DNA from: a virus | Taxonomy: Duplodnaviria > Caudoviricetes | Virus record (IMG/VR): IMGVR_UViG_3300028591_000103 | Location: 87,639 to 151,638 of that record | Reading direction: 5' to 3' (one strand) | DNA: 64,000 bases | Shown: piece by piece, positions 1-64,000 of the stretch | How the letters are laid out: the number at the start of each line of letters is the position of its first letter | Numbering within the stretch: the stretch's first letter is position 1 | Translations under genes and position numbers: made by a program | The notes under the pieces: generated by a model | The model's database searches: none | Seen by the model: only the letters and a program-made list of their open reading frames with translations | Told to the model about the DNA's origin: nothing

Positions 1-961
1 TATCATCATATGGTGTGACAGAGATTGTTCCATCTTGTGTAACATTGACACCAGAACCAATCTTAACTCCACCAAGCGTATCCTCAGTCGCAGGTTCAAT
101 ACCTCCAGCTGCAACAGATTTCCAAGTACCATCAGAAGACAAATATTTATTCGCATCTGTAGACTGAGGTGCAGGAACCAAACCATGTGTACCATCCTCA
201 GTACCGTCAGTACCAACGAAATCAGAATAGTTTTCTAATTCTGCTAACTTGGTTTTTTCTTCTCTAGTAAACGCTGCGGTTGTGTCATCGAGGATCTCTT
301 TATTGACATGCACATGTGCTTTTTCTTCCAAACTGGAAACACGGCGTTGAATGGGTGCATCATCATAATTATGAAGCGTTGTTAATTTAGACTTCTCTTC
401 TAATGTATAAGATGCTGTCGTATTATCCAGAACAGTTTTATTTTTATGCGTATGCGCTTGAGCCTCTAACCGATCCAATCTTGGATTGACTTCACTTTTC
501 TTTGCATAACCAGACAAATCAACCTCGGTCCAACCACCACCGACAAGAACCCATTTCTTACCATTCCAGATATATTCGATCGGGTCTTCCAGACCTTGGT
601 TTGGATTCTTGACAAATCGCAAATCTCCTAAACGATTTCCTGTTTTTGGTAATGTATTTCTACTCTCATAAACAGTCGTCGAAGCGATCGACATATAATT
701 CAGATTGGCAATGATATGATCGACTTCTTGTTTTGTATAATAATTGGATAATTCTGCATCTCCATCTATGTATGGAAGTTGGTGATAGTATTTATCACCT
801 TCACCAACTTTCAATCGGGTATGATTCTTTGGTGTTATTTCAACACAAAGAACCCCTCTTGGGATTGGATAATTCGCGATTGCAGAATCATCCCATTCTC
901 GAGATGTTCGAACGATATGATCATTGCTTGCAAAGAAATTATCAGTTTGATTAAATGCCAA
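1..961 (-). CDS. tail fibre protein (3' end runs off window)
   Basis: Not in the ORF track. RBS AGAAAGGAGG, TTG at 961, open to the window edge: MAFNQTDNFF...RGVLCVEITPKNHTRLKVGEGDKYY (Mtd_N/hyaluronidase-like start), repeated AH(T/V)HxNKxxLD, HGLVPAP and TLGGVKIG tail-fibre motifs. Confidence 0.75.
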   Translation of the reverse strand, partial: MAFNQTDNFFASNDHIVRTSREWDDSAIANYPIPRGVLCVEITPKNHTRLKVGEGDKYYHQLPYIDGDAELSNYYTKQEVDHIIANLNYMSIASTTVYESRNTLPKTGNRLGDLRFVKNPNQGLEDPIEYIWNGKKWVLVGGGWTEVDLSGYAKKSEVNPRLDRLEAQAHTHKNKTVLDNTTASYTLEEKSKLTTLHNYDDAPIQRRVSSLEEKAHVHVNKEILDDTTAAFTREEKTKLAELENYSDFVGTDGTEDGTHGLVPAPQSTDANKYLSSDGTWKSVAAGGIEPATEDTLGGVKIGSGVNVTQDGTISVTPYDD

Positions 962-986
962 TTCAAGTTCCTCCTTTCTACAGGAT

Positions 987-999
987 TTAATGAAGCGTT
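987..999 (-). promoter_or_regulatory. putative late promoter AAC(A/G/T)-N6-TA
   Basis: AACG-CTTCAT-TAA just upstream of the tail fibre RBS; resembles the AR9 late consensus AACA-N6-TA. Confidence 0.45.
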
Positions 1000-1004
1000 T
1001 TTAT

Positions 1005-1032
1005 GATATGCGGGGGATATCCCCCGCATATC
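1005..1032. terminator. intrinsic terminator-like hairpin
   Basis: Palindrome gatatgcgggggatatcccccgcatatc. Confidence 0.6.
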
Positions 1033-1039
1033 TCTATCG

Positions 1040-1774
1040 TCATTCTTCTGGATCGGAGTCTTGTAACAGGAAAAATCCGTCTGTATAATAGTCGATTCCA
1101 TTCAGAGTTGCGATGCCATCAAATCCCGCCAATTGTGAGAATGGCATCCAGTAAAAACCGACAGTTGTATTTATGCCACTGGTGCCTTTGTTTGTTGGAA
1201 GCGGTACGAATGTGGTGTAATCTTTGTCGAATTTCGTGATACTCAGATCCATCTCATTCAAGGGTGCTTCTACATCACCATATGCGACAGTTATAAAGTT
1301 TCTCCACTTCATATTAGTTCCTGATGTATTTCCGTTATTTCTGCATGAGATTGCGGTTTCTCCATTTTTTGCCTTTGAGAATATCATATACTGTCTCTGC
1401 AACTTCTGGACAAATGGCGAATTTGATGACGTCAGTTCCAATATGACACCATATTTACAAATGTATGCGCCATATATCCAGTGCGCTATATAACCAAGTG
1501 ATGAAGAACCGCCACCAAACGACCAATACTCTGTTGGACTTCTATACAGATAAACCGTCAGAAATGAACTTGAATCAGTGTTACCCTCGAACTTAACCAA
1601 TGGCTTATCACCGTTATAAATCGTCATAATACCATTGTTAGGATTTTGAGTCGAACTCTCTAATTCAATTCTGTCAAATACATCGATCAATCCATTTTGA
1701 ATGTATTCGTTAAGTTTGTCCGCAGCAGGTTTGTATCCGGTTGCCGCAGCGACCGAAAATTTTTCGTAATACAT
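1040..1774 (-). CDS. hypothetical protein, probably tail-associated
   Basis: 244-aa ORF with RBS, Gly/aromatic-rich, within the tail gene cluster. Confidence 0.6.
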   Translation of the reverse strand: MYYEKFSVAAATGYKPAADKLNEYIQNGLIDVFDRIELESSTQNPNNGIMTIYNGDKPLVKFEGNTDSSSFLTVYLYRSPTEYWSFGGGSSSLGYIAHWIYGAYICKYGVILELTSSNSPFVQKLQRQYMIFSKAKNGETAISCRNNGNTSGTNMKWRNFITVAYGDVEAPLNEMDLSITKFDKDYTTFVPLPTNKGTSGINTTVGFYWMPFSQLAGFDGIATLNGIDYYTDGFFLLQDSDPEE

Positions 1775-1777
1775 AAA

Positions 1778-2119
1778 TTAACTCCTTTCGATTGTTGTGA
1801 CAACAGTACCAGGAACGGCGGTGATTTTCGGTTTTGCAAAACCATACCATTTCGTATCTGTTGATGGAGAAGGACCCGGCCCAGGACCGGGTCCTGGTTT
1901 CTTTTCAGGGAAGTAATCGTAATAGGTTCTACCATTCACGATTTTTCCTGTGTAGCTGTCGGTGATGAAATATTTCGGGATCTGGATTAATTTGCGGGTT
2001 TGATCACTATCAGCTTCATATCCAATTACAGGATTCGGTAAATTCACGATAGCAATATTGACTGGATTGTCAGGAGAAACACTGCGATCAACAATGTTGA
2101 TCGCGATTTTATCTGCCAT
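1778..2119 (-). CDS. small tail-associated protein sharing its N-terminal domain with the LRR protein
   Basis: Residues 1-73 align with the N-terminus of 2148-4160; followed by a GPGPGP linker. Confidence 0.65.
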   Translation of the reverse strand: MADKIAINIVDRSVSPDNPVNIAIVNLPNPVIGYEADSDQTRKLIQIPKYFITDSYTGKIVNGRTYYDYFPEKKPGPGPGPGPSPSTDTKWYGFAKPKITAVPGTVVTTIERS

Positions 2120-2147
2120 GAAAATTCACCTCCATTTCATAAAAATT

Positions 2148-4160
2148 TTATAATGCAACCATCTTCGCATAGACTTCCTTGCCGTTTCCGACTGTAATCG
2201 GATTTGTTTCTGCTCTGAGGTCTGCAATTGTTGCATACCATGTAAGCGAGGTTGTAGATTCGTCCGGAATTGTAGCTGGGAGTGCTGCTCCGTCTGCAAA
2301 TGTATCGTAATAGGCATATGTGTAAGTGCTGGGCGATGGGTAGTTGCTTGCTGAGAGATACGCATAGGATTTAACAAGGATTGCGCAGTCTGTAGGAAGA
2401 CTTGTGAATGCGTTAGAATTTTGAATGGTCGGTGGAGTTGCTTTCTCAAATTTCACACTACCGAGTGAAGCGCAGTTACCAAAAGCCAGGTTCCCAATCG
2501 ATGTAACGCTGTCTGAAATTGTAACACTCCCGAGTGACCTGCAGTATTGAAAAGCATACGTCGAAATTGATGTAACACTGTCTGGAATGGTAATGTTACT
2601 GAGTGAAAGGCAATTGTAAAAAGCATACATCGAAATTGATGTAACACTGTCTGGAATGGTAACGCTATCGAGTGAATAGCAGTACATAAAAGCATACGCC
2701 GAAATTGATGTAACACTGTCTGGAATGGTAACGCTATCGAGTGAATAGCAGTATTGAAAAGCATACATCGAAATTGATGTAAGACTGTCTGGAATGGTAA
2801 CGCTGTTGAGTGAATAGCAGTAATAAAAAGCATACTTCCCAATTGATGTAACGTTGTCTGGAATAGTGATGCTGCTGAGTGAATAGCAGCTGTCAAAAGC
2901 ATTCGACTGAATTGATGTAACGTTGTCTGGAATAGTAATGCTGCTGAGTGAATAGCAGGATATAAAAGCAAGCGACTGAATTGATGTAAAGCTGTCGCCA
3001 ATAAACATCCTCTTTATAGCATTTATATAGTTTCGCGATTCATTAGCATCGAATCCGTCTTTCATCAACAATCCACATGAATTGTTTTTTTCTAAGAAAT
3101 TCGCCGTACCAGTAACCGTCAGCGTAATCACATACTCTCCACCGCTAGGATAGGTATGCGGCTGAGTGCTGACATAAGTTGACACATTCGTTCCAGTCAG
3201 CGTCGTATGCGCAGAACCATCGCCCCAGTCGATATCAACAGAACCATTCACGCCAAGTCCGAGAACAGGCTCTCTCCGGTATTCGTCAAGCTCGATAAAG
3301 ATTCGCGTCTTACCGTCAGTCACTTTGTATTTCTGACCGATATCGAGCTTTCCATACTTCGCTACATACGCCTTTGCTTTTGCGAATGTTGACCACATCC
3401 ACCCCTGCGCGGTCAGTCCGTCATGAGATGGATTTGTAGGCCAGTCTGTCAGCTCCGCAAACTCTGCTGCTGTGTAACTATGGACGATTGTTCCATCATA
3501 GTCGATAAAGTTCACGGCTTTCTTTTCAGCTCCGCCGCCGCCACCTGATGGGACATTGACAGTGAGACTGCTAATCAATGTGGTATCGACATCCCCATTC
3601 TCAGTCACAGTATCACTACCCTGTGCGACTAAAGCGCCGTTAGAAACGACTTTACCTTCATCACCCGCTGCGTATGTATTTGGTACATTGATTTCAATGC
3701 TATTGATTAGGGTTGTATCGACAGTTCCATTAGATGTAGCAGAACTGGAAGACTGTGAAACAAGTTCTCCACCAGATACGACTTTGCCCTCATCTTGTGC
3801 GGTATAGCTATTCGAAACAGAAACGCTGACAGAACTGTATCCATCAGCGTTATCATCTTTTGCTTTATATGCTCCATTTTCATTAATGGATTTGCTGATC
3901 AGTGTACTACCACCGCCACCTCCTCCTCCACCGGAAGGATCCTTGTCTGGAAAGTATTTATAGATACTTTCGCCGTTCACAACCTTTCCTGTTGCAGACT
4001 CGGTAATACGATACTGTGGAAAGTTGATCAGATATGCCAGTTGGTCGTATGTTGCAGCAAAACCAGAAACGGGATTTGGTTGATTAATGATTGCAATGTT
4101 GATCGCACGCATCGCCGGAACGGAGATATCGACAACATCAATCACCAACGTCTCAGCCAT
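2148..4160 (-). CDS. BspA-type (LRR_5) leucine-rich repeat protein, putative receptor-binding protein
   Basis: 8 repeats of IPDSVTSIxxxAFxxCxSLxSxT, a PKD-like IDWGDG motif and poly-Gly linkers. Confidence 0.85.
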   Translation of the reverse strand: MAETLVIDVVDISVPAMRAINIAIINQPNPVSGFAATYDQLAYLINFPQYRITESATGKVVNGESIYKYFPDKDPSGGGGGGGGSTLISKSINENGAYKAKDDNADGYSSVSVSVSNSYTAQDEGKVVSGGELVSQSSSSATSNGTVDTTLINSIEINVPNTYAAGDEGKVVSNGALVAQGSDTVTENGDVDTTLISSLTVNVPSGGGGGAEKKAVNFIDYDGTIVHSYTAAEFAELTDWPTNPSHDGLTAQGWMWSTFAKAKAYVAKYGKLDIGQKYKVTDGKTRIFIELDEYRREPVLGLGVNGSVDIDWGDGSAHTTLTGTNVSTYVSTQPHTYPSGGEYVITLTVTGTANFLEKNNSCGLLMKDGFDANESRNYINAIKRMFIGDSFTSIQSLAFISCYSLSSITIPDNVTSIQSNAFDSCYSLSSITIPDNVTSIGKYAFYYCYSLNSVTIPDSLTSISMYAFQYCYSLDSVTIPDSVTSISAYAFMYCYSLDSVTIPDSVTSISMYAFYNCLSLSNITIPDSVTSISTYAFQYCRSLGSVTISDSVTSIGNLAFGNCASLGSVKFEKATPPTIQNSNAFTSLPTDCAILVKSYAYLSASNYPSPSTYTYAYYDTFADGAALPATIPDESTTSLTWYATIADLRAETNPITVGNGKEVYAKMVAL
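2451..3002 (-). repeat. 8 x 69-bp coding tandem repeat (LRR)
   Basis: Near-identical DNA scaffold attccagac(a/g)..gttacatcaatt...tgctttt...tgctattcactc at 69-bp spacing. Confidence 0.9.
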
Positions 4161-4162
4161 AA

Positions 4163-5398
4163 TTATTCACCACCATCCTCATTGGTTTCGTCGATTGGTT
4201 GTGTGGATGAAAGTTGAACAAGCTTTCCGATAGCGACATCTGCTTCAAAAGCTTCATCAACAGTAACGGATTCATCATCCGTTGAAGTATATGTCGCAGA
4301 AACTTGATATACATAACCGATCTCATTGTATACGAGATCACCCTTTGTATATTCCGTGTTCTTTGCGTATTCTTTGACACGCGGTTTCATCGTGATGATC
4401 TGATTTTCCAATGCAGCAACACGTGCTTGGAGATCAGATACGGCAGTTGTCAGAATCGTAACATCGCGTGCAAGTTCTTCGATCAAATGCTCAGTCGGAT
4501 GATACAATGAATTGTATACATCAAATGTATTTCCTGTCGCGATTGTATTCGCCATATAAGCAGTGAAGTTCATCTTCAGACGAGTTGTCAGATTCAGTTG
4601 AACTGCAAATCTCTGATTGATGTTGACTGCTGCAATGAGAATGCGATTATCCGCAATATCAATAGCATCATGCTGAACACTGATGTGGGTGTTATTATTC
4701 ATCCAGATATAATACGGATTCAGATCATCCACAACATGTGTGAGTGTATCAAGAATGTCAACATACGCTTCCATCTTATCAATGAAAATAGTATAGATAC
4801 CATTATAATCAACCTGTGGAAGATTGGTCACAATGACATTCTTGAATGATGTAATAAAGAAATCATTGACATCGGTATAGTGGAACAAATGGTCTTTGAC
4901 AATACTTTCGACTGTATTCTCATATACCACACCACCTTGTGCATCTTCCAGATGGAAATACAGTTTGAAGATCACACTAGAATGCTGGATCGGAAGATAG
5001 TTCTCCAGTGTTTCAAATTCATTTGAAATCACCTGATTCAGGAATCCATTCCATACAGCATTTGTGACAATGTCTCCACCGGTCATATCCAGACTTGCAG
5101 TCAGATTAATACAAGACGGATCGGAACGTTTGCTGATTCTGGTGTAAACATTTTCAGACACACTCAGTTTTGTACCATATTTGGTAGTCGTATTATCGAC
5201 CAGATATGGAATATTGTTCACGACCATGAATGCGTTTTCTTGCATACTTCCAGATGCAGGATACTTTGCTGTATTCGGTTGGTACATCTGCTGACAGCAA
5301 TCACACTGGAATGATGCACCTCGTACATATGGATATGACACAAGCACCGGTTGAGAACCATGTCCACAACCACCGCAGTTGAATCCGCTTTGATTCAT
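4163..5398 (-). CDS. virion structural protein with coiled coil and C-terminal CBM5/12-like module
   Basis: Cys-rich N-terminus; heptads LQARVAALE; C-terminal YAKNTEYTKGDLVYNEIGYVYQV. Confidence 0.55.
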   Translation of the reverse strand: MNQSGFNCGGCGHGSQPVLVSYPYVRGASFQCDCCQQMYQPNTAKYPASGSMQENAFMVVNNIPYLVDNTTTKYGTKLSVSENVYTRISKRSDPSCINLTASLDMTGGDIVTNAVWNGFLNQVISNEFETLENYLPIQHSSVIFKLYFHLEDAQGGVVYENTVESIVKDHLFHYTDVNDFFITSFKNVIVTNLPQVDYNGIYTIFIDKMEAYVDILDTLTHVVDDLNPYYIWMNNNTHISVQHDAIDIADNRILIAAVNINQRFAVQLNLTTRLKMNFTAYMANTIATGNTFDVYNSLYHPTEHLIEELARDVTILTTAVSDLQARVAALENQIITMKPRVKEYAKNTEYTKGDLVYNEIGYVYQVSATYTSTDDESVTVDEAFEADVAIGKLVQLSSTQPIDETNEDGGE

Positions 5399-5410
5399 AA
5401 GAAACCCTCC

Positions 5411-6691
5411 TTATTTGATTTTCAATGTTTGCTTGATAATGTATATGATCAACGGTGTCCAAAGAAATACTTCTTTTGACATAGAATTATCGAACAATTG
5501 GTCTCCGGTGTATAATGACAAATCCCGGATACTCCGTAAACGTCCGTGGATATAATCATGAATCAGAGAAATGTAATCATACCGCTGCAGCTTGTAACGA
5601 CGGATACATTTATCTGCACATTTACAACACTTACAATCACACAGTTTACATTGTCTCGGATCACATTCAGCTTCCAGAATATTATACACTTCCATCGGGA
5701 AATACAGATCTTCACCTGGATTCAAACACCATGCATCACCAGGAATCATGACATCAACATCTGCACCATAATGTGCGAATGATGAATCAACGTATTCCGA
5801 AGCTTTTACTGTACGATATTTGAACGTTGATAGATATCGTAATGGTGCTTCTCGTTCAATCCATTGATATGGTGAACGTTGATAATGGAATTCCAATTCA
5901 CGATCCTTCAACTTGTTTTGAATCAACACGATATTTCCATGTGCATTATCACGAATCATGATTCCTGTTTTTGCCATGAAATAATTGCCACATACATCAA
6001 ACAGCGTTCTACCATTCAGATGTAATAAGAAACAATTGTGTGCCGGATCATAATAATTGGCTTTGTAATTATCAACCATGTCATCGATCATTTTGATCAA
6101 ACGAGACCGAAGTTCATAATCCTCTTCACCGATAACAGGCGTCAAATCCTCACCACCAACGGTTTGAAGATCCATGACATACCGACCAACGACTTGTTTG
6201 TTAATTTGATCAACATCTGAAATTTGAGTCGAGTACAGACTGTATGAAATTCGATAAGAACCGTCTGTATTCAATCCATCCTGCGTTACTTCTGTGACAC
6301 GGATTAAATGTGTCATTCGAATATGATTTACAATGAAGAAATCATTTTCTTTTGGCATTATAGTTCCCGGTATAATGAATGCTTCTCCATTCAAATTATA
6401 ATCACGAACCGTTGTAGATCCAGCATTTCCATTTTCTGGAGATAAAGGTGACAATGCCAACAGAACCATATTCTCGATTCTCCGATAACGCAATGGGGAA
6501 TCTCTTCCAATGATCTGATACACATCATTGAATCCAAGAGAATCAGTCGTTTGTTGTTCGTCGATATTAAAGTATGTCACAAGTGTTCTACCACTTCCAG
6601 TATACTTATTGATTCTGGAATGGAGGAATTTATCATACTTAAATATTTGCTCATCGACCAATGATCGTTCATCATATATTAAACCAGACAC
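5411..6691 (-). CDS. jumbo-phage virion structural protein
   Basis: About 430-aa ORF (GTG start at 6691 or TTG at 6715) with LVTYFNID/SPLRY/PGTIMPKENDFF motifs resembling phiKZ/AR9-like structural proteins; late-type promoter upstream. Confidence 0.55.
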   Translation of the reverse strand: MSGLIYDERSLVDEQIFKYDKFLHSRINKYTGSGRTLVTYFNIDEQQTTDSLGFNDVYQIIGRDSPLRYRRIENMVLLALSPLSPENGNAGSTTVRDYNLNGEAFIIPGTIMPKENDFFIVNHIRMTHLIRVTEVTQDGLNTDGSYRISYSLYSTQISDVDQINKQVVGRYVMDLQTVGGEDLTPVIGEEDYELRSRLIKMIDDMVDNYKANYYDPAHNCFLLHLNGRTLFDVCGNYFMAKTGIMIRDNAHGNIVLIQNKLKDRELEFHYQRSPYQWIEREAPLRYLSTFKYRTVKASEYVDSSFAHYGADVDVMIPGDAWCLNPGEDLYFPMEVYNILEAECDPRQCKLCDCKCCKCADKCIRRYKLQRYDYISLIHDYIHGRLRSIRDLSLYTGDQLFDNSMSKEVFLWTPLIIYIIKQTLKIK

Positions 6692-6748
6692 ATATTTCAC
6701 CACACTTTCTATCAATCTTGAAAGATACTATAAATATATCTCCCAGAG

Positions 6749-6761
6749 TTACGAAACTGTT
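6749..6761 (-). promoter_or_regulatory. putative late promoter AACA-N6-TA
   Basis: AACA-GTTTCG-TAA upstream of the structural operon. Confidence 0.5.
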
Positions 6762-6868
6762 TTACAGCATATATTTGCGTGAAATTATTTTTTCACAAGA
6801 TAAATATATCATTATTTTGCATACGGAAATCAAAATTCATTTTTCCGTATAGAAAGGAAGGAATTTAT

Positions 6869-7492
6869 ATGGTAAGAATCAAATTAGCTTCAAGATCGGA
6901 ATCAGATGTAACGAAGATGAAAGCAAAAGGATGGGTGATTAATGTTTTCAGAGAACGAAATGAACGGGATGATTTTGTCATCGCAGAAAGGGATGCAATC
7001 AATACACGATTCACATTGCAATTGGCGAAAGTGCCTCATACAGTTGAAGTGAAGAAATTCGTCAATGGTGAATTCATTGATTCGAAATTGTTCCATGATC
7101 CTGGTTGTGGATTGTCAGGGACATTATGCATCTCCGAAGGAAAGACGGTCACAACAACATATGCATTCTTCAGAAATGAAATGCTGATGGAACTCATGGA
7201 ACGATACGGATTGAAACGAATTGAATTCGCGAAAACGGATGCGGCAAAATTCGATAAGTTCGTATACGAAAACGATTTGAGTATGTATGGGAAAGGAGAA
7301 GGTAAACCAACATTGCCTCCATTCCATACGGATGGAACATACGAGGAAACAACACCGCAGCAACCGAATATGCGGAAGTTCCTTGTATCTGGAGCAACGT
7401 ATGTATATGAATACAAGACATGTACATTGACAATTCCACAACAATACGACATTTGGAAACTGGACGAGTTATTGAAACATGTAACCGATTGA
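6869..7492 (+). CDS. hypothetical protein
   Basis: RBS AGAAAGGAAGG, ATG 6869; TATATCAT element and 5' hairpin upstream. Confidence 0.7.
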   Translation: MVRIKLASRSESDVTKMKAKGWVINVFRERNERDDFVIAERDAINTRFTLQLAKVPHTVEVKKFVNGEFIDSKLFHDPGCGLSGTLCISEGKTVTTTYAFFRNEMLMELMERYGLKRIEFAKTDAAKFDKFVYENDLSMYGKGEGKPTLPPFHTDGTYEETTPQQPNMRKFLVSGATYVYEYKTCTLTIPQQYDIWKLDELLKHVTD

Positions 7493-7503
7493 GGTGATCA
7501 TCA

Positions 7504-8661
7504 GTGGGAATAGAATATAATTATCCACTAGAGCAATTGGACAAACTGGTTGTGATGGTGTATCAAGAAGGAAGGACACCATTATTGCCAGACGCACTCA
7601 AACAGGAAGTTGCATTAAGGTATCAAGAATTACAACACATGGATGATGACGAAGACGAGGATGAAGATTATCGCACTGCGGTTCAACAACACGAAGATGC
7701 AATGCGGAAGATTGAAGAAGAACGAAGAAAATCTCATTCTCGTAATGTTATAATTCTTGAATTGACAGAAGAGGAAAAACGGGAACTCCATGAAGGAATG
7801 TCCGCTTCATATGTAAGAAGCGATCCAAATTCCGAATATAATATGTCTGATGATGATATGAATGCGGATGCAGAACGAAAAGCAATTTATAAAAGCTTGC
7901 GGTCTATTGGCAAGATTTATTATCATCAGGAAGATTATCGGAATGCAATCAATATTATTCATCGAGCGATTGAATATTCTTTGCGCAATGATTATCCGTG
8001 GCTAACATTTGAAGAAGCATGTGAAGAATTCAAAGAGGGAAGAATCAAATATACATTCGCACAACTTCCGTTGTTGTATATTGATTATAATACTCAAATT
8101 ACAGATCCGAAAGTATTGGCGGGAATCGTGTCTGGTGAGATTCATCTGATTGATAAGGATCAAGAACCTGTCAAGAAGAAGAAAGTCAAATCGAAACCAG
8201 TCGATGCAGATTATACAATCATCGGACCGGAAGAACATGCGGAATATGTCAAGATTCACAATGCTGGATACAATACTCCGATTTCCACCATTCTCAAATC
8301 TTGTTCCACAATTTACAACCGGTATGTCATTCCATCATCATTACAATTCGGATCCAGCCAACAGAAAGAGCTTCCTACAGTGGACTGGACACAACCCGGT
8401 GCAGGTCAAGCATATTTCGATGCGTTGCATAATATCCAACATAATACAGTATCCGATGTTGTATCATTCCTTAATGAGCAAAATGATAAGAAACTGAATC
8501 ATGTCATCGGAAATGGAATGAGAGAATTCACACATGCTTGGGGACCAAAACAAGAAACATCGTTCAAAACATTGTCGACATCTTTGGAGCATCATGATAA
8601 AGCGGTTGAAATTGAGAATAGGATTCTCGAGATGATGCGACAGACTAATCCGCAATTATAA
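7504..8661 (+). CDS. hypothetical protein
   Basis: 385-aa ORF, RBS GAGGTGA, acidic tract. Confidence 0.75.
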   Translation: MGIEYNYPLEQLDKLVVMVYQEGRTPLLPDALKQEVALRYQELQHMDDDEDEDEDYRTAVQQHEDAMRKIEEERRKSHSRNVIILELTEEEKRELHEGMSASYVRSDPNSEYNMSDDDMNADAERKAIYKSLRSIGKIYYHQEDYRNAINIIHRAIEYSLRNDYPWLTFEEACEEFKEGRIKYTFAQLPLLYIDYNTQITDPKVLAGIVSGEIHLIDKDQEPVKKKKVKSKPVDADYTIIGPEEHAEYVKIHNAGYNTPISTILKSCSTIYNRYVIPSSLQFGSSQQKELPTVDWTQPGAGQAYFDALHNIQHNTVSDVVSFLNEQNDKKLNHVIGNGMREFTHAWGPKQETSFKTLSTSLEHHDKAVEIENRILEMMRQTNPQL

Positions 8662-8736
8662 TCACGGAATGATAATATGTGGCATCTGTGTCCGGTGTCA
8701 CATATGTGAATTTCTTCATTCCTTTCAAATGGATTA

Positions 8737-8772
8737 TGGTGGGGCTTTCGCCCCACCACTTTCCTTTTTTTT
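8737..8772 (+). terminator. terminator between convergent genes
   Basis: tggtggggc-tttc-gccccacca followed by a T run. Confidence 0.8.
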
Positions 8773-11700
8773 TATTTGATTTGAATAGGAGGTGTATTCG
8801 GAATCGTGGATATCAACCATTTGTTTTCAAATGAATCATCAATCCGAATTCGAATACCAGAACGGAGGAATGGGAATATTTTCAGAGTGTTTGCAGTATC
8901 ATCGATTGCAGAATTCTGATAATTCGAGATATACAATGTGAAACAGTAATCTGTGATTCCGGATGTATAAATCTCGAAACCTTCGCCTTCTTCCAGTTTC
9001 CTCACATGTAATCTCTGTACCTGTCTGTCTTTAATGTCATAATCACTGAGATGTGATAATTTGATACTACCATTCAGACGTTCCCGTTTCCATACCAAAT
9101 CGTACTGCTCCAACAATTTCCGGTTGGAATATTCCATAAATCCCATTGATGTCGAAGTCAGATGGTAAATCGGAACACCATTGATTGTTGGAATATGATG
9201 AAGTTGATTATATGATACAGGATCATCACCAGTATCAGCGTTGATATTATCCAGAATATCCGGTTCCACATCAACATTGTTTGAACGTCTGATATCATCT
9301 GTCAGATATTCATCAATACCATATTTTGTATTCAAGTTGAAAATATACTGAACAGATTCATCCATGACGTTTGCATGACGTTTCAGAATTTCATAGTATG
9401 ATCCATATACATTTCCATCCAGGTCAATATACATATTACCCTTTGGGAATAATTTGGAATCCACCACATCATCAACCAATTCGACGATATCAAGATTCCG
9501 CAATGATGTCAGGTTTCTTAATTGCAAGGAAGTTGGTGATAGAATAATGATATCATCCGGATCAGAAATGAATCGACCATTCACCCAGAATTCATAACGA
9601 TCACGAGACAACGGTGTTGCAATGTATCCTGTTAAGTCAATGATTCCATCTTCTGGAATTGATTGAGAAGCATATCGACAGATGCCAATATAATTCGTAC
9701 GAATCGTATTCACATCTTGATTCAGAGCCAGATCAATCGTCAAACGTTCTCTGAATGTATTCTTGAAGATATTTCCAACAGGATATCTCAGTTCCTTTTC
9801 TTTGTCATAATACACGGTAAACAAATCATTGTCACCGAGATTATATGGAGATACATCATGATCTGTATCGAGTTGATAATGATTCTGGAGATAAACCTCC
9901 ATTGTTTGTAAATCAACATCCGGATCTTTCGGAACGAGAATCACTTCATCTGGTATCAAACGATGTTTGATATTCGAAAAACCTTTCCAATCTTCAAATT
10001 CTTCAAGTTTAACCCAATCCGCATAATGTGTTAATGGAATTGACGCATGTGACATATGAACCGTAATGACTCCTCCAGACATTGGATGAGAAGGATCCGG
10101 CTTGATGTAACATACAAAATCTGCATCAACATATTCGTCAGCGGTTGTCTCAAGTACACGAATACTCGGAGATCCTTCGGTTCCTGTGATCAATGCAGTG
10201 AACATAACAGACGAAGCAATCCCGTTGAATTCCGCATTCGCATTGTTATTCACACATGCTAATGTAACATATGTGTCAGAAGCAAATCCATCGAACATAC
10301 GGATGATTGATGTATTGAATTTCGGAATCTGAATATCGGGATCGGTTGTGATGTTTGATATCGGATGTTTGACATAGATATCGAAATCATCATAATCAAA
10401 TGTCGTTTGATCATTCTTCGCCATCATATCACAGAATCGAATCGGTGAACCTGTGGTGAATAATCCACTGCGAGATGGACGTTTGAACATGATCGCTGAT
10501 TCAATTCCAGAAGCTTCCAAGAAATCCTCCGGAACATCTTCCAATTCAGCAGGATAATAGATTTCGTTTTCGTCATAATGTTTTCTCAAACGAATTTTGT
10601 CATATGGATTATGTGATTCTGTCTGTTGTTTATCCAATGCTAACACCGGTCTGAATCGCACTTTACAATTCATTCCACTCATTGTGATATCATCAAAGAT
10701 ATCTGAATGATCATACACATAATAGATCAAGATCTTTTTCGATGTATAACTTTGATCGGTGAATTCAATGATCAATTGTGTCAAAACATTCATTGTCCAG
10801 TCATATGTTGGATCATCATCGAAGTGTGCATGATTTGCACCAGATTCAACAACGGAACGCACACTGTATTCTGATGGATCCAACCAACGTTTGTGTTCCC
10901 AGTCATACAATCTGACTTCGACTTGATCTGTATATGGTAGATCCTGAATATGTGGACGGAATGTATGGTCTAATTTTGCACGACCATTTGAGATATACAC
11001 CATTGCAGCATCGTATGTGATTACATTATACCATGTAGAAGGTGTTTCCAAATAAGCCATATACAAAGTCAAACGGTCTTGGAATTCTACCTGATACTGA
11101 TACTTCAATGTCAGATCGGATATTTGTGTTTCAATTTTACGTTTTTCGGCAACTGTCTTGGCTTGTGACATTTGATATGATAAACTACGAATTCTACCTT
11201 GCATGTCATGAATCGTTTTGATTGTCTCATTGAATAAAGATGTATACTTTTTCTTTTCCTGATCATAAATCAGACTCTTCCGTTCTCTATCCCATATATT
11301 ATGATCATTCGGTTCATGACGCAATAACGGGTATAATTCCGGATTTGTCAATGGATTGAAATCATGACGGATTGTATTGATAATCATGATATGACCAAGT
11401 TGTGAAGTTTGCATCAGATCTCCAGAACCGATGTAAACAAAATGATGTTTTGGATCAATTGTTTCATCCAAACGATTCGGAATCTCATCATGAAACATCC
11501 AATTCAAACGGGTGTACACATAATCGGAATTTGTTTCGACGAAGATAGGATCACCCGGTAATGAATAACAATCAATGAAATCATCTGCGGGAACATGTGC
11601 CGCTGTTGATAATGGTGGGATTGGATAGAATTCACCATCCCATTCGGAAAATTCATCCAAGAAATTCCGAATGTTATCATTCACGATTGTACATGTCACA

Positions 11701-14700
11701 TCCGTCGTGAGGTATTTCTCCATCACAACAGGATCGGTTGTGTGGAACCATCGTGCATGATGTTCATCCACCTTCAGTTCCAATATTCCGTGGTTCTGCG
11801 AATGATTGATCGATGTAATTGTCATTGGGAATAAACTCAAACCATCATCTGTGTAGGCATATACAGTTTGTCCAACAAAATACTTTCCACCCAATGAAGG
11901 TAATGTCACACCAACAACCTCGTTATGATATACATGACACGGTTTGAAGAACATTTCTTTCGTTGGTCTGTTAGATTGATCAACAACAGACAATGTATTC
12001 ATTCTTGCACAAGACAAATACAATTTATCCCAAGGACCTTGTAAATTTGCTTCACGTGGAGGATTACAATATTCCGAAAGATGTGTCAATGGAATGAAAT
12101 GATTTCCACATAATAATTCATAATGTAATTCTGCATGACGAACATTGACAACGTCATCATGATCGTTTACATCGAATCTTTCATGAACATTCATGACTTC
12201 CATTGGAATACATTGTAAACCGGAATACCGTTCAAATGTCTTCAGTATATCGGAAGAGATTGACACTTTCGTGAATGTGAAATTGTATGTGTATGTATTT
12301 ATGGCATTTCCATTCTTGTCATAATATTTTACGCTCTTTTGCCATTGTGCATACAGGTTTCCATTTACAAATGCATTTTCACATGTTGGTACAAGTCGCA
12401 ATACACGATAACCGGTTCCGGCAATGTGCTCGTAATCAACATGAAGTGTGACTGTATAATGTCCTTGTTGATCATTCTGAACATCTGGGAATTGTACAAG
12501 AGGACTTGTTTTCTCGATCAGAAGTTCTGCATAAGCTGGAGGTGCACCCAATATACTTGGTTGTGGTCGTGTTGTCAAATCGACAGCATCCATCACATAG
12601 AAATCGAAGATGTAATTCTTCATGACGTCATTACAATAATCGACCAACAGTTGGAGGAATTGATTTGCTTGTGATGAAGAATCATAGAATGAATCGATCA
12701 CTTCTTTTGTTACATCAAACTGATTCACACCATCCGGTTCACCGAGTAATTGTGTAGTTACCATCAGATTCAAATGAGCTGCCCAGAATTCCAATTTGTG
12801 TTTTGTCGCATCATCAACGACATTTGGATTATCGTCATAATACATTGACATTTGTATCAGCATCATTCGATCCAATGTTTCTGCCCATTGTCTGTATTCA
12901 TGCAGACTCATCGGTTGATTCATCTTCTTCAGTTGTAAATACAATCGTCTGATTCTACGAACCGCTACACTCTTGAATCCAGTACATTCGTATACTTTCC
13001 TCATGCACATCAATACCTGGTTTACAAGATATTGAATCGTGTATGGATCATAACCAATCTGAGACAATCTTGTCAATTGTTCAATTTGAATCTGTAACGT
13101 GTTTACAACATTCAACATTGGATTCAACAGCGAACCAAGCAAGAAGTAGTTTGCAACCATCAATGTGCTTGGATGATGTGCTTGTAATGAACCACCCTGC
13201 GAATCAACATAGGCTTTCATCTTCTTGCAAGTTCTGTCAATGACTTTTCGATATGAATCGATTCTGGTTTGTGTGTTCCATATCGATTTATAATCCGTCG
13301 TAAAATCATTGATCACATCATAGATTTCCGCCAGGAAAATAGAAACGATATTTGCAACACGTGCATCATCATAATACGATAATACTTCAGAATCGTATGA
13401 ACCGAATTGGATGTAATGATCATGATCCAATTCATCTTGCATGACATAATTGTATTTTGTGTCATTTTCGTATACATTGAATACGAATGGATATCTTACA
13501 CCAACATCCTGAGGAGATTCAAACATATCATGATTTGCATCCAATGGATATTGCATTCCAGCATATGTTGTTACACCCTCGACGTCAGGGAATACACACA
13601 ATTCTTTGTCATCAGAAGATAATGCAGATGGAGGTAAATGAATCACGGAATAATTGATTTTTTCTTTGGGAAGATCCATATTGATTTCGGATAACTTCAA
13701 ATCCGCATAACGTGGATAGAACTTTTTCCGAGTTACCATATACATCAAATAATGCGCGAGTTTATCTTCATTGCCTTGCATCATGGACAATGTATAGAAT
13801 AAGAAATTCAATGCAAATGGGGCACGATATGATTCTTCGGTATAATCAACAACATTATCCGTCATTGCATTCGAGAACTCATAGTTCATCTCAGATGGAT
13901 ATTCCAAGAAAATATCACCATCTATTTTTTGTTTCATGATTTTAGACAGAATGGATATTTCCGTGTTCATATCATGTTTCTGATAATAAATCTTGGAGAG
14001 TTTCATCAGCTGATTCTCGACATACCAATATTTGACATAACCGATATGACGATCAACTTCTTTTGTGAATGCATCGAAATCTCTGAATTCAATATCTGTC
14101 AGATTATCAGTCTTCAATTCAACCGGATTCTCCGTGTCTGTATACAAGAAGAAAAACTTAAAGAGCTCATCACCACGAAGATTATCATTAACATAGAAGA
14201 CATTTTCGATTCCTTTGAAATGTTTGATATCAGGTACATCGAATATCCAACACGGAATATCATCATCATGATTATATTTCAATGCGATGAAGCACTGTTC
14301 GGCCACAGGACGATTGATTCTGTAATCATCTTTATCCGATGATGTGAAATAGTTCGGATACATGATATCATATGTACCGAGTGTTGAGAAAGGTGGTCTG
14401 TATAATGGTGCTAAAACGGCTTTCAAGAAGATGTCATAATTATCACCATATAACATGTCAATGTCAACACGCTGGACACCATTCCAACTTGGATCTGCAT
14501 GTGTCAACTCATCCAGATCCAATAAGAACTTTTCAAATTCTCTCAGATATTCCATATTGATCAATGATGTAATGATCGCACCATTGTAATATGTCTCATA
14601 ACATTTCCTCAGTAATTTCAGCAGATACTTTGCAGGATTGATGACATGCTTCGTATAGTATTGACGTGCATCTGTATCAGTATATTTGATATTGCGTTCA

Positions 14701-15938
14701 TGACCGAGATCCAGTACATCATTCTTGTACGATTTCATTGTATCAATCAATGCATAACATTGACGAAGTGTGTGGAATGAAGCAATATTCTTTCCAACAC
14801 GATTCAATGAAATTGGCGGTGTACAAATTGGAAGATGCTCATCCACATATGTATTTTGTGAATGGATTCTACCACCATATTCGTTTGTCACATGATTGTA
14901 TTGATCATCATAAACATACTGTGTTCCCATCATATCCAGATAGTTTACTGCAGGGAATACTCCGGACACTTCATGGAAATGTTTGATCATATAGATACGG
15001 ACATGAGCTTTCTCCGATTTATACCGTTCGAAGTCAACGGTTGTTTTTTCTTGCATGTTTGTAATAGCACAACCATTTCCTGTCATACTACCAAAGTTCG
15101 GAGAAATCATAATCTCTTTACTGACGATTGAGTCAGAGATCTGAACAATACATCTGCATCCATTGAACTGTGATCCAACACCCTGGATTCCCATATCACT
15201 ATAACGAATCACAGGATTGGCTACGTTCAATTTGGTAATCGGTATTTCAAAATCCAGAACCTTTGATCCATCCAGTTTGTAGATTGTGAATGTAACGTCG
15301 GCAGCATATCTCCATCCGATTTTAAAACGGAAGCCCTTTTCATCAATACCGACATACCAGTCATCGGACATATAACCATTCGTACAACAAATGACTGTGA
15401 ATTTCAGAATCGAAGACATTTCGTCCGATAAGAATCGTGCTGCTGGAATATATTGGCGATTCTCTGTTTCATAAAATGCATGAAGTTTCTGACGAACAAA
15501 TTCATCACGTTCTCCAAAATGCATTTGATCGAAAGGTACATCTACGATGTAATAGTGATTGAATTTATCTCGACAAACATGTTTCTTGTCTGTCTGAGGA
15601 TATTGGGCAATGACAGCATGTGTATTTACGAGCATCTTACTCATTGCATTCTGCAATGATTTACGATACGTTTCTGCGAGAGATTTATCCAGATCTTCGA
15701 AGGTATAATTTGATCGCTCCATCAAATCAACCAACATCTGGAATCCCATATTATTTCCGACAACGTTATATGGTTGCTCGGTTAATAACATGGATGATGG
15801 TTCCATTTCTATCAGTTTCTGATATCGCTGATAAATGTTCTTCCATTTGGTATCATTGTATGTCTCATGACCTTTTCGTATGCCGGTCATGTACTGATGG
15901 AAATGATGAAACCAATCATGGTAATTCATGATAGCCAT
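8772..15938 (-). CDS. giant virion structural protein (2388 aa, probably baseplate/tail)
   Basis: Very long ORF with RBS and late-type promoter; C-terminal GIIDLTG..PLS..YEFWVNGRFI motif resembling large jumbo-phage structural proteins. Confidence 0.6.
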   Translation of the reverse strand: MAIMNYHDWFHHFHQYMTGIRKGHETYNDTKWKNIYQRYQKLIEMEPSSMLLTEQPYNVVGNNMGFQMLVDLMERSNYTFEDLDKSLAETYRKSLQNAMSKMLVNTHAVIAQYPQTDKKHVCRDKFNHYYIVDVPFDQMHFGERDEFVRQKLHAFYETENRQYIPAARFLSDEMSSILKFTVICCTNGYMSDDWYVGIDEKGFRFKIGWRYAADVTFTIYKLDGSKVLDFEIPITKLNVANPVIRYSDMGIQGVGSQFNGCRCIVQISDSIVSKEIMISPNFGSMTGNGCAITNMQEKTTVDFERYKSEKAHVRIYMIKHFHEVSGVFPAVNYLDMMGTQYVYDDQYNHVTNEYGGRIHSQNTYVDEHLPICTPPISLNRVGKNIASFHTLRQCYALIDTMKSYKNDVLDLGHERNIKYTDTDARQYYTKHVINPAKYLLKLLRKCYETYYNGAIITSLINMEYLREFEKFLLDLDELTHADPSWNGVQRVDIDMLYGDNYDIFLKAVLAPLYRPPFSTLGTYDIMYPNYFTSSDKDDYRINRPVAEQCFIALKYNHDDDIPCWIFDVPDIKHFKGIENVFYVNDNLRGDELFKFFFLYTDTENPVELKTDNLTDIEFRDFDAFTKEVDRHIGYVKYWYVENQLMKLSKIYYQKHDMNTEISILSKIMKQKIDGDIFLEYPSEMNYEFSNAMTDNVVDYTEESYRAPFALNFLFYTLSMMQGNEDKLAHYLMYMVTRKKFYPRYADLKLSEINMDLPKEKINYSVIHLPPSALSSDDKELCVFPDVEGVTTYAGMQYPLDANHDMFESPQDVGVRYPFVFNVYENDTKYNYVMQDELDHDHYIQFGSYDSEVLSYYDDARVANIVSIFLAEIYDVINDFTTDYKSIWNTQTRIDSYRKVIDRTCKKMKAYVDSQGGSLQAHHPSTLMVANYFLLGSLLNPMLNVVNTLQIQIEQLTRLSQIGYDPYTIQYLVNQVLMCMRKVYECTGFKSVAVRRIRRLYLQLKKMNQPMSLHEYRQWAETLDRMMLIQMSMYYDDNPNVVDDATKHKLEFWAAHLNLMVTTQLLGEPDGVNQFDVTKEVIDSFYDSSSQANQFLQLLVDYCNDVMKNYIFDFYVMDAVDLTTRPQPSILGAPPAYAELLIEKTSPLVQFPDVQNDQQGHYTVTLHVDYEHIAGTGYRVLRLVPTCENAFVNGNLYAQWQKSVKYYDKNGNAINTYTYNFTFTKVSISSDILKTFERYSGLQCIPMEVMNVHERFDVNDHDDVVNVRHAELHYELLCGNHFIPLTHLSEYCNPPREANLQGPWDKLYLSCARMNTLSVVDQSNRPTKEMFFKPCHVYHNEVVGVTLPSLGGKYFVGQTVYAYTDDGLSLFPMTITSINHSQNHGILELKVDEHHARWFHTTDPVVMEKYLTTDVTCTIVNDNIRNFLDEFSEWDGEFYPIPPLSTAAHVPADDFIDCYSLPGDPIFVETNSDYVYTRLNWMFHDEIPNRLDETIDPKHHFVYIGSGDLMQTSQLGHIMIINTIRHDFNPLTNPELYPLLRHEPNDHNIWDRERKSLIYDQEKKKYTSLFNETIKTIHDMQGRIRSLSYQMSQAKTVAEKRKIETQISDLTLKYQYQVEFQDRLTLYMAYLETPSTWYNVITYDAAMVYISNGRAKLDHTFRPHIQDLPYTDQVEVRLYDWEHKRWLDPSEYSVRSVVESGANHAHFDDDPTYDWTMNVLTQLIIEFTDQSYTSKKILIYYVYDHSDIFDDITMSGMNCKVRFRPVLALDKQQTESHNPYDKIRLRKHYDENEIYYPAELEDVPEDFLEASGIESAIMFKRPSRSGLFTTGSPIRFCDMMAKNDQTTFDYDDFDIYVKHPISNITTDPDIQIPKFNTSIIRMFDGFASDTYVTLACVNNNANAEFNGIASSVMFTALITGTEGSPSIRVLETTADEYVDADFVCYIKPDPSHPMSGGVITVHMSHASIPLTHYADWVKLEEFEDWKGFSNIKHRLIPDEVILVPKDPDVDLQTMEVYLQNHYQLDTDHDVSPYNLGDNDLFTVYYDKEKELRYPVGNIFKNTFRERLTIDLALNQDVNTIRTNYIGICRYASQSIPEDGIIDLTGYIATPLSRDRYEFWVNGRFISDPDDIIILSPTSLQLRNLTSLRNLDIVELVDDVVDSKLFPKGNMYIDLDGNVYGSYYEILKRHANVMDESVQYIFNLNTKYGIDEYLTDDIRRSNNVDVEPDILDNINADTGDDPVSYNQLHHIPTINGVPIYHLTSTSMGFMEYSNRKLLEQYDLVWKRERLNGSIKLSHLSDYDIKDRQVQRLHVRKLEEGEGFEIYTSGITDYCFTLYISNYQNSAIDDTANTLKIFPFLRSGIRIRIDDSFENKWLISTIPNTPPIQIK

Positions 15939-15963
15939 AAAGATAGACTCCTTTCATTGAAAG

Positions 15964-15976
15964 TTACAGAACCGTT
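15964..15976 (-). promoter_or_regulatory. putative late promoter
   Basis: AACG-GTTCTG-TAA upstream of the 2388-aa gene. Confidence 0.45.
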
Positions 15977-15978
15977 TT

Positions 15979-15996
15979 GTGGGGCCTAAGCCCCAC
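15979..15996. terminator. GC hairpin preceding early promoter copy 1
   Basis: gtggggc-ctaa-gccccac. Confidence 0.5.
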
Positions 15997-16008
15997 GTCA
16001 CGAAACCT

Positions 16009-16041
16009 GTTTTTCATATATATATAATTAATATGAATAGA
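16009..16041 (+). promoter_or_regulatory. 33-bp early promoter-like repeat, copy 1
   Basis: gtttttcatatatatataattaatatgaataga, identical at 56050-56082 (-) and 57631-57663 (-); contains TATATAAT. Confidence 0.8.
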
Positions 16042-16076
16042 AGAAATCCATGGTGGATCGAAAGGAGGTGATAGAT

Positions 16077-16133
16077 ATGACAAATGTCGTAATCATCACC
16101 GTTCCTGTAGACACTGAAATCATTTGTGAGTAA
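16077..16133 (+). CDS. 18-aa micropeptide MTNVVIITVPVDTEIICE
   Basis: RBS GAAAGGAGGTGA; homologous peptide at 57533-57589 with synonymous codon differences. Confidence 0.75.
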   Translation: MTNVVIITVPVDTEIICE

Positions 16134-16268
16134 TGATTAAGAGTGACGAGCCCCCAAATTTATTTGGAACGTCAGAAACCATGGATTTCTAATATTCATT
16201 AAAGAAAGAGTCTTTAAGACTCAATAAATATTTTAAACTCCGCAAGGAGAGAAAGTGAAGGTATTAAA

Positions 16269-16823
16269 ATGAAAAACATGAATTCTAAAATCAACGAGAA
16301 CCTCGATACTCTTAAGTCTCTGGCGTTCGATGCCAGAAATGCTCTCATGGAAATGAGAGCAACATTTGTCGCATGGAATGAGGAAGCATTCCGTGCGATC
16401 GTCATGGAAGACGCTGAACTCACAGAGGGGCTTATCAATGAGCTCCGCGAATGCGGGTTCGAAACAGAATCCATTGATGACGGTCGCAAGATCGTCAGCG
16501 AGCTCATCGAAAATCTGGGCGAAACTGCCCGGGAAATGAATGAAGCTCAACGTGAACTGACTCTGCAGAATCTCGTCGGTGGCTCAACAAGAACCTGCTC
16601 GGAGTGTCATGCCCCGATAAACGACACCGACGAATATTGTCCGATTTGCGGTTCCAAGGAGGGTGCACTGAAGCCCTATGTAGAGCCGCGGAGAATTGAG
16701 TGTGTCACATGTAAATGCGGACGCACTTATGATCAAGAATATCGCTTCTGCCCGAGCTGTGGTAAAGCGAATTCTAAGCACAGCTTGAACAAAGAACCTG
16801 ATGCATTCGACATATTCAAATGA
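16269..16823 (+). CDS. double zinc-ribbon protein (early cargo gene)
   Basis: CSEC..CPICG and CKCG..CPSCG at the C-terminus, helical N-terminus. Confidence 0.75.
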   Translation: MKNMNSKINENLDTLKSLAFDARNALMEMRATFVAWNEEAFRAIVMEDAELTEGLINELRECGFETESIDDGRKIVSELIENLGETAREMNEAQRELTLQNLVGGSTRTCSECHAPINDTDEYCPICGSKEGALKPYVEPRRIECVTCKCGRTYDQEYRFCPSCGKANSKHSLNKEPDAFDIFK

Positions 16824-16920
16824 TTGTGCCGAATGCTACATAATTCGGAGTCCCGCACAGTAGGAGGTTCAGCTCCAGAGATTCCTGTGCGGGATGAAAA
16901 GATTGAAAAGGAGATGAAAT

Positions 16921-16958
16921 GAGGGGCGCATCACGCGCCCCTCTATCATTATTTTTTT
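16921..16958 (+). terminator. terminator between convergent genes
   Basis: gaggggcgc-atcac-gcgcccctc followed by a T run. Confidence 0.75.
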
Positions 16959-19900
16959 TTAGCCATTCCAGATTTTGCCAATATGCCGTTTTAATTCCAC
17001 CAAGATTTTGTTAGCTGATGCGGTAACAATCATACTTGGAATCATACGTTTCATGATACTGCCAGCGGATACAAACATGGAGATTTCAGTTTCCGGATCA
17101 TCTTCCGTAAATGGTTCCTGTCCTTCTGGAATGACTTCGGAAATAACTTGCTTGGATGCTGCATAAACAACACACTTATCTCCGATTGACACATCATCAC
17201 CATGTTCAATATAAATCTCGATCATGACGTCACAATGTTGTCCTTTAATTGATTGACCATTGATCGGTTCTGTCGGTAATGAATACAGTGTATCCAACTT
17301 ATACACGGAATTCGATTTATCATGTTTATCCAGAATTTTACGTTTCTGGATATTCTCTTTGAAATGTGCATCAAGCAATTCAAACAGAGAAGGAGATAAC
17401 TTATCCATTCCCTTTGTTGTATACATTCGAATCTCTTTGACAGTTCCGGCATGTTTGGATTTGATAATACGTTTCGCAGTATCAAGTGAATTGGAGTCAC
17501 TCTGGAATGCTTTCAGGAATGCATCAACTGCTTTATCACCAGTATCTCCAAGACCGAATACAATCAACGGATCTCCGATTTCAACCTCGTCACCAACTTT
17601 GACAATGGACTCCACATCATCGGTTGCATTTAACTTTGATGCCTGACGCATTGTGACATGTGTTCCAAGTCGTTTTGACATCTTCTCTGTGATCATACCA
17701 GCATCCTCATATGTTGCATATGTTCCACAGAAAGCAACCTTTGCAAGCGGACCAACATTCATTCTCACCATTCCAGAAGAATCCTTGGAGAAGAACTTTT
17801 CATGATATGCCAAAATATCATTCTGTTCAAATGTATCTCCGGGTTCGAAATTGGATTTCAGTTTGTTATCCACAAAGAATCCGGATCCGGGGTTGAATGA
17901 ATATCTGTCGGATACTGGTATCGCTTGTTTCTTTTTTGATGCGTATTCGACGATCATGTATCCATCGCTGATCTCCAACACTTTACCATTCTCTTGTGCA
18001 GTAACGGCAAATTCATCAGAAACATATGCAGCAACCAACTCATCGACACCATTCGAAACAAGAACCGGTTCCGCTTCATCAGTAGGAAGAATATGTCCTG
18101 TTTGAGATGTTGCGATTGCCGTACGAATTGCGTCATCACGAGAAACAGTTCCTGGAGTTAATAACTCGGAAAATGATGCGAGTTGCAGATCATTGTAATC
18201 TGCATCGATACCTTTTGTGGAAGTATAACCACGAACAGATTCCAATTTTGGATCAACCGTCAATTGTCGATTGATACCAACGTTATTGGAGTTTGGCGTT
18301 GAGATGGCAATCTTACCAACCATGGAATCATCAAATGAACGTTTTGCTTCAGAGTATGCTTTATCTTCATTGACTCCACCGAATCCCTTCTTAGAAACAT
18401 TTTCAGTTTCATGAAGTTCAATCATAGGATTCAATGCAGAAGAAGTCGCAATCGTTTGTACATTCATCAACATTGTCATGATTTCATTCGGATTAAATTT
18501 CAATTTAGATTCTTTGAATTTTGATCCTGGAGCATTGTTATACTTTGATATTGCAACAGCCAATGCGTGATGAATCATTGCGGGTATAATTTCGGAAGAA
18601 CGAATACGATACAATGAAGCATTACTCTCGGATGTGAAATTATTATCCGCCAACAGATTTGATGCATAAACCAGCATGTCACACAAATTATCCGGTAACT
18701 TATAATGATGACACACATCTTCTGTGATGGCATCTACAAAGAAATGATAATTTGTAATGAATGTTGTTTTCTGTGAAAACTGTTTGAAGAAGATCTGATT
18801 GAACATATCCACATAGATTGAATTATCATCCATGATCGTAGATTCAAATTCGGTTGTTGTATATTGTCTCGTATTGATTCGATAGAATCCATTGAACAAC
18901 AACTGATTCTGAATGGTGTTCTGAACAGCCAATGTTTTATCCTTGAACGGAATCTTCATGAATCCTTCTGCGTTTTCCTTGGGTCCAATATAACGATATT
19001 GTGCACCAGATCTCTTCAGCAATGAAGACAGACCCTCCCATGCAGCAATCGATACACCGACAGGCAACATGATACCCATCAGCTTCATTTCTGCATACAT
19101 GGATAATTTTGCTGGTTTGCCCTTATTATACGCTTTCAATATTTCTTCAGGAAGTGTCGGGAGAATATTGTCCGTAATGGTTCTGTTATGACGATCCAAG
19201 CCCGTTTCTGTATTGATAACAAGTGGAACTTGATCGATCATTCCACAACAGAATTCATTTTCATTCACAGTAACAAAATTGAATTCACGCAAACATTGTT
19301 CGCGGTTGAATATGATTCTGCATTTCCGTTCTTTATTTTCATAAGAGAACCATTTCTTTGCAAACTCGTCGTATTCAATCGTAGAAACAAATCGGGAATT
19401 CGTCACAGAAGAAGAACCGTATTTGACATATGGATTCTTACCATTGGCGTCATTTTTCTGTGCTACGGCCTTCATCAACAGGGTCAAATCAACCAACGAT
19501 TTTGTGTCATATCGTTGAACAGAAATCTTGTTGTAGTTAGATGTCAACATGACAAGTTTCTTATTGATCTTTAGAATTGGAATCGGGAATTCCTGTTTTC
19601 CGATCGTATACCAAGATCCATTATACAAGAACTTTCCATTCACCATCTTCGGTATGCGGATGTTGATGTGTGATTGTGTACCAGTCTTCTTATTCTTCAA
19701 AGATACTTTCCAATTATGCATCAATGAAGTGGAATCGGAAATATCCGTGACTTCAACATTCGTAACAACAAATCCTTCTGGAAGTTTTTGTAATGTCATA
19801 AATGTTGCGACGATATCCTGATCCATCATTTTTTCTTCATATTCTTTTGATATCATTGGGAATGAAGACCCATGCAATGCTCCATGATTTGTGGTTGTTA

Positions 19901-21155
19901 ATTTCAACGGTTTAATCGGAGGAGGGAGTGGTACATCTGTTACGGAAGAAACAGCACCAGTGTTCAATTCCTTTAAACGAATTTGACCGATGTTTGAACG
20001 CAATCTCATCTCACGTGCTGATGTGACTGTATTCATTGTACTTTGATCATTTGAAACCTCACGAGATCCTGCCAATTGGGAAGAAGCTTGATTGATTAAT
20101 TGATTCTCTACAGGATGATCTCCACCTTGTTCCAGATCTTGAGAGATTCGTTTATAATCCGATACAGGTGCATTATTCGGAGAAATACGATGAATCAACG
20201 ATGCATTGATTTCAAATGTCTTTGCATTGTATAATTCATCTTTCTCTGTTTCTGTAGAATCAATACCGAATCGATCTTTGATATTCTTCAAAGATTGTTT
20301 GAGATTCCCTGAACCACCATCTGTATTGGTGGCATTTTCTCCCTGATCTGATTCCGATGTATCTGCATTGATTTCATCCATCAAATCGTCAATGCTGGAA
20401 TCACTCATAGATGCGGGCTTTGATGATACTCCTTTAAAAGGAACACCGATTGTTGAACAAATGTTCTGCAAAGCTTCGGAATCACTCGGCATGATAGAAC
20501 GCAAATCCAGTTTATAATCTGCTCCGGTAGAACGAAGGATCACTGTTGTATCTTGTGTGGATTTTGTTTGACCAGCAATACAAGCTCCCAACAGACCATT
20601 GATCAAATCCGCGTTCATGGAATCTTTACTGCTTCCATCATAAATTTTCACACGGTCTGTATTCACAACCCATATTCTTCGTTTTGCCCCAGAGAACATT
20701 TGGGCAATTGTATTCATCATCCCAATAACATGATTACCCATATATTCGGGAGACAATTCTCGAATGATACGGTTCAGTTGATAACATACATCCGAAATCG
20801 GGACATACACATTTGTATTTGCCGTTCTTTTAATCGGATATGGTTCTACCGTTAATTGCGGAACCATCTTCTGTTTCATCAAGTATTCGACACGTTTTTT
20901 ATATTCCTGCTGAGATAGTTGATACTTGAAATTCATTGGACCTATCTTACTTGCGACGGAATACGGAATAATAATATTTTTGTAATTGGTACGAGGTGGT
21001 GGCATTTTCTTGATCAATTCCAGATCATATTCATAAGAACCTGCCATCAAAAATACAACAACATTATCCTTCTGATCCGGAAGCGCATATGGTGTTGATA
21101 CCGGTTGCAAATTTCTTCCAGTGGAAAGATCTGTTGCTTCTTGAATAAAGCTCAT
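16959..21155 (-). CDS. phage multisubunit RNA polymerase beta subunit, virion type (phiKZ gp178-like)
   Basis: RpoB-like motifs STPNSNNVGINRQL, ATSQTGH, TYEDAG, VKVGDEVEIGDPL, GDK..SKQVIS; about 1400 aa with a long N-terminal extension; RBS supports a start at 21155. Confidence 0.85.
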   Translation of the reverse strand: MSFIQEATDLSTGRNLQPVSTPYALPDQKDNVVVFLMAGSYEYDLELIKKMPPPRTNYKNIIIPYSVASKIGPMNFKYQLSQQEYKKRVEYLMKQKMVPQLTVEPYPIKRTANTNVYVPISDVCYQLNRIIRELSPEYMGNHVIGMMNTIAQMFSGAKRRIWVVNTDRVKIYDGSSKDSMNADLINGLLGACIAGQTKSTQDTTVILRSTGADYKLDLRSIMPSDSEALQNICSTIGVPFKGVSSKPASMSDSSIDDLMDEINADTSESDQGENATNTDGGSGNLKQSLKNIKDRFGIDSTETEKDELYNAKTFEINASLIHRISPNNAPVSDYKRISQDLEQGGDHPVENQLINQASSQLAGSREVSNDQSTMNTVTSAREMRLRSNIGQIRLKELNTGAVSSVTDVPLPPPIKPLKLTTTNHGALHGSSFPMISKEYEEKMMDQDIVATFMTLQKLPEGFVVTNVEVTDISDSTSLMHNWKVSLKNKKTGTQSHINIRIPKMVNGKFLYNGSWYTIGKQEFPIPILKINKKLVMLTSNYNKISVQRYDTKSLVDLTLLMKAVAQKNDANGKNPYVKYGSSSVTNSRFVSTIEYDEFAKKWFSYENKERKCRIIFNREQCLREFNFVTVNENEFCCGMIDQVPLVINTETGLDRHNRTITDNILPTLPEEILKAYNKGKPAKLSMYAEMKLMGIMLPVGVSIAAWEGLSSLLKRSGAQYRYIGPKENAEGFMKIPFKDKTLAVQNTIQNQLLFNGFYRINTRQYTTTEFESTIMDDNSIYVDMFNQIFFKQFSQKTTFITNYHFFVDAITEDVCHHYKLPDNLCDMLVYASNLLADNNFTSESNASLYRIRSSEIIPAMIHHALAVAISKYNNAPGSKFKESKLKFNPNEIMTMLMNVQTIATSSALNPMIELHETENVSKKGFGGVNEDKAYSEAKRSFDDSMVGKIAISTPNSNNVGINRQLTVDPKLESVRGYTSTKGIDADYNDLQLASFSELLTPGTVSRDDAIRTAIATSQTGHILPTDEAEPVLVSNGVDELVAAYVSDEFAVTAQENGKVLEISDGYMIVEYASKKKQAIPVSDRYSFNPGSGFFVDNKLKSNFEPGDTFEQNDILAYHEKFFSKDSSGMVRMNVGPLAKVAFCGTYATYEDAGMITEKMSKRLGTHVTMRQASKLNATDDVESIVKVGDEVEIGDPLIVFGLGDTGDKAVDAFLKAFQSDSNSLDTAKRIIKSKHAGTVKEIRMYTTKGMDKLSPSLFELLDAHFKENIQKRKILDKHDKSNSVYKLDTLYSLPTEPINGQSIKGQHCDVMIEIYIEHGDDVSIGDKCVVYAASKQVISEVIPEGQEPFTEDDPETEISMFVSAGSIMKRMIPSMIVTASANKILVELKRHIGKIWNG

Positions 21156-21359
21156 ATATTTCACTCCTAACGAAAAAAAAAAATGGAGGTGTTTGTGTGT
21201 TTCATTTAAAACAAAACACAACTTATTATCACACATGTCCGCTGTGTGGAGCGAATCTTGATCCAGGTGAATCGTGTGATTGCCAAAAGGAGCAATCAAC
21301 TGCTCCAAAGGTTACCGAAAAGTCCGATAACAATATGAATGAAAGGGGTGTAATGAAAA

Positions 21360-21629
21360 ATGAATAGTAATAATATCCCAAAAGCAGCGTTGTATTTTAT
21401 CACATTGGAAGACATCACGGGAAATTGTCATGATGAAAATGATATCGTATACAATTTTGCGTTACCGCTTGAAAAAAGAATGGAACAATTTCTTGATGTG
21501 ATGGAGAAGAAATTCGATCATATATTCTCGCCGGATGAAATTGAAATATTATCTTCATATGGACAACATCAAGCACATGATTTCATAAATAAAGTCCGTG
21601 AATATATTTATCCTTGGATGCAACCATGA
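21360..21629 (+). CDS. hypothetical protein
   Basis: 89-aa ORF with RBS GAAAGGGGTG. Confidence 0.6.
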   Translation: MNSNNIPKAALYFITLEDITGNCHDENDIVYNFALPLEKRMEQFLDVMEKKFDHIFSPDEIEILSSYGQHQAHDFINKVREYIYPWMQP

Positions 21630-21635
21630 GTGTAA

Positions 21636-21801
21636 TTCCCAAACACTGTGGTCTTTTCCTTTCTATTCTATTTTTTTTATTCTATCGCCGGGTTACCCAT
21701 TCCCGACGATACTCCTTTCTTTTTTGAGAACGATTTCTGCCATAGGCATAATTATCATCCTTCGTGATAATCAACACCACAGATATCCGTTTGTTTGGGA
21801 A
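21636..21801 (-). ncRNA. candidate stem-closed structured RNA
   Basis: Terminal pairing ttcccaaaca/tgtttgggaa plus ctgtggt/accacag, internal hairpins and several GGA motifs. Confidence 0.4.
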
Positions 21802-21811
21802 GAAAAAATGT

Positions 21812-21833
21812 ACGGCGGGCAATTGCCCGCCGT
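21812..21833 (-). terminator. intrinsic terminator
   Basis: acggcgggc-aatt-gcccgccgt followed by a T run on the - strand. Confidence 0.7.
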
Positions 21834-21838
21834 GCGAC

Positions 21839-22456
21839 TTATAATTTGTCTCTGTCGAGAAATTCTGCTTTCAAGATTGCATTTTCCATATTCACCAATC
21901 TCTGAATCGTTGAAATGGATACAATCATTTTCTGTCTGTCTTCCGGGGAAGATTTGTAATACTTTGAAACCAACTGTGACACATTATTTACAATCGTCGG
22001 TTTCAATGTTGCAGTCATCTTTTGACGAATCTCCGCAGGTGTAATATTCCAGTATGTCAAAACATCATGGAACATATGTAAGAAGTTTACCGGTTCATCA
22101 TAGAATCCCCATGACATAATAAACTTCATATCCAAATCCGCGGATATCATTGTGACTTCACATAAAATACCTGGTTGTACCTTATGGATACTTTCCAGTA
22201 TTTCTGTCAGTTTCGATTGCGATATTGTATTTGTGTCTGAATTCAATAACTTCACAAGTCGATCATTTAACGCAGCCGGTTTAATAACACCTTCACCAAC
22301 AGCTTTGCATAATGCTGTCATCAGGATGTCGTTATTGACTTTATGCGAGAAATCAATATCCGGCTTCACCTCAACAACTTCATGAAGTTTGTTCATCGCT
22401 TCTTGCGACATCATCGATTTCGCTTCGTCCAATGTCATGATATTCATTCCTTTCAT
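21839..22456 (-). CDS. hypothetical protein
   Basis: About 200-aa ORF; TATATTAT element and 5' hairpin upstream. Confidence 0.7.
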   Translation of the reverse strand: MKGMNIMTLDEAKSMMSQEAMNKLHEVVEVKPDIDFSHKVNNDILMTALCKAVGEGVIKPAALNDRLVKLLNSDTNTISQSKLTEILESIHKVQPGILCEVTMISADLDMKFIMSWGFYDEPVNFLHMFHDVLTYWNITPAEIRQKMTATLKPTIVNNVSQLVSKYYKSSPEDRQKMIVSISTIQRLVNMENAILKAEFLDRDKL

Positions 22457-22535
22457 TTTTATTATGTTTCAAGTCGATATGCTCGACTTGTTCAGATAAA
22501 TAATATAATTATACAAAAATAAAAAATAAATAGAA

Positions 22536-22557
22536 TGGTGGGGCCGAAGCCCCACCA
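22536..22557 (-). terminator. intrinsic terminator
   Basis: tggtggggc-ttcg-gccccacca on the - strand, followed by a T-rich tract. Confidence 0.8.
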
Positions 22558-22568
22558 CACTCTGTTTA

Positions 22569-23387
22569 TTATTTGAACTTTTCGAAGAAAGATTCCTGGA
22601 TAGGTTTTCTGGTATCCCATCTGCGAAGAGAATTCATCGTGATATCCTGCTTGAACAGATAATCCATCTGCGAAATACAGTATTCAACGATTGCTGCATT
22701 GAGACCGGTCTCGTACGGAATCTGAATGCCATGCATTGCACCTTCGGTTACAATACGTCCGCAAATACGAAGAATCGTAGACTCATTGGTCTGCTCATCA
22801 GAAATCTGATTATCTTCGTTCTTCTTTTCGATCTTGTTATCAAGATCGAATACAACCGTACCACTTGCATTTTTGACAGTGTTAGCCACATCTTCAACAA
22901 CCTTGTTGGCTACGGTTTCTTTCAGACGTTCCCGCAATTCATCATAGCTCTCAATGTTCTTCAGTTCTTCCTTCATATCTTCAGCATCTGCCGTGAAAGC
23001 ATCATCCTGACGATCAACAACCTTAGATTGAACCTTCAGCGTCTTCTCGTCAATCTCCTGGACGATTCCACTGAGAATCGGGGAGTTGAGTTTATCACGG
23101 GATTTGCAAAGATAATCATAACAGCCACAACCGTAATTATCACGAATGTGTGTCATGATGGACTGATCAATCATTCCATCGAGATCTTTTGTCTCATCGT
23201 GCATCATTGCACAGATGATATCTTTGAGAACGTATAATGACAGCTTTTCACGAAACTTTCCAGCATCAAATGTTTCAGGGGTTTTCACACCCATGTTTTG
23301 ATGCATTGTGGTATTCATATCATTCGGGAACTTATTGTTCGCACCATCAATGATAGAATCCAGAATAGACTTGATATCAGCCGGCAT
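22569..23387 (-). CDS. putative virion (head) protein
   Basis: 272 aa; TNES/VTEG/IQES motifs like jumbo-phage prohead protease sites. Confidence 0.5.
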   Translation of the reverse strand: MPADIKSILDSIIDGANNKFPNDMNTTMHQNMGVKTPETFDAGKFREKLSLYVLKDIICAMMHDETKDLDGMIDQSIMTHIRDNYGCGCYDYLCKSRDKLNSPILSGIVQEIDEKTLKVQSKVVDRQDDAFTADAEDMKEELKNIESYDELRERLKETVANKVVEDVANTVKNASGTVVFDLDNKIEKKNEDNQISDEQTNESTILRICGRIVTEGAMHGIQIPYETGLNAAIVEYCISQMDYLFKQDITMNSLRRWDTRKPIQESFFEKFK

Positions 23388-23406
23388 TAGTTATTCACTC
23401 CTTTCA

Positions 23407-26400
23407 TTATAAATAATTTCCAGCCTGGCTAACATCTTTGAATTTCATATTATTACCAAAGATGATAGCTAGACCATGTTCATTATCGAAATCCCAATCA
23501 CAATCAATCATGGTATCCCATTTTGATGAGCGGTCATTCGCATAAACGTATGCCGGTCTTAGATGCTTCTCCGGATGTTCCCAATCAGCAGACTTTAGTT
23601 CGGATTCCGACATCTCAGATTTCCAGCTCTCCATGTAATCACGAATCTGTTTTCGAACAGAATCATTGAGGAGTTTCTCGCTATTCTTTACGATATCGAG
23701 AGCTTTGTAAGTGCTTTCAAGAGATATTCCTCGTGGAATTCTGACCTTGTATTCCTTGCCGAAGAAATTCATGTTTGTAGTATCATATTTCGAATCACTT
23801 TCTTTGATAGTATACAAAAGCTTTTCGAATTCATCCCAACTTTTGGCAATCTGCTTAAGACCGTTTTTTGCATCATGTACATAAGTGAATATTCTGGTAT
23901 CGGTCTTGGACTTATTGCCCATCAGGATTTCGTCACCACGTCCATTATTCGCGAGAGGAATAAATTCGGCACCAGGATGACCAGCATAATCATATTTGCC
24001 GCGATCACGCAAAGATGATTCAATGAGCCCCCATTCACATCCTTGGAACCATCCGTCAGCACCTTTGATTCCGATATCTTCAATACCGGACTCGAGTAAT
24101 CGTTTGTATCCATCTGGAAGAGATCTTCCGATAATAGATTCGCACTTAGTGATATGTGATTTGAAACGGTCTAAATCTTTTGGTGGATAGTAAGCTTCCT
24201 GAACAAAACTCGGTGCTTCTTTCTGAACCTTATCAATGAACTTTTGACCGATGGATTCAATGCCCTTGACATTGTTTGCTTTGCTTCTCTGTGCATGGAA
24301 TCCATCATTCAGCATCTTGATATATGCTTCAAAATCTTCTGCGTCCGGTTGTTCCTTTGTATCAAAGACATAAACCTTTCCGTTATAGTACAGAAGTTCG
24401 TCATCACACTGAATGACACCGAACGGGACTGTTCCTTGTGGATGTAAGAATTCAGCATCCTCTCCAACAAGTTCATCTGTCCACATCCACATGAGAATGT
24501 ATGTGTTATCGACAACCCAGTATTCGGTATCATATCCTTTTTCATCAGGAATGTTAATAGATTCATTTAATATTTCCTGATAAGCTTTCGACTTATAAAC
24601 CTTCTTGAAACCTTCAGGAAGTTTATAACCACAACCCGCTTCGATATAGTCTGTATCTGTTGGATCAGGGTTCTTAAATGAATCAAGCAATCCCTTCATG
24701 GAATCAGAAAGTTTCTTGATCTGGTTTTCACCAGACATGTCATAGACTCCATATACCTTATCCTTTACAGAATAACCGACCAGTTCATCATTGAAGCATG
24801 AGAACAGTGGAATGAATACACTGAGCTTTCTTGCTCGTTGGATTTCTTCCGGGTAATAGACTCTACAAATGATATGGTATTTAGAACCATCTTTGACCAT
24901 CATCATGTATTGTCCATGATGATCTTGACGCCATTTTACAATGCCTTTCTCCGTGGAAAGATATCGTTTCAAATCCTCCGGAAGAGGACCTGACTGGGCT
25001 TCTATCTTTTGAAGACGTTTGTCAGAACTCTTCTTCCGGAGACCGTCAAAAAAACCTTCTTGGACGGGTTCACCATCATCTGCAGGCTTTTCACGAGTCT
25101 CAAGCATCTTCAGAACACCGGTTGCTTCAGAAACAAAAGCTTGAATCATTCTCTTTACAGTCATGATTTCACTTTGTTTCACATCAGCACGCATCATCGC
25201 CATAAGATCAGATAAGCAATGATTCAACCGCAGGAGCTGTTTGATTTCGGCTTCATTGAATACTTTCTTCATCTTTGAAGCCTTATGAACGACACGATTG
25301 CATTGTCTGCCTTCCTTGCGGAATGCATCACAAAGCTCTTCGATTTCCATCTCATTGTCGTTCAATATACCAAGAGCTTTTCTGAGGTGAATATCAAGCT
25401 CCTTACCGATATTACCTCGCGTCAGAAAAAAAGCTTCTTGTGCAACATCAGGTGCGGTTCCTTCAGGAGATTGCAAGAAGTCTTTCAGCTGTTGAAGCGT
25501 CATACCCTTCAGTCTTTCAGTACCCTGTGCAAGCAGCTCATCCATCGTCATATTATCAAAATCGATATCAGAAACTTCTGATGGAGTATCTGTCATTTCA
25601 GAAGAAGTATCAGTGCCGAGTTCAGCATTCAGATCATCTTCGGTCGGTTCATCTGTTGCACCCAAATCATCAGATACATCGGACGAATTGGTTGCATCCA
25701 GATTCACATCATCTGTATTGATGTCTGCATCAGCATTGGTATCATCCGAAATCTTTTCTGCAATTTCGTTCGAAACATCGTTAACCGTAACGAGTTCCTT
25801 TTGACCATCCGCTGCAGTACCATCATCAACAGCCGGTGTATCTGTCGGCGCAGTTGCATCTGCATCTGTTGAAGGTGCGTCACCACTGATTTCGGGTGCA
25901 GAGTTGTCACCACCATCAATGGAAACAGAAGCTGCATTTGGATCTGCATCCGGAGCAGTATCAGGATTACCGAAATCAATTTCTTCCTGGAAGAATCTGG
26001 AATGTTTCGGCTTCTGATACATTGCTTCTTCCATACGAACAACATCCATCTTCGACATTGCGTTAGAAGTAACAGCACCGAGTTCCTTTGAGCTGACACG
26101 ATTCAAATCGTCTGCAGCAATAGCATTCTTCTTCTTTCCAGAATTGACAGGAATCATGAGGGCAAGATAATCTCTCTTGGTTTCACCATCAATTTCGAAT
26201 TCGAATGCTGCATGGTATTTATCAACAGGATCAACAAGAATCAGAATACGTGTTGGTGTGACGAACTTCCAGATCTTATCGATGTCAGTGCAGTTTACCT
26301 TTTCACCCCAGATTTTGAATGCTGCATCACGAATCATAACGCCGAGGCCATCGGCATCACGAATAATGTATGCAGTCTCAAGTTGCTTTCTGGTGATACG

Positions 26401-26967
26401 ATTCTTCTTGTCCAGTTCAAACAGGACAGGAAGCTTGACATAATAGTCTTTGCCGTCACATTCACCGAAATTGATTGTAACACGGGAAGGAACGCGTTCG
26501 TCATTGATATGAATCATATCACCACCGAACAAACCTTCTTGATACAATTTTTCAGTATATTCTTTATACATTTTATCCGCAGTCGCATAGACACGTTTGT
26601 CATATTGATGACCGGTTTCACGTGCGAACTGTGATAATGTTGCATATGCTTCCTGAACAAAATCATCTCTTGTCTTGAATTTGGAATAATCCGTGAATTC
26701 AGATTCTTGAACAGTCGCATCACCAGGAATATTGGTAACACGTCCATCCAACATGTTCAGTTCGAGCGAAGTGATCTCGATGTCATCTTCCAGAGGAATG
26801 CTCATTCGGTTAAACGCTCTTTGAGGTTTACCGTTCATACTGAGGTCATCCATCTCTTGGAACAGATGGGCACATTCGAGAATTGCTTCATCCATTTGTG
26901 CTTCCTGGACGGCTTCTTCATCTCGTCCAGTTTTTGCTTGAAGCTGCTTACGAATATACTCAAGCAT
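23407..26967 (-). CDS. putative internal head polyprotein with three SMI1/KNR4 (SUKH)-like domains
   Basis: Many xQE(A/G/S/E) motifs and an acidic linker, then GPLPEDLKRYL..FIPLF, GYKLPEGFKKVY..TVPFG, GRSLPDGYKRLL..FIPLANNGRGD..IAKSWDEF, and C-terminal DCDWDFDNEHGLAIIF; RBS supports a start at 26967. Confidence 0.7.
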   Translation of the reverse strand: MLEYIRKQLQAKTGRDEEAVQEAQMDEAILECAHLFQEMDDLSMNGKPQRAFNRMSIPLEDDIEITSLELNMLDGRVTNIPGDATVQESEFTDYSKFKTRDDFVQEAYATLSQFARETGHQYDKRVYATADKMYKEYTEKLYQEGLFGGDMIHINDERVPSRVTINFGECDGKDYYVKLPVLFELDKKNRITRKQLETAYIIRDADGLGVMIRDAAFKIWGEKVNCTDIDKIWKFVTPTRILILVDPVDKYHAAFEFEIDGETKRDYLALMIPVNSGKKKNAIAADDLNRVSSKELGAVTSNAMSKMDVVRMEEAMYQKPKHSRFFQEEIDFGNPDTAPDADPNAASVSIDGGDNSAPEISGDAPSTDADATAPTDTPAVDDGTAADGQKELVTVNDVSNEIAEKISDDTNADADINTDDVNLDATNSSDVSDDLGATDEPTEDDLNAELGTDTSSEMTDTPSEVSDIDFDNMTMDELLAQGTERLKGMTLQQLKDFLQSPEGTAPDVAQEAFFLTRGNIGKELDIHLRKALGILNDNEMEIEELCDAFRKEGRQCNRVVHKASKMKKVFNEAEIKQLLRLNHCLSDLMAMMRADVKQSEIMTVKRMIQAFVSEATGVLKMLETREKPADDGEPVQEGFFDGLRKKSSDKRLQKIEAQSGPLPEDLKRYLSTEKGIVKWRQDHHGQYMMMVKDGSKYHIICRVYYPEEIQRARKLSVFIPLFSCFNDELVGYSVKDKVYGVYDMSGENQIKKLSDSMKGLLDSFKNPDPTDTDYIEAGCGYKLPEGFKKVYKSKAYQEILNESINIPDEKGYDTEYWVVDNTYILMWMWTDELVGEDAEFLHPQGTVPFGVIQCDDELLYYNGKVYVFDTKEQPDAEDFEAYIKMLNDGFHAQRSKANNVKGIESIGQKFIDKVQKEAPSFVQEAYYPPKDLDRFKSHITKCESIIGRSLPDGYKRLLESGIEDIGIKGADGWFQGCEWGLIESSLRDRGKYDYAGHPGAEFIPLANNGRGDEILMGNKSKTDTRIFTYVHDAKNGLKQIAKSWDEFEKLLYTIKESDSKYDTTNMNFFGKEYKVRIPRGISLESTYKALDIVKNSEKLLNDSVRKQIRDYMESWKSEMSESELKSADWEHPEKHLRPAYVYANDRSSKWDTMIDCDWDFDNEHGLAIIFGNNMKFKDVSQAGNYL

Positions 26968-27045
26968 ATTCTTCTCTCCTTTACATTTTTTTTTTGAAAT
27001 GGGACATATATCGTTCTTAGGTACTGGAGACATTGTGTATACTAT

Positions 27046-27192
27046 TTATAGTATCACACCAAACACTTCGAGAAAAATCTCTGAAACCATGTCTGGGGTC
27101 AACTCCGATATACCAATGTCTTCCAATTCCAAATCACCCTCTAACGTTGTACCGTTGATGGTTGGTTTGTTCTCAAGATCATTGTAATCCAT
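27046..27192 (-). CDS. 48-aa protein with a tail-fibre-type DYNDLENKPTING motif
   Basis: Not in the ORF track; RBS GAGGTGA; MDYNDLENKPTINGTTLEGDLELEDIGISELTPDMVSEIFLEVFGVIL. Confidence 0.65.
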   Translation of the reverse strand: MDYNDLENKPTINGTTLEGDLELEDIGISELTPDMVSEIFLEVFGVIL

Positions 27193-27226
27193 ATGATTCA
27201 CCTCACATAGAAAGGATCGTGATTTT

Positions 27227-29155
27227 ATGAATCCATATCAAGAGTATTTGGATCGTGTTGCAACAATGTACATGCAAATGAATCCGGATAAAAATCCGGA
27301 TATCATTCGTCAACATGTACAAGAAATGACTGATCGATATTTCAAGAATATCCCATGTCAGTTGCATAATAACATCACACACGAAATGATCAATACTTCT
27401 GTATGTGATACATTCGACTGGATTGAACAACGTTCACCGATCATATCCGGAAATGGGACATTCTTCAAACAACACGACGAATATCTCGCTCCTGTTGTTG
27501 TCATGTTGGAAACATTACAAGCTGAACGTAAAGCCGTTAAGAAAGAAATGTATAAACATGACAAGAAGTCGGTAGAATACGCATTGCTCAATACAGAGCA
27601 AGGTTCGATCAAGGTCATTATGAACGCAGACTACGGTGGGTCTGGAACAACGTTGTCTCCGTTCTATAGTTGTTATATCCCGCCAGCGACGACGGGATCA
27701 GCTAAGGTCATGACCACGACCTTAATCTGTTGTCTGGAGATGCTTTCTGGCAATAAAGATAAGTGGGCTATGATGCAAAACATCAATGGCTTATATGATT
27801 TCATCAATATCGTATTGACCGATGAAGAAGAAAGAGAAATCATTGATGTGAAATATGATGTGCAAGAAGTAGCCGGTGCGTTATTGTCATTTGTACAAAA
27901 TTATTCGGTTTCTGATTGTATGTATTTGAAGAGGTATCTTGCGACATTGACAGATCAACAGAGAACAAAATTGAGACATGCATTCCAAGTCAAATATGTT
28001 CTGACAACATATCTCGCTGATGAGATTCATATGTGTATGGATTATCTGAAAGCACATCAGATTGATTGGAATAATATCACAAAAGAATCTTTACAGGTGT
28101 CTGGATTTGGTACAGATATTCCTGAAGAGATTAAAACATATGTCGAAAGAATCAATAAAGTGATTCTGGATAATTGTTGTTATCCATTCATATTGAATGA
28201 CAATGAAGTCCGTGCTGCAGAAATGAGGAATCGTTTAATCGTATGCGTCACAGATACAGATTCATTGATGGTTCACTTTGCATCCTATGTCGATGAATTC
28301 CAATCAAGAGTGTCAAACTTCCGCGACAGTTGTATCCTTGCATCAGCACTTGGAATGCGTTTATTTGTTGAAGCAATCATTCCAAAGATGGTGAAGTATC
28401 TGACGATTGGTTGTAATATTAAAGATGAATACTATCGAAAGAAGTTCGTCTTTAAAAATGAATTTGGATTCTTGGCAATGGCGCTGATTGCAAAGAAGAT
28501 GTATGCATCATCCATGTTTGTTCAAGAAGGAACACCGCGTGACATTCATGATATTGCTGTATCCGGTTTGTCATTTAAGAAAAGAGACGCTGCAGAATTC
28601 TTGGAAGAGATCATGGTTCATCTGTATGATAAATACATCCTGACTGCTGATCATGTTTCTGTCGAAGGTATCTTAAATGATTATCAAAATCTGAGAGAAA
28701 AGCTTCGTTCGGAATTGGATCATAATCCCAAGTATTATCAGGTGCTTGGATTGAAGGATGTATCAGCATACGATCCAAACAAGATTCTTCCAGAACAAAT
28801 GCGTGGCGCTATTATATGGAATCATCTCATGCCGGATGAGCAGTTACTTCCGATGGATCGTGTTATCGTAATTCGATTGTCATTTGATAAAATGAGAGAA
28901 CATGCAAGTGATGATCCAAAGATTGCCGAAGTATTACGTTTAACATTGATCAATAATGAGAAGATGAAAGATACACCATTTATTTGTTTACCGGAACAAT
29001 ATCGGGAGATTCCGGAATGGATCAGACCAATTATAGATAAGGAGGGATGTATCGATAAACTCCTGACACCATTCAAACAGTTGTTGAGTTTGTTTGATGT
29101 CATGGTCGCAGATACGAAAGCTGGTTCTGTTTCCAGCCGAATGATCTGTCTATAA
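27227..29155 (+). CDS. family B DNA polymerase, catalytic subunit (split jumbo-phage type)
   Basis: KVIMNADYG (motif B), VTDTDS (motif C), KKMYA; no exonuclease domain recognised. Confidence 0.85.
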   Translation: MNPYQEYLDRVATMYMQMNPDKNPDIIRQHVQEMTDRYFKNIPCQLHNNITHEMINTSVCDTFDWIEQRSPIISGNGTFFKQHDEYLAPVVVMLETLQAERKAVKKEMYKHDKKSVEYALLNTEQGSIKVIMNADYGGSGTTLSPFYSCYIPPATTGSAKVMTTTLICCLEMLSGNKDKWAMMQNINGLYDFINIVLTDEEEREIIDVKYDVQEVAGALLSFVQNYSVSDCMYLKRYLATLTDQQRTKLRHAFQVKYVLTTYLADEIHMCMDYLKAHQIDWNNITKESLQVSGFGTDIPEEIKTYVERINKVILDNCCYPFILNDNEVRAAEMRNRLIVCVTDTDSLMVHFASYVDEFQSRVSNFRDSCILASALGMRLFVEAIIPKMVKYLTIGCNIKDEYYRKKFVFKNEFGFLAMALIAKKMYASSMFVQEGTPRDIHDIAVSGLSFKKRDAAEFLEEIMVHLYDKYILTADHVSVEGILNDYQNLREKLRSELDHNPKYYQVLGLKDVSAYDPNKILPEQMRGAIIWNHLMPDEQLLPMDRVIVIRLSFDKMREHASDDPKIAEVLRLTLINNEKMKDTPFICLPEQYREIPEWIRPIIDKEGCIDKLLTPFKQLLSLFDVMVADTKAGSVSSRMICL

Positions 29156-29177
29156 TTGAAGAAAGGAGGTATGATGT

Positions 29178-29732
29178 ATGTTTGAAGAAATCTATATCTG
29201 GTTGGAATCTTACTCCGGAACATCATATGATTTCGATGAATCCATTCAAGAAATTTCTTCTGATGATGCATTCAATCAACCGTTCGACTGGAGTGTCGGA
29301 ATTGATCTCATCTTAAAACAGTTGGATGATGCTTGCGATGTCATTGATCAGTATTGGAGAGCGATCCCTACAGATCTTCCTGACAAAAACACGATGAAGA
29401 AACTGTTATCTCGAAAGACATTGGAAGGATTGGTTGCAAACATCCGTTCAGTATGTGGGAAGTTAAACATTGATGCTATCCGAATCGATAGTATTGACCA
29501 GTTGAAATTCATTGTCGTTACACTGTCTGAATTGATCGATATGTTGATCAACCATGATCCGGAAGAAATCATGGCAAAAGGATTATTCGATCAACATGAG
29601 GAAGATAACAATGAATCTTTCTATAGACTTCTCAACGTCATGAAAGAAGACGTACCACAGCTTTCGTTCAATGTTCGTGCAATCAGAGATTCCTATCTTG
29701 ATTCATTGAACAATGAAGAAGATTTGTTTTAA
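29178..29732 (+). CDS. hypothetical protein
   Basis: 184-aa acidic ORF with strong RBS. Confidence 0.7.
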   Translation: MFEEIYIWLESYSGTSYDFDESIQEISSDDAFNQPFDWSVGIDLILKQLDDACDVIDQYWRAIPTDLPDKNTMKKLLSRKTLEGLVANIRSVCGKLNIDAIRIDSIDQLKFIVVTLSELIDMLINHDPEEIMAKGLFDQHEEDNNESFYRLLNVMKEDVPQLSFNVRAIRDSYLDSLNNEEDLF

Positions 29733-29804
29733 TTTCGAAATAATAATATTGTTCCGAAATTTAACATTTACTTACATCATTATATTCGTTAGGAGGATAT
29801 TACT

Positions 29805-30380
29805 ATGGCTTTCCAACAAAACTTCAACGGAGGAAACTCCAACCAGACTGGTGATAAGAAGAAGACAAACTTCCCTGTCGGAAGATTGTTTGGTTCCGAT
29901 GCTGTTATGAACATCAGCGTCTGGAATTCTGATTCTGCAGTCTACACAATCCTCTCCATCAAACAAGCAGTCGGAAAGGATCCTTCCACTGGTGCAAATG
30001 TTTACGAACAGAAAGCACCGAATGAACTCCCGCGTGTCTTCCTGAATCCTGAAAATCTCCGTGCATTCATAGAACGTGCAAAGGACATTGATCAGAACAA
30101 CATCAACTTCACACTTCCCCTGAAGAATGGTTCCAAGGCAACAGTTGTAGGTTCCGCAACTGGACAGATCAAGATTACACTTGAAACCGAAAAACAGGGA
30201 AGTCGCACAGTCACATTCGAAGCGATTCCGGTTGGTTCCACAAGCATCAATGCTTCTTGGAAGAATATGATCGCACTCCTCGATGTTGCAATGAAGAAGG
30301 CTCTGTATGCAAAACTCGATCCGGAAGAGTTTGCAACGGCTCTTGGTGCTTCTTCATCTGAAGAGGAGCTTCCGATCTGA
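29805..30380 (+). CDS. putative ssDNA-binding protein
   Basis: Beta-rich core, acidic-hydrophobic C-terminal tip SEEELPI, located in the replication block; AACA-N6-TA at 29763-29774. Confidence 0.4.
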   Translation: MAFQQNFNGGNSNQTGDKKKTNFPVGRLFGSDAVMNISVWNSDSAVYTILSIKQAVGKDPSTGANVYEQKAPNELPRVFLNPENLRAFIERAKDIDQNNINFTLPLKNGSKATVVGSATGQIKITLETEKQGSRTVTFEAIPVGSTSINASWKNMIALLDVAMKKALYAKLDPEEFATALGASSSEEELPI

Positions 30381-30988
30381 TGATTGACTTTTCATACATT
30401 GGACAGGATGCATTTGTCATTCAATACGAAGATCTCATTTCTTTGATCGGAGTAAATGCTGTGAAACTTCTGAACTCCATGGAGGATAAAGAAGAAATCA
30501 CACAAATGACATTGGATTATTTCAATCGAACGAAGTATGATATCCCGACATTCATTCAAGAGAAAACCGGAAAGTTTATATCGATGGAAGATCTATATAA
30601 ATCCGGAATCGCTTGTCAATTCAATTTGGCATATGCATTCAAAATGATGCAAGCTGCCGCACAGAATGGTTTGTCGAAATTATATGTTCATTCGAATATG
30701 TATTCTCCAATCATTGAAAAGCTCATCGGATTTCTGGAAATACCAACAAATTATGTGCACGGGGATATACTCCCCGTGTTACATAATTTACCCAATTGCA
30801 CATATACAACCTCCAATCCAGAAAACATCCGAAGATGCATGGAAGCAGATGTTCCATTCGCATTGACCATTGTGGATGATTTTCAATATCTCGCTCCAAT
30901 CGTAATGGATGATAAATTTATCAACAAATTACGTGATAAGAATATTTATGTCCAATTCACCGGTGTGATATCAGCCGGGTTCATTTGA
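30380..30988 (+). CDS. hypothetical core protein (possible degenerate HAD-like fold)
   Basis: FVIQYEDLI and LYVHSN strand pattern; lies between DNA polymerase and RNAP. Confidence 0.45.
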   Translation: MIDFSYIGQDAFVIQYEDLISLIGVNAVKLLNSMEDKEEITQMTLDYFNRTKYDIPTFIQEKTGKFISMEDLYKSGIACQFNLAYAFKMMQAAAQNGLSKLYVHSNMYSPIIEKLIGFLEIPTNYVHGDILPVLHNLPNCTYTTSNPENIRRCMEADVPFALTIVDDFQYLAPIVMDDKFINKLRDKNIYVQFTGVISAGFI

Positions 30989-32649
30989 TATCAATCGCAT
31001 TACAAGGGAGGCCAAACAGCGTGAAGGAACCAGTCAACAAGACCCTGTTATATTTATACGATCCGAATGCAGAGTATACGTATAACGCAAACCACGGTAC
31101 GGAATATCCGTATAACGGATTCCCTACAGGACAATATGGCAGAAAATATAAAAAGACCCGATTCATTAATTGGGAACCGATTCCAGAAGACATTATCATC
31201 CGTCATGCAGGTTCACAAATCTTTGTGAATTTCTCTGCGCTGTTTCCGGATGATGTTACGGATCCGGCTATCCAATTATTCCAAATGCGAACTCGTAGAT
31301 TGGATTTACAGAATCTGATTTGCGAACAAATCAATTTCTTCACGGCATTATATGATGAAGATAACGATCTGATTACATCAATGCTGATTGCGAAGTTTAT
31401 GACTGATTCACAAACATATACAATCGTCACGTTTGATGAATATCAGAAACAGTTATTCGACATCTTATTCCCAGAAAGAACAATTGAGAAGATCAAGAAG
31501 ATGGTAGAAGAGAATGATGTTGGTGATGATGTTACAGGCTTATTCCCAGAGGATATGCCACGCGATATTTTCATCGTGTCATTCATGATCAAGGTGATGC
31601 ATATTTTCATTGAACATTTCATCATTTCTACAGGAAATTCTCCAAAGGATTTGTATGAACTGTTTGCTGTTGCATTTACCAATGTCATGAATCATATCAA
31701 TCCAAACATCTACGTGTTGTTGTATGATTATGTCTACAACAGCGTCGTACAATCCTGCTCATCCAATGCGAACATTTATGACATGCAGGCAATCGATGGT
31801 GTCACAATCCCGACAACCACACAGTTTGTGATGCGGAAATCATTACTTTGTGATGGTTTGATCAAGCTGACATTTGCTTCTGCATGGGATAAAATCAACA
31901 AACGTCCGACATACTCCTGTGTTGGATTGATCAAAGCGATTATCACACAAGCATCTTTCGTAACCAGAAAGGTTCAGTTGAGATATTCATTGGTCAATGT
32001 GGATGATGTTTCTCAATTACTGTCAGATCAGATATCAAATAACTCTCCGATTTCAATGGTTCGTTCATTCAATCCTGGAGAGTATTCTTGTATGTATAAA
32101 GATTTGACAATCATCATCGCACATATTGCATTGGAAGTCGATTTGTCTCCGGTTGATTTCTATCTGAATCATCTGACTCAAATGAACGATCTTTCCAAGA
32201 TTCTCATCGAATCTGTCTTATATAATAAATTCCATTCTTCTATTTCGATCAATACATTGTCTATGAAACAGAAGTACATTCTTCTGTTGTATGTCAGAAG
32301 TTTGATTATGAAAATATATAATCTTTCTGAAGAAGACACAAAATGCAATGAATTGATCAATATGTTGACAGCTCGAACAGTAACACATACAACAAAAACA
32401 TTGACGACGAAGGATTTGAATTCCATCAAGAAATATGTCAAACTGAATAACTTGAAAGAGTTCCTGCTTTCAGAAAAGAATGTCAATATCTTTGTTGAAT
32501 CCATCATGCATTCTGTGTTGTCATCATACACAGTGGTGAATCATAATGATCCGAATCTGTTAGATACACCGTTACAGTATGATGCCAATACAATGACATT
32601 GAATCTGCTGGATATGTGTGTATCTCTGTTTGATTACATTGCGCATTAA
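30985..32649 (+). CDS. 554-aa protein at the chimallin (nuclear shell) syntenic position
   Basis: Helical-looking ORF immediately upstream of RNAP beta'; the functional call rests on synteny only. Confidence 0.4.
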   Translation: MISIALQGRPNSVKEPVNKTLLYLYDPNAEYTYNANHGTEYPYNGFPTGQYGRKYKKTRFINWEPIPEDIIIRHAGSQIFVNFSALFPDDVTDPAIQLFQMRTRRLDLQNLICEQINFFTALYDEDNDLITSMLIAKFMTDSQTYTIVTFDEYQKQLFDILFPERTIEKIKKMVEENDVGDDVTGLFPEDMPRDIFIVSFMIKVMHIFIEHFIISTGNSPKDLYELFAVAFTNVMNHINPNIYVLLYDYVYNSVVQSCSSNANIYDMQAIDGVTIPTTTQFVMRKSLLCDGLIKLTFASAWDKINKRPTYSCVGLIKAIITQASFVTRKVQLRYSLVNVDDVSQLLSDQISNNSPISMVRSFNPGEYSCMYKDLTIIIAHIALEVDLSPVDFYLNHLTQMNDLSKILIESVLYNKFHSSISINTLSMKQKYILLLYVRSLIMKIYNLSEEDTKCNELINMLTARTVTHTTKTLTTKDLNSIKKYVKLNNLKEFLLSEKNVNIFVESIMHSVLSSYTVVNHNDPNLLDTPLQYDANTMTLNLLDMCVSLFDYIAH

Positions 32650-32674
32650 TATATAAATAGAAAGGAATTAAGAG

Positions 32675-34057
32675 ATGAAAGCCGAACGTATTAATCTGGA
32701 AACGGAATTCCTTACAGATATGACAACACACAATGGATTCCGTATCGAGAAAGAAGACCATTATGCACCGACAAACGTCGATGCATTAGTGGATTCTTCT
32801 AAGTTCACGGATTGTGAATACAGATGTGATTGTGGTGCATTCATTGGCCAAGATCTGATTGGTCAGGTTTGTCCCAGATGTAAATCGGAAATCTCTCTGC
32901 ATTCACTAAACTTTGCATATACTGGATGGATTGATTTGAAAGGACACAAGGTCATTTCTCCGGTATACTATATTATTCTGAAACGTGTTCTCGGAACGAA
33001 TGTACTTCGTATGATTCTGGGTGATTATAAATGCAAACAGAACATCAAGTACAATGAGAACGATAAAGGAATTGAAGAAGAAAAGAAACAGAAACGTGCA
33101 GGAAGAGTTTCGCAGGATGATATCCGTTATATTCTGAAGAAGGTTCCGAAAACTAAACACTGTTACCAGGGCATTGGTCACGATCAATTCTATGAGAGAT
33201 TTGAAGAGATCATTGCTGCATGTGCTCCAAAGAATAATCCGGAAGTTGATATTCTTTTGAAGAATAAAGAAGCTGTATTCACTTCATATATTCCCTTATA
33301 TTCAACAGCATTCCGCCCTGTATCCAAAACATCAGAAACCAAGTTCTATCCAAAAATCAATAAATGGTTTGCAATGATGGTTTCTGTTGCATGCAGAATG
33401 GAAAACATGGTTCTGGATATTGAAAAGATTCAGGCATTGAATTACATTCAGAAATGCTGGTTAGATGCTGTTGAACATGTCATCAAGAATGAAATGTCTA
33501 AGAAAGAAGGATTCGTTCGTTCAGAGATTGTTGGTGGTTCTTTCACATTCTCTGGACGTGCTGTTATTACTTTGGATATTTCATTGGATGTTGATGAGGT
33601 TGATTTACCATACTCCATGGTCATCACCGCATATCAATATCGTCTGACATATATGCTTGCGACTCGTTATAATATGACATTGGAGCAGGCATATCTGTTT
33701 GTCAATACATATGAAAAGAATGACATCATCATTTCATTGTTGGATGAAATCATGGCAGAAGGGCAATGGGTAATGTATTTACGTGAGCCGACAAACAATC
33801 TTGCGTCGATTGTATTGGCAAAAATCCGTCGATATAAGATCGGTGATGACACAATGTCTGTACCTCTCGAAGTTTTGCAAGCATTGAACGCAGACTTCGA
33901 TGGTGATGCATTAGACATTCTCTTCTTGATGGACAAGAATCTCGTAGAACGATTTGGTGCATTCCATTATTCATGTCTGTCAGACCGTGTCAATGAAACC
34001 GTTAAATTGGATTTGTTAGCATGGTCTGCAGTTGCAATGGGACGTATGACAGAATGA
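32675..34057 (+). CDS. phage RNA polymerase beta' N-terminal subunit (non-virion type)
   Basis: Zn site CDCG..CPRC, GWIDL, FSGRAVI, REPT and catalytic NADFDGD. Confidence 0.9.
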   Translation: MKAERINLETEFLTDMTTHNGFRIEKEDHYAPTNVDALVDSSKFTDCEYRCDCGAFIGQDLIGQVCPRCKSEISLHSLNFAYTGWIDLKGHKVISPVYYIILKRVLGTNVLRMILGDYKCKQNIKYNENDKGIEEEKKQKRAGRVSQDDIRYILKKVPKTKHCYQGIGHDQFYERFEEIIAACAPKNNPEVDILLKNKEAVFTSYIPLYSTAFRPVSKTSETKFYPKINKWFAMMVSVACRMENMVLDIEKIQALNYIQKCWLDAVEHVIKNEMSKKEGFVRSEIVGGSFTFSGRAVITLDISLDVDEVDLPYSMVITAYQYRLTYMLATRYNMTLEQAYLFVNTYEKNDIIISLLDEIMAEGQWVMYLREPTNNLASIVLAKIRRYKIGDDTMSVPLEVLQALNADFDGDALDILFLMDKNLVERFGAFHYSCLSDRVNETVKLDLLAWSAVAMGRMTE

Positions 34058-34064
34058 TTAGAAT

Positions 34065-34100
34065 ATGGCGGGGCAATGCCCCGCCATTCTATTCTTTTTT
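34065..34100 (+). terminator. intrinsic terminator
   Basis: atggcggggc-aat-gccccgccat followed by a T run. Confidence 0.8.
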
Positions 34101-34101
34101 C

Positions 34102-34254
34102 AATATGAAGAGCCGCGGGAAGACTTTTTACAAGGAGGCCTACGGCACAGTGAAACACTCAAGTTTAGGAGGCATGAGTAATATTGGTCACTTCGAATCG
34201 GGGGAGCTAATCCCGATCTATTCACAACGGCAAGAAACCGCGGCTCTTCATATT
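34102..34254 (+). ncRNA. candidate structured ncRNA closed by a 17-bp perfect stem
   Basis: aatatgaagagccgcgg ... ccgcggctcttcatatt with internal hairpins. Confidence 0.5.
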
Positions 34255-34300
34255 ACTAATTTTGTGTACATATATAATTTATTCGAAAGGAGTGATTCTT

Positions 34301-34723
34301 ATGTTGGAAAATGCAGAAAATGCCCAACAAGTTTTACACGGTCCCTTCGATCCGGAGGTACACAAAAAGACTTTCATGGACTATCTGGAAGTCATTATCA
34401 AAAATGATGGAACCATCGAATATGCTGTCCCATCTCATCAGGAAAAACTGATCGCATTGATGGATATGCCGAGAGAAGAGGTATATCAAATGTACGGTCA
34501 AAATTTTCTTGGATTCACGCCAATACAATGGCTGTGTTTCAAAACAAAAGCGATATCTGTATGGGATACATATTATGAAGGTGAAGCCAATGAGCTTCAG
34601 AAAGAAGCATTGAGAATGCTAAAAACAGAAGGATTATATAAAGGAGCGATTGATCATGAAGGTATTCATTTCACAACCGATGGCGGGATTGACGGATGCA
34701 CAGATTATGCAACGTCGTACTGA
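34301..34723 (+). CDS. hypothetical protein
   Basis: RBS GAAAGGAGTG; YLEVII..DGTIEYAVPSHQEKL. Confidence 0.7.
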   Translation: MLENAENAQQVLHGPFDPEVHKKTFMDYLEVIIKNDGTIEYAVPSHQEKLIALMDMPREEVYQMYGQNFLGFTPIQWLCFKTKAISVWDTYYEGEANELQKEALRMLKTEGLYKGAIDHEGIHFTTDGGIDGCTDYATSY

Positions 34724-35033
34724 ACTGATTTCTTTGATAAAGAATTGGTTTAAAGATGAGGACATTGAAGTCATTGACTCATTTACAAAATCAGAAGAAA
34801 TCAAGGGCCGTGGTAGAATTGCGATGTTAGGAGATTCCATTGCATTGATGCGGGATGCGGAAATGGTAATCTTTGCAAAAGGATGGGAGAAATCCCCGGG
34901 ATGTAATGTAGAGCATGAGGTATGCGTCCAATACAAAATTCGTAGAATGTACGAAACTGTGATGGAGAATGAGAACAAACCTCCAAAAATGAAAAATGAG
35001 GATACTTCTGAGAAACATATTTTCTGGAGGTAA
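34656..35033 (+). CDS. DUF4406 / nucleoside deoxyribosyltransferase-like protein
   Basis: KVFISQPMAG...SIALMRDAEMVIFAKGWEKSPGCNVEH. Confidence 0.7.
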   Translation: MKVFISQPMAGLTDAQIMQRRTELISLIKNWFKDEDIEVIDSFTKSEEIKGRGRIAMLGDSIALMRDAEMVIFAKGWEKSPGCNVEHEVCVQYKIRRMYETVMENENKPPKMKNEDTSEKHIFWR

Positions 35034-35038
35034 GTATC

Positions 35039-36094
35039 ATGTATGCATTCATTGGAGATTTGCACATCGGTGTCAAATTACCAAAAATCGACTTTATCAA
35101 ATCAATGACAGATTTTCTCGGAATCATCCGGAATCACAAAGAGGAATGTCACGCAATTTTTGTATGCGGCGACTTCTTTGACAGACGTTTATCGACAGAA
35201 GAATTGAAATTTGCGTCAGAGATGATGTTGTGTCTGGTTTGTAATGAATGTGGTAGAAATGGAAGAACACATGTTCCGGTATATTTCATTCATGGAACTT
35301 ACACACATGATCAGGGGCAATATGATATCTTCTTACCAATGTTGCAGAAGCTTGATAATGTGGAAATATTCTATATCGAAAATGCTTGTGAATTAACATT
35401 GGTTGATGGTAGGAGAGCTTTGTTCTTACCACAGGAATATGGAGATATATCATACGATAAATTCTTCAAAGATAAACATTACGACATTATCGTCGGGCAC
35501 GGTCCTATTGCATCCAATACAAAGAATCCATGTAAGTCTGCAAAGTATGAGATCGTTCATTCAGCAGAGTTATTAGGAGACATTTCTGAGATATGTGTGT
35601 TCGGTCATTATCACGGATATACGGATTTCGGAAATAATGTATTCTATACTGGACCGTGGTTACAATGGAAATATGGTGAAGATACACCGAAAGTATTCTT
35701 CTTTTGTGATGACGAGTTCAAAGTATTCACAAAGCCAAATCAGAATGCAATGGAATTTAAAACCGTTGAAATTCAAAATCCGGAGCAGCTGCGTGAGTAC
35801 ATGTCACAAGAAATCGAGACACCTCATCGATTTGTAATTAATTCATTGCCGGAGAACATGGATGTTTATCGAGGCATCATTAATGCAAATAAATCTTCCT
35901 TGGTGAAATTCCAATTGGAAGAGATCGTTGATGAAGATGATTTGCAATTAACGGTCGATGAAGTGCTGGATGCACAAGTCGAGGCATCGCAGCCAATTCC
36001 CGCATTGGTTACATACATCAAAGACAAGTACGGTGTTGACGCAGAGGAACAGTTACATGATTATGAGACGCAAATTAATAAGGAGGTAAATTAA
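35039..36094 (+). CDS. sbcD: SbcD/Mre11-like nuclease (metallophosphoesterase)
   Basis: GDLHIG, GDFFD, GTYTHD, VGHG, GHYH, YTG motifs. Confidence 0.85.
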   Translation: MYAFIGDLHIGVKLPKIDFIKSMTDFLGIIRNHKEECHAIFVCGDFFDRRLSTEELKFASEMMLCLVCNECGRNGRTHVPVYFIHGTYTHDQGQYDIFLPMLQKLDNVEIFYIENACELTLVDGRRALFLPQEYGDISYDKFFKDKHYDIIVGHGPIASNTKNPCKSAKYEIVHSAELLGDISEICVFGHYHGYTDFGNNVFYTGPWLQWKYGEDTPKVFFFCDDEFKVFTKPNQNAMEFKTVEIQNPEQLREYMSQEIETPHRFVINSLPENMDVYRGIINANKSSLVKFQLEEIVDEDDLQLTVDEVLDAQVEASQPIPALVTYIKDKYGVDAEEQLHDYETQINKEVN

Positions 36095-36095
36095 T

Positions 36096-36659
36096 ATGAA
36101 AACCGAGATGGTATTTTTCGATGAGAAACGTATGGCACATGTTGTATTCGATCATGTTGCATTTGCAATTTTAAATTCTTTTAAACAATATACCGGTGAG
36201 TATATGAATATGGCATTGATCTTCAATAATGTAGATCATATCGATCCGAGAGAGTTTGACTATGAGGACTACAGCATGGTCGAGTTTGTTCAGTTGAATG
36301 GCTATGTCAGAAAAGAAACCGATAAACATGTCAGACAACAGCAATTCTGTGGTATTGCTCTTTTAGAGCATGATACAGATGAGAAGTGTAAGATCGTTGT
36401 CGAAATCCCGGGGAACAATATCAGATATACAATCAATATTGAACGGAGACATGGCGACGATGATATTCATGATACTTTAGTAGCATCTATGGCAGCTGAT
36501 CGAATCTTCATAACAAATATTGAAGAACTTTTGGAAGAAGAACCCATTAAGTATTATGGACAAATCATTTCAGATGCTGTTGCTGAAATTGTGGAACATC
36601 AGTCTCTTGCAAGAATTATCGATGAAGACGGACGTCAGATGTTTGAGTATCGTCTTTGA
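36096..36659 (+). CDS. hypothetical protein (paralog of 37250-37852)
   Basis: RBS AAGGAGG; similar N-terminal helix. Confidence 0.7.
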   Translation: MKTEMVFFDEKRMAHVVFDHVAFAILNSFKQYTGEYMNMALIFNNVDHIDPREFDYEDYSMVEFVQLNGYVRKETDKHVRQQQFCGIALLEHDTDEKCKIVVEIPGNNIRYTINIERRHGDDDIHDTLVASMAADRIFITNIEELLEEEPIKYYGQIISDAVAEIVEHQSLARIIDEDGRQMFEYRL

Positions 36660-36673
36660 TAAAACGATGAGTA

Positions 36674-36699
36674 ATAAGGTGGGCATATGCCCACCTTAT
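36674..36699 (+). terminator. hairpin
   Basis: ataaggtgggc-atat-gcccaccttat. Confidence 0.6.
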
Positions 36700-36726
36700 A
36701 CATATTTATTTTGAGGAGGTTTTTTT

Positions 36727-37245
36727 ATGAAAACTTATTTCCAATCGTTGAATGTCGCACGCAATCAAACATATCAGGAGATTATTCACGCGTGTTACAA
36801 CGCGATCAAACAGTCCATTGATGATAAGACTGAGATTCGTATGGAGTTTGCTGAAATCGAAAATGATATGAACGGTAAATCAGAAGTTTGTCTTCTTTCC
36901 ACAGAAACAAAGGGAAAGCATGTTTCTGATGCGAAGCCGCATTTCACGATTTATAATATGATCGAGCATGATGTCGTGCGTGTCATGATGCAATGCTGTG
37001 AAACAATCGATGGTCCTGCTATCGTAGATTTCATTGTACGACATGATGAAGAAACCGGTTCTATCAATTATGAATTTGCACCAATTGTTCAACCAATCAT
37101 TGAAAAAGATCCAACATTGATGATGCCGTTCAATTATATACTCGGCTACATCGGTGGGGCACTCAAAGCATTTTCAGAATTTTCAATTCCTGAAAAGATT
37201 GATCCCACTGAAAATGGTGATGATGGAACTGAAAGCGAGGTTTAA
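36727..37245 (+). CDS. hypothetical protein
   Basis: RBS GAGGAGG, 172 aa. Confidence 0.7.
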   Translation: MKTYFQSLNVARNQTYQEIIHACYNAIKQSIDDKTEIRMEFAEIENDMNGKSEVCLLSTETKGKHVSDAKPHFTIYNMIEHDVVRVMMQCCETIDGPAIVDFIVRHDEETGSINYEFAPIVQPIIEKDPTLMMPFNYILGYIGGALKAFSEFSIPEKIDPTENGDDGTESEV

Positions 37246-37249
37246 TCAT

Positions 37250-37852
37250 ATGGAAAATAAACTGATACTCGGATTTGTAACGATGGAGTCACTTGCAAGA
37301 TTCATCTTTTCAAAAGTGTCATTTGCTTTGATCAATCGTTACAGTGATTTACGAACCGGACTCAATGTCGTGAAAGCGATCGGCTATGGTCAATCAACAC
37401 AAGCTGATGACTATGATAAACATCCATGGTACATCGAAGATGCTATGTCAATTTATACTGGACCTGGACCCGCAGAACAAGATGAACTCAATGCACTTGT
37501 TGCGCTAAAACATAACTCAGAAATATTGAACACAGATTCACGAATGATACAGAAAACCGCAGTGTATCATATCACAACAGTGTTATCAGATGCACATACA
37601 CATGTCATTATCATAGTTCGATATCCAAAACAGATTGACGGGTTGACCGGACTTGATGAAGTCATTACAGATAAAGGTTTTGATGTCACGATGGATGTTG
37701 TTGATGAACATGGGGATCATATCGAACCAGACAATGTTCCGAAAGAACTTCATGACGATGTGATTTGTATTGCTGAAGTCGCACATGAAATCAGATCAAC
37801 ACTTAGGAATGCTGTAGAAAAGGATTTGAACGATGGATCAAAAAGCAATTGA
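37250..37852 (+). CDS. hypothetical protein
   Basis: Start MENKLILG after GAGG. Confidence 0.7.
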   Translation: MENKLILGFVTMESLARFIFSKVSFALINRYSDLRTGLNVVKAIGYGQSTQADDYDKHPWYIEDAMSIYTGPGPAEQDELNALVALKHNSEILNTDSRMIQKTAVYHITTVLSDAHTHVIIIVRYPKQIDGLTGLDEVITDKGFDVTMDVVDEHGDHIEPDNVPKELHDDVICIAEVAHEIRSTLRNAVEKDLNDGSKSN

Positions 37853-38135
37853 TGAAGCGTATGCAAATGTGGTAGAAAAGGAACTGATTCCTGGTGTCAA
37901 AGTAAAAATGACACATGCCAAGATGACATTTGCCCCATATGGTTTTCCACGGGAAATCATCTTATGCGGGAGATTGATTGATGTTTTGCATGCCGCAAAG
38001 ATGAGTGTCGAAGAACGTTCAAAATACATGGAAATATCATATGGATGTAATCTAGAATGGTGGTGTGGCGTCTCGCAGGATTACATCATGGCATTGCCAA
38101 AACCGAGAGGAAGTAGCGAAAATGAAAGGAGATAA
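37833..38135 (+). CDS. hypothetical protein
   Basis: Tightly packed + strand ORF with RBS. Confidence 0.6.
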   Translation: MDQKAIDEAYANVVEKELIPGVKVKMTHAKMTFAPYGFPREIILCGRLIDVLHAAKMSVEERSKYMEISYGCNLEWWCGVSQDYIMALPKPRGSSENERR

Positions 38136-38140
38136 ACAAC

Positions 38141-38680
38141 ATGATTGAGGTTGATGGATTCCGTCTGAATGGTGGTTGTGATTTCAATAATACAACAAAA
38201 CGAGATACCCCGTTTCCAAACTCGTCATCAACACCGGTTTCAATTAAAAAACTCTGTGATGATCCAAACGATCCAAACTATTGGAAAGAAAACATCACAA
38301 CAAATGAAGACCGCGGCATCAAAGTCCCGATTACTCAACCAGGAATTCCATTGTCGGAATTTGCTGAACGGTTGATCGCTCTTGAACAAGAGAATGTTGT
38401 ACTTCGGGAAGGAATTGAACAGCTTGAAGCCGAAGTCGCGAAACTCAAGATTCTTGTACAACTTGCAATAGGATTGGGTGGCAGCGCAATGTTTGTTTTA
38501 CACAATGATTCCGAACGTTGGAACGGATTGTGCAAATATATGGCACATATGGGTCTCGACAATAATACTGCATTCGAGATCAATGGTGACGGTGTTATCG
38601 TTCGCCGTGACGGAAAGGAGATTCCTGAATGTTCGTTAAAGAATACAGACGAGCCTTCTCCCACGAATGGAGTATCATGA
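38141..38680 (+). CDS. hypothetical coiled-coil protein
   Basis: Heptads LIALEQENVVLREGIEQLEAEVAKL. Confidence 0.65.
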   Translation: MIEVDGFRLNGGCDFNNTTKRDTPFPNSSSTPVSIKKLCDDPNDPNYWKENITTNEDRGIKVPITQPGIPLSEFAERLIALEQENVVLREGIEQLEAEVAKLKILVQLAIGLGGSAMFVLHNDSERWNGLCKYMAHMGLDNNTAFEINGDGVIVRRDGKEIPECSLKNTDEPSPTNGVS

Positions 38681-39057
38681 TTAATCGTCAACTAGATATT
38701 CCCAGGAAGGTGCATGAGATATTCGTTTTAGGACCCAAGACGCCTCATGAAATATGGGGTGCTACCAGTGAGGATGCTCGTAAAGATCTTCATGAACAAG
38801 ATAGTCTTGTGACTGATGTTGAAATGAAATTTCTGATGGATGTGCAGTATTCACGCCTTGAATACTGTATCAGGGTTACTGTTAACGCATCATTCATGCC
38901 GGAATCAACTGATGAGATCTGTCAGAAATATTTTGAAGACCGCTGGAATCATATTCGGAAGGTATTTGGTAATGTCACTGATGACGAAGCTCTGGAGATC
39001 GCTCATCACATCGAGAAAGAATATCTCGGAATGCCTGGTGACAGCTGGCATCTATAA
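38677..39057 (+). CDS. hypothetical protein
   Basis: ATGA overlap with the upstream stop. Confidence 0.6.
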   Translation: MINRQLDIPRKVHEIFVLGPKTPHEIWGATSEDARKDLHEQDSLVTDVEMKFLMDVQYSRLEYCIRVTVNASFMPESTDEICQKYFEDRWNHIRKVFGNVTDDEALEIAHHIEKEYLGMPGDSWHL

Positions 39058-39071
39058 AGGAGGAATATTGT

Positions 39072-39767
39072 ATGCCGATTAATTATGAATCAGCATGGAA
39101 ACATCTGAAAACGTTTGTTTCGGATATGGAGTTTTATTCAAAGCCATATAAAGGCAATGGATTCCGAGCTGTCTTGCTTAAGATGGAAGAACTGGAAAAG
39201 GCTTTGAAAACAGACGAGCCGAAAGACGAATCATCAACGACGATATCCAGCATTCTCCGTAAGTATAATTTGTTAACAGATGATACCACATTGCCGGACA
39301 TCAAGATTGGTGACTTTACACTCGAACGTTCAAAACTCCCGAAATTTACCGCGGAAGATTTCAAGGTTGCAAAAGATGCTTTCAATTCAAGCATCCACGT
39401 TTATGGGATTGCTCATGAACTTGAAAGTCAATTGATTGAAACTGCAAATGCTGCAGCACGAGAAGTCGATAAATGGATTCTGGATATATTCAAAACACTT
39501 TACGGTTGTAAAAGCTTTGACGATGTATATCTCAAAATGACTCATCAGCAATATCTCACAGAATTCAAACACGCCATTGAACGCGTCAATGAACGATTGG
39601 AATATATTGACAATTCACAAGACAAATGGGAACGTGACGGAAATACGATAACATATTATCCGTTGCATGGATATCGATTGAGTGTTCCAAAAGAACCTGT
39701 CAAACCTTCTGAGGAACTGTATCAGAATCTTAAATCATTATGGGAGGAAGTCTACAATGAAAATTGA
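39072..39767 (+). CDS. hypothetical protein
   Basis: RBS AAAGGAGG, 231 aa. Confidence 0.7.
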   Translation: MPINYESAWKHLKTFVSDMEFYSKPYKGNGFRAVLLKMEELEKALKTDEPKDESSTTISSILRKYNLLTDDTTLPDIKIGDFTLERSKLPKFTAEDFKVAKDAFNSSIHVYGIAHELESQLIETANAAAREVDKWILDIFKTLYGCKSFDDVYLKMTHQQYLTEFKHAIERVNERLEYIDNSQDKWERDGNTITYYPLHGYRLSVPKEPVKPSEELYQNLKSLWEEVYNEN

Positions 39768-40161
39768 ACTTTGGTGCTTCAATCAGTCATCGACAGGAAT
39801 GCTCGATAATCCTGTTAGAACGGAAGTCTCATTTGTAACAAATGACGACGTCGACCGCGACACACTTCTCGAGCATATTAAACTTTATGACGGATCGACA
39901 GCAACACCGATTGATCTGGATTTGTATCGGCGCATGAAGAAATTTGCCGAAGAAGATGAGAAACTTCATGATTTCTATCGCGGAAGAAGCCCGGAACAGA
40001 TTAAGGAAATCTGTGACGGAATATATGAGAAAATTCATAAACGTGTTGAACGCAATGTCAGATCGCCACAAGTCAATTGGGAATACCGTAAACTCTCAGT
40101 CGGCATTGAGATTTTGCGTTCTTACAATATCTGGTGGACACCACAGACAGATGAGAAATAA
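39757..40161 (+). CDS. hypothetical protein
   Basis: RBS GGAGG, start MKIELW. Confidence 0.6.
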   Translation: MKIELWCFNQSSTGMLDNPVRTEVSFVTNDDVDRDTLLEHIKLYDGSTATPIDLDLYRRMKKFAEEDEKLHDFYRGRSPEQIKEICDGIYEKIHKRVERNVRSPQVNWEYRKLSVGIEILRSYNIWWTPQTDEK

Positions 40162-40178
40162 TAGGGGACAAGTGAAAT

Positions 40179-40562
40179 ATGGAAAATCATGCAAAAGATT
40201 CATTCACGTTGATTTCCGGTTTCTATTGGAAAGAGATGTTCAGACCGTCATTTATTGGACGACTCCAGAAGGCTACCGCAAAAATCTTTAGTGATAGTGA
40301 TCGAAAAAAGAAATACAGTACCACAAAGTTCAACCTCATCATCGAACCTGTTGAAAAACCGAAACCTGTTAAGCAGACAGAAGAGTTTGTTATTACCGAG
40401 AAAAGCACACTCAGAGAAATCGCAGAACATAACCCTGAGATGTTTGAACGGCTGATGTATGCGGTATTTGGTCCCGGATGGAAGGAATATTTCCACTGGA
40501 AAGCAACTGCAATAAAGGAGGCTGAAGAACATGACAGTGAGTCGGTTGAAGGAAATTCTTGA
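40179..40562 (+). CDS. hypothetical protein
   Basis: Packed + strand ORF. Confidence 0.6.
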   Translation: MENHAKDSFTLISGFYWKEMFRPSFIGRLQKATAKIFSDSDRKKKYSTTKFNLIIEPVEKPKPVKQTEEFVITEKSTLREIAEHNPEMFERLMYAVFGPGWKEYFHWKATAIKEAEEHDSESVEGNS

Positions 40563-40815
40563 AGAACTTGAAACAACAGGTGCTGGTAATTATAAAATCA
40601 GATTCTGTTGTGAATCAAAAAGTGAAGCAAGTGCGGATGGGACGGGAGCCGTTGTGCTCCCGTTTCGTGTATTTGACTTCTCCGACAGAGTGTATGAATT
40701 CAAGTTCAATAGTTATCTGACCAACAACGGCATGTATCCGTGCAAAACAACAATTTGCACGGACAACATTGATGTGAATCCAGCAGATGAAACTGTCACA
40801 TTCCATCAATCCTGA
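40531..40815 (+). CDS. hypothetical protein
   Basis: RBS AAGGAGG; MTVxxLxExL phage-type N-terminus. Confidence 0.6.
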   Translation: MTVSRLKEILEELETTGAGNYKIRFCCESKSEASADGTGAVVLPFRVFDFSDRVYEFKFNSYLTNNGMYPCKTTICTDNIDVNPADETVTFHQS

Positions 40816-40827
40816 AAGGAGAAACGT

Positions 40828-41415
40828 ATGTCAATAGCATTTGCATCATTCCTTGAAAGGGTTTCCCCCTCTCGAGTAAAACTTCGAGTGGTGATGTGGC
40901 ATGATACGTTCGAATTATATGTTGACAAAAACTACACACAGAAAATCAATTTTAAATACTATAGCATGGAGGAATGGGAAAACATTGACTTTGAGTCTTT
41001 AAATGAACGCTTGTGCTGGATTGATTGTTTTAAAGGACAAGATACAGCTTTTGTATTTGGAATGCCAAGAGAAGAAATTGTCAACGATATCATGTCGCGT
41101 TATATAAAGGAAAATTATCCGGGAGCTAGCGAATTCAACTCAATATTTATGGAGCGTGAACTTTCCGGTGCATGGTTACGGATTTGCAAACAATACGATC
41201 CAAATCTGGAAAAGGTTCTTACCGAGGCGACTGCTAAGAAAATCGGTATCAATATTCCGAAAACCGATGCGATGATCGAAAAGATTAATACGCTGATCGA
41301 TTCATTTGTTGATGACAGCTGGGTTGCAGAACATTTGAAAGGTGAGATCAGCAATATCCTGAATGGAGGTAAAGTGGATGAACGCGCGGCAGAAGAAGAA
41401 ACTCAAGAAACGTGA
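40828..41415 (+). CDS. hypothetical protein
   Basis: RBS GAAAGGAG, 195 aa. Confidence 0.65.
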   Translation: MSIAFASFLERVSPSRVKLRVVMWHDTFELYVDKNYTQKINFKYYSMEEWENIDFESLNERLCWIDCFKGQDTAFVFGMPREEIVNDIMSRYIKENYPGASEFNSIFMERELSGAWLRICKQYDPNLEKVLTEATAKKIGINIPKTDAMIEKINTLIDSFVDDSWVAEHLKGEISNILNGGKVDERAAEEETQET

Positions 41416-41821
41416 TGGCCATTTCCATTACAAAGATTATCGCTGGTGGCAACGTGTATGGGAACTCGCAGAAGCGAAACATGGTGTTGAGTACGTGAAA
41501 GCTTGGAGGCTGGAGACAGCCAACATGAAAAGTTTTCAGCGAAATATGATTTACATCGTGACATCACCTTTCACGACAAACCGCTTTAAATCGTGGCCGG
41601 TGGATGTAACACTTTTGCGAGGTGTATATCCTGGAACGCAAGTGGAACCACCACCAACAGACAAGCCTGAAATTGAGATTCCTTTTACGGAATTATCGGA
41701 ATCAACTCCAGAGTTTGCATCTAAGGTTGAGCGGTATCTCAACGAATGGCATGCATGTATGAATAACCGTAAGAAGGCGGCATCATCTGCATGTGAAGCA
41801 ATGGGAATGGAGGCAGATTGA
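41378..41821 (+). CDS. basic N-terminal module family protein
   Basis: MNARQKKKLKKRDGHFHYKDY; RBS GGAGGT. Confidence 0.65.
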   Translation: MNARQKKKLKKRDGHFHYKDYRWWQRVWELAEAKHGVEYVKAWRLETANMKSFQRNMIYIVTSPFTTNRFKSWPVDVTLLRGVYPGTQVEPPPTDKPEIEIPFTELSESTPEFASKVERYLNEWHACMNNRKKAASSACEAMGMEAD

Positions 41822-42184
41822 ATGCATTGGAGAAAACGTAAAAGATTGCGTCGTATTGCTCAGCATTATGGATACACCCATTACTGGGAATACAAACGTA
41901 ATCTGAAGTTTTGTATTCATTATACCGCATTCGAGTATGCACTCAACAACGGTTCGATTCATTGGTCGGAGATTCTTCCCAGAATGAATCAAATGTTTTG
42001 CAAAGCCGGACTTCCTGAGTATTGTATGACTCAGGAAGAATGGTATGAAAAAGTTATGGGAAGAGTCAATGAACTTGAACAACAGGACGGGATGATCGTT
42101 CAATTTACAAATGATGAATCCGTGTCTCAATCAATCAAAATCGACAAACCAACAAATATTATTGTCAAACACAATTTTGATTGA
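41822..42184 (+). CDS. basic N-terminal module family protein
   Basis: MHWRKRKRLRRIAQHYGYTHYWEY. Confidence 0.65.
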   Translation: MHWRKRKRLRRIAQHYGYTHYWEYKRNLKFCIHYTAFEYALNNGSIHWSEILPRMNQMFCKAGLPEYCMTQEEWYEKVMGRVNELEQQDGMIVQFTNDESVSQSIKIDKPTNIIVKHNFD

Positions 42185-42203
42185 TACTCTTGGAGGGGTT
42201 ATA

Positions 42204-42371
42204 ATGAACTGGAGAAAACGGAAGAAGCTTCGTAAGATTGCGCATGCACATGGAAAATCCCATTATTATGAATGGAGAAGCATAATTAAAGGACTATGTC
42301 ATCTCGACCTATATATGACATATTGCAGAGAGAAACGAAGCGAAGCTTGGCGAGTATTAGTCGGTAAATAG
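42204..42371 (+). CDS. basic N-terminal module family protein (55 aa)
   Basis: MNWRKRKKLRKIAHAHGKSHYYEW; RBS GGAGG. Confidence 0.65.
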   Translation: MNWRKRKKLRKIAHAHGKSHYYEWRSIIKGLCHLDLYMTYCREKRSEAWRVLVGK

Positions 42372-42381
42372 GAGGAAAACT

Positions 42382-43083
42382 ATGAGTGGTGAATATGTGA
42401 CTAGCTATGTTACAAGAATCCACAGAGATGAGTGTGCATGCTGTGGATGTCGCGGTCAAGTTGGACCGGGAATTCCTTATAACGGAACTCTTCTGTTCTG
42501 TGGTATACCGCTTTGTTTCAGATGTGCATCTGGAATCAAAGATCGATATAATGAATATTCTCAGAAATTCGGATGGAAAATTCGTCCGAGTATTTATGAA
42601 ACTTTGATGAAGGATAACGGTTCGGCTGAGGAAGAGGAAGCTTCTTTTGCTAAACATTGCAGTCTTCTGAAAAACTATGACATCTACGACAAGACAAAAT
42701 ATGAACTCAAGGCAATACGATTGAGAGTTGATCTGAATACATGTGATGGTAACCGGGAAGCATTCATTAATTTCATTAAAAGCTCTTCAACTTTCAGAGA
42801 TAAATTGAATAATGGGGAAATCCATATCATTCGTAGATCTTCCATACAGAATCCGACATCATTTTATGAATCGGATAAATGGCTGGCGACTGTCGATAAT
42901 GTTGTCTATGCATCTTACAACGATTATCTTTATCTCGAAATTACGCCGATTGATGACGATGTTGATTTCAAAGAATTCGTCATTTATCCGTTTCCGGTTC
43001 ACTACCCATGGTGCAAAGCGAAAACGATCCAGGATTGTCTCGGATTCTATGCTGTACCGAAGGAGGATGATGATAGTGTTTAA
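42382..43083 (+). CDS. hypothetical protein with N-terminal Zn finger
   Basis: CACCG...LCFRC. Confidence 0.65.
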   Translation: MSGEYVTSYVTRIHRDECACCGCRGQVGPGIPYNGTLLFCGIPLCFRCASGIKDRYNEYSQKFGWKIRPSIYETLMKDNGSAEEEEASFAKHCSLLKNYDIYDKTKYELKAIRLRVDLNTCDGNREAFINFIKSSSTFRDKLNNGEIHIIRRSSIQNPTSFYESDKWLATVDNVVYASYNDYLYLEITPIDDDVDFKEFVIYPFPVHYPWCKAKTIQDCLGFYAVPKEDDDSV

Positions 43084-43684
43084 GGAAGTACATACATTGG
43101 AAGATCTCAAATATGTACACTTTGTTGTGTTGATATTTCGAGATGCTGATCAATGTATAAAGTATCACATTGACTTCGAAAGAATGAAACTCTCTCCAAA
43201 CAAACAATACTGGGCATTAGTCACCGATGTCAAAAAGGCGGATGATATTCATACAAAAGATGGATTCTATGTTTCTTTTAAAAGAGACGATAATTATATG
43301 AATGATATATGGATCCCATGTGATTTGTGTGAGAACGGTATCACCGCATATATCTTCAGAACCCCAGATGAAGAAACGGCATTATTAGATTATAAAGCAG
43401 CCAAAATCGCTGACATCTTGGAACGGACTGTGTTAAAATACGATGAACATCCGAGACGTTCTGAAGATGAAAGTCTCCAGACGATTCTTGAAAGAAACGC
43501 AGATGAAAAGTATATCAAAGAACTCTGTCAAGAAGTGGGGTTATATGATCCCAATAACCATGACAGACTTGATATCCAATGGTTGCATTGGGGACCCAGA
43601 CATCATTACAGAGTTTCTTATAGTCAGAACGGAAACGGAAATGGCATCTCATTTGATGTTAACATTGGCGCACAGATTATTTGA
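43070..43684 (+). CDS. hypothetical protein
   Basis: RBS AAGGAGG; overlaps the upstream stop. Confidence 0.6.
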   Translation: MIVFKEVHTLEDLKYVHFVVLIFRDADQCIKYHIDFERMKLSPNKQYWALVTDVKKADDIHTKDGFYVSFKRDDNYMNDIWIPCDLCENGITAYIFRTPDEETALLDYKAAKIADILERTVLKYDEHPRRSEDESLQTILERNADEKYIKELCQEVGLYDPNNHDRLDIQWLHWGPRHHYRVSYSQNGNGNGISFDVNIGAQII

Positions 43685-43708
43685 CAAATATGAAAGGAGG
43701 TAAACAAA

Positions 43709-44038
43709 ATGCTGTGTCTTGAATTTCCGAACAAAGCTTTTGATGAGTGTCAATTCGATTTTCCGGATGATATGCGAAAACTCATTGATCTTCTTGAGCG
43801 AGATGGTATCAAGATCAATTGCGATCTGAAGACGGTTGAGAAACTCTGGTATGCTTTCTCTGAAACATGGGACGCCCATTTTCTGAACGTCTCTGACACG
43901 GATGAAAATGATACCTATCCCAGATTCCTTGAATGGGTTAAGGATATTGACATCGAGACAGCAGACCATATGAATTACTATGGGACGGTAACCAATGAGG
44001 TATATCGTCCCTGGGATGAAGAGGAGAATGACGAATGA
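43709..44038 (+). CDS. hypothetical protein
   Basis: RBS GAAAGGAGG. Confidence 0.65.
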   Translation: MLCLEFPNKAFDECQFDFPDDMRKLIDLLERDGIKINCDLKTVEKLWYAFSETWDAHFLNVSDTDENDTYPRFLEWVKDIDIETADHMNYYGTVTNEVYRPWDEEENDE

Positions 44039-45030
44039 ATCGTCTGTATTTTTGTGCGTTGTATAAGTATCTCTACGAAAAGAGGTATAATGCATCGTAT
44101 GTTCATGTCGAACCCGACCACTACTGGGATCCATACACGTTGATTAGATTCCGGAGACTCGACCCGAAACCTGCAGATCCGGACAATCCTGACATACAGT
44201 TTCTGTTTGTGTATCTATCATACAATCAGGGTCTATGCATCATTGACCCGAAAGCAATGGAAATGCTTATGCTCCATGAACGGTTGTATTATCTGAGCTA
44301 TGCTGAACCGGATTGGATCGAACTTCGGACGGGCGGATTCAAGAAATCAGCGATGCTCAAAGAGATTGAAGAAGATAAACCGTTCCACAGATATTTCGAT
44401 ATCAAATCTAATATCGAATTCGAGCTTGGACGGAATGATTACAACTGCTCGAAAGAAGAGCAAAGAAATAAGCTGGTCACCGACTATGTCAAAGACATTG
44501 AGAAAGACATGAGTATCTGGCCACCATATCTCATCGGTGAAATGATGGATGATTCCGGTGAACGAATGAAGAAGGAAGCAATGTTAAATGGCCGGTATTT
44601 GTTTTCAATTGGTCTGATTCAGGTTCTCAGTGTTATGGCTGCGGAACTTGACAAACGTTATCTTCCGACTGTTATTGGTCAAACTGATGGAATCAAATCA
44701 TGTTTCAATACATTCTCCAAAGATGAGTTCGAAGTATACTGGGGAAGGATGTGGGCGTGTAGTGGAACATATATCCCAGCTGCTATGTGGTTGACATGTT
44801 TCGATAATGGTCTGATTCGTATCGATATACCACACACGAATCAACAGACGGATATTCTTCAACTTGATCCGAGAACTTTTGTACGTTTACCGTATCCGAT
44901 GATATACAACACGGACGACTGTAAATATCTTCCGACTGACAGGTGGTATGATGTACTGAAGTTGAAGATCAATGAGTACCTGATGATGGCGAACATCAAT
45001 AACCACTACAACAGAAAGGACGAAAAATGA
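44035..45030 (+). CDS. hypothetical protein
   Basis: 331 aa, ATGA overlap. Confidence 0.7.
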   Translation: MNRLYFCALYKYLYEKRYNASYVHVEPDHYWDPYTLIRFRRLDPKPADPDNPDIQFLFVYLSYNQGLCIIDPKAMEMLMLHERLYYLSYAEPDWIELRTGGFKKSAMLKEIEEDKPFHRYFDIKSNIEFELGRNDYNCSKEEQRNKLVTDYVKDIEKDMSIWPPYLIGEMMDDSGERMKKEAMLNGRYLFSIGLIQVLSVMAAELDKRYLPTVIGQTDGIKSCFNTFSKDEFEVYWGRMWACSGTYIPAAMWLTCFDNGLIRIDIPHTNQQTDILQLDPRTFVRLPYPMIYNTDDCKYLPTDRWYDVLKLKINEYLMMANINNHYNRKDEK

Positions 45031-45473
45031 ATACAAATATTGAACGTGTACCGTGCCATCCCAACATGCCAATTTGTCTCATGTTAACATGGACGATTTA
45101 TACACTGGATGGATGTTCAGGCGGTGGTCTCGCACATGCCGTTGTTGATGAAGAAAACCTGGACATTGCATGCATCAATGCGACGCTTGCGGATTGCAAT
45201 AAACCGGAAAACAAGGATCGTCCTGAACGTCATCTTGTTGGAGCTCTGATGGAGTATATGCAGAAAATGACGTTAAAGCAAAGATATCTGATGTATCGAT
45301 TTGCAGAAGATAATACTGACTTCATGAACGATTTTGAGGAAGCAAAGTATTTTGAGTCAAAATACAATGATTGGTATGATCTGCGTGAGAACTACATCAA
45401 TTCGACTCTGCTCCCGAAGTTGAAAGAGTTCTGTGTACGGAGGGGGTGCTTGAATGAACTGGAGGAAACGTAA
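45027..45473 (+). CDS. hypothetical protein
   Basis: GGLAHAVVDEENL motif, ATGA overlap. Confidence 0.65.
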   Translation: MNTNIERVPCHPNMPICLMLTWTIYTLDGCSGGGLAHAVVDEENLDIACINATLADCNKPENKDRPERHLVGALMEYMQKMTLKQRYLMYRFAEDNTDFMNDFEEAKYFESKYNDWYDLRENYINSTLLPKLKEFCVRRGCLNELEET

Positions 45474-45831
45474 GAAACTTAACAAACTTGCGAAGAAGCA
45501 TGGTCTCATCCATGGCTACGAATACAAAAACTTCATTCGCAAGAAAGTTATCAGATATAAGAACCGGAATGGGCGCAGATATTCTCCGGAATTTTTGTCA
45601 GCTGCCATTACTGACTTCAAACAGCGTCATGATCAATTGATCAAAGAAGGAAAATGGCGAGGTGAAATTGACCATCCTTCCGACAGACTGCCTGGTGGCG
45701 AGAATTGGGGATATCCCGTACAGGCACATGTTGATCTTGCGCAACATCCCGATGTAACAACCGAAGCCAGAATCGGCATATCACCAAAAGGAGATGTAAA
45801 ATTTTATGGATTCGACATCTGCAAAACATGA
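45454..45831 (+). CDS. basic N-terminal module family protein
   Basis: MNWRKRKKLNKLAKKHGLIHGYEY. Confidence 0.65.
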   Translation: MNWRKRKKLNKLAKKHGLIHGYEYKNFIRKKVIRYKNRNGRRYSPEFLSAAITDFKQRHDQLIKEGKWRGEIDHPSDRLPGGENWGYPVQAHVDLAQHPDVTTEARIGISPKGDVKFYGFDICKT

Positions 45832-46033
45832 TGACACAACCGATGATGATACATTTCGCAAGAAGCTCCAAGAGGAAATTCAAAAGATAATGGATAGCAC
45901 ATCAATTATACAACCGCCTATAGAACTATCACACTTGCCATATCCATTACCACCGTTCAAACCGGACAGTGTTCCTTTTGAAAAATTAGAGTGGATCATT
46001 CCACCAATACCAGTTAAATCTGAGGAGGAATAA
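45806..46033 (+). CDS. hypothetical Pro-rich protein
   Basis: RBS AAAGGAG. Confidence 0.5.
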   Translation: MDSTSAKHDDTTDDDTFRKKLQEEIQKIMDSTSIIQPPIELSHLPYPLPPFKPDSVPFEKLEWIIPPIPVKSEEE

Positions 46034-46034
46034 A

Positions 46035-46346
46035 ATGAGTGTATATTATCAGCGCGGTGATGTTTTCCGCATTCGGTTTCTTGATAATGAAACACTGCAG
46101 ACAATCAAGAAGGCTGATAACATTTCTGAAGATGAGTTGACACTCGGTGGAAGATATACAGCGGTCTTCGAAGGTTATCATGCTGATCAGGAATTGATGG
46201 ATTTTGCAATCCTTGGCAACAAGTATCTGCTCATCCAGGTTCGAATCAAGAAATCCGAAATTGATGATAAACGCATTTCAGCGAAATGCGTTTGGAAGTG
46301 TACCAAAATTTATACATCTACAGCGGGAGGAAATGAAAATGGATAA
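46035..46346 (+). CDS. hypothetical small beta-barrel family protein
   Basis: YQRGDVFRIRF pattern shared with 49961, 51246, 52058 and 54043. Confidence 0.6.
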   Translation: MSVYYQRGDVFRIRFLDNETLQTIKKADNISEDELTLGGRYTAVFEGYHADQELMDFAILGNKYLLIQVRIKKSEIDDKRISAKCVWKCTKIYTSTAGGNENG

Positions 46347-46860
46347 GAAAATTGTTTTGGGAAAGAATACGGGTGATACGAATGAAAGATCGATCGACAT
46401 TTCATATCACGATGTCGCAACGTTGCATCATTCGTTCATCGGTCTGATGGAACGGATGTGGAAAGCGCTCAAGAATCGCGATAAAGCTCCGTTCAAAGAC
46501 ATGGATCTCCCCGAAATCGATTTAACCAATTTCAAGATGAAGATTCTTGAAAATGAGGAAACATGGAATGCCAACAATGGTGACATTACCATCGTTCGGT
46601 TCTATGTTAGAAATGTCTTTGATGATAGCAATCGAAAATGGTTTGCATTCAGAGACATGACACTCAGAACATTTCTGCCATATGACAGCGATGTGAAGAC
46701 CGGTCGGTATGACTTCGATTCCATGTGGGGATGGTTCCGCAAAATGAAAGTACAGGACACAGAGAAATATGCACCGCTCTATGATGAGGCGCAATCTCTC
46801 ACATGGTACCTCAATCGTTGTGTGAGCAAATTCTTGTACAATAATATTCACGCAGATTAA
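46339..46860 (+). CDS. hypothetical protein
   Basis: RBS GGAGG, start MDKKIV. Confidence 0.65.
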   Translation: MDKKIVLGKNTGDTNERSIDISYHDVATLHHSFIGLMERMWKALKNRDKAPFKDMDLPEIDLTNFKMKILENEETWNANNGDITIVRFYVRNVFDDSNRKWFAFRDMTLRTFLPYDSDVKTGRYDFDSMWGWFRKMKVQDTEKYAPLYDEAQSLTWYLNRCVSKFLYNNIHAD

Positions 46861-46893
46861 TATCTAAATTCAAATATAAGGAGGACAAATCAA

Positions 46894-47904
46894 ATGAAAA
46901 TCATTAAGCAAGAAGCACATCTGCTGGACACTACAGGTATGTCCCAGTATCAGGTGATCGAGAAAGTCGGTCGCACCTGTTACAAGTCCGAAGACAAAAT
47001 CACGGATGAATCTGCGGCAAAGTTCGTAGCTTCTCTCGCGAAGTCTGGTCATCATGCGATGATTGAGTTCGGTTACATTTTCTTGAAAATTACTGATATC
47101 GATTTTTGTGAATGGTTCATTTACAATAAACCGGATTTCATCAGACTGATGAGTGGATATGTTGTCGGTAATATGAGAGCATTTTACGATTGGTACAATG
47201 CGTATCTTACCGGAAAAATCATGTTCCGAAGTGATGATCCTATTGAGGAATTTACCGATCTGCTTCACATGTTGAGTCTCAAGTATCCTGAAGTTTATGG
47301 GAATCTGTATGCGGAATTCCATGAAGCATTTGAGAAATCGTTCAATGATTCTGATGCACCGAATCCAGATGATGTTACATATCCATTTATCTTGATGGAT
47401 CAGGAAGAATTTTATCAAGACTTCAACAGCGGACGTGGTAACATCAATGGAAATTTAAAGTACATCAAATTTCACATTGTGATGTTCACAACGAATCGCG
47501 GAGTTTCGCATGAAATGGTTCGTCATCGTCCGTGTTCGTTTGCACAGGAATCTACTCGGTACTGTGATTACAACAAATCAAAGTTAGGTGGTGAACTCAC
47601 TGTTATCGAACCGCTGTTCGAGAAGTATACACCAAATTACGCCACATGGCATTTGCTTACCGGCGCGAGCGAACTGGCATATCATTCGCTTATTGCAAAT
47701 GGCGCAAGACCACAGGAAGCCCGCGGTGTGTTGACAAATGATCTGAAGACAGATATCTGGGTCGGTGCATTCGAGGATGAATGGCAACATATGATCAATC
47801 TGCGATATCATGGTACAACCGGTGCACCACATCCGCAGATCAAAGAGCTGATGGGTATTGCATATCCACAGATTGTGGCTGCGTCTGAGGGAAGACTGAA
47901 ATAA
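46894..47904 (+). CDS. thyX: FAD-dependent thymidylate synthase
   Basis: GRTCYKS, GHHAMIEF, RHRPCSFAQESTRY signature, QEARGVL, APHPQIKEL. Confidence 0.92.
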   Translation: MKIIKQEAHLLDTTGMSQYQVIEKVGRTCYKSEDKITDESAAKFVASLAKSGHHAMIEFGYIFLKITDIDFCEWFIYNKPDFIRLMSGYVVGNMRAFYDWYNAYLTGKIMFRSDDPIEEFTDLLHMLSLKYPEVYGNLYAEFHEAFEKSFNDSDAPNPDDVTYPFILMDQEEFYQDFNSGRGNINGNLKYIKFHIVMFTTNRGVSHEMVRHRPCSFAQESTRYCDYNKSKLGGELTVIEPLFEKYTPNYATWHLLTGASELAYHSLIANGARPQEARGVLTNDLKTDIWVGAFEDEWQHMINLRYHGTTGAPHPQIKELMGIAYPQIVAASEGRLK

Positions 47905-47915
47905 AATGATAAAAC

Positions 47916-47950
47916 ATATGGGGCGGGAAACCGCCCCATATACAATTTTT
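47916..47950 (+). terminator. intrinsic terminator
   Basis: atatggggcgg-gaaa-ccgccccatat followed by a T run. Confidence 0.75.
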
Positions 47951-47968
47951 TGAAAGGATGTGTTCATT

Positions 47969-48604
47969 ATGAACGACAATAAAGACATTAAATTTACAGG
48001 TGATCCGGTAGAGATGATTCAGATGAAAACCTCAATCGGCATTGTCGTTAAGATCCTTCATGATCGACGCAAAAAATATAAGAAAGAATTGTTCAACACA
48101 CCTTCCGATTCTCCGGAATTTACGGAGAAAAAGAATGATATTGACGAAATGAAGAAGATCATTAATGGACTTTCACAACTCTCCAACGAACTGAATATTC
48201 CGGTTGTTACTGCACAACAGACTTCATATACCCGTGAAGAAGTTGAAGCAATCAAGAAAAAAGCTGCTGATAAAGCGATCGAAGATTTCCTGAGAGACAG
48301 AAGTCCTGAAAATGTTGATCGCATTATTAAGGAAATCGGTTCAGGAGTTATCGTTGACAGACTCGAAACAAATCCTATGAGTGTAAGCCGGCTCTTCAGC
48401 AAACGGTTTGTTGACCTCTTAAGCACCCCGGAAGGAAAAGAACGTGCCAGATGGTTTTATGACCCGGATGATTTGTTCAAGGATCTGATTGATCGCGTTG
48501 AAAATAAACGTGGGTTTGGTAGAGATTATCGAGACTATCTTCCATTACTTATCAAACTCAATCGCGCGTTCGAAGAATATCTTCAGGAGAAAAATCATGA
48601 ATAA
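47969..48604 (+). CDS. hypothetical protein with an isolated DnaB-like motif
   Basis: LSQLSNELNIPVVTAQQT. Confidence 0.6.
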   Translation: MNDNKDIKFTGDPVEMIQMKTSIGIVVKILHDRRKKYKKELFNTPSDSPEFTEKKNDIDEMKKIINGLSQLSNELNIPVVTAQQTSYTREEVEAIKKKAADKAIEDFLRDRSPENVDRIIKEIGSGVIVDRLETNPMSVSRLFSKRFVDLLSTPEGKERARWFYDPDDLFKDLIDRVENKRGFGRDYRDYLPLLIKLNRAFEEYLQEKNHE

Positions 48605-48908
48605 AATGATGCATGGTGACCAAATTGTTTCGGGAGTAAAAAACCGAATGCATGTGACAAATCATTTCCGATCCAAACGATGGACAGTTGAAGTTCGAGG
48701 TCATATTGCAACCATTTGTCCAATGGATAACGATAGGACATGGGTATACTATCGGAACTGCTGGTTCAAAGTTAAGATTGATGAATTGGTCACATTCCAT
48801 GATGATACACAGGGTGACCTCGATAAACTTTTCAATGATTCCATGAGAGAAGCAATCGAAAAGTATATTGACGAAAATCATATTACATTTGGGGATGATC
48901 TGTCATGA
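48597..48908 (+). CDS. hypothetical protein
   Basis: RBS AGGAG, overlap-coupled. Confidence 0.6.
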   Translation: MNKMMHGDQIVSGVKNRMHVTNHFRSKRWTVEVRGHIATICPMDNDRTWVYYRNCWFKVKIDELVTFHDDTQGDLDKLFNDSMREAIEKYIDENHITFGDDLS

Positions 48909-49363
48909 AAGTGTATATTACGAAAGATATTGTATGCGAAATCATCGAAGAATTTCACAGCGGGTATCTACGAAATATGCTAAACGAAATAACAATGCTT
49001 AGTCTAGAAATAGAAAAGAAGCGTTTCTTATGGACAATTCATGTGTATCCATATTTGATTCTCGCCGAAATGTATGATAATGATGGTTTCGTGATTGCTT
49101 CCAGGACTCGTTCAATTGGTAGTAAAGAAGGCGAAATCGAAGATCTTCGAAAGTGGTGTATCGACAATTACATTATTAAAATATCATCAGATTCAATTGA
49201 CTTCAGGTACAACACTGATTACTTCACAGATTTTGCATTAGATGAAGACTGGGTTAATACCCTATTCAAAATATATGCACAAATCGTTCAAGTAAATACA
49301 GAACTATGGAAAGATGAACTGATCAAGAAAAGTCAAGAAATGAATGGCGGTGAAGAAACTTGA
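48905..49363 (+). CDS. hypothetical protein
   Basis: ATGA overlap. Confidence 0.6.
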   Translation: MKVYITKDIVCEIIEEFHSGYLRNMLNEITMLSLEIEKKRFLWTIHVYPYLILAEMYDNDGFVIASRTRSIGSKEGEIEDLRKWCIDNYIIKISSDSIDFRYNTDYFTDFALDEDWVNTLFKIYAQIVQVNTELWKDELIKKSQEMNGGEET

Positions 49364-49695
49364 ACAGAAACTTGAAAAAGTTCTTGAAAAAGCTAATTCC
49401 TCTGATATTAGCTATACTAATAATAGCGGGTGTGTCTGTAATTGTGGTATGGACGTGTACAAATATGTCAGTATCAATAGAAGATGAACTTATGACCGAC
49501 ATATTTGCACACGATTATATCAGAATTGATGGTATTGATTATCCGACAAAAGACATCAATCGTATTCAAATCGGATATGGTGCATCATACGGATATATGA
49601 CACTCAATGATGAACAAGTGATTGTGAGATTCAACTGTGGTGAATTTGTATTATATAATGAAGGAGGTTTTCCATATGGAACTGGTGTCTCATAA
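49360..49695 (+). CDS. membrane-anchored protein
   Basis: Basic N-terminus followed by hydrophobic LIPLILAILIIAGVSVIVVW. Confidence 0.65.
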   Translation: MNRNLKKFLKKLIPLILAILIIAGVSVIVVWTCTNMSVSIEDELMTDIFAHDYIRIDGIDYPTKDINRIQIGYGASYGYMTLNDEQVIVRFNCGEFVLYNEGGFPYGTGVS

Positions 49696-49945
49696 GAAAA
49701 TCATTCGACCATTCATATTCCGAGGAAAACAATGTATAGTTGTTCCGGTGTCACCACATGTCATTCGCATATTTTATGATTGCCATGTATATGATGTGAT
49801 TCTCACAGATGATGAACTGAATATCTGGAGATCATCTGGTACAGAATGGCAAAAAGAGTACATTCATAAACTTCTTGATGACAGCCTGATCGGTACTGAA
49901 GCACTTGAACGAAATGCTTCCATCTTAGATGGATATCTTGCGTGA
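49676..49945 (+). CDS. hypothetical protein
   Basis: RBS AAGGAGG. Confidence 0.6.
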   Translation: MELVSHKKIIRPFIFRGKQCIVVPVSPHVIRIFYDCHVYDVILTDDELNIWRSSGTEWQKEYIHKLLDDSLIGTEALERNASILDGYLA

Positions 49946-49960
49946 AGGAGGATAATAAAA

Positions 49961-51241
49961 ATGGAACAGAAAATGACAACCGATGAAGTGAAAAGTTTAC
50001 TTGCTCATGTGATCAAAACGATTGATCGTTGGTGGGTTAAGATGAGTGACGGTGACCACGGGTGCTTCATAAGATCAAATATACCTTGTGCCGTATATGG
50101 ATATTACGTCGAGTGGAGATACACTGCGACGAGAGACAGCAGAAATTATGTCTCTATAATCATCTCGCTTAAATATGAAGGTGATGCGGATTGCATCCAT
50201 ATAGCACTCAGAAAAATGAAAAATGGGGTATACGCAGAATATGAGCCGTTCTGTGAAATTCATGACGGAAAAGTGGATATTGCAATTTCCGATGAGACTG
50301 GTGGTTATGATGAGTGGTTCAATATATTCGGAAAAGGTTGTTTCAATGACTTGACCGATGATATTGCTACCACTGTGTATAAATTTACTGAACCGTCATA
50401 TGATGAAGAGGAGGAAAGTGTAAATATGGACGACGTATCAAAAACATTATCATTTCATGATATCCAGGACTGCATGATCAAAGCTGTACGAATCATGTTA
50501 GTTGACCGGGATACAGTTAATGAATTGATGAGACTTATAGCAACATATAAGATTGATTCTCCTGATTTAACACCGACCCAGATCAAGAACATGTTGGGTT
50601 ATTCAATTGAAGCAACTCCAAAACATGTAGTGACACGAATTATATATGATAATACATTTATAATTTGCAGTTTCATATGTGAACCAGATACACATGGGCC
50701 ACATGAATTCATAATCCGATATAATTCACGTGACACCGGATTTAAATATGAACAGGGATTCAATATTCTATACAAAAATCCTGACGACTATTGTTTTGAA
50801 TATGCTGCCGATGGTTTGAATGTAGACAAAGTGTTCAAACCGTTTGTGAATATTCTTCGCAATACATTGAATTACGAACTGTATCAGAGTTTGCCCCAGT
50901 TTCAAGATACCACGATTACAGCACCGGCAGGTCTCACGACAAAAGAGGTCTTTGTACTCGACACAAGTTATTTTGTGATCGGTGACATCTATCTGTTGGA
51001 AATCGATCCTGCATATGACTGGAGCAAGATTTCATCAACACCGGTTAAAATCCCTCGGTGGGTATATGCAATTTGTAAATATGCTCATGACGCTGCCGTT
51101 GGTTTCATGATCGGAAATATTGAGGGACGTGATGACTTGCTCGGAATCACGGTTCACGCGGATGAAATTGAGAGCGGATTGGTAACTGTCAAACGAGTTC
51201 TGATGAATGAGACTTTAATCCAAGATGTGGATGAGGAGTGA
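49961..51241 (+). CDS. hypothetical multidomain protein
   Basis: 426 aa; C-terminal LDTSYFVIGDIYLL module. Confidence 0.7.
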   Translation: MEQKMTTDEVKSLLAHVIKTIDRWWVKMSDGDHGCFIRSNIPCAVYGYYVEWRYTATRDSRNYVSIIISLKYEGDADCIHIALRKMKNGVYAEYEPFCEIHDGKVDIAISDETGGYDEWFNIFGKGCFNDLTDDIATTVYKFTEPSYDEEEESVNMDDVSKTLSFHDIQDCMIKAVRIMLVDRDTVNELMRLIATYKIDSPDLTPTQIKNMLGYSIEATPKHVVTRIIYDNTFIICSFICEPDTHGPHEFIIRYNSRDTGFKYEQGFNILYKNPDDYCFEYAADGLNVDKVFKPFVNILRNTLNYELYQSLPQFQDTTITAPAGLTTKEVFVLDTSYFVIGDIYLLEIDPAYDWSKISSTPVKIPRWVYAICKYAHDAAVGFMIGNIEGRDDLLGITVHADEIESGLVTVKRVLMNETLIQDVDEE

Positions 51242-51245
51242 TATC

Positions 51246-52046
51246 ATGAATAACAAAAAAGAATACGGTGATGGTCTGGAAGTATTGAGCACGAATGAAT
51301 TGCTCAACGTATTGATCACTGAACTCAACCAACTCCGGATGTTCTGGCGAAAGTTCTTTAATGCAAAATTTGATTGTCTTGACGAAGATGATGCTGATGC
51401 AGACATAACGTTCAATATCGATTACGCACAGAACGGATTCACAATTGATATACAAAATAATGGATTCTATGTGTGTCAACTCGAATATGTGTGGGCAGGT
51501 GGTGCAAATGCAAACATGTTAAACATTAACATGTTGAATAGCGGAACCGGTGAATTGCAGGATCGGTACAAAGGCATTTGTATGCGAGAAAACGACTGTC
51601 CCAAACTGAATTACTGGGATGAGAGTGAGTTGAAGGCAGCCACATCCCAAGGATACAAATATCTTTGGGATTTCATGTCTCGACTGTACATTTCGATCCA
51701 AGAGGCAATGCGGGATAAATGGGCTAAGTCTCAGAAGATCGAGGAAGATATGAAACATTCAAAATACAACGGTATTATCTCCCGTCCGATCTTTGATCCA
51801 CAATTCCTTGAGCCTGGTGCACTCATCCAAATCTATATCAAAGATGACTCCGCGCTCCAACAACCACCGATGATGTTTAAGAAAGGATATTTCTACAATG
51901 CATTTGTAATCGAACAAACCGACTATAATACCAAACTGAAAGTCATTTGTATTGATCATCGTGGTAGTGACAGGAAAGCAACAAATGTGACATTCTCTGT
52001 GAAAGATGTTACATCTGAAAAGATTGAGATTATTCGTGTGAAGTGA
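51246..52046 (+). CDS. hypothetical multidomain protein
   Basis: C-terminal FDPQFLEPGALIQI module. Confidence 0.7.
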   Translation: MNNKKEYGDGLEVLSTNELLNVLITELNQLRMFWRKFFNAKFDCLDEDDADADITFNIDYAQNGFTIDIQNNGFYVCQLEYVWAGGANANMLNINMLNSGTGELQDRYKGICMRENDCPKLNYWDESELKAATSQGYKYLWDFMSRLYISIQEAMRDKWAKSQKIEEDMKHSKYNGIISRPIFDPQFLEPGALIQIYIKDDSALQQPPMMFKKGYFYNAFVIEQTDYNTKLKVICIDHRGSDRKATNVTFSVKDVTSEKIEIIRVK

Positions 52047-52057
52047 GGTGAATATAA

Positions 52058-52459
52058 TTGAGACCGTATATTACACAAGTGACTGGTTTTGTAAAAAATG
52101 CTTTCATCCCGGGTGAAGCATATCGGATCCAGCTGAAAACTGAAAGCGCTGTACGCAATTCTATCGATTGTGATTTGTGGGATGACATATCATCCCATAG
52201 AATAGGCTCTATGACAAAAGCGAAATTGCTTGATGCCATGGAAAAAGGTATTGCTGCAATCTTCCTAGGATTTGAAGAAAACCAAACGATTGCGGTGTTC
52301 GAAACATATGGAATCGAAGCTGCTGGCGAGCATAATCTCAGAGCAACATCACCGGATGAGCTTCGAATTAATGCAAGAGATTATGCGAACGGCGATTGTC
52401 ATCACGGGGATTTCGACATTTATATTGATCGATTAATAATCGATGATCATAATGAATAA
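52058..52459 (+). CDS. hypothetical protein
   Basis: TTG start, RBS GAGGTGA; AFIPGEAYRI module. Confidence 0.6.
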   Translation: MRPYITQVTGFVKNAFIPGEAYRIQLKTESAVRNSIDCDLWDDISSHRIGSMTKAKLLDAMEKGIAAIFLGFEENQTIAVFETYGIEAAGEHNLRATSPDELRINARDYANGDCHHGDFDIYIDRLIIDDHNE

Positions 52460-52468
52460 TGTAATAAG

Positions 52469-52496
52469 GACCCCGATATCGGGGTCTTTTTTTTTT
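52469..52496 (+). terminator. intrinsic terminator
   Basis: gaccccga-ta-tcggggtc followed by a long T run. Confidence 0.85.
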
Positions 52497-52607
52497 ATTT
52501 TTTTTCACATATGTATTATTCAAGTGCATTCCGGATAAATCGTTTTCTTATATTCAGATTTGTCCGAAACTGATTCATACTATAATTTTTAGAAAGGTGG
52601 AAACCCA

Positions 52608-53975
52608 ATGGCCATCAAAAAGAAAACAACACCGCTTGAGGAAGACATGAGTAAACTGAGCTTCATGACAATTGTGTCAGGTGGTGGTTCTTCACGAGTA
52701 TTCTCGAAAAACACACTTGTTGATTATTCATACAAGACAGGTATTCCGATTATCGATTATGCACTCGGATACGAAGTTAATGTATTCGACGGAGATAAAT
52801 TCGTGAAGAAAAGAACATGTCTTGGTTTACAAGCAGGATCGTTCAATGTTGTCACAGGACGAACACAATCTTGGAAGACCACGATATGCATTCAGATGGT
52901 TGCAAATATTGCATATAATTATGGAGGTAACATTGTTCATTACGATGCAGAACAGAGATTGGTTCTGCAACGTGCAAAGACATTATCGAAACTTCCTGGT
53001 GATTGGTTCTCTGGCGATTATCCGAGATATTCTCTGAGATCCGGTGCAATCGGCTTCGATACTTTACAGAATGACATCGCGGAGATTTATGCGAATAAAA
53101 TGAAGAATAAACAATATCTTTTGAAGGATACTGGTGAAGTGGATGATCAGAATCAACCAATTAAACTGATGCCACCCACCATTATCTTCTTAGATTCATT
53201 ACAAGATGTCATTGAGAAAGAATACAATGTTGATGATAAGAAATGGGTCGAAGATTCGAAAGAGCTTCGTGGTAATATGTATGGTGCACAATCCGCAAAA
53301 ACCATTCGTGGTCTATTGACAGATTGTCTGCCAATGTTAAAGGAGGCAAATATTATTCTGTTGGCAATTGCTCATAAAACTGCCAACATGGCACTGAATC
53401 CATTTGCTGGTGTTAAGAAACAATTCCAGTATGGTGCTAATGATGAAAGAATCTCTGGCGGTTCTTCTGTTGAATTCAATGCTTCTTCTGTATTGAATTT
53501 CTCCGGACTGGTATCTGAAGATTCCCGTTATCATGAAGCGTCCGATGGATTCGAAGGAAACACTGTTCTGTTTGAACCGACAAAGTGTTCTACCAATGAA
53601 TCTGGTAATGCCAAGACAGGCCTCGGATTCAATATCATTATTGATAAACGAAAAGAGGGTGTTGATAATATTCGAACACTGATTGAATATCTCAGACAGA
53701 AAGGACGGTTGAAAGGTAATAAAGCAGGTTATCGCGTGATCGATAAGAATGGTGAACCAATCTCCGAGAAGTTCACTTGGAAGACATGTTACGATGACTT
53801 CAAGAAAGACATCGCATCATACAAAATTTTCATGGAAACTGCTAAGGAGGAACTTGAGAAACTGATCTCGAAAGCACCGATCGATGTCATGGGAACGATT
53901 CGTCCGTTTGATATGGATAGTATGATCAATGAATTGTCAACTCAGATTGTTGATGATCTGAAAGAAGCTGCTTAA
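52608..53975 (+). CDS. RecA/UvsX-like recombinase
   Basis: KTGIPIIDYALG, Walker A GRTQSWKTT, YDAE, Walker B IIFLDSL, GG..FNAS. Confidence 0.85.
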   Translation: MAIKKKTTPLEEDMSKLSFMTIVSGGGSSRVFSKNTLVDYSYKTGIPIIDYALGYEVNVFDGDKFVKKRTCLGLQAGSFNVVTGRTQSWKTTICIQMVANIAYNYGGNIVHYDAEQRLVLQRAKTLSKLPGDWFSGDYPRYSLRSGAIGFDTLQNDIAEIYANKMKNKQYLLKDTGEVDDQNQPIKLMPPTIIFLDSLQDVIEKEYNVDDKKWVEDSKELRGNMYGAQSAKTIRGLLTDCLPMLKEANIILLAIAHKTANMALNPFAGVKKQFQYGANDERISGGSSVEFNASSVLNFSGLVSEDSRYHEASDGFEGNTVLFEPTKCSTNESGNAKTGLGFNIIIDKRKEGVDNIRTLIEYLRQKGRLKGNKAGYRVIDKNGEPISEKFTWKTCYDDFKKDIASYKIFMETAKEELEKLISKAPIDVMGTIRPFDMDSMINELSTQIVDDLKEAA

Positions 53976-53984
53976 TAATGTTAC

Positions 53985-54023
53985 GAATTCACCCCGTGTC
54001 TACGGGGTGAATTCTTTTCTTTT
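53985..54023 (+). terminator. intrinsic terminator
   Basis: gaattcaccccgt-gtct-acggggtgaattc followed by a T run. Confidence 0.8.
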
Positions 54024-54042
54024 ACTTGAAAGGAGAATGAAA

Positions 54043-54387
54043 ATGGGTAACGTTGAGGAAACGAAGGAAACTATAACAAAGCATCTTGGTAAGACGGGAT
54101 TGCGTGATATTACAGTATCTGATCTCGATCCAAAGTTCTTCAAGATTGGAGATCTTTATGTGCTGAGAGTCAAATATTCTGCTTTTCGTGATGATATTAT
54201 TTGTGGAATCTGCGATGATTTCTACAAGGTTGCTGATGAAAGTATCCATCATGCATCTATTCGGTATCTCGAAAAAGATGAGTATGATAAATTCATTGAA
54301 AATAGCTTTGTAATCAAACCTGAAGATATTCTAAGCGGTGAGGTTTCGATATTGGATAGAATTAATGAAGATAAGTATAAAGGGTGA
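54043..54387 (+). CDS. hypothetical small beta-barrel family protein
   Basis: LDPKFFKIGDLYVL..IKPEDILSGEV. Confidence 0.65.
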   Translation: MGNVEETKETITKHLGKTGLRDITVSDLDPKFFKIGDLYVLRVKYSAFRDDIICGICDDFYKVADESIHHASIRYLEKDEYDKFIENSFVIKPEDILSGEVSILDRINEDKYKG

Positions 54388-54992
54388 TAATGATGAAAGA
54401 ATTCTTTGAAAAGATTTCATATGGATGGTACATAGCAAGTGGTTGTATCATACTCATTACAATTATTCTTTATTTCTTATTGCATCCAACGTATTACACC
54501 GCGGAAGTCAAAACAATTCAATGGGAATACAATGTTCATATCGAAGAATTCGTTGTAGAACATCACACGAATGAGAGATCAAAACCGAGTGATGCATATA
54601 ATGTGGATAGACATCATCATACACATACGAAGACATATACTGATTCGGATGGTAAAACACATACGAAAACAGAAACCGAAACTCGATATGATTATGATGT
54701 AAATCGTTGGAAAGAAACTCGTCGTGTTCAAAAGACCGGTTACGACCACGAACCATATTATGGTGAATACACATTAAAGGAAACGAATGATCCGGATGGA
54801 ATCGGTGCAGAACGTGTGGGACATTATTCTGAAATATATACTGCTCAATGTCTGTTATTAAATTCAGATGATACGAATCTGAAGGACATAGTAATCTCAA
54901 GAAGTATCTGGGATCGATTGAAGATTGGTGATCAGTTGAATTTCAAAGAATCACGAGCACGAGATCCATATGAAATCACAATAGCGGAATAA
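54384..54992 (+). CDS. membrane-anchored extracytoplasmic protein
   Basis: N-terminal TM helix followed by a His/Thr-rich beta region. Confidence 0.7.
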   Translation: MIMMKEFFEKISYGWYIASGCIILITIILYFLLHPTYYTAEVKTIQWEYNVHIEEFVVEHHTNERSKPSDAYNVDRHHHTHTKTYTDSDGKTHTKTETETRYDYDVNRWKETRRVQKTGYDHEPYYGEYTLKETNDPDGIGAERVGHYSEIYTAQCLLLNSDDTNLKDIVISRSIWDRLKIGDQLNFKESRARDPYEITIAE

Positions 54993-55004
54993 AACAAAAA
55001 AAAA

Positions 55005-55029
55005 AGAAGCGGCCGTTATGGCCGCTTCT
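55005..55029. terminator. bidirectional terminator
   Basis: agaagcggcc-gttat-ggccgcttct flanked by A and T runs. Confidence 0.8.
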
Positions 55030-55143
55030 CTTTGATGATATTGAGGAATCTTATGATAAGACCCTCTGCTGCAGCTATTGCTGCACAGAAGGCGACGAAT
55101 TTAAACACAGCCTTCATGTCTTTTACTTTTTTCATTTTTTTTT

Positions 55144-55545
55144 TCACCTCCGTGTGGTAAAATCTGATTTGGTGGTACAAACAACTTTGCCATTCGGATA
55201 GCAGAAGCCGGAAACAATTTCATCACCGATGAAATAATTCTCTGGAATCTGGTCGACAACTGCTTGAAGTGCAATACGGACAGCTTCGCGTAATACTTCA
55301 CGGCCATAATTCTTAATGGTATCGTCATATGTCTGGCACCCATCTTTGTCAGGAAACTCGAAAACAAAGATGCCGTTTCTGTACAGGATTGACATCTTTT
55401 TGTCGGGCTTTCCGATGACAGGGCAAAACCATTCATGCCCATTGACATCAATTCCTTGTTCTTTCGAATTGGCATATAATGTGAAATGTTTCAGAGTAAG
55501 ACCCGGAAATTCAGCATGCATTTTATTAGTAATCGTTTCTTTCAT
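55144..55545 (-). CDS. hypothetical early protein
   Basis: RBS GAAAGGAAGG; second gene of promoter cassette copy 2. Confidence 0.65.
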   Translation of the reverse strand: MKETITNKMHAEFPGLTLKHFTLYANSKEQGIDVNGHEWFCPVIGKPDKKMSILYRNGIFVFEFPDKDGCQTYDDTIKNYGREVLREAVRIALQAVVDQIPENYFIGDEIVSGFCYPNGKVVCTTKSDFTTRR

Positions 55546-55562
55546 GATTACCCTTCCTTTCG

Positions 55563-55952
55563 TTAGAACAATTCTACCGGCGTATAGATGCCGACACGTG
55601 CGTAACGGATGCGCTCGCGCACCCGTTCAGTTTCTTCTCTGGCGGTCTGCACTGCTGCCGGATTGGTAAACCGCGCAGCAAATTCATCCGCCTGACTTTC
55701 GGAAATTGACGGGATGATCACGTGCGCCAGTTCGTGACACATGATCACCCGAATGCTCTCATTCGAGAGCGTGTTGCAGTCATCCTCGATGAGGACAACA
55801 TACCGATTTGTCGTGTCTGCGAAGGCGCAGACACTGGCAATGTCGTTAGCTTCAGCTTCTGCACGTGTGCAGGCGAATACTTCAACTTTGTGCATTTTGA
55901 ATAGCATGTAGAGGTCAAATTGTTTTTCAAGCGATAATCTCGTAAGTTTCAT
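55563..55952 (-). CDS. small HExxH zinc metallopeptidase-like protein (ImmA/IrrE-like)
   Basis: IMCHELAHV...ESQADEFA. Confidence 0.7.
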   Translation of the reverse strand: MKLTRLSLEKQFDLYMLFKMHKVEVFACTRAEAEANDIASVCAFADTTNRYVVLIEDDCNTLSNESIRVIMCHELAHVIIPSISESQADEFAARFTNPAAVQTAREETERVRERIRYARVGIYTPVELF

Positions 55953-56049
55953 GGTAATCCTTCACTTTCTCTCACAATTATCGGCTGTGAGCAACCATCA
56001 AAAGCTTATTTTTTTTTATCGAATAGAATCATTCATTATTCAATTATCT

Positions 56050-56082
56050 TCTATTCATATTAATTATATATATATGAAAAAC
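56050..56082 (-). promoter_or_regulatory. 33-bp early promoter-like repeat, copy 2
   Basis: Identical to 16009-16041. Confidence 0.8.
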
Positions 56083-56086
56083 GAGA

Positions 56087-56109
56087 ATGCTGCCCCATTG
56101 GGGCAGCAT
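56087..56109 (-). terminator. terminator hairpin
   Basis: atgctgcccc-att-ggggcagcat. Confidence 0.7.
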
Positions 56110-56114
56110 ACAAA

Positions 56115-56813
56115 TTAATCGTCAAATGGGTCTACATAACATTCTTGTTTGATATTTTCATCAAACTTTTCAGGAACTTCCTTGATGAGTTTGGAATAAC
56201 CTGGCTGTGCTTTAATGACATCATCCAGCTCAACAGGTTTCTTTCTACCGCCTAAATATGCAACATCAATCTGATTCGTATATGGTAACCAATATGTTTT
56301 ATACCCATGGATATGACCATGAATATTCAATCGGTTATTGTTCTTACACGGCATATGAGAAAACAGAATATTCTGATATACAAATTTTGGTGTGATGTAT
56401 TTAAATCCATTTGACAGATAATATTCGTCATCAAACAGATCATTATTTCCACGAACCATAATCTTTGTACCCGGCAATGATTTCAATACCTCACCAAGTT
56501 CTTTTTTCTTCTCACATTGACCATCAACAAGATCTCCGAGATATATCACGAGATCAGATGGATTTACAGTACGATTATAAGAATTTATAATAGCATTGAA
56601 ATCAGAACGTTGGTACACAGTTTTCGTTTTCTTGTCAAACATCCACAGATGCCAATCTGTGCATAACCATACTTTGTTTCCATCATCTAATGTCTTTTTA
56701 ATCAGATTACTTATTTGAGAAGATAATTCTGTTTTGGATTCTTTGATATCTTGCTCGACTTCATCTTCATGCTTTCGAGAATATTCTGTAATGACTCGAT
56801 TAAAGAAATTCAT
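56115..56813 (-). CDS. calcineurin-like metallophosphoesterase
   Basis: TDWH, YLGD, RGNND, FSHMP, NIHGHIH. Confidence 0.85.
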   Translation of the reverse strand: MNFFNRVITEYSRKHEDEVEQDIKESKTELSSQISNLIKKTLDDGNKVWLCTDWHLWMFDKKTKTVYQRSDFNAIINSYNRTVNPSDLVIYLGDLVDGQCEKKKELGEVLKSLPGTKIMVRGNNDLFDDEYYLSNGFKYITPKFVYQNILFSHMPCKNNNRLNIHGHIHGYKTYWLPYTNQIDVAYLGGRKKPVELDDVIKAQPGYSKLIKEVPEKFDENIKQECYVDPFDD

Positions 56814-56911
56814 ATGAACACAACCTTTCTACGAGAATTCGTTATGTTCCAGTAATTCCATGTAAAAAAGAAAAAAAAGACGGAGTGTTATTACACACCC
56901 CGTCTACGTAC

Positions 56912-57106
56912 TTAGTCCCCTGTGTAGTTCCACAGGGAACCATAAAACTTTCTGATAGCTTCATACTCTTCGCGAGTAATCAGGCCATCATCGAGTGCAT
57001 GCCCAAAGGCGTCACACCTCGACATCTGTACCGGAACGTCGTTGTAGCGACGTTCGAAGTCGCGATACATTGCATGAATATCATAGGAAGATAACTCTCT
57101 GCTCAT
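56912..57106 (-). CDS. hypothetical early protein
   Basis: RBS AAGGAGG; ATGA overlap; ends GSLWNYTGD. Confidence 0.65.
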   Translation of the reverse strand: MSRELSSYDIHAMYRDFERRYNDVPVQMSRCDAFGHALDDGLITREEYEAIRKFYGSLWNYTGD

Positions 57107-57399
57107 TTCAGTTCCTCCTTCCATGAGTTTATGAAGTTTGCTCCTTGCCGGAGCGTTCTGACGCGTTTCTCGCTCGTCATGAACATCATAAGCAGCTCAT
57201 CGTAGTTGTCCGTCGTGTTGTCGGTCACCGAATACACTGCCTGACGACATTCGTTGCTGGTGTGATCAGTATTCCCGAATCTGGTGATCACATCCTTCGC
57301 CAGGTTGATGAATGCTTCTTCGGAATTGATGGCGACAGCCAATGCCACCATGAGATTTTGTATGTCGTGACACACTCTTGTTATTTCAGCATTGTTCAT
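57103..57399 (-). CDS. hypothetical early protein (cassette cargo)
   Basis: Start MNNAEITR after AGAAAGTGAGGGG. Confidence 0.65.
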   Translation of the reverse strand: MNNAEITRVCHDIQNLMVALAVAINSEEAFINLAKDVITRFGNTDHTSNECRQAVYSVTDNTTDNYDELLMMFMTSEKRVRTLRQGANFINSWKEELK

Positions 57400-57532
57400 G
57401 GTTCCCCTCACTTTCTCCTCTTTCGAGGTTTAAATATTTTTGAGTCTTAAGACTCATCTATTAATGAATGAGGAAACATCTTCATCAGGTTCTGTATTTA
57501 CCCATTTTATGAAGTTGATTTTCACAAGGAAA

Positions 57533-57589
57533 TTATTCGCAGATTATTTCCACATCTACTGGAATCGGAATTCTTACGATTTCACTCAT
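57533..57589 (-). CDS. 18-aa micropeptide MSEIVRIPIPVDVEIICE
   Basis: RBS GGAGGTGA; homolog of 16077-16133. Confidence 0.75.
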   Translation of the reverse strand: MSEIVRIPIPVDVEIICE

Positions 57590-57630
57590 GATTATCACCT
57601 CCATTCAATTCCCTGCAGAAGATGATTTCC

Positions 57631-57663
57631 TCTATTCATATTAATTATATATATATGAAAAAC
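57631..57663 (-). promoter_or_regulatory. 33-bp early promoter-like repeat, copy 3
   Basis: Identical to 16009-16041. Confidence 0.8.
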
Positions 57664-57684
57664 GGGTTTCATGAATAAAAAAAA

Positions 57685-57705
57685 ATGGGGGACATAGTCC
57701 CCCAT
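57685..57705 (-). terminator. intrinsic terminator
   Basis: atgggggac-tat-gtcccccat followed by a T run on the - strand. Confidence 0.8.
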
Positions 57706-57714
57706 GCATACTCG

Positions 57715-58416
57715 TCATTTACGCATTTTTATTTCCGCAATCAATCCACGGACTTTGTTGAAGTGTGATGTCACTTTGTTTTTACTTTTATTATCAATCC
57801 CAGCAAGATGATGTTTCAACGCGGAATCGAACAGCTCAACATCAGCACCACGAAGTGTTACCAAGTTCATGATACGGGTGTGTTTTTCCAAAGATAATCC
57901 GAGTTCTATAAGCCATTTCTCAAAGTTATCCGGTAAACTCGGCATGAATACATTACCTGCGGCAAGCCATGATGTCAAAAACATGTGATCGGGCAGATCC
58001 TCAAGACTGGTAATGGAATCATCCTCATCATTGACAACAGGAGGTATAGGATGAGATGACACAACCTCAATCCACCCACCACTTGCTGCAATATAACCTT
58101 TTTCTTCGAGAGATGTCCCAGTCAGAAAATATCTGAGTATTTGTGTATGTCCTTTATCTCGAAGAAATGTTGTTTGTGGATTAAAAACCGGATCAGTGTT
58201 TGCAAGATATACACGACCACCAGCCGCATCACAAGCTTTCCACATTTCGTACACATACGTTGTATCTTTTTCAATTTCTTCGAGAAAATATGCATGCAGC
58301 TGATCTCTCTCGGAAGGATTGAAAAGATAACCGTCAATTGTTGTAAAATCTCCTGTAAACGCGTCATTGATTTTGACAGGAATTTTGATAACAACCGGAG
58401 TTCCTTTAGTTGGCAT
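57715..58416 (-). CDS. hypothetical protein
   Basis: RBS GGAGGTGA, start MPTKG. Confidence 0.7.
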   Translation of the reverse strand: MPTKGTPVVIKIPVKINDAFTGDFTTIDGYLFNPSERDQLHAYFLEEIEKDTTYVYEMWKACDAAGGRVYLANTDPVFNPQTTFLRDKGHTQILRYFLTGTSLEEKGYIAASGGWIEVVSSHPIPPVVNDEDDSITSLEDLPDHMFLTSWLAAGNVFMPSLPDNFEKWLIELGLSLEKHTRIMNLVTLRGADVELFDSALKHHLAGIDNKSKNKVTSHFNKVRGLIAEIKMRK

Positions 58417-59053
58417 CAGTATCACCTCCAATTCGCATTGAATCAACCGAGAATTCGTTTACAATTTCAACGATCTTGTCAATCCAATCATGGAACATTT
58501 TGACATTCCGTTCATCATCGAACAGCTCGGAAATCAATGCTTTGAAATCATCAATCGTATATCGCCCTGCATGTTTATATTTGCTTTCTCCAGGGTATCG
58601 GGATTGCATGAAGTTCTCAATATAATCGTTTGCTGTATCGAAATCAAATATAATTTCTTTACAAGTTTCCATCTTATCCATACCAAGGCGAAAGTTTACC
58701 CAGAACTGTACATTTTCTTCATCACCGAGCTTTGGTGAATCCATAACATCAAAATCGTAGAATATTCCCAGCCGGAACTGATAAAGTTCCTCACCATTTG
58801 ATGTGATTTCAGCGTCACAAATCATGTCCTCATTGAAATCAGTTGATTCTCTGAGATTAATTGTGATCGGTTCCGGATGAATCGGAATACCCTCACAGAT
58901 ATTTGACGTCTCGTCATAATACTCAAACGCCTTACGGCCAATCAGGATTTGTGTAGCTTCGTCGCATTTCGAAACAGTTTCCCGAATCTTATCAGCGACA
59001 TTGTTCATTTGCCTCATGATACTCTTAAAGTTTTCATACCATAATTCATTCAT
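58406..59053 (-). CDS. hypothetical protein
   Basis: RBS GAAAGGAG, start MNELW. Confidence 0.7.
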   Translation of the reverse strand: MNELWYENFKSIMRQMNNVADKIRETVSKCDEATQILIGRKAFEYYDETSNICEGIPIHPEPITINLRESTDFNEDMICDAEITSNGEELYQFRLGIFYDFDVMDSPKLGDEENVQFWVNFRLGMDKMETCKEIIFDFDTANDYIENFMQSRYPGESKYKHAGRYTIDDFKALISELFDDERNVKMFHDWIDKIVEIVNEFSVDSMRIGGDTDAN

Positions 59054-59071
59054 AGAAATACTCCTTTCAAT

Positions 59072-59095
59072 GGGTGGGGCCATATGGCCCCACCC
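59072..59095. terminator. hairpin
   Basis: gggtggggcc-atat-ggccccaccc. Confidence 0.6.
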
Positions 59096-59103
59096 TTCAT
59101 AAC

Positions 59104-61041
59104 TTAAAATGGTTTTATGAGATTATCATATGCTTCCTTAACCGTGTAAATCGGAATGCCTTTTTCTTCTGCTTTCTTGGTTTTTGCGGATGTGAAATTA
59201 TGATCCGGGACGATTACATATTCACAATCATTCGACCATCCACCAACTTCCCATCCGTTTGAAGTCAACGCTTCGATCAAATCAGCATCACGGGTTCCTG
59301 TCATACAGATCTTTCCATTTTTACCAAATGAATAGTCAACATGTTTCAGTTTATCAGGAACCCAGCTCATTAAGAATTGAATTTCTTCTTTATTCCGAAG
59401 ATATCCATCAATCATCTTTCGAATCTTCGTTGTACCAATTCCGGGAACATATCCGATACTCATAATCCAATCCGGAAAAGATCCATCTTGCATAGACCGA
59501 ATCAGATACCAATAATAGTCTTCATTTACCATCAATATCTGTCTCCATGTTTTCTCATCCGTATCATTGAATGGTAATGCTCCCAAAAATCTAGATAATG
59601 TTGCTTCGGATAATGCTTTGTTAATAGACTTCACCATATTGTCATAAGAGACTTGACCAAACCCGGGTGTATTGATAATTGCCGAACCCCATTTCTGGAT
59701 ATCATACAACTCGGTGATCGAATTGACAAAATCCAAATCGAACAACTTTGTCAAAACACCTTCACCCAATCCAACCATTTTCATCTTTTCTGCATGACGA
59801 ATGATTGCACCAAGTTTCAATCCTTTACAATTCGGATTCGAACATCTCACGAATTTATATGAAAGATAATCCAATTTTGATCCACATACCGGACATTTGT
59901 CAGGAACCGGAATTGGATAATCTCCATCGTGATACGAATCCAAGAAATAAGGTACGATGTTATACATGATTCGGACAGTATCATTATGACGCAAAGTCAT
60001 GTCAACAACGCGTTGTAATGTCGATAATGTCACATGATCAACCTTTACATTATCAAACATTACAGGTTCTAATATAGCGACCGGTGTGATTCTCCCTTGC
60101 TTTCCAAGCTGATAATCGATCGATTTCAATTTTGTTTCTTTTACATTATATAGAATCTTGATTGCGATTTCATATTCTGGGTTAATAAATGCGGGAAGTG
60201 CGATTGTGTTTTCATATAGCACCCCGTCTTCCAATAATGATACAACGACACCATCAATGGAAAATGTTTTGTCAAAATATTTGATTGTCGCTCCGTCTGC
60301 AAGAATTCGATCACGGAATGTTTCAATCGCGTTATAACAATTCGATGTTTGAACTGTTGAGCAATAATCCCGTAATATTTCTGGAATATAATGTCTACCT
60401 GGCGATGTGTAAACACGTAATGGAACCAACGTAATCAGTTTCGCCATTTCAGCATTTCTGGATGAGATGATTGCTGCAACAACATCACGAGGTCGTTTAT
60501 ATCTCTGATATAGTTTGAATTCATTGAATGTTTCATGATCCATGATCGCTTCAAATTTAACGGCGAAACCCTTAGGCCAATTTTGATCTGATGGAATCCA
60601 GTCTCTTACAACAACCTCTCGAATCCATGATAATCTGTCTTTGAACAAATCCGTCACATCAACAGATTCTCCATTGTCATAATCACCACGTGTAAAGAAT
60701 GCTCCCATTGTTACATCACATGCCACAGAACATCCATCAAATTTTGGTTGTATACATACTCCTTGATTTTCTGGAATTCGTTTTGTCGTAATCCAATCTA
60801 AATATGTCTTTTGATTCGGTCTCATGGGTTCTGTCACACCATATACTTTTGGCAATGTACCAACAAGATCATTGACACTCAGAGATTGTTTCTGACGATT
60901 GAATGGACGGTTGGATTCTCCGCCATGTTCATTCAGATATTCTTCTAACAATTTATCATATTCTTCATCAGAATATCCTGTCGGTTCACCTCGATTATAT
61001 TTGGCAATAATTTCATCAAGCTGTTCTTTTGTAATGGACAT
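59104..61041 (-). CDS. ligA: NAD-dependent DNA ligase
   Basis: SDEEYD, KFDG adenylation motif, TRGD, DGVV, GRITPVA, CPVCG Zn finger, HhH repeats, C-terminal BRCT. Confidence 0.92.
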   Translation of the reverse strand: MSITKEQLDEIIAKYNRGEPTGYSDEEYDKLLEEYLNEHGGESNRPFNRQKQSLSVNDLVGTLPKVYGVTEPMRPNQKTYLDWITTKRIPENQGVCIQPKFDGCSVACDVTMGAFFTRGDYDNGESVDVTDLFKDRLSWIREVVVRDWIPSDQNWPKGFAVKFEAIMDHETFNEFKLYQRYKRPRDVVAAIISSRNAEMAKLITLVPLRVYTSPGRHYIPEILRDYCSTVQTSNCYNAIETFRDRILADGATIKYFDKTFSIDGVVVSLLEDGVLYENTIALPAFINPEYEIAIKILYNVKETKLKSIDYQLGKQGRITPVAILEPVMFDNVKVDHVTLSTLQRVVDMTLRHNDTVRIMYNIVPYFLDSYHDGDYPIPVPDKCPVCGSKLDYLSYKFVRCSNPNCKGLKLGAIIRHAEKMKMVGLGEGVLTKLFDLDFVNSITELYDIQKWGSAIINTPGFGQVSYDNMVKSINKALSEATLSRFLGALPFNDTDEKTWRQILMVNEDYYWYLIRSMQDGSFPDWIMSIGYVPGIGTTKIRKMIDGYLRNKEEIQFLMSWVPDKLKHVDYSFGKNGKICMTGTRDADLIEALTSNGWEVGGWSNDCEYVIVPDHNFTSAKTKKAEEKGIPIYTVKEAYDNLIKPF

Positions 61042-61076
61042 TGTCATCACTCCAATCAAAATAAAAAGTTATGAGA

Positions 61077-61100
61077 AAGTGGGGGCCTGAGCCCCCACTT
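61077..61100 (-). terminator. terminator hairpin
   Basis: aagtgggggc-ctga-gcccccactt. Confidence 0.65.
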
Positions 61101-61107
61101 ATCGTTC

Positions 61108-61395
61108 TCATAATCCAAATGCCTTTGGACCGATCACCATATTATTTGGTGGATCAGATAGATTTGTTGAACAATGTGCTGTCCATGCTGATGGCATTGC
61201 CGGTTGTTGTGTTGCTGGATCAATCTCGGAATCGAAATTCACCGGAAATGGTTTCCCGGTTCCAACCGGAAATTTTCCATCTCTCATATCATCCAAGACA
61301 TTCGAGAAGTCTGCCATTCCAGCATAAACATGTGCTGGAGTCATTTCAATATTTGTACCCGGTACAAGATTACTTGTGTTGACATGGATATTCAT
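61108..61395 (-). CDS. hypothetical protein
   Basis: RBS AAGGAGG; TATATGAT element upstream. Confidence 0.65.
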   Translation of the reverse strand: MNIHVNTSNLVPGTNIEMTPAHVYAGMADFSNVLDDMRDGKFPVGTGKPFPVNFDSEIDPATQQPAMPSAWTAHCSTNLSDPPNNMVIGPKAFGL

Positions 61396-61453
61396 TATAA
61401 TATCCCTCCTTCCAATATAATCATATATGTATCGGTATCAAAATATTATGTTT

Positions 61454-64000
61454 TCACTTTGGAGGATTGGCATCATTCATGTTTCTGACTTTTCCGAATC
61501 TGTCTTTGTAAGCTTGATTCTGATTCTTTGCAACTTCGTTTTCTTCAATACGCTTGTTGTCCTTATTACGGACTGCCTCGTATACATCACTGTCAAGCTT
61601 GATGATTGTGTTGATGTCCTTTGTGATTGCAGCAGCAAATGCTTTACTTGATTTGATAACTGCATTCAATCCAGTCATACACAGTTCATATGTATTCCGC
61701 AGCTGTGGATTCTCATTGACCTGATTCTGTGCAGATACAAGTGCCTTCATCATAGCTTCTGTTTGCTTAAGGAGTTCTCTCCAAATATCAGCAAACTTCT
61801 GATATGAGCCGAGCATATTGTATGATTTACCATCTTCGCCGATGATATCAGAATAACCCATGAACATGTCAATCAGTTCATTACGAGCATCATCATCTGC
61901 CGGTTTCACCATCGGTTCTCTCGACAGATGAATGGAGTTCAACATTTCTGCACCCTTCTTGATATCACCATTGATGTTTTGTGCACGATACTGTTGTGCG
62001 ATTGCATCGGGTTGAATACCAACATTGATATTCATACACTTACCGCATTCAACAACGGTATCATATGCCAACATATACCATTGATACATTTCACGCGGCA
62101 TAATTGCAACACGCTTTCCATTCAATGAATCATAATGAGGCATGAAGTACAACATGATCGGTTCGAAGAATGTCTTCCAACCATTTGGATCCATCTTGAT
62201 CTGTTGAACATAATTCTTGAAGTTGGCACTGCTTCTCTTGACTCTGTCGAGGAACACTTTAATCTTACGACATAATTCAACAAGCAGTTTGATCACGAAG
62301 TCAGCGGCTTTCATGAGAACTGTGATTGGATTTCTTCCAAGCTCCAGTCCTTTATGAACTTCTTTTCCTTCTGGAGTAACGGCTTCCATTGCAAGATATT
62401 CCTGAACGAATTTATCAAAGGATTTCTCTCGATCAGACATCTCGAATTCTTTCATAAAGGAATCAAAATTCTCTGCAAACATTTCGACAGCATATTCCAG
62501 TGTCTCGACTTCTTCTTGTGTTTCTTTCATTTCGTCAACATCATCATCAACACTGACGGAGATTCCACGGATATGGCATTTATCAACGGCTGTTTGCATG
62601 GCCGTATTTTCATCCATACCCATCTTGAGAAGTTCTTCATATTCTGACTTAACATCAGGATCTCTCGGAATATACTTCTCACCAGTCAGTTCAGACTTCG
62701 CAAACAGGAGCTGCTCCATATGGAAACGTTCCTCATTTGCAATATCAGCATAAAGTCTCCGAAGAACATCGACATTGGTTTCCTTTGCACCATCCATGTA
62801 TTCATTCATGGCATCTGCTTCGGAAGCCATCAGCTTCATCAGAATATCGACTTCCTTCTGATCATAATCATTCTGGACATCAGATGTGTCTGAGCCAAAT
62901 GATCCCAGTTCCACATTATTGACATCCATCTCATTATTATCATCGGATTCGAATTCTTTCTTGTCTTCTTCTGATAAACGGTCTTTCATATACTCCGGAA
63001 CCTCATCAGAACCGATGTCAATGTCTTCAAAGTTTTCAATCGGTTCGATTTCTTCCGGTTCTTCGGTTGTCTCCTTTTCTTCAGAAGTCTCAACCTTTTC
63101 TGGAGTATTTCTTGTTGCAGAGGTTTCGTCTGTTTGAATATCCTCTGGATTATCCTTTTCATCATCCAGATCAATGTCACCCACAGTGATATCTTCAGAT
63201 AAATATTCCTCTTCTTCTTGATAGAAACGAGTCGAATTGAATCTACTCAATTTGAATCCCTCCTTGATAGATTTTGGTTTAGATGCTTCACCGTCATAGA
63301 CCATCTTGCATTTGGTCATGATCCATTCCATGAAGTTCTTTATTGGTGTACCGTAATCAATCTCGGCATTGGTATAATCCCATACACCATAATTGAGATC
63401 CTGATTATCGTATTCCGCGGATACTTCAGCGACATACTCAAAGATATCATTGAGTTTATCAAATACCTTTTTGCGTTCATATCCCCATTCATCAACAACG
63501 CGTTTGAACGCTTGTTCGATATAAATGAATTTTCCATTATGAGGTACAACACAAATTGTATGGGTATTGATTGTCTTCGTGTTCTTTGTATCGGTGAAGT
63601 TCATGAAGTATTTTTTGTATGCTACTCCAAATGCATCGAGGTATCCAGCTTCATACTCGACCATGTCATAGCAGTTACCGCCACCAGCTTGATCAACTTC
63701 TTCACCAGAATGGAATACCCAATACTTATCGTAATCTTTATCCGATACATTTCCAGTCATGAGTCTTCCATCTTTGATCAAACCGTATTTGAACTTCTTG
63801 ATGTCAATACAGAGATCATCGATTACACGTTCCGGTGAATAATCGAACTTGGTTGCTTTCTTCAATACTTTCGGTTTGACAACCCAATGCCATTTGTATG
63901 TGAAGTAATTACGGGTATCCTTTTGACCCTTGGATGTAGGAACAACGGATTTCCGTTTTGCATCCGCAATCTGATCAACACGGATAACACCATACAGTTT
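61454..64000 (-). CDS. putative internal head polyprotein with transglutaminase-like and ferritin-like domains (5' end outside window)
   Basis: Frame is open to 64000; GGGNCYD..THT Cys/His dyad; EADAMNEY..EERFH di-iron-type motif; YQEE/VQEY/AMEA sites. Confidence 0.65.
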   Translation of the reverse strand, partial: KLYGVIRVDQIADAKRKSVVPTSKGQKDTRNYFTYKWHWVVKPKVLKKATKFDYSPERVIDDLCIDIKKFKYGLIKDGRLMTGNVSDKDYDKYWVFHSGEEVDQAGGGNCYDMVEYEAGYLDAFGVAYKKYFMNFTDTKNTKTINTHTICVVPHNGKFIYIEQAFKRVVDEWGYERKKVFDKLNDIFEYVAEVSAEYDNQDLNYGVWDYTNAEIDYGTPIKNFMEWIMTKCKMVYDGEASKPKSIKEGFKLSRFNSTRFYQEEEEYLSEDITVGDIDLDDEKDNPEDIQTDETSATRNTPEKVETSEEKETTEEPEEIEPIENFEDIDIGSDEVPEYMKDRLSEEDKKEFESDDNNEMDVNNVELGSFGSDTSDVQNDYDQKEVDILMKLMASEADAMNEYMDGAKETNVDVLRRLYADIANEERFHMEQLLFAKSELTGEKYIPRDPDVKSEYEELLKMGMDENTAMQTAVDKCHIRGISVSVDDDVDEMKETQEEVETLEYAVEMFAENFDSFMKEFEMSDREKSFDKFVQEYLAMEAVTPEGKEVHKGLELGRNPITVLMKAADFVIKLLVELCRKIKVFLDRVKRSSANFKNYVQQIKMDPNGWKTFFEPIMLYFMPHYDSLNGKRVAIMPREMYQWYMLAYDTVVECGKCMNINVGIQPDAIAQQYRAQNINGDIKKGAEMLNSIHLSREPMVKPADDDARNELIDMFMGYSDIIGEDGKSYNMLGSYQKFADIWRELLKQTEAMMKALVSAQNQVNENPQLRNTYELCMTGLNAVIKSSKAFAAAITKDINTIIKLDSDVYEAVRNKDNKRIEENEVAKNQNQAYKDRFGKVRNMNDANPPK

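Follow-up and report, generated by a model that had tools for sequence, protein, structure and literature searches.

At the head of two predicted early transcripts of an uncultured giant phage lies a gene of only 18 codons that is enclosed in a long-range RNA helix, and comparison of ten homologous copies indicates that gene and helix are both under selection. The ORF reads as a real, translated micro-gene that is selected at the amino-acid level, and the enclosing helix (referred to below as the clamp) is seen, when its arms are compared between copies, to be maintained by compensatory conservation. That a selected gene and a selected fold exist here we hold to be highly probable. As to function, we lean towards a trans-acting early micropeptide that would be translated from a nuclease-protected mini-mRNA, which may be cut free of its transcript. 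Genes this short are invisible to gene callers; the signal of selection on both the peptide and the RNA fold is unusually clean, which makes the element a clean test case for pipelines that seek small genes and RNA structure jointly, and its place is at the very start of the infection programme in a clade of uncultured giant phages.

Early promoters and layout of the element

The window, by which we mean the whole 64-kb stretch of DNA that was analysed, is the right-hand part of a 151.6-kb IMG/VR record with an estimated completeness of 56%. The features on which the following account draws are these:

16009-16041, plus strand: early promoter of copy A (virion RNA polymerase type), 33 bp identical to copy B; predicted +1 is G 16035
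16035-16197, plus strand: clamped domain of copy A, following the 33-bp promoter
16035-16054, plus strand: 5' clamp arm of copy A, pairing with 16178-16197 and beginning at the predicted +1
16061-16072, plus strand: extended Shine-Dalgarno (SD) sequence of the small ORF of copy A, with its GGAGG core at 16064-16068, 8 nt before the ATG
16077-16133, plus strand: 18-codon ORF with its stop codon, copy A; assessed by codon-substitution tests on its homologous copies
16118-16138, plus strand: predicted small hairpin across the last codons and the stop, copy A
16178-16197, plus strand: 3' clamp arm of copy A, for which own-arm pairing beats pairing with other copies' arms
16198-16268, plus strand: linker to the downstream gene of copy A, with an AU-rich stretch, hairpins at 16208-16222 (a palindrome) and 16238-16249, and a polypurine ribosome-binding site (RBS) at 16250-16261
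16269-16823, plus strand: downstream gene of copy A, a 184-residue double zinc-ribbon protein (Pfam Zn_Ribbon_1 and DZR)
57631-57663, minus strand: early promoter of copy B, the same 33 bp; predicted +1 is 57637
57466-57637, minus strand: clamped domain of copy B, with arms at about 57612-57637 and 57466-57491 and the ORF at 57589-57533
57103-57399, minus strand: downstream gene of copy B, a 98-residue protein without a Pfam family
56021-56081 (core 56081-56050), minus strand: third promoter copy, predicted +1 at 56056, followed by a short +1-anchored hairpin only and no small ORF
55952-55563, minus strand: small metalloprotease-like gene behind the third promoter, its leader lacking the small ORF

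Most of this layout had been described for copy A in an earlier note on the same DNA, and the promoter, the stem arms at 16042-16054 and 16178-16190, the RBS, the ORF, the palindrome, the hairpin and the polypurine RBS all lie where that note had placed them. The gene behind copy A, which it had called a zinc-ribbon gene, carries the corresponding Pfam domains, and the second copy does lie on the other strand with a different arm sequence that still pairs and an unrelated downstream gene. Two of its particulars needed amendment. The peptides of copies A and B are similar and of equal length, as claimed, but a recount gives 11 rather than 10 identical residues out of 18. The 13-bp stem is likewise present, but its extent had been understated: beyond a 2x2 internal loop the helix continues with five further pairs (16035-16039 with 16193-16197), so that the helix of copy A begins at the predicted first transcribed base. 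In all, it consists of 18 Watson-Crick pairs and the one 2x2 internal loop; the closing helix of copy B has 24 Watson-Crick pairs.

There are three occurrences of the 32-nt promoter core in the 64-kb window, where zero are expected by chance, and the same motif is found one to twelve times per related jumbo-phage record. The early promoters of phage AR9 have been mapped by dRNA-seq and primer extension as A-A-A-T-A-T-A-T-A-T-T-A-T followed, after six bases, by G at +1, and the injected polymerase of the virion transcribes them with no need for newly made protein (PMC5312081). The window promoters depart by one mismatch from the A-T-A-T-A-T-A-T-T-A-T block of AR9, which their relatives match exactly, and have a G at the right distance; PBS1 early promoters also start with G-A-A-T-A, as do those described here. 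By this measure the window promoters fit the consensus of the AR9-type early class that is served by virion RNA polymerase, and it is to the experimentally mapped AR9 promoter that the assertion of the earlier note, that the element stands at the head of early transcripts, can now be tied. Genome-encoded subunits of a phage multisubunit RNA polymerase, which would be expected alongside promoters of this type, are represented by a 1449-residue beta-like protein (16959-21308, minus strand; Pfam RNA_pol_Rpb2_6) that also matches annotated viral polymerase beta subunits. Among cultured phages it is closest to the beta subunits of the AR9/PBS1 group (infecting Bacillus) and of Staphylococcus jumbo phages, with 28-30% identity. 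The +1 positions at 16035, 57637 and 56056 are accordingly predictions by homology to phages whose polymerase is only 28-30% identical, and complementarity between the arms often extends 2-8 nt upstream of them, which leaves room for a slightly shifted start site or for a role at the level of DNA. Two of the ten copies (C and E) have no consensus early promoter.

The small-ORF domain of copy A is placed in the divergent gap beside a gene for a 2388-residue protein (8772-15938, minus strand) and has the polymerase gene on its other side, so that it is flanked by two very large genes. Further along, 23407-27033 (minus strand) encodes a 1208-residue protein with tandem SMI1/KNR4 (SUKH) domains and a C-terminal DUF6985 (Pfam).

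Selection on the peptide and on the helix

The peptides share the consensus M-x-E-[IV]-V-[IV]-I-x-[IV]-P-x-[GDE]-x-E-I-I-C-E. They are acidic and rich in beta-branched residues, 17-21 residues long with three to four acidic residues and a net charge of about -3; length is 18 residues in eight of the ten copies, and the other two have N-terminal extensions. When nine copies are compared codon by codon, the third position varies in 17 of 17 codons, the first in 8 and the second in 6, and the synonymous share of codon differences is 0.54 in frame as against 0.07 and 0.09 in the other two frames, a value that was attained in none of 2000 column shuffles. Eight residues are invariant despite a varying third codon base, serine codons alternate between AGT and TCT among copies, and the position of the stop codon is constant, whether it is TAA or TGA. 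Third-position variation, an excess of synonymous change, and a frame and stop that are kept amount to a substitution pattern of the coding type. The last five residues, whose distance from the stop is constant, are the most strongly conserved, and the N-terminal half is conserved as well. A strong RBS block precedes the ORF in eight of the ten copies; copy E has no good RBS. Two other ways of accounting for the ORF were considered and rejected: a chance ORF within a stabilising hairpin is ruled out by the codon evidence, and a longer read-through protein by tandem stop codons in four copies.

Each of the ten RNAs can be closed by 17-27 base pairs that link its start at +1 to a segment lying 160-212 nt further downstream, and both domains of the window are far more stably folded than dinucleotide-preserving shuffles of them (z = -5.3 for copy A and -4.1 for copy B). 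As MAFFT misplaced the 3' arms in an alignment of the ten RNAs, the covariation test was made by scripts in which the arms were anchored. The arm sequences fall into at least seven unrelated classes, each complementary to its own partner. With the conserved first seven arm bases left out of the computation, the mean duplex energy is -17.8 kcal/mol with the own partner and -6.9 kcal/mol with the partners from other copies; none of 100000 permutations reached the own-arm pairing total, and among the 5' arms as among the 3' arms, nine of ten pair best with the arm of their own copy. At arm positions 8-22 the fraction of canonical pairs is 0.85 with the own arm and 0.37-0.44 with other copies' arms, and each of these columns contains three to four pair types. 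Pairing has been kept, in other words, through changes on both strands in independent copies. The earlier note had proposed a covariation test of the stem, and the arm comparison shows that own arms pair well and other copies' arms poorly, over seven arm classes. Together with the codon-position and synonymous-change tests on the ten copies, it bears out the claim that peptide and fold are both under selection. One feature of the helices runs the other way. Among single clamp mismatches, A.C (nine) outnumbers G.U (four), which is the opposite of what is expected under selection on the sense RNA; the numbers are small, and as a consequence of this excess the antisense duplex is computed to be the more stable one in seven of the ten copies.

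As predicted, the clamp would leave no free 5' end and would enclose the RBS, the ORF and the stop-codon hairpin. That hairpin, which covers the last codons and the stop, is predicted in all but one of the ten copies; its sequence changes from copy to copy, and C, E, F, I and J have strong versions. From the stop codon to the 3' arm, the interiors of the domains cannot be aligned with one another. When the RNA is folded shut, the RBS and start codon are for the most part predicted to be paired, and efficient translation is therefore not guaranteed. In copies C (L056 7207-7441, in genome G008) and E (L063 13280-13468), an SD-like A-G-G-U-G-A-U-A stands just before the 3' arm, as if it were the remnant of a duplication.

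Distribution and genomic neighbourhood

At the nucleotide level, neither copy A nor the polymerase gene gave a match among 50,697 records of cultured phages, and no close relatives came from a protein-based locus search that took the polymerase as its seed; the promoter pattern succeeded instead, leading to nine related contigs, four of them of 231-263 kb and 89-100% complete. Further copies came from peptide patterns that were run over viral and metagenome contigs. The strict pattern P-V-D-x-E-I-I-C-E has no match outside this genome, and a looser C-terminal pattern recovered the other copies; a match of the looser pattern in contig L091 was set aside as due to chance, lying as it does inside a long frame. 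There are ten distinct copies in all: two in this genome, three in G008 (263 kb), one in G005 and four in metagenome contigs. The earlier note had suggested a search of related jumbo phages for homologues, and the yield is thus eight further copies that preserve frame and pairing. The G005 copy is divergent, with 21 residues, and resides in a complete 231-kb phage. Run on the fetched genomes, a hidden Markov model (HMM) of the peptide returned six copies at E values of 1e-7 to 1e-10, the next match being at 0.04; by the same HMM, the near-complete relatives G004 and G006, which have the same promoter, are without a copy, and the gene is therefore dispensable.

This subfamily has one to three copies per genome. 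A sister subfamily, with several more per genome, was found in two further contigs of 250-258 kb; its peptides have 17-20 residues and end in G-S-I-I-I-C-E, its RBS is the same, and its clamps have 17-29 pairs spanning 196-237 nt. Common to both subfamilies at matching positions are M-x-E-I, I-P, G-[ST] and I-I-C-E. The element is spread, as these genomic comparisons show, across several giant-phage lineages. The ORFs have never been called as genes, and a collection of 15 billion predicted proteins has no entry for three longer versions with alternative starts (at least 20 residues). Within the two domains of the window there is no match to any Rfam family; weak matches fall only on the upstream terminator and the promoter. 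At 62 promoter-like sites of PBS1 there is neither a +1-anchored long-range helix (the best score is 18, compared with 28-30 here) nor a similar ORF.

What lies downstream of the domain varies. Copy C is followed by no gene at all: the order there is terminator, domain, strong terminator and a convergent gene, and in two or more sister-subfamily copies, too, the domain runs straight into a terminator without a downstream gene. Such stand-alone copies argue against a plain leader-peptide switch, which the earlier note had entertained beside a first-made takeover or anti-defence peptide and a processed mini-mRNA; the latter two stay candidates. The remaining copies precede mutually unrelated genes (the zinc ribbon, the small metalloprotease-like protein and several unknowns). 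The metalloprotease-like gene is preceded by a full small-ORF domain in contig L094 and in the window by nothing more than a short +1-anchored hairpin. Together, the stand-alone copy C, the unrelated downstream genes and the domain-less metalloprotease leader weaken the case for a dedicated leader switch and favour an autonomous gene; behind the terminators of copy C and two sister copies there is no gene that a leader peptide or attenuator could regulate.

Copies A, D and G share one intergenic backbone but have different genes behind it, which suggests that cassettes are exchanged at this site. The backbone at 15939-16034, comprising a GC hairpin (15981-15998) and a conserved stretch that faces the gene for the 2388-residue protein, recurs in L062, L094, L096, L098 and G009. 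The linker behind the domain, with its AU-rich stretch, small hairpins and polypurine RBS, follows a plan shared by copies B, D, F, G and H, and also by the leader of the third promoter at 56081; a small hairpin with a polypurine RBS directly after it stands ahead of downstream genes at 16198-16268, at 57400-57465 and 55953-56020 (both on the minus strand) and at L004 330-372. In L004, 28 nt around the start codon are identical to those of copy A and the proteins diverge afterwards, which looks like a recombination joint within the first codons.

Early leaders without the ORF also open with a +1-anchored hairpin (window 56021-56081, minus strand; G001:28403, in L004/L007; G004:18917; G009:57922). 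In three relatives this short hairpin has a conserved 14-nt loop with an SD-like A-G-G-U-G-A-U, a covarying stem and no conserved ORF. It may be a second small 5' RNA element occupying the slot of the small ORF, or a decayed copy. An SD-like loop in that slot means that ribosome binding near the 5' end may itself matter, and this keeps alive the model of a stabiliser acting in cis.

Possible functions and known systems

In the scheme that we favour, the ORF would lie right at the 5' terminus of the RNAs that the injected virion RNA polymerase transcribes, and the first nucleotides of the transcript would pair with the segment 160-212 nt downstream. The clamp might then shield the 5' end from the 5'-dependent RNases of a Firmicute-type host; alternatively or additionally, a double-strand-specific cut at the clamp could free a stable mini-mRNA from the downstream message. 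The peptide would be made in bulk in the first minutes and would act in trans on some abundant component of host or phage. The nuclease steps of this scheme and the target of the peptide are pure inference. One may go further and see in the family of 17-21 residues a bulk-made takeover effector that binds some abundant host machine (the ribosome, the RNA-decay machinery or host RNA polymerase, for instance), or else an intrinsic ribosome-arrest peptide whose parked ribosome shields early RNA; this is a speculation to which we give a rather low probability. In the effector version, several clamped mini-mRNAs would yield an acidic peptide the size of a beta hairpin during the first minutes after infection. 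A trans-acting peptide of this size would rank with the smallest effectors known from phages, and a clamp that worked as proposed would exemplify how giant phages with a polymerase of their own keep host RNases away from their first transcripts.

Chief among the rival readings is a role in cis, as a place for parking ribosomes or stabilising the message. By keeping a ribosome close to the 5' end, the ORF would stabilise or tune the early mRNA that follows, either as a 5' stabiliser of the STAB-SD kind or as an arrest peptide that stalls at its conserved C-terminus and stop, the released peptide having no role of its own. The very strong RBS close to the 5' end is what such a role would call for, as are the concentration of conservation just before the stop and the hairpin across it, and the appearance of an SD-like loop in the same slot of related leaders points the same way. 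Protection from RNase J1 and RNase Y that depends on ribosomes is, moreover, documented in B. subtilis (PMC5737220). Against it, copy C and the stand-alone sister copies have nothing downstream to protect, downstream genes bring their own hairpin and polypurine RBS, no alternative pairing was found between the domain and the start region of the downstream gene, and the N-terminal half of the peptide is conserved too. We judge the role in cis unlikely, and still less is to be said for the folded RNA as the effector (one that would, for example, capture ribosomal subunits, an RNase or a defence sensor as a sponge or decoy), with the peptide secondary or the RNA dual in function. Strong selection on the fold, several copies per genome that each have a strong promoter of their own, and the existence of stand-alone units would suit an effector RNA, and RNAs of dual function with small ORFs are known (RNAIII/hld, SR1/SR1P). 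An effector RNA would not be expected to have an interior that, arms, RBS and ORF apart, cannot be aligned, and the sole sequence that is conserved across lineages is read as codons; nor does any Rfam family match. This alternative seems to us improbable.

The clamp might also be an inverted repeat that matters as DNA, at the ends of a mobile or recombining cassette or as a cruciform, with the RNA helix as a by-product. The pairing a few bases upstream of the predicted +1 and the excess of A.C over G.U mismatches speak for such a repeat; the domain is, furthermore, present or absent before homologous genes, and different genes follow homologous domains, in a manner resembling PeSL shuffling (PMC2839356). 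Ends of the transposase type do not, however, diverge into at least seven inner-arm classes that stay complementary, the helix begins at or beside +1 in all ten copies, and neither target-site duplications nor recombinase genes were seen nearby, so that we consider a DNA-level repeat very improbable. Hardly credible, finally, is a gene like those of type I toxins, with a fold-back mRNA that keeps a toxic peptide silent until it is processed. The 5'-3' fold-back with a largely paired RBS and start codon does recall the hok-type mRNAs. The peptide, however, has 17-21 residues and is acidic, too short to span a membrane and unlike the hydrophobic peptides of such systems (usually 25-60 residues); a membrane toxin is ruled out by this composition. 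On the opposite strand, where an antitoxin RNA would be expected to start, there is no phage early promoter, and the sigma-70-like matches are no stronger than those of chance.

Several known systems resemble the element in part. Its early units are like those of AR9 and PBS1 in having an extended, AT-rich promoter that places +1 at a G after another six nt, and in belonging to jumbo phages with a multisubunit RNA polymerase; long 5' leaders with unexplained motifs have been reported for AR9 (PMC5312081). PBS1 differs in having neither the +1-anchored long-range helix nor a similar small ORF, and its polymerase is only 28-30% identical. In T4-type phages, repeated PeSL cassettes of early promoter and stem-loop flank small variable early genes and appear to drive their shuffling (PMC2839356, PMC4122927). 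Units of promoter and stem-loop are also found here at the borders of exchanged early genes, but the stem-loops of PeSL are short terminators, without a conserved ORF and combined with host sigma-70 promoters, whereas the clamp spans 160-212 nt without a T-run and separate GC-rich terminators lie upstream. Type I toxin mRNAs such as hok share the pairing of the 5' end with a 3' segment and a translation start that is buried when the RNA is closed; here the peptide is acidic and falls short of the length of a membrane toxin, no antisense RNA was found, and the element is phage-borne and present in several copies.

Among dual-function small RNAs with a translated small ORF, RNAIII/hld of S. aureus and SR1/SR1P of B. 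subtilis are similarly compact, structured RNAs of about 200 nt that encode a very small peptide; the present element differs in that no base-pairing target region is evident and conservation is confined to the codons and the clamp. RNase III processing stems, as in the early mRNAs of T7, rRNA precursors and SP82 early RNA, resemble the clamp as helices of about two turns formed by the sequences that flank a functional unit, cleavage being in our case a proposal. In the hbs mRNA of B. subtilis, pairing between 5' and 3' segments acts together with initiating ribosomes to control the access of RNase Y and RNase J1 (PMC5737220). Like hbs and the STAB-SD elements, the domain combines long-range 5'/3' pairing with a strong SD sequence near the 5' end; in hbs, however, the protected message is the main gene, whereas here it is a separate, conserved 18-codon ORF, sometimes with nothing downstream.

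What the first reader, a model, noticed from the sequence alone, without database searches (positions are those of the whole stretch)
57400..57670. Second copy of the peptide-in-stem cassette (MSEIVRIPIPVDVEIICE) with different cargo
Seen on the - strand, in order: promoter 57631-57663; stem arm gaggaaa(t)catcttc (57618-57632); RBS GGAGGTGA; ORF 57589-57533; closing arm gaagatgtttcctc (57470-57483); perfect 16-bp palindrome tgagtcttaagactca (57441-57456); AAATATTTAAA; cctc-GAAA-gagg; AGAAAGTGAGG; then two small unknown genes. Compensatory changes in both the long stem and the GNRA hairpin relative to copy A point to conserved RNA structure. The peptide is acidic and beta-strand-like with a conserved penultimate Cys, unlike hydrophobic type I toxins or secreted arbitrium pro-peptides.
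Basis: partly seen in the sequence, partly recalled or inferred. Interest (0 to 1): 0.85.

Follow-up and report, generated by a model that had tools for sequence, protein, structure and literature searches.

The report
Clamped micro-gene in phage early transcripts
An uncultured giant phage starts some of its probably earliest transcripts with a tiny gene for an 18-residue peptide, shut inside an RNA helix that begins at the first transcribed base; the gene is conserved in related phages and can stand alone, but its target is unknown.

Summary
Every listed element is at the stated place on the minus strand.

The long stem is larger than described: 22 pairs, 57612-57637 with 57466-57489. It starts at the predicted first transcribed base, G57637.

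The promoter matches the virion-polymerase early promoter of phages AR9/PBS1. The genome encodes AR9-like multisubunit RNA polymerase.

I found six distinct versions of the cassette: two in this genome and four in metagenomic relatives. All have a helix from +1 built from different sequences, four with G-U pairs. All have a 16-21 codon ORF under purifying selection; the six invariant residues each use 2-3 codons.

The peptide reads as strand, variable turn, then a strand ending Ile-Cys-Glu.

The cassette precedes five unrelated cargo sets. In one relative it has no cargo at all. In another the ORF is deleted while helix and cargo remain.

Best reading: a self-contained micro-gene inserted in the loop of the 5' hairpin that most leaders of this promoter family carry. 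The helix probably gives nuclease protection, perhaps also an RNase III site.

The peptide's target is unknown. An earlier agent of this scan reached a similar verdict on copy A of this same genome.

The parts
57676..57705 (-). Intrinsic terminator of the upstream 233-aa gene (9-bp G+C stem, 3-nt loop, T-run); every copy of the promoter follows such a hairpin
   Evidence: the same layout in L018, L030, L085, L090, L060
57638..57672 (-). Promoter. The AT-rich 13-mer at 57644-57656, then 6 bases, then G57637 fits the AR9 early (virion RNA polymerase) consensus in 11 of 13 positions. It also fits a sigma-A type pair of hexamers (57667-57672 and 57644-57649, 10 of 12). Both models put the start at about 57637.
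   Evidence: (PMC5312081)
57612..57637 (-). 5' arm of the clamp helix, beginning at the predicted first transcribed base
57594..57602 (-). Shine-Dalgarno of the micro-ORF. My reading, without a computed duplex energy: nine bases complementary to the canonical Bacillus-type 16S rRNA tail. Predicted to be mostly paired in the equilibrium fold.
57533..57589 (-). Micro-ORF: 18 codons plus stop, encoding the acidic peptide named in the finding's title
57466..57489 (-). 3' arm of the clamp helix
57441..57456 (-). 16-bp palindrome, read as an RNA hairpin of 6 pairs with a 4-nt loop. Copy A has one extra base at the centre.
57417..57428 (-). 4-bp hairpin with a GNRA loop, abutting the cargo ribosome-binding site
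57404..57416 (-). Purine-rich ribosome-binding block of the cargo, shared by all cassettes and predicted mostly unpaired (0.58-0.93)
57103..57398 (-). Cargo gene 1: 98 aa, ORFan, helical-hairpin model, one homolog at 71% identity
56912..57106 (-). Cargo gene 2: 64 aa counted from the ATG that overlaps the stop of gene 1; weak SHOCT-like match below Pfam's cut-off
16009..16275 (+). Paralogous copy A. Start at 16035, clamp 16035-16054 with 16178-16197, micro-ORF 16077-16133, cargo a 184-aa zinc-ribbon protein.
55953..56076 (-). Promoter copy C without the peptide. It has a short 5' hairpin and a degenerate remnant of the alternative leader seen in L018/L051.

Best explanation
Cassette B is the head of a probably early transcription unit of an uncultured jumbo phage. 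The host is probably a spore-forming Firmicute.

Transcription starts at G57637 from a highly conserved phage promoter. The first 26 bases of the RNA pair with bases 149-172 and close a domain of about 170 nt. Inside that domain sit a strong ribosome-binding site and an 18-codon ORF.

The ORF is translated into a small acidic peptide. Its pattern is a hydrophobic strand ending in Pro, a variable 2-4 residue turn, then a strand ending Ile-Cys-Glu. This suggests a beta-hairpin that acts in trans on an unknown target.

The clamped domain is a self-contained micro-gene. In evolutionary terms, it sits in the loop of the short 5'-terminal hairpin that most leaders of this promoter family carry.

The helix hides the 5' end. 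In the stand-alone form it ties the 5' end close to the 3' end. Its likely job is therefore protection of a very short mRNA from 5'-end-dependent decay by RppH and RNase J1. At 20-24 bp it could also be an RNase III site that would cut the mini-mRNA free of the cargo.

The cargo downstream has its own hairpin and an open ribosome-binding site. It is an independent, swappable passenger.

Shown here: the sequence elements, the helix and its covariation, coding selection, cargo independence, and the stand-alone and deleted variants.

Inferred: early timing, the exact transcription start, the nuclease role, and action of the peptide in trans.
For: Promoter.
- AR9 early promoters are a 13-mer, then six bases, then G(+1) (PMC5312081). 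The window's copies match 11 of 13 positions with the same spacing.
- The majority form in 44 metagenomic promoters matches 12 of 13. Those promoters show no conserved -35 hexamer.
- The genome encodes an AR9/PBS1-like RNA polymerase beta subunit.

Helix.
- All six distinct cassettes, and the deletion variant, fold with a helix from nt 1.
- Duplex z-scores run from -5.4 to -11.0, and 0 of 100 shuffles reach the observed value in any cassette.
- 15 of 18 pair ranks show two or more pair types across four cassettes.
- Four of the six distinct clamps, and the deletion variant, contain a G-U pair. On the other strand that would be a mismatch.

Coding.
- 10-12 of 17 residues are identical between pairs despite 16-20 base differences. 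P is 0.0002-0.004, and other frames give 5-6 identities.
- pN/pS is 0.18-0.56 in all 15 pairs. The six invariant residues each use 2-3 codons.
- The indels fall in frame and in the turn.

Independence from cargo.
- Five unrelated cargo sets follow the cassette.
- In L060 the cassette is followed only by a weak hairpin with a U-run and the 3' end of a convergent, conserved gene.
- The cargo ribosome-binding site is predicted open (0.58-0.93) in every version.

Family context.
- 33 of 45 leaders with this promoter pair their first six bases, against 25% of shuffles. The partner usually lies 26-45 nt away.

Precedents in Bacillus.
- 5'-end occlusion and strong Shine-Dalgarno sites stabilise mRNA (PMC3997798).
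- hbs mRNA has a 14-bp 5'/3' pairing (PMC5737220).
- A functional 17-aa peptide exists, and a ribosome on a very strong SD blocks RNase J1 (PMC12067863).
Against: - There are no expression data. The start site and early timing rest on analogy with AR9. A host sigma-A promoter fits equally well at this copy.
- The micro-ORF's start region is predicted paired in four of six versions. That could mean weak or conditional translation.
- In one relative (L101) the ribosome-binding site, start codon and ten codons are deleted while helix and cargo persist. So that copy of the peptide is dispensable, or the 1.4-kb contig is misassembled.
- Part of the N-terminal residue conservation (the Ile/Pro/Thr codons) may reflect pairing of that RNA stretch with the purine-rich ribosome-binding site rather than peptide function.
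- No target or partner of the peptide is known. It is too short for the folding tools offered here.
Confidence: 0.55

Rival explanations
1. Cis-acting leader. The micro-ORF exists to load or park a ribosome near the 5' end, either as a stabiliser in the style of the ermC stall or as an arrest peptide. That ribosome would stabilise or tune the cargo mRNA. Residue conservation would then reflect contacts of the nascent chain with the ribosome tunnel.
For: - The Shine-Dalgarno is very strong. By my reading it has 9-13 bases complementary to the 16S tail in five of six versions.
- Conservation is highest at the C-terminal four residues and the stop.
- Bacillus precedents exist in which a ribosome at a 5'-proximal site stabilises long downstream RNA.
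Against: - The stand-alone unit in L060 has no cargo to regulate.
- The cargo ribosome-binding site is open whatever the state of the ORF, and no terminator lies between them.
- The distance from the conserved Pro to the stop varies by 2 residues, and the N-terminus varies by 1-3 residues. That is unusual for arrest peptides.
- The ORF-deleted variant keeps its cargo.
Confidence: 0.2
2. Dual-function RNA. The end-paired RNA domain of about 170-210 nt is itself a regulator, for example a ribosome or protein decoy that displays Shine-Dalgarno-like loops. The peptide would be a second product.
For: - The helix is kept when the ORF is lost (L101).
- At the same genomic slot a close relative carries an alternative clamped leader. 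Its hairpin loop shows a conserved 14-nt Shine-Dalgarno-like motif and no conserved ORF.
- Other notes on this genome describe end-paired RNA islands with SD-like words. I did not check these.
Against: - Outside the helix and the ORF the interior has little conserved sequence or structure.
- Coding selection shows that the peptide matters.
- No Rfam family matches.
Confidence: 0.15
3. DNA-level element. The inverted repeats and the 16-bp palindrome would be recombination or operator sites of a mobile promoter cassette, not RNA structure.
For: - Cassettes are clearly shuffled between slots and cargoes in close relatives.
- The palindrome is identical in copies A and B and shows no covariation.
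Against: - G-U pairs in four of the six distinct clamps, and in the deletion variant, would be mismatches in DNA or on the other strand.
- The arms lie 120-180 bp apart, which is unfavourable for cruciform extrusion.
- The helix always starts exactly at the predicted +1, even where the promoter-proximal bases differ (L090).
- The palindrome's centre differs by one base between copies. That shifts half-site spacing but only changes a loop from 4 to 5 nt.
- The palindrome is absent from four of six cassettes.
Confidence: 0.05
4. Chance ORF inside a structured leader, with no peptide made.
For: The start region is predicted paired in four of six versions. One natural deletion of the ORF exists.
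Against: Codon-position statistics, in-frame indels and synonymous variation at every invariant residue across six versions argue against it. A strong, correctly spaced Shine-Dalgarno is present in all.
Confidence: 0.05

Closest known systems
Early (virion RNA polymerase) transcription units of Bacillus jumbo phages AR9/PBS1 (Lavysh et al. 2017, PMC5312081)
   Same: An AT-rich 13-mer, six bases, then G as the start. The match is 11-12 of 13 positions. The genome encodes a related multisubunit RNA polymerase beta subunit, about 29% identical. Promoters follow terminators of upstream genes.
   Different: In PBS1, only 10 of 30 predicted early leaders pair their first six bases, which is background level. 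Leaders there are short, and I saw no clamped micro-ORF. Here the first seven transcribed bases are also conserved and form a helix. This record holds only four copies of the promoter in 151 kb, against 41 in AR9.
Bacillus 5' mRNA stabilisers: ermC leader (from my own knowledge, a 19-codon leader ORF), cryIIIA STAB-SD, hbs and yrzI/spyTA mRNAs (PMC3997798, PMC5737220, PMC12067863)
   Same: A 5'-end-proximal very strong Shine-Dalgarno, a short ORF and occlusion of the 5' end. hbs even uses a 14-bp long-range pairing of its 5' UTR with a distal segment.
   Different: In those cases the peptide sequence is irrelevant or acts only in the tunnel, and the element serves the downstream gene. Here the residues are conserved across diverged phages and the unit can stand alone. 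Stabilisation has not been measured.
Very small functional peptides and dual-function RNAs: SpyA/S1025 (17 aa, B. subtilis, PMC12067863). From my own knowledge: SR1/SR1P, RNAIII/delta-haemolysin, phage T4 Stp (26 aa).
   Same: A peptide of under 30 residues encoded on a short structured RNA and acting in trans. T4 Stp is an early phage peptide aimed at a host system.
   Different: No sequence similarity. No partner gene is fixed next to it. At 16-21 residues it would be among the shortest conserved phage gene products. A role for the RNA part is unproven.
RNase III-processed early mRNAs of phages T7 and SP82 (from my own knowledge; not checked in a paper here)
   Same: Helices of about 20 bp with small internal loops between early cistrons. 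In SP82 the cut is followed by a purine-rich stabiliser, which resembles the purine-rich block at 57404-57416.
   Different: Here the helix encloses a whole cistron and starts at +1. Cleavage is untested.
Type I toxins and arbitrium AimP pro-peptides
   Same: A small unannotated ORF in a phage of a Gram-positive host.
   Different: No hydrophobic membrane segment, no antisense RNA partner, no signal sequence and no receptor gene nearby. The peptide is acidic. Not members.

Membership tests
AR9-type virion-RNAP early promoter | AT-rich 13-mer consensus followed by six bases and a G start | tested here: met
   11 of 13 positions in the window copies and 12 of 13 in the majority of 44 related promoters, with identical spacing
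AR9-type virion-RNAP early promoter | The phage encodes AR9-like split or fused multisubunit RNA polymerase | tested here: met
   The 1449-aa protein matches phrog_3148 at E 1e-149. tblastn hits the PBS1, Goe21 and staphylococcal jumbo-phage beta subunits.
AR9-type virion-RNAP early promoter | Transcription early in infection and independent of protein synthesis | not testable with these tools
   Uncultured phage with no RNA data. A sigma-A type reading also fits this copy.
Bacillus-type 5' mRNA stabiliser | The 5' end is sequestered in structure with few or no unpaired bases | tested here: met
   Pairing from nt 1 in all seven folds. Mean unpaired probability of nt 1-6 is 0.04-0.26.
Bacillus-type 5' mRNA stabiliser | A strong Shine-Dalgarno close to the 5' end | tested here: met
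   By my reading, 9-13 bases complementary to the 16S tail at nt 30-44 in five of six versions. No duplex energy was computed.
Bacillus-type 5' mRNA stabiliser | Lengthens the half-life of downstream RNA | not testable with these tools
   Needs rifampicin-chase Northern blots in wild type and RNase mutants
Leader-peptide attenuation or ribosome-arrest switch | Alternative structures couple translation of the leader ORF to a terminator or to the cargo ribosome-binding site | tested here: not met
   No terminator lies between the ORF and the cargo. The cargo site is open at 0.58-0.93 in every fold. The ORF ends 45-90 nt before the 3' arm.
Leader-peptide attenuation or ribosome-arrest switch | Always linked to a regulated downstream gene | tested here: not met
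   The L060 unit has no cargo
Type I toxin-antitoxin | A hydrophobic membrane peptide plus an overlapping antisense RNA | tested here: not met
   The peptide has net negative charge and no stretch long enough to span a membrane. No antisense promoter or terminator was found.
Any Rfam RNA family | A score at or above the family's gathering threshold | tested here: not met
   0 matches in the window. Only sub-threshold hits were found, and they fall on the terminator.
RNase III processing site | About two turns of double-stranded RNA | tested here: met
   17-24 pairs with small internal loops in all versions
RNase III processing site | Staggered cleavage by RNase III | not testable with these tools
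   Needs an in vitro cleavage assay or an rnc mutant

The most novel reading that the evidence does not exclude
The 16-21 residue beta-hairpin peptide is an immediate-early host-takeover effector. It would be one of the shortest conserved phage gene products. It is made from a new kind of expression device: a mini-mRNA whose ends are base-paired from the very first nucleotide. That device can be dropped in front of any early gene or used alone.
Probability: 0.3. Interest if true: 0.75.

Novelty: new variant of a known kind. Interest (0 to 1): 0.55.

Why it matters
Genes this short are invisible to gene callers, so phage annotation misses them. This is a small family of six versions in diverged jumbo phages. 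Coding selection and structure covariation are both statistically clear for it. It is placed where the phage probably makes its first RNA.

If the peptide acts on the host, it defines a minimal effector that could be synthesised chemically and used as a probe. If the helix stabilises the RNA, it is a compact, portable device for expressing very short ORFs in Firmicutes.

The family also shows how phage early regions are rebuilt from promoter, leader and cargo modules.

Tried and rejected
- DNA search of the phage collection with the region: no match.
- IMG/VR scans found no true relative: back-translated peptide, promoter plus peptide ribosome-binding site, C-terminal motif (one hit, shown to be chance), and relatives of the RNA polymerase gene.
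- An 18-base promoter word in IMG/VR gave 31 hits. Only L018 and L030 were true relatives.
- A GTDB genome scan for the C-terminal motif gave 29 hits, close to the number I estimated by hand for chance. None was a micro-ORF.
- Records behind the Logan/ENA loci are not held, so their full contigs could not be searched for further copies.
- The peptide is below the 30-residue limit of structure prediction, complex prediction and the protein atlas, so no fold or binding test was run.
- Pfam and PHROGs on all cargo proteins gave nothing useful. The atlas on the 98-aa cargo showed only a generic helical hairpin.
- A switch in which the 3' arm pairs alternatively with a downstream repeat of the 5' end looked possible in L090, read by eye. 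It is absent from copies A and B, so I dropped it.
- Sequestration of the micro-ORF start as a defining feature was rejected, because it holds in only four of six versions.
- The MAFFT alignment of whole leaders misplaces the helix arms. Covariation was therefore counted on each sequence's own fold.

Full report
**What is there**

On the minus strand, the 233-aa gene (57715-58416) ends in a canonical terminator at 57676-57705. A conserved promoter block follows.

- The core 27 bases of that block recur without a mismatch at 16015-16041(+) and 56050-56076(-). Shuffles expect 0 matches.
- A diverged fourth copy lies outside the window, at genome 63238-63264.
These are a ribosome-binding site, an 18-codon ORF (57589-57533), a 16-bp palindrome (57441-57456), a GNRA hairpin, a purine-rich ribosome-binding block and two small genes.

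**The genome**

The window is the last 64 kb of a 151,638-bp virus record. A protein identical to the cargo of copy A is on record from a contig of 217,986 bp. The complete genome is therefore probably a jumbo phage.

The record encodes a 1449-aa RNA polymerase beta subunit. It is related at about 29% identity to those of PBS1, Goe21 and staphylococcal jumbo phages. Strong Shine-Dalgarno usage, and a SpoIIID-like gene in syntenic relatives, point to a spore-forming Firmicute host. This is an inference.

**Promoter and start site**

AR9 early promoters, used by the virion RNA polymerase, are an AT-rich 13-mer, six bases, then G as +1 (PMC5312081).

- The window copies match 11 of 13 positions with the same spacing. 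This places +1 at G57637 for copy B and at 16035 for copy A.
- A metagenome scan with the promoter found 48 loci, many on contigs of 212-258 kb. Their majority form matches AR9 in 12 of 13 positions. There is no conserved -35 hexamer.
- At this copy a sigma-A type reading also fits, at 10 of 12 positions. It predicts the same start.
- Early timing is inferred, not shown.

**The helix**

Folding the predicted transcript gives a helix from nt 1. Nt 1-26 pair with nt 149-172, forming 22 pairs. The leader z-score is -4.45, and copy A scores -6.78.

I then collected relatives through the flanking proteins and by scanning all fetched loci for the ORF. Six distinct cassettes exist:

| Cassette | Transcript coordinates |
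|---|---|
| copy A | window 16035-16275(+) |
| copy B | window 57395-57637(-) |
| L090 | 4766-5006 |
| L100 | 937-1169 |
| L086 | 3995-4240 |
| L060 | minus strand, from 835 |

L102 is nearly identical to copy A.

- Every cassette folds with a helix from nt 1 that is built from a different sequence.
- The duplex of nt 1-22 with its partner scores -21.6 to -29.3 kcal/mol, against shuffled means near -10. No shuffle of 100 reaches it in any case.
- Across four cassettes, 15 of 18 pair ranks show two or more pair types.
- Four of the six distinct clamps, and the deletion variant, contain a G-U pair. This assigns the structure to the sense RNA rather than to DNA.
- In L090 the promoter-proximal bases themselves differ, and the partner has changed with them.

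**The helix in context**

Of 45 unique leaders behind this promoter family, 33 pair their first six bases, against 25% of shuffles. The partner usually lies 26-45 nt away, so the structure is a short 5'-terminal hairpin. The clamp of the peptide cassettes is that hairpin with a micro-gene in its loop.

PBS1 does not share the trait. Only 10 of 30 predicted early leaders there pair their first bases.

**The ORF is coding**

The six peptides align over 16-21 residues with six invariant positions.

- Between pairs, 16-20 of 51 bases differ, yet 10-12 of 17 residues are identical. P is 0.0002-0.004, and the other frames give 5-6 identities.
- pN/pS is 0.18-0.56 in all 15 pairs. Each invariant residue is written with 2-3 different codons.
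- Length changes are in frame. They fall at the N-terminus or in the 2-4 residue segment between the conserved Pro and the C-terminal strand, which often holds Asp-Gly or Ser-Gly.

The pattern is a hydrophobic strand, a turn, and a strand ending Ile-Cys-Glu, which suggests a beta-hairpin.

One caution applies. In copies A and L100 the codons of the first strand also pair with the ribosome-binding site. Part of that conservation may therefore be an RNA constraint.

**Independence from cargo**

| Cassette | Cargo |
|---|---|
| copy A | zinc-ribbon protein, 184 aa |
| copy B | ORFans of 98 and 64 aa |
| L090 | 388-aa ORFan |
| L100 | 171-aa protein, then the zinc-ribbon protein |
| L086 | 39-aa membrane mini-protein |

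In L060 the clamp is followed only by a weak hairpin with a U-run and by the 3' end of a convergent gene. That gene has homologs at about 50% identity in eight other loci. The unit there stands alone.

The slot between the 233-aa gene and the phosphoesterase gene varies as follows:
- cassette B in the window;
- an alternative leader with other cargo in a 94%-identical relative (L085);
- a peptide cassette with a third cargo in L090;
- nothing in more distant relatives.

The cargo ribosome-binding site is predicted open in all versions.

**A natural knock-out**

In L101, a 46-base deletion removes the ribosome-binding site, the start codon and ten codons. The helix and the cargo are kept. Against five intact, diverged versions, it shows that one copy can be lost, not that the ORF is meaningless. 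The contig is only 1.4 kb, so an assembly error cannot be excluded.

**The other elements**

- The palindrome occurs only in copies A, B and L102.
- Its centre differs by one base between A and B. That suits an RNA hairpin, where the loop goes from 4 to 5 nt, better than a dimeric operator.
- A hairpin always abuts the cargo ribosome-binding block, but its sequence and loop vary: GNRA in A, B and L085, and other loops in L090, L100 and L086.
- Neither element is part of the peptide module.

**Mechanism**

The best-supported reading is a self-contained early micro-gene whose mRNA is closed by an end-anchored helix.

The helix probably protects a very short message from 5'-end-dependent decay. 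Several Bacillus observations make this plausible:
- 5'-end occlusion and strong Shine-Dalgarno sites are the common determinants of stabilising leaders (PMC3997798).
- hbs mRNA uses a 14-bp long-range pairing (PMC5737220).
- A ribosome on a very strong site blocks RNase J1 on the spyTA mRNA, which also encodes a functional 17-aa peptide (PMC12067863).

At 17-24 bp the helix is also of RNase III size. Cleavage would free the mini-mRNA from the cargo and leave the cargo RNA starting near its own hairpin. This step is untested.

A purely cis-acting leader is less likely for three reasons: the stand-alone unit, the open cargo site and the variable spacing inside the peptide. An RNA-level function of the domain cannot be excluded.

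**Comparison and novelty**

The promoter belongs with AR9-type early promoters by sequence. The clamp, the conserved first transcribed bases and the micro-ORF are not AR9/PBS1 traits.

No Rfam family matches. No homolog of the peptide turned up in IMG/VR or in 185,579 species genomes.

The parts are of known kinds: a small-peptide gene, a 5' protective structure and modular early cassettes. The combination is new. An earlier agent of this scan examined copy A of the same genome and reached a similar verdict. Look-ups by sequence found no look-alike in other windows of the scan.

Noticed in passing
L085:4780-4930, L018:230-345 (same as L051), L044 and L047 leaders: An alternative clamped leader carries a hairpin whose 14-nt loop is conserved letter for letter across diverged phages, twice in L044 and L047. 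The loop contains a 7-base Shine-Dalgarno-like word. The short ORFs after it are not conserved. Possibly a ribosome or protein-binding loop.
   Followed up: partly
window 55953-56045 (-): Promoter copy C drives a leader that is a degenerate, deleted version of the L018/L051 leader. It keeps a pre-RBS hairpin whose 8-nt loop is identical to that in L018, L100 and L101, while the stems covary.
   Followed up: partly
window 56813-57715 and loci L085, L088, L090, L092-L097: The gap between the 233-aa gene and the metallophosphoesterase gene is a hypervariable slot. It holds three different promoter-leader-cargo inserts in close relatives and none in distant ones. This suggests recombination at the near-identical promoters.
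   Followed up: yes
L101:15-205: A natural variant in which the micro-ORF's ribosome-binding site, start codon and ten codons are deleted while the clamp helix and cargo remain.
   Followed up: yes
L143, L149, L150 (Clostridia MAGs, genome contigs): Clp-type AAA+ ATPases of gut Clostridia end in the same seven residues as the peptide, preceded by a similar strand. The search pattern forced those seven residues, so this is a lead for a C-terminal mimicry idea, not evidence.
   Followed up: no
window 34102-34254: A 17-bp closing stem of another end-paired element begins, read on the minus strand, with a sequence resembling the 3' part of the early promoter and its first transcribed bases. Which strand is transcribed is unclear.
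   Followed up: no
window 55016-55135 (-) and L086:4235-4354: A conserved 39-aa hydrophobic mini-protein is the direct cargo of a peptide cassette in the 94% relative. In the window it lies two genes further down the copy-C operon.
   Followed up: no
whole record: The record is 151,638 bp, but a protein identical to the copy-A cargo is on record from a contig of 217,986 bp. The record is probably an incomplete jumbo-phage genome, and further peptide copies may exist in the missing part.
   Followed up: no
window 57103-57110 (-): The two cargo genes of cassette B overlap in a four-base start/stop junction, typical of translational coupling.
   Followed up: no
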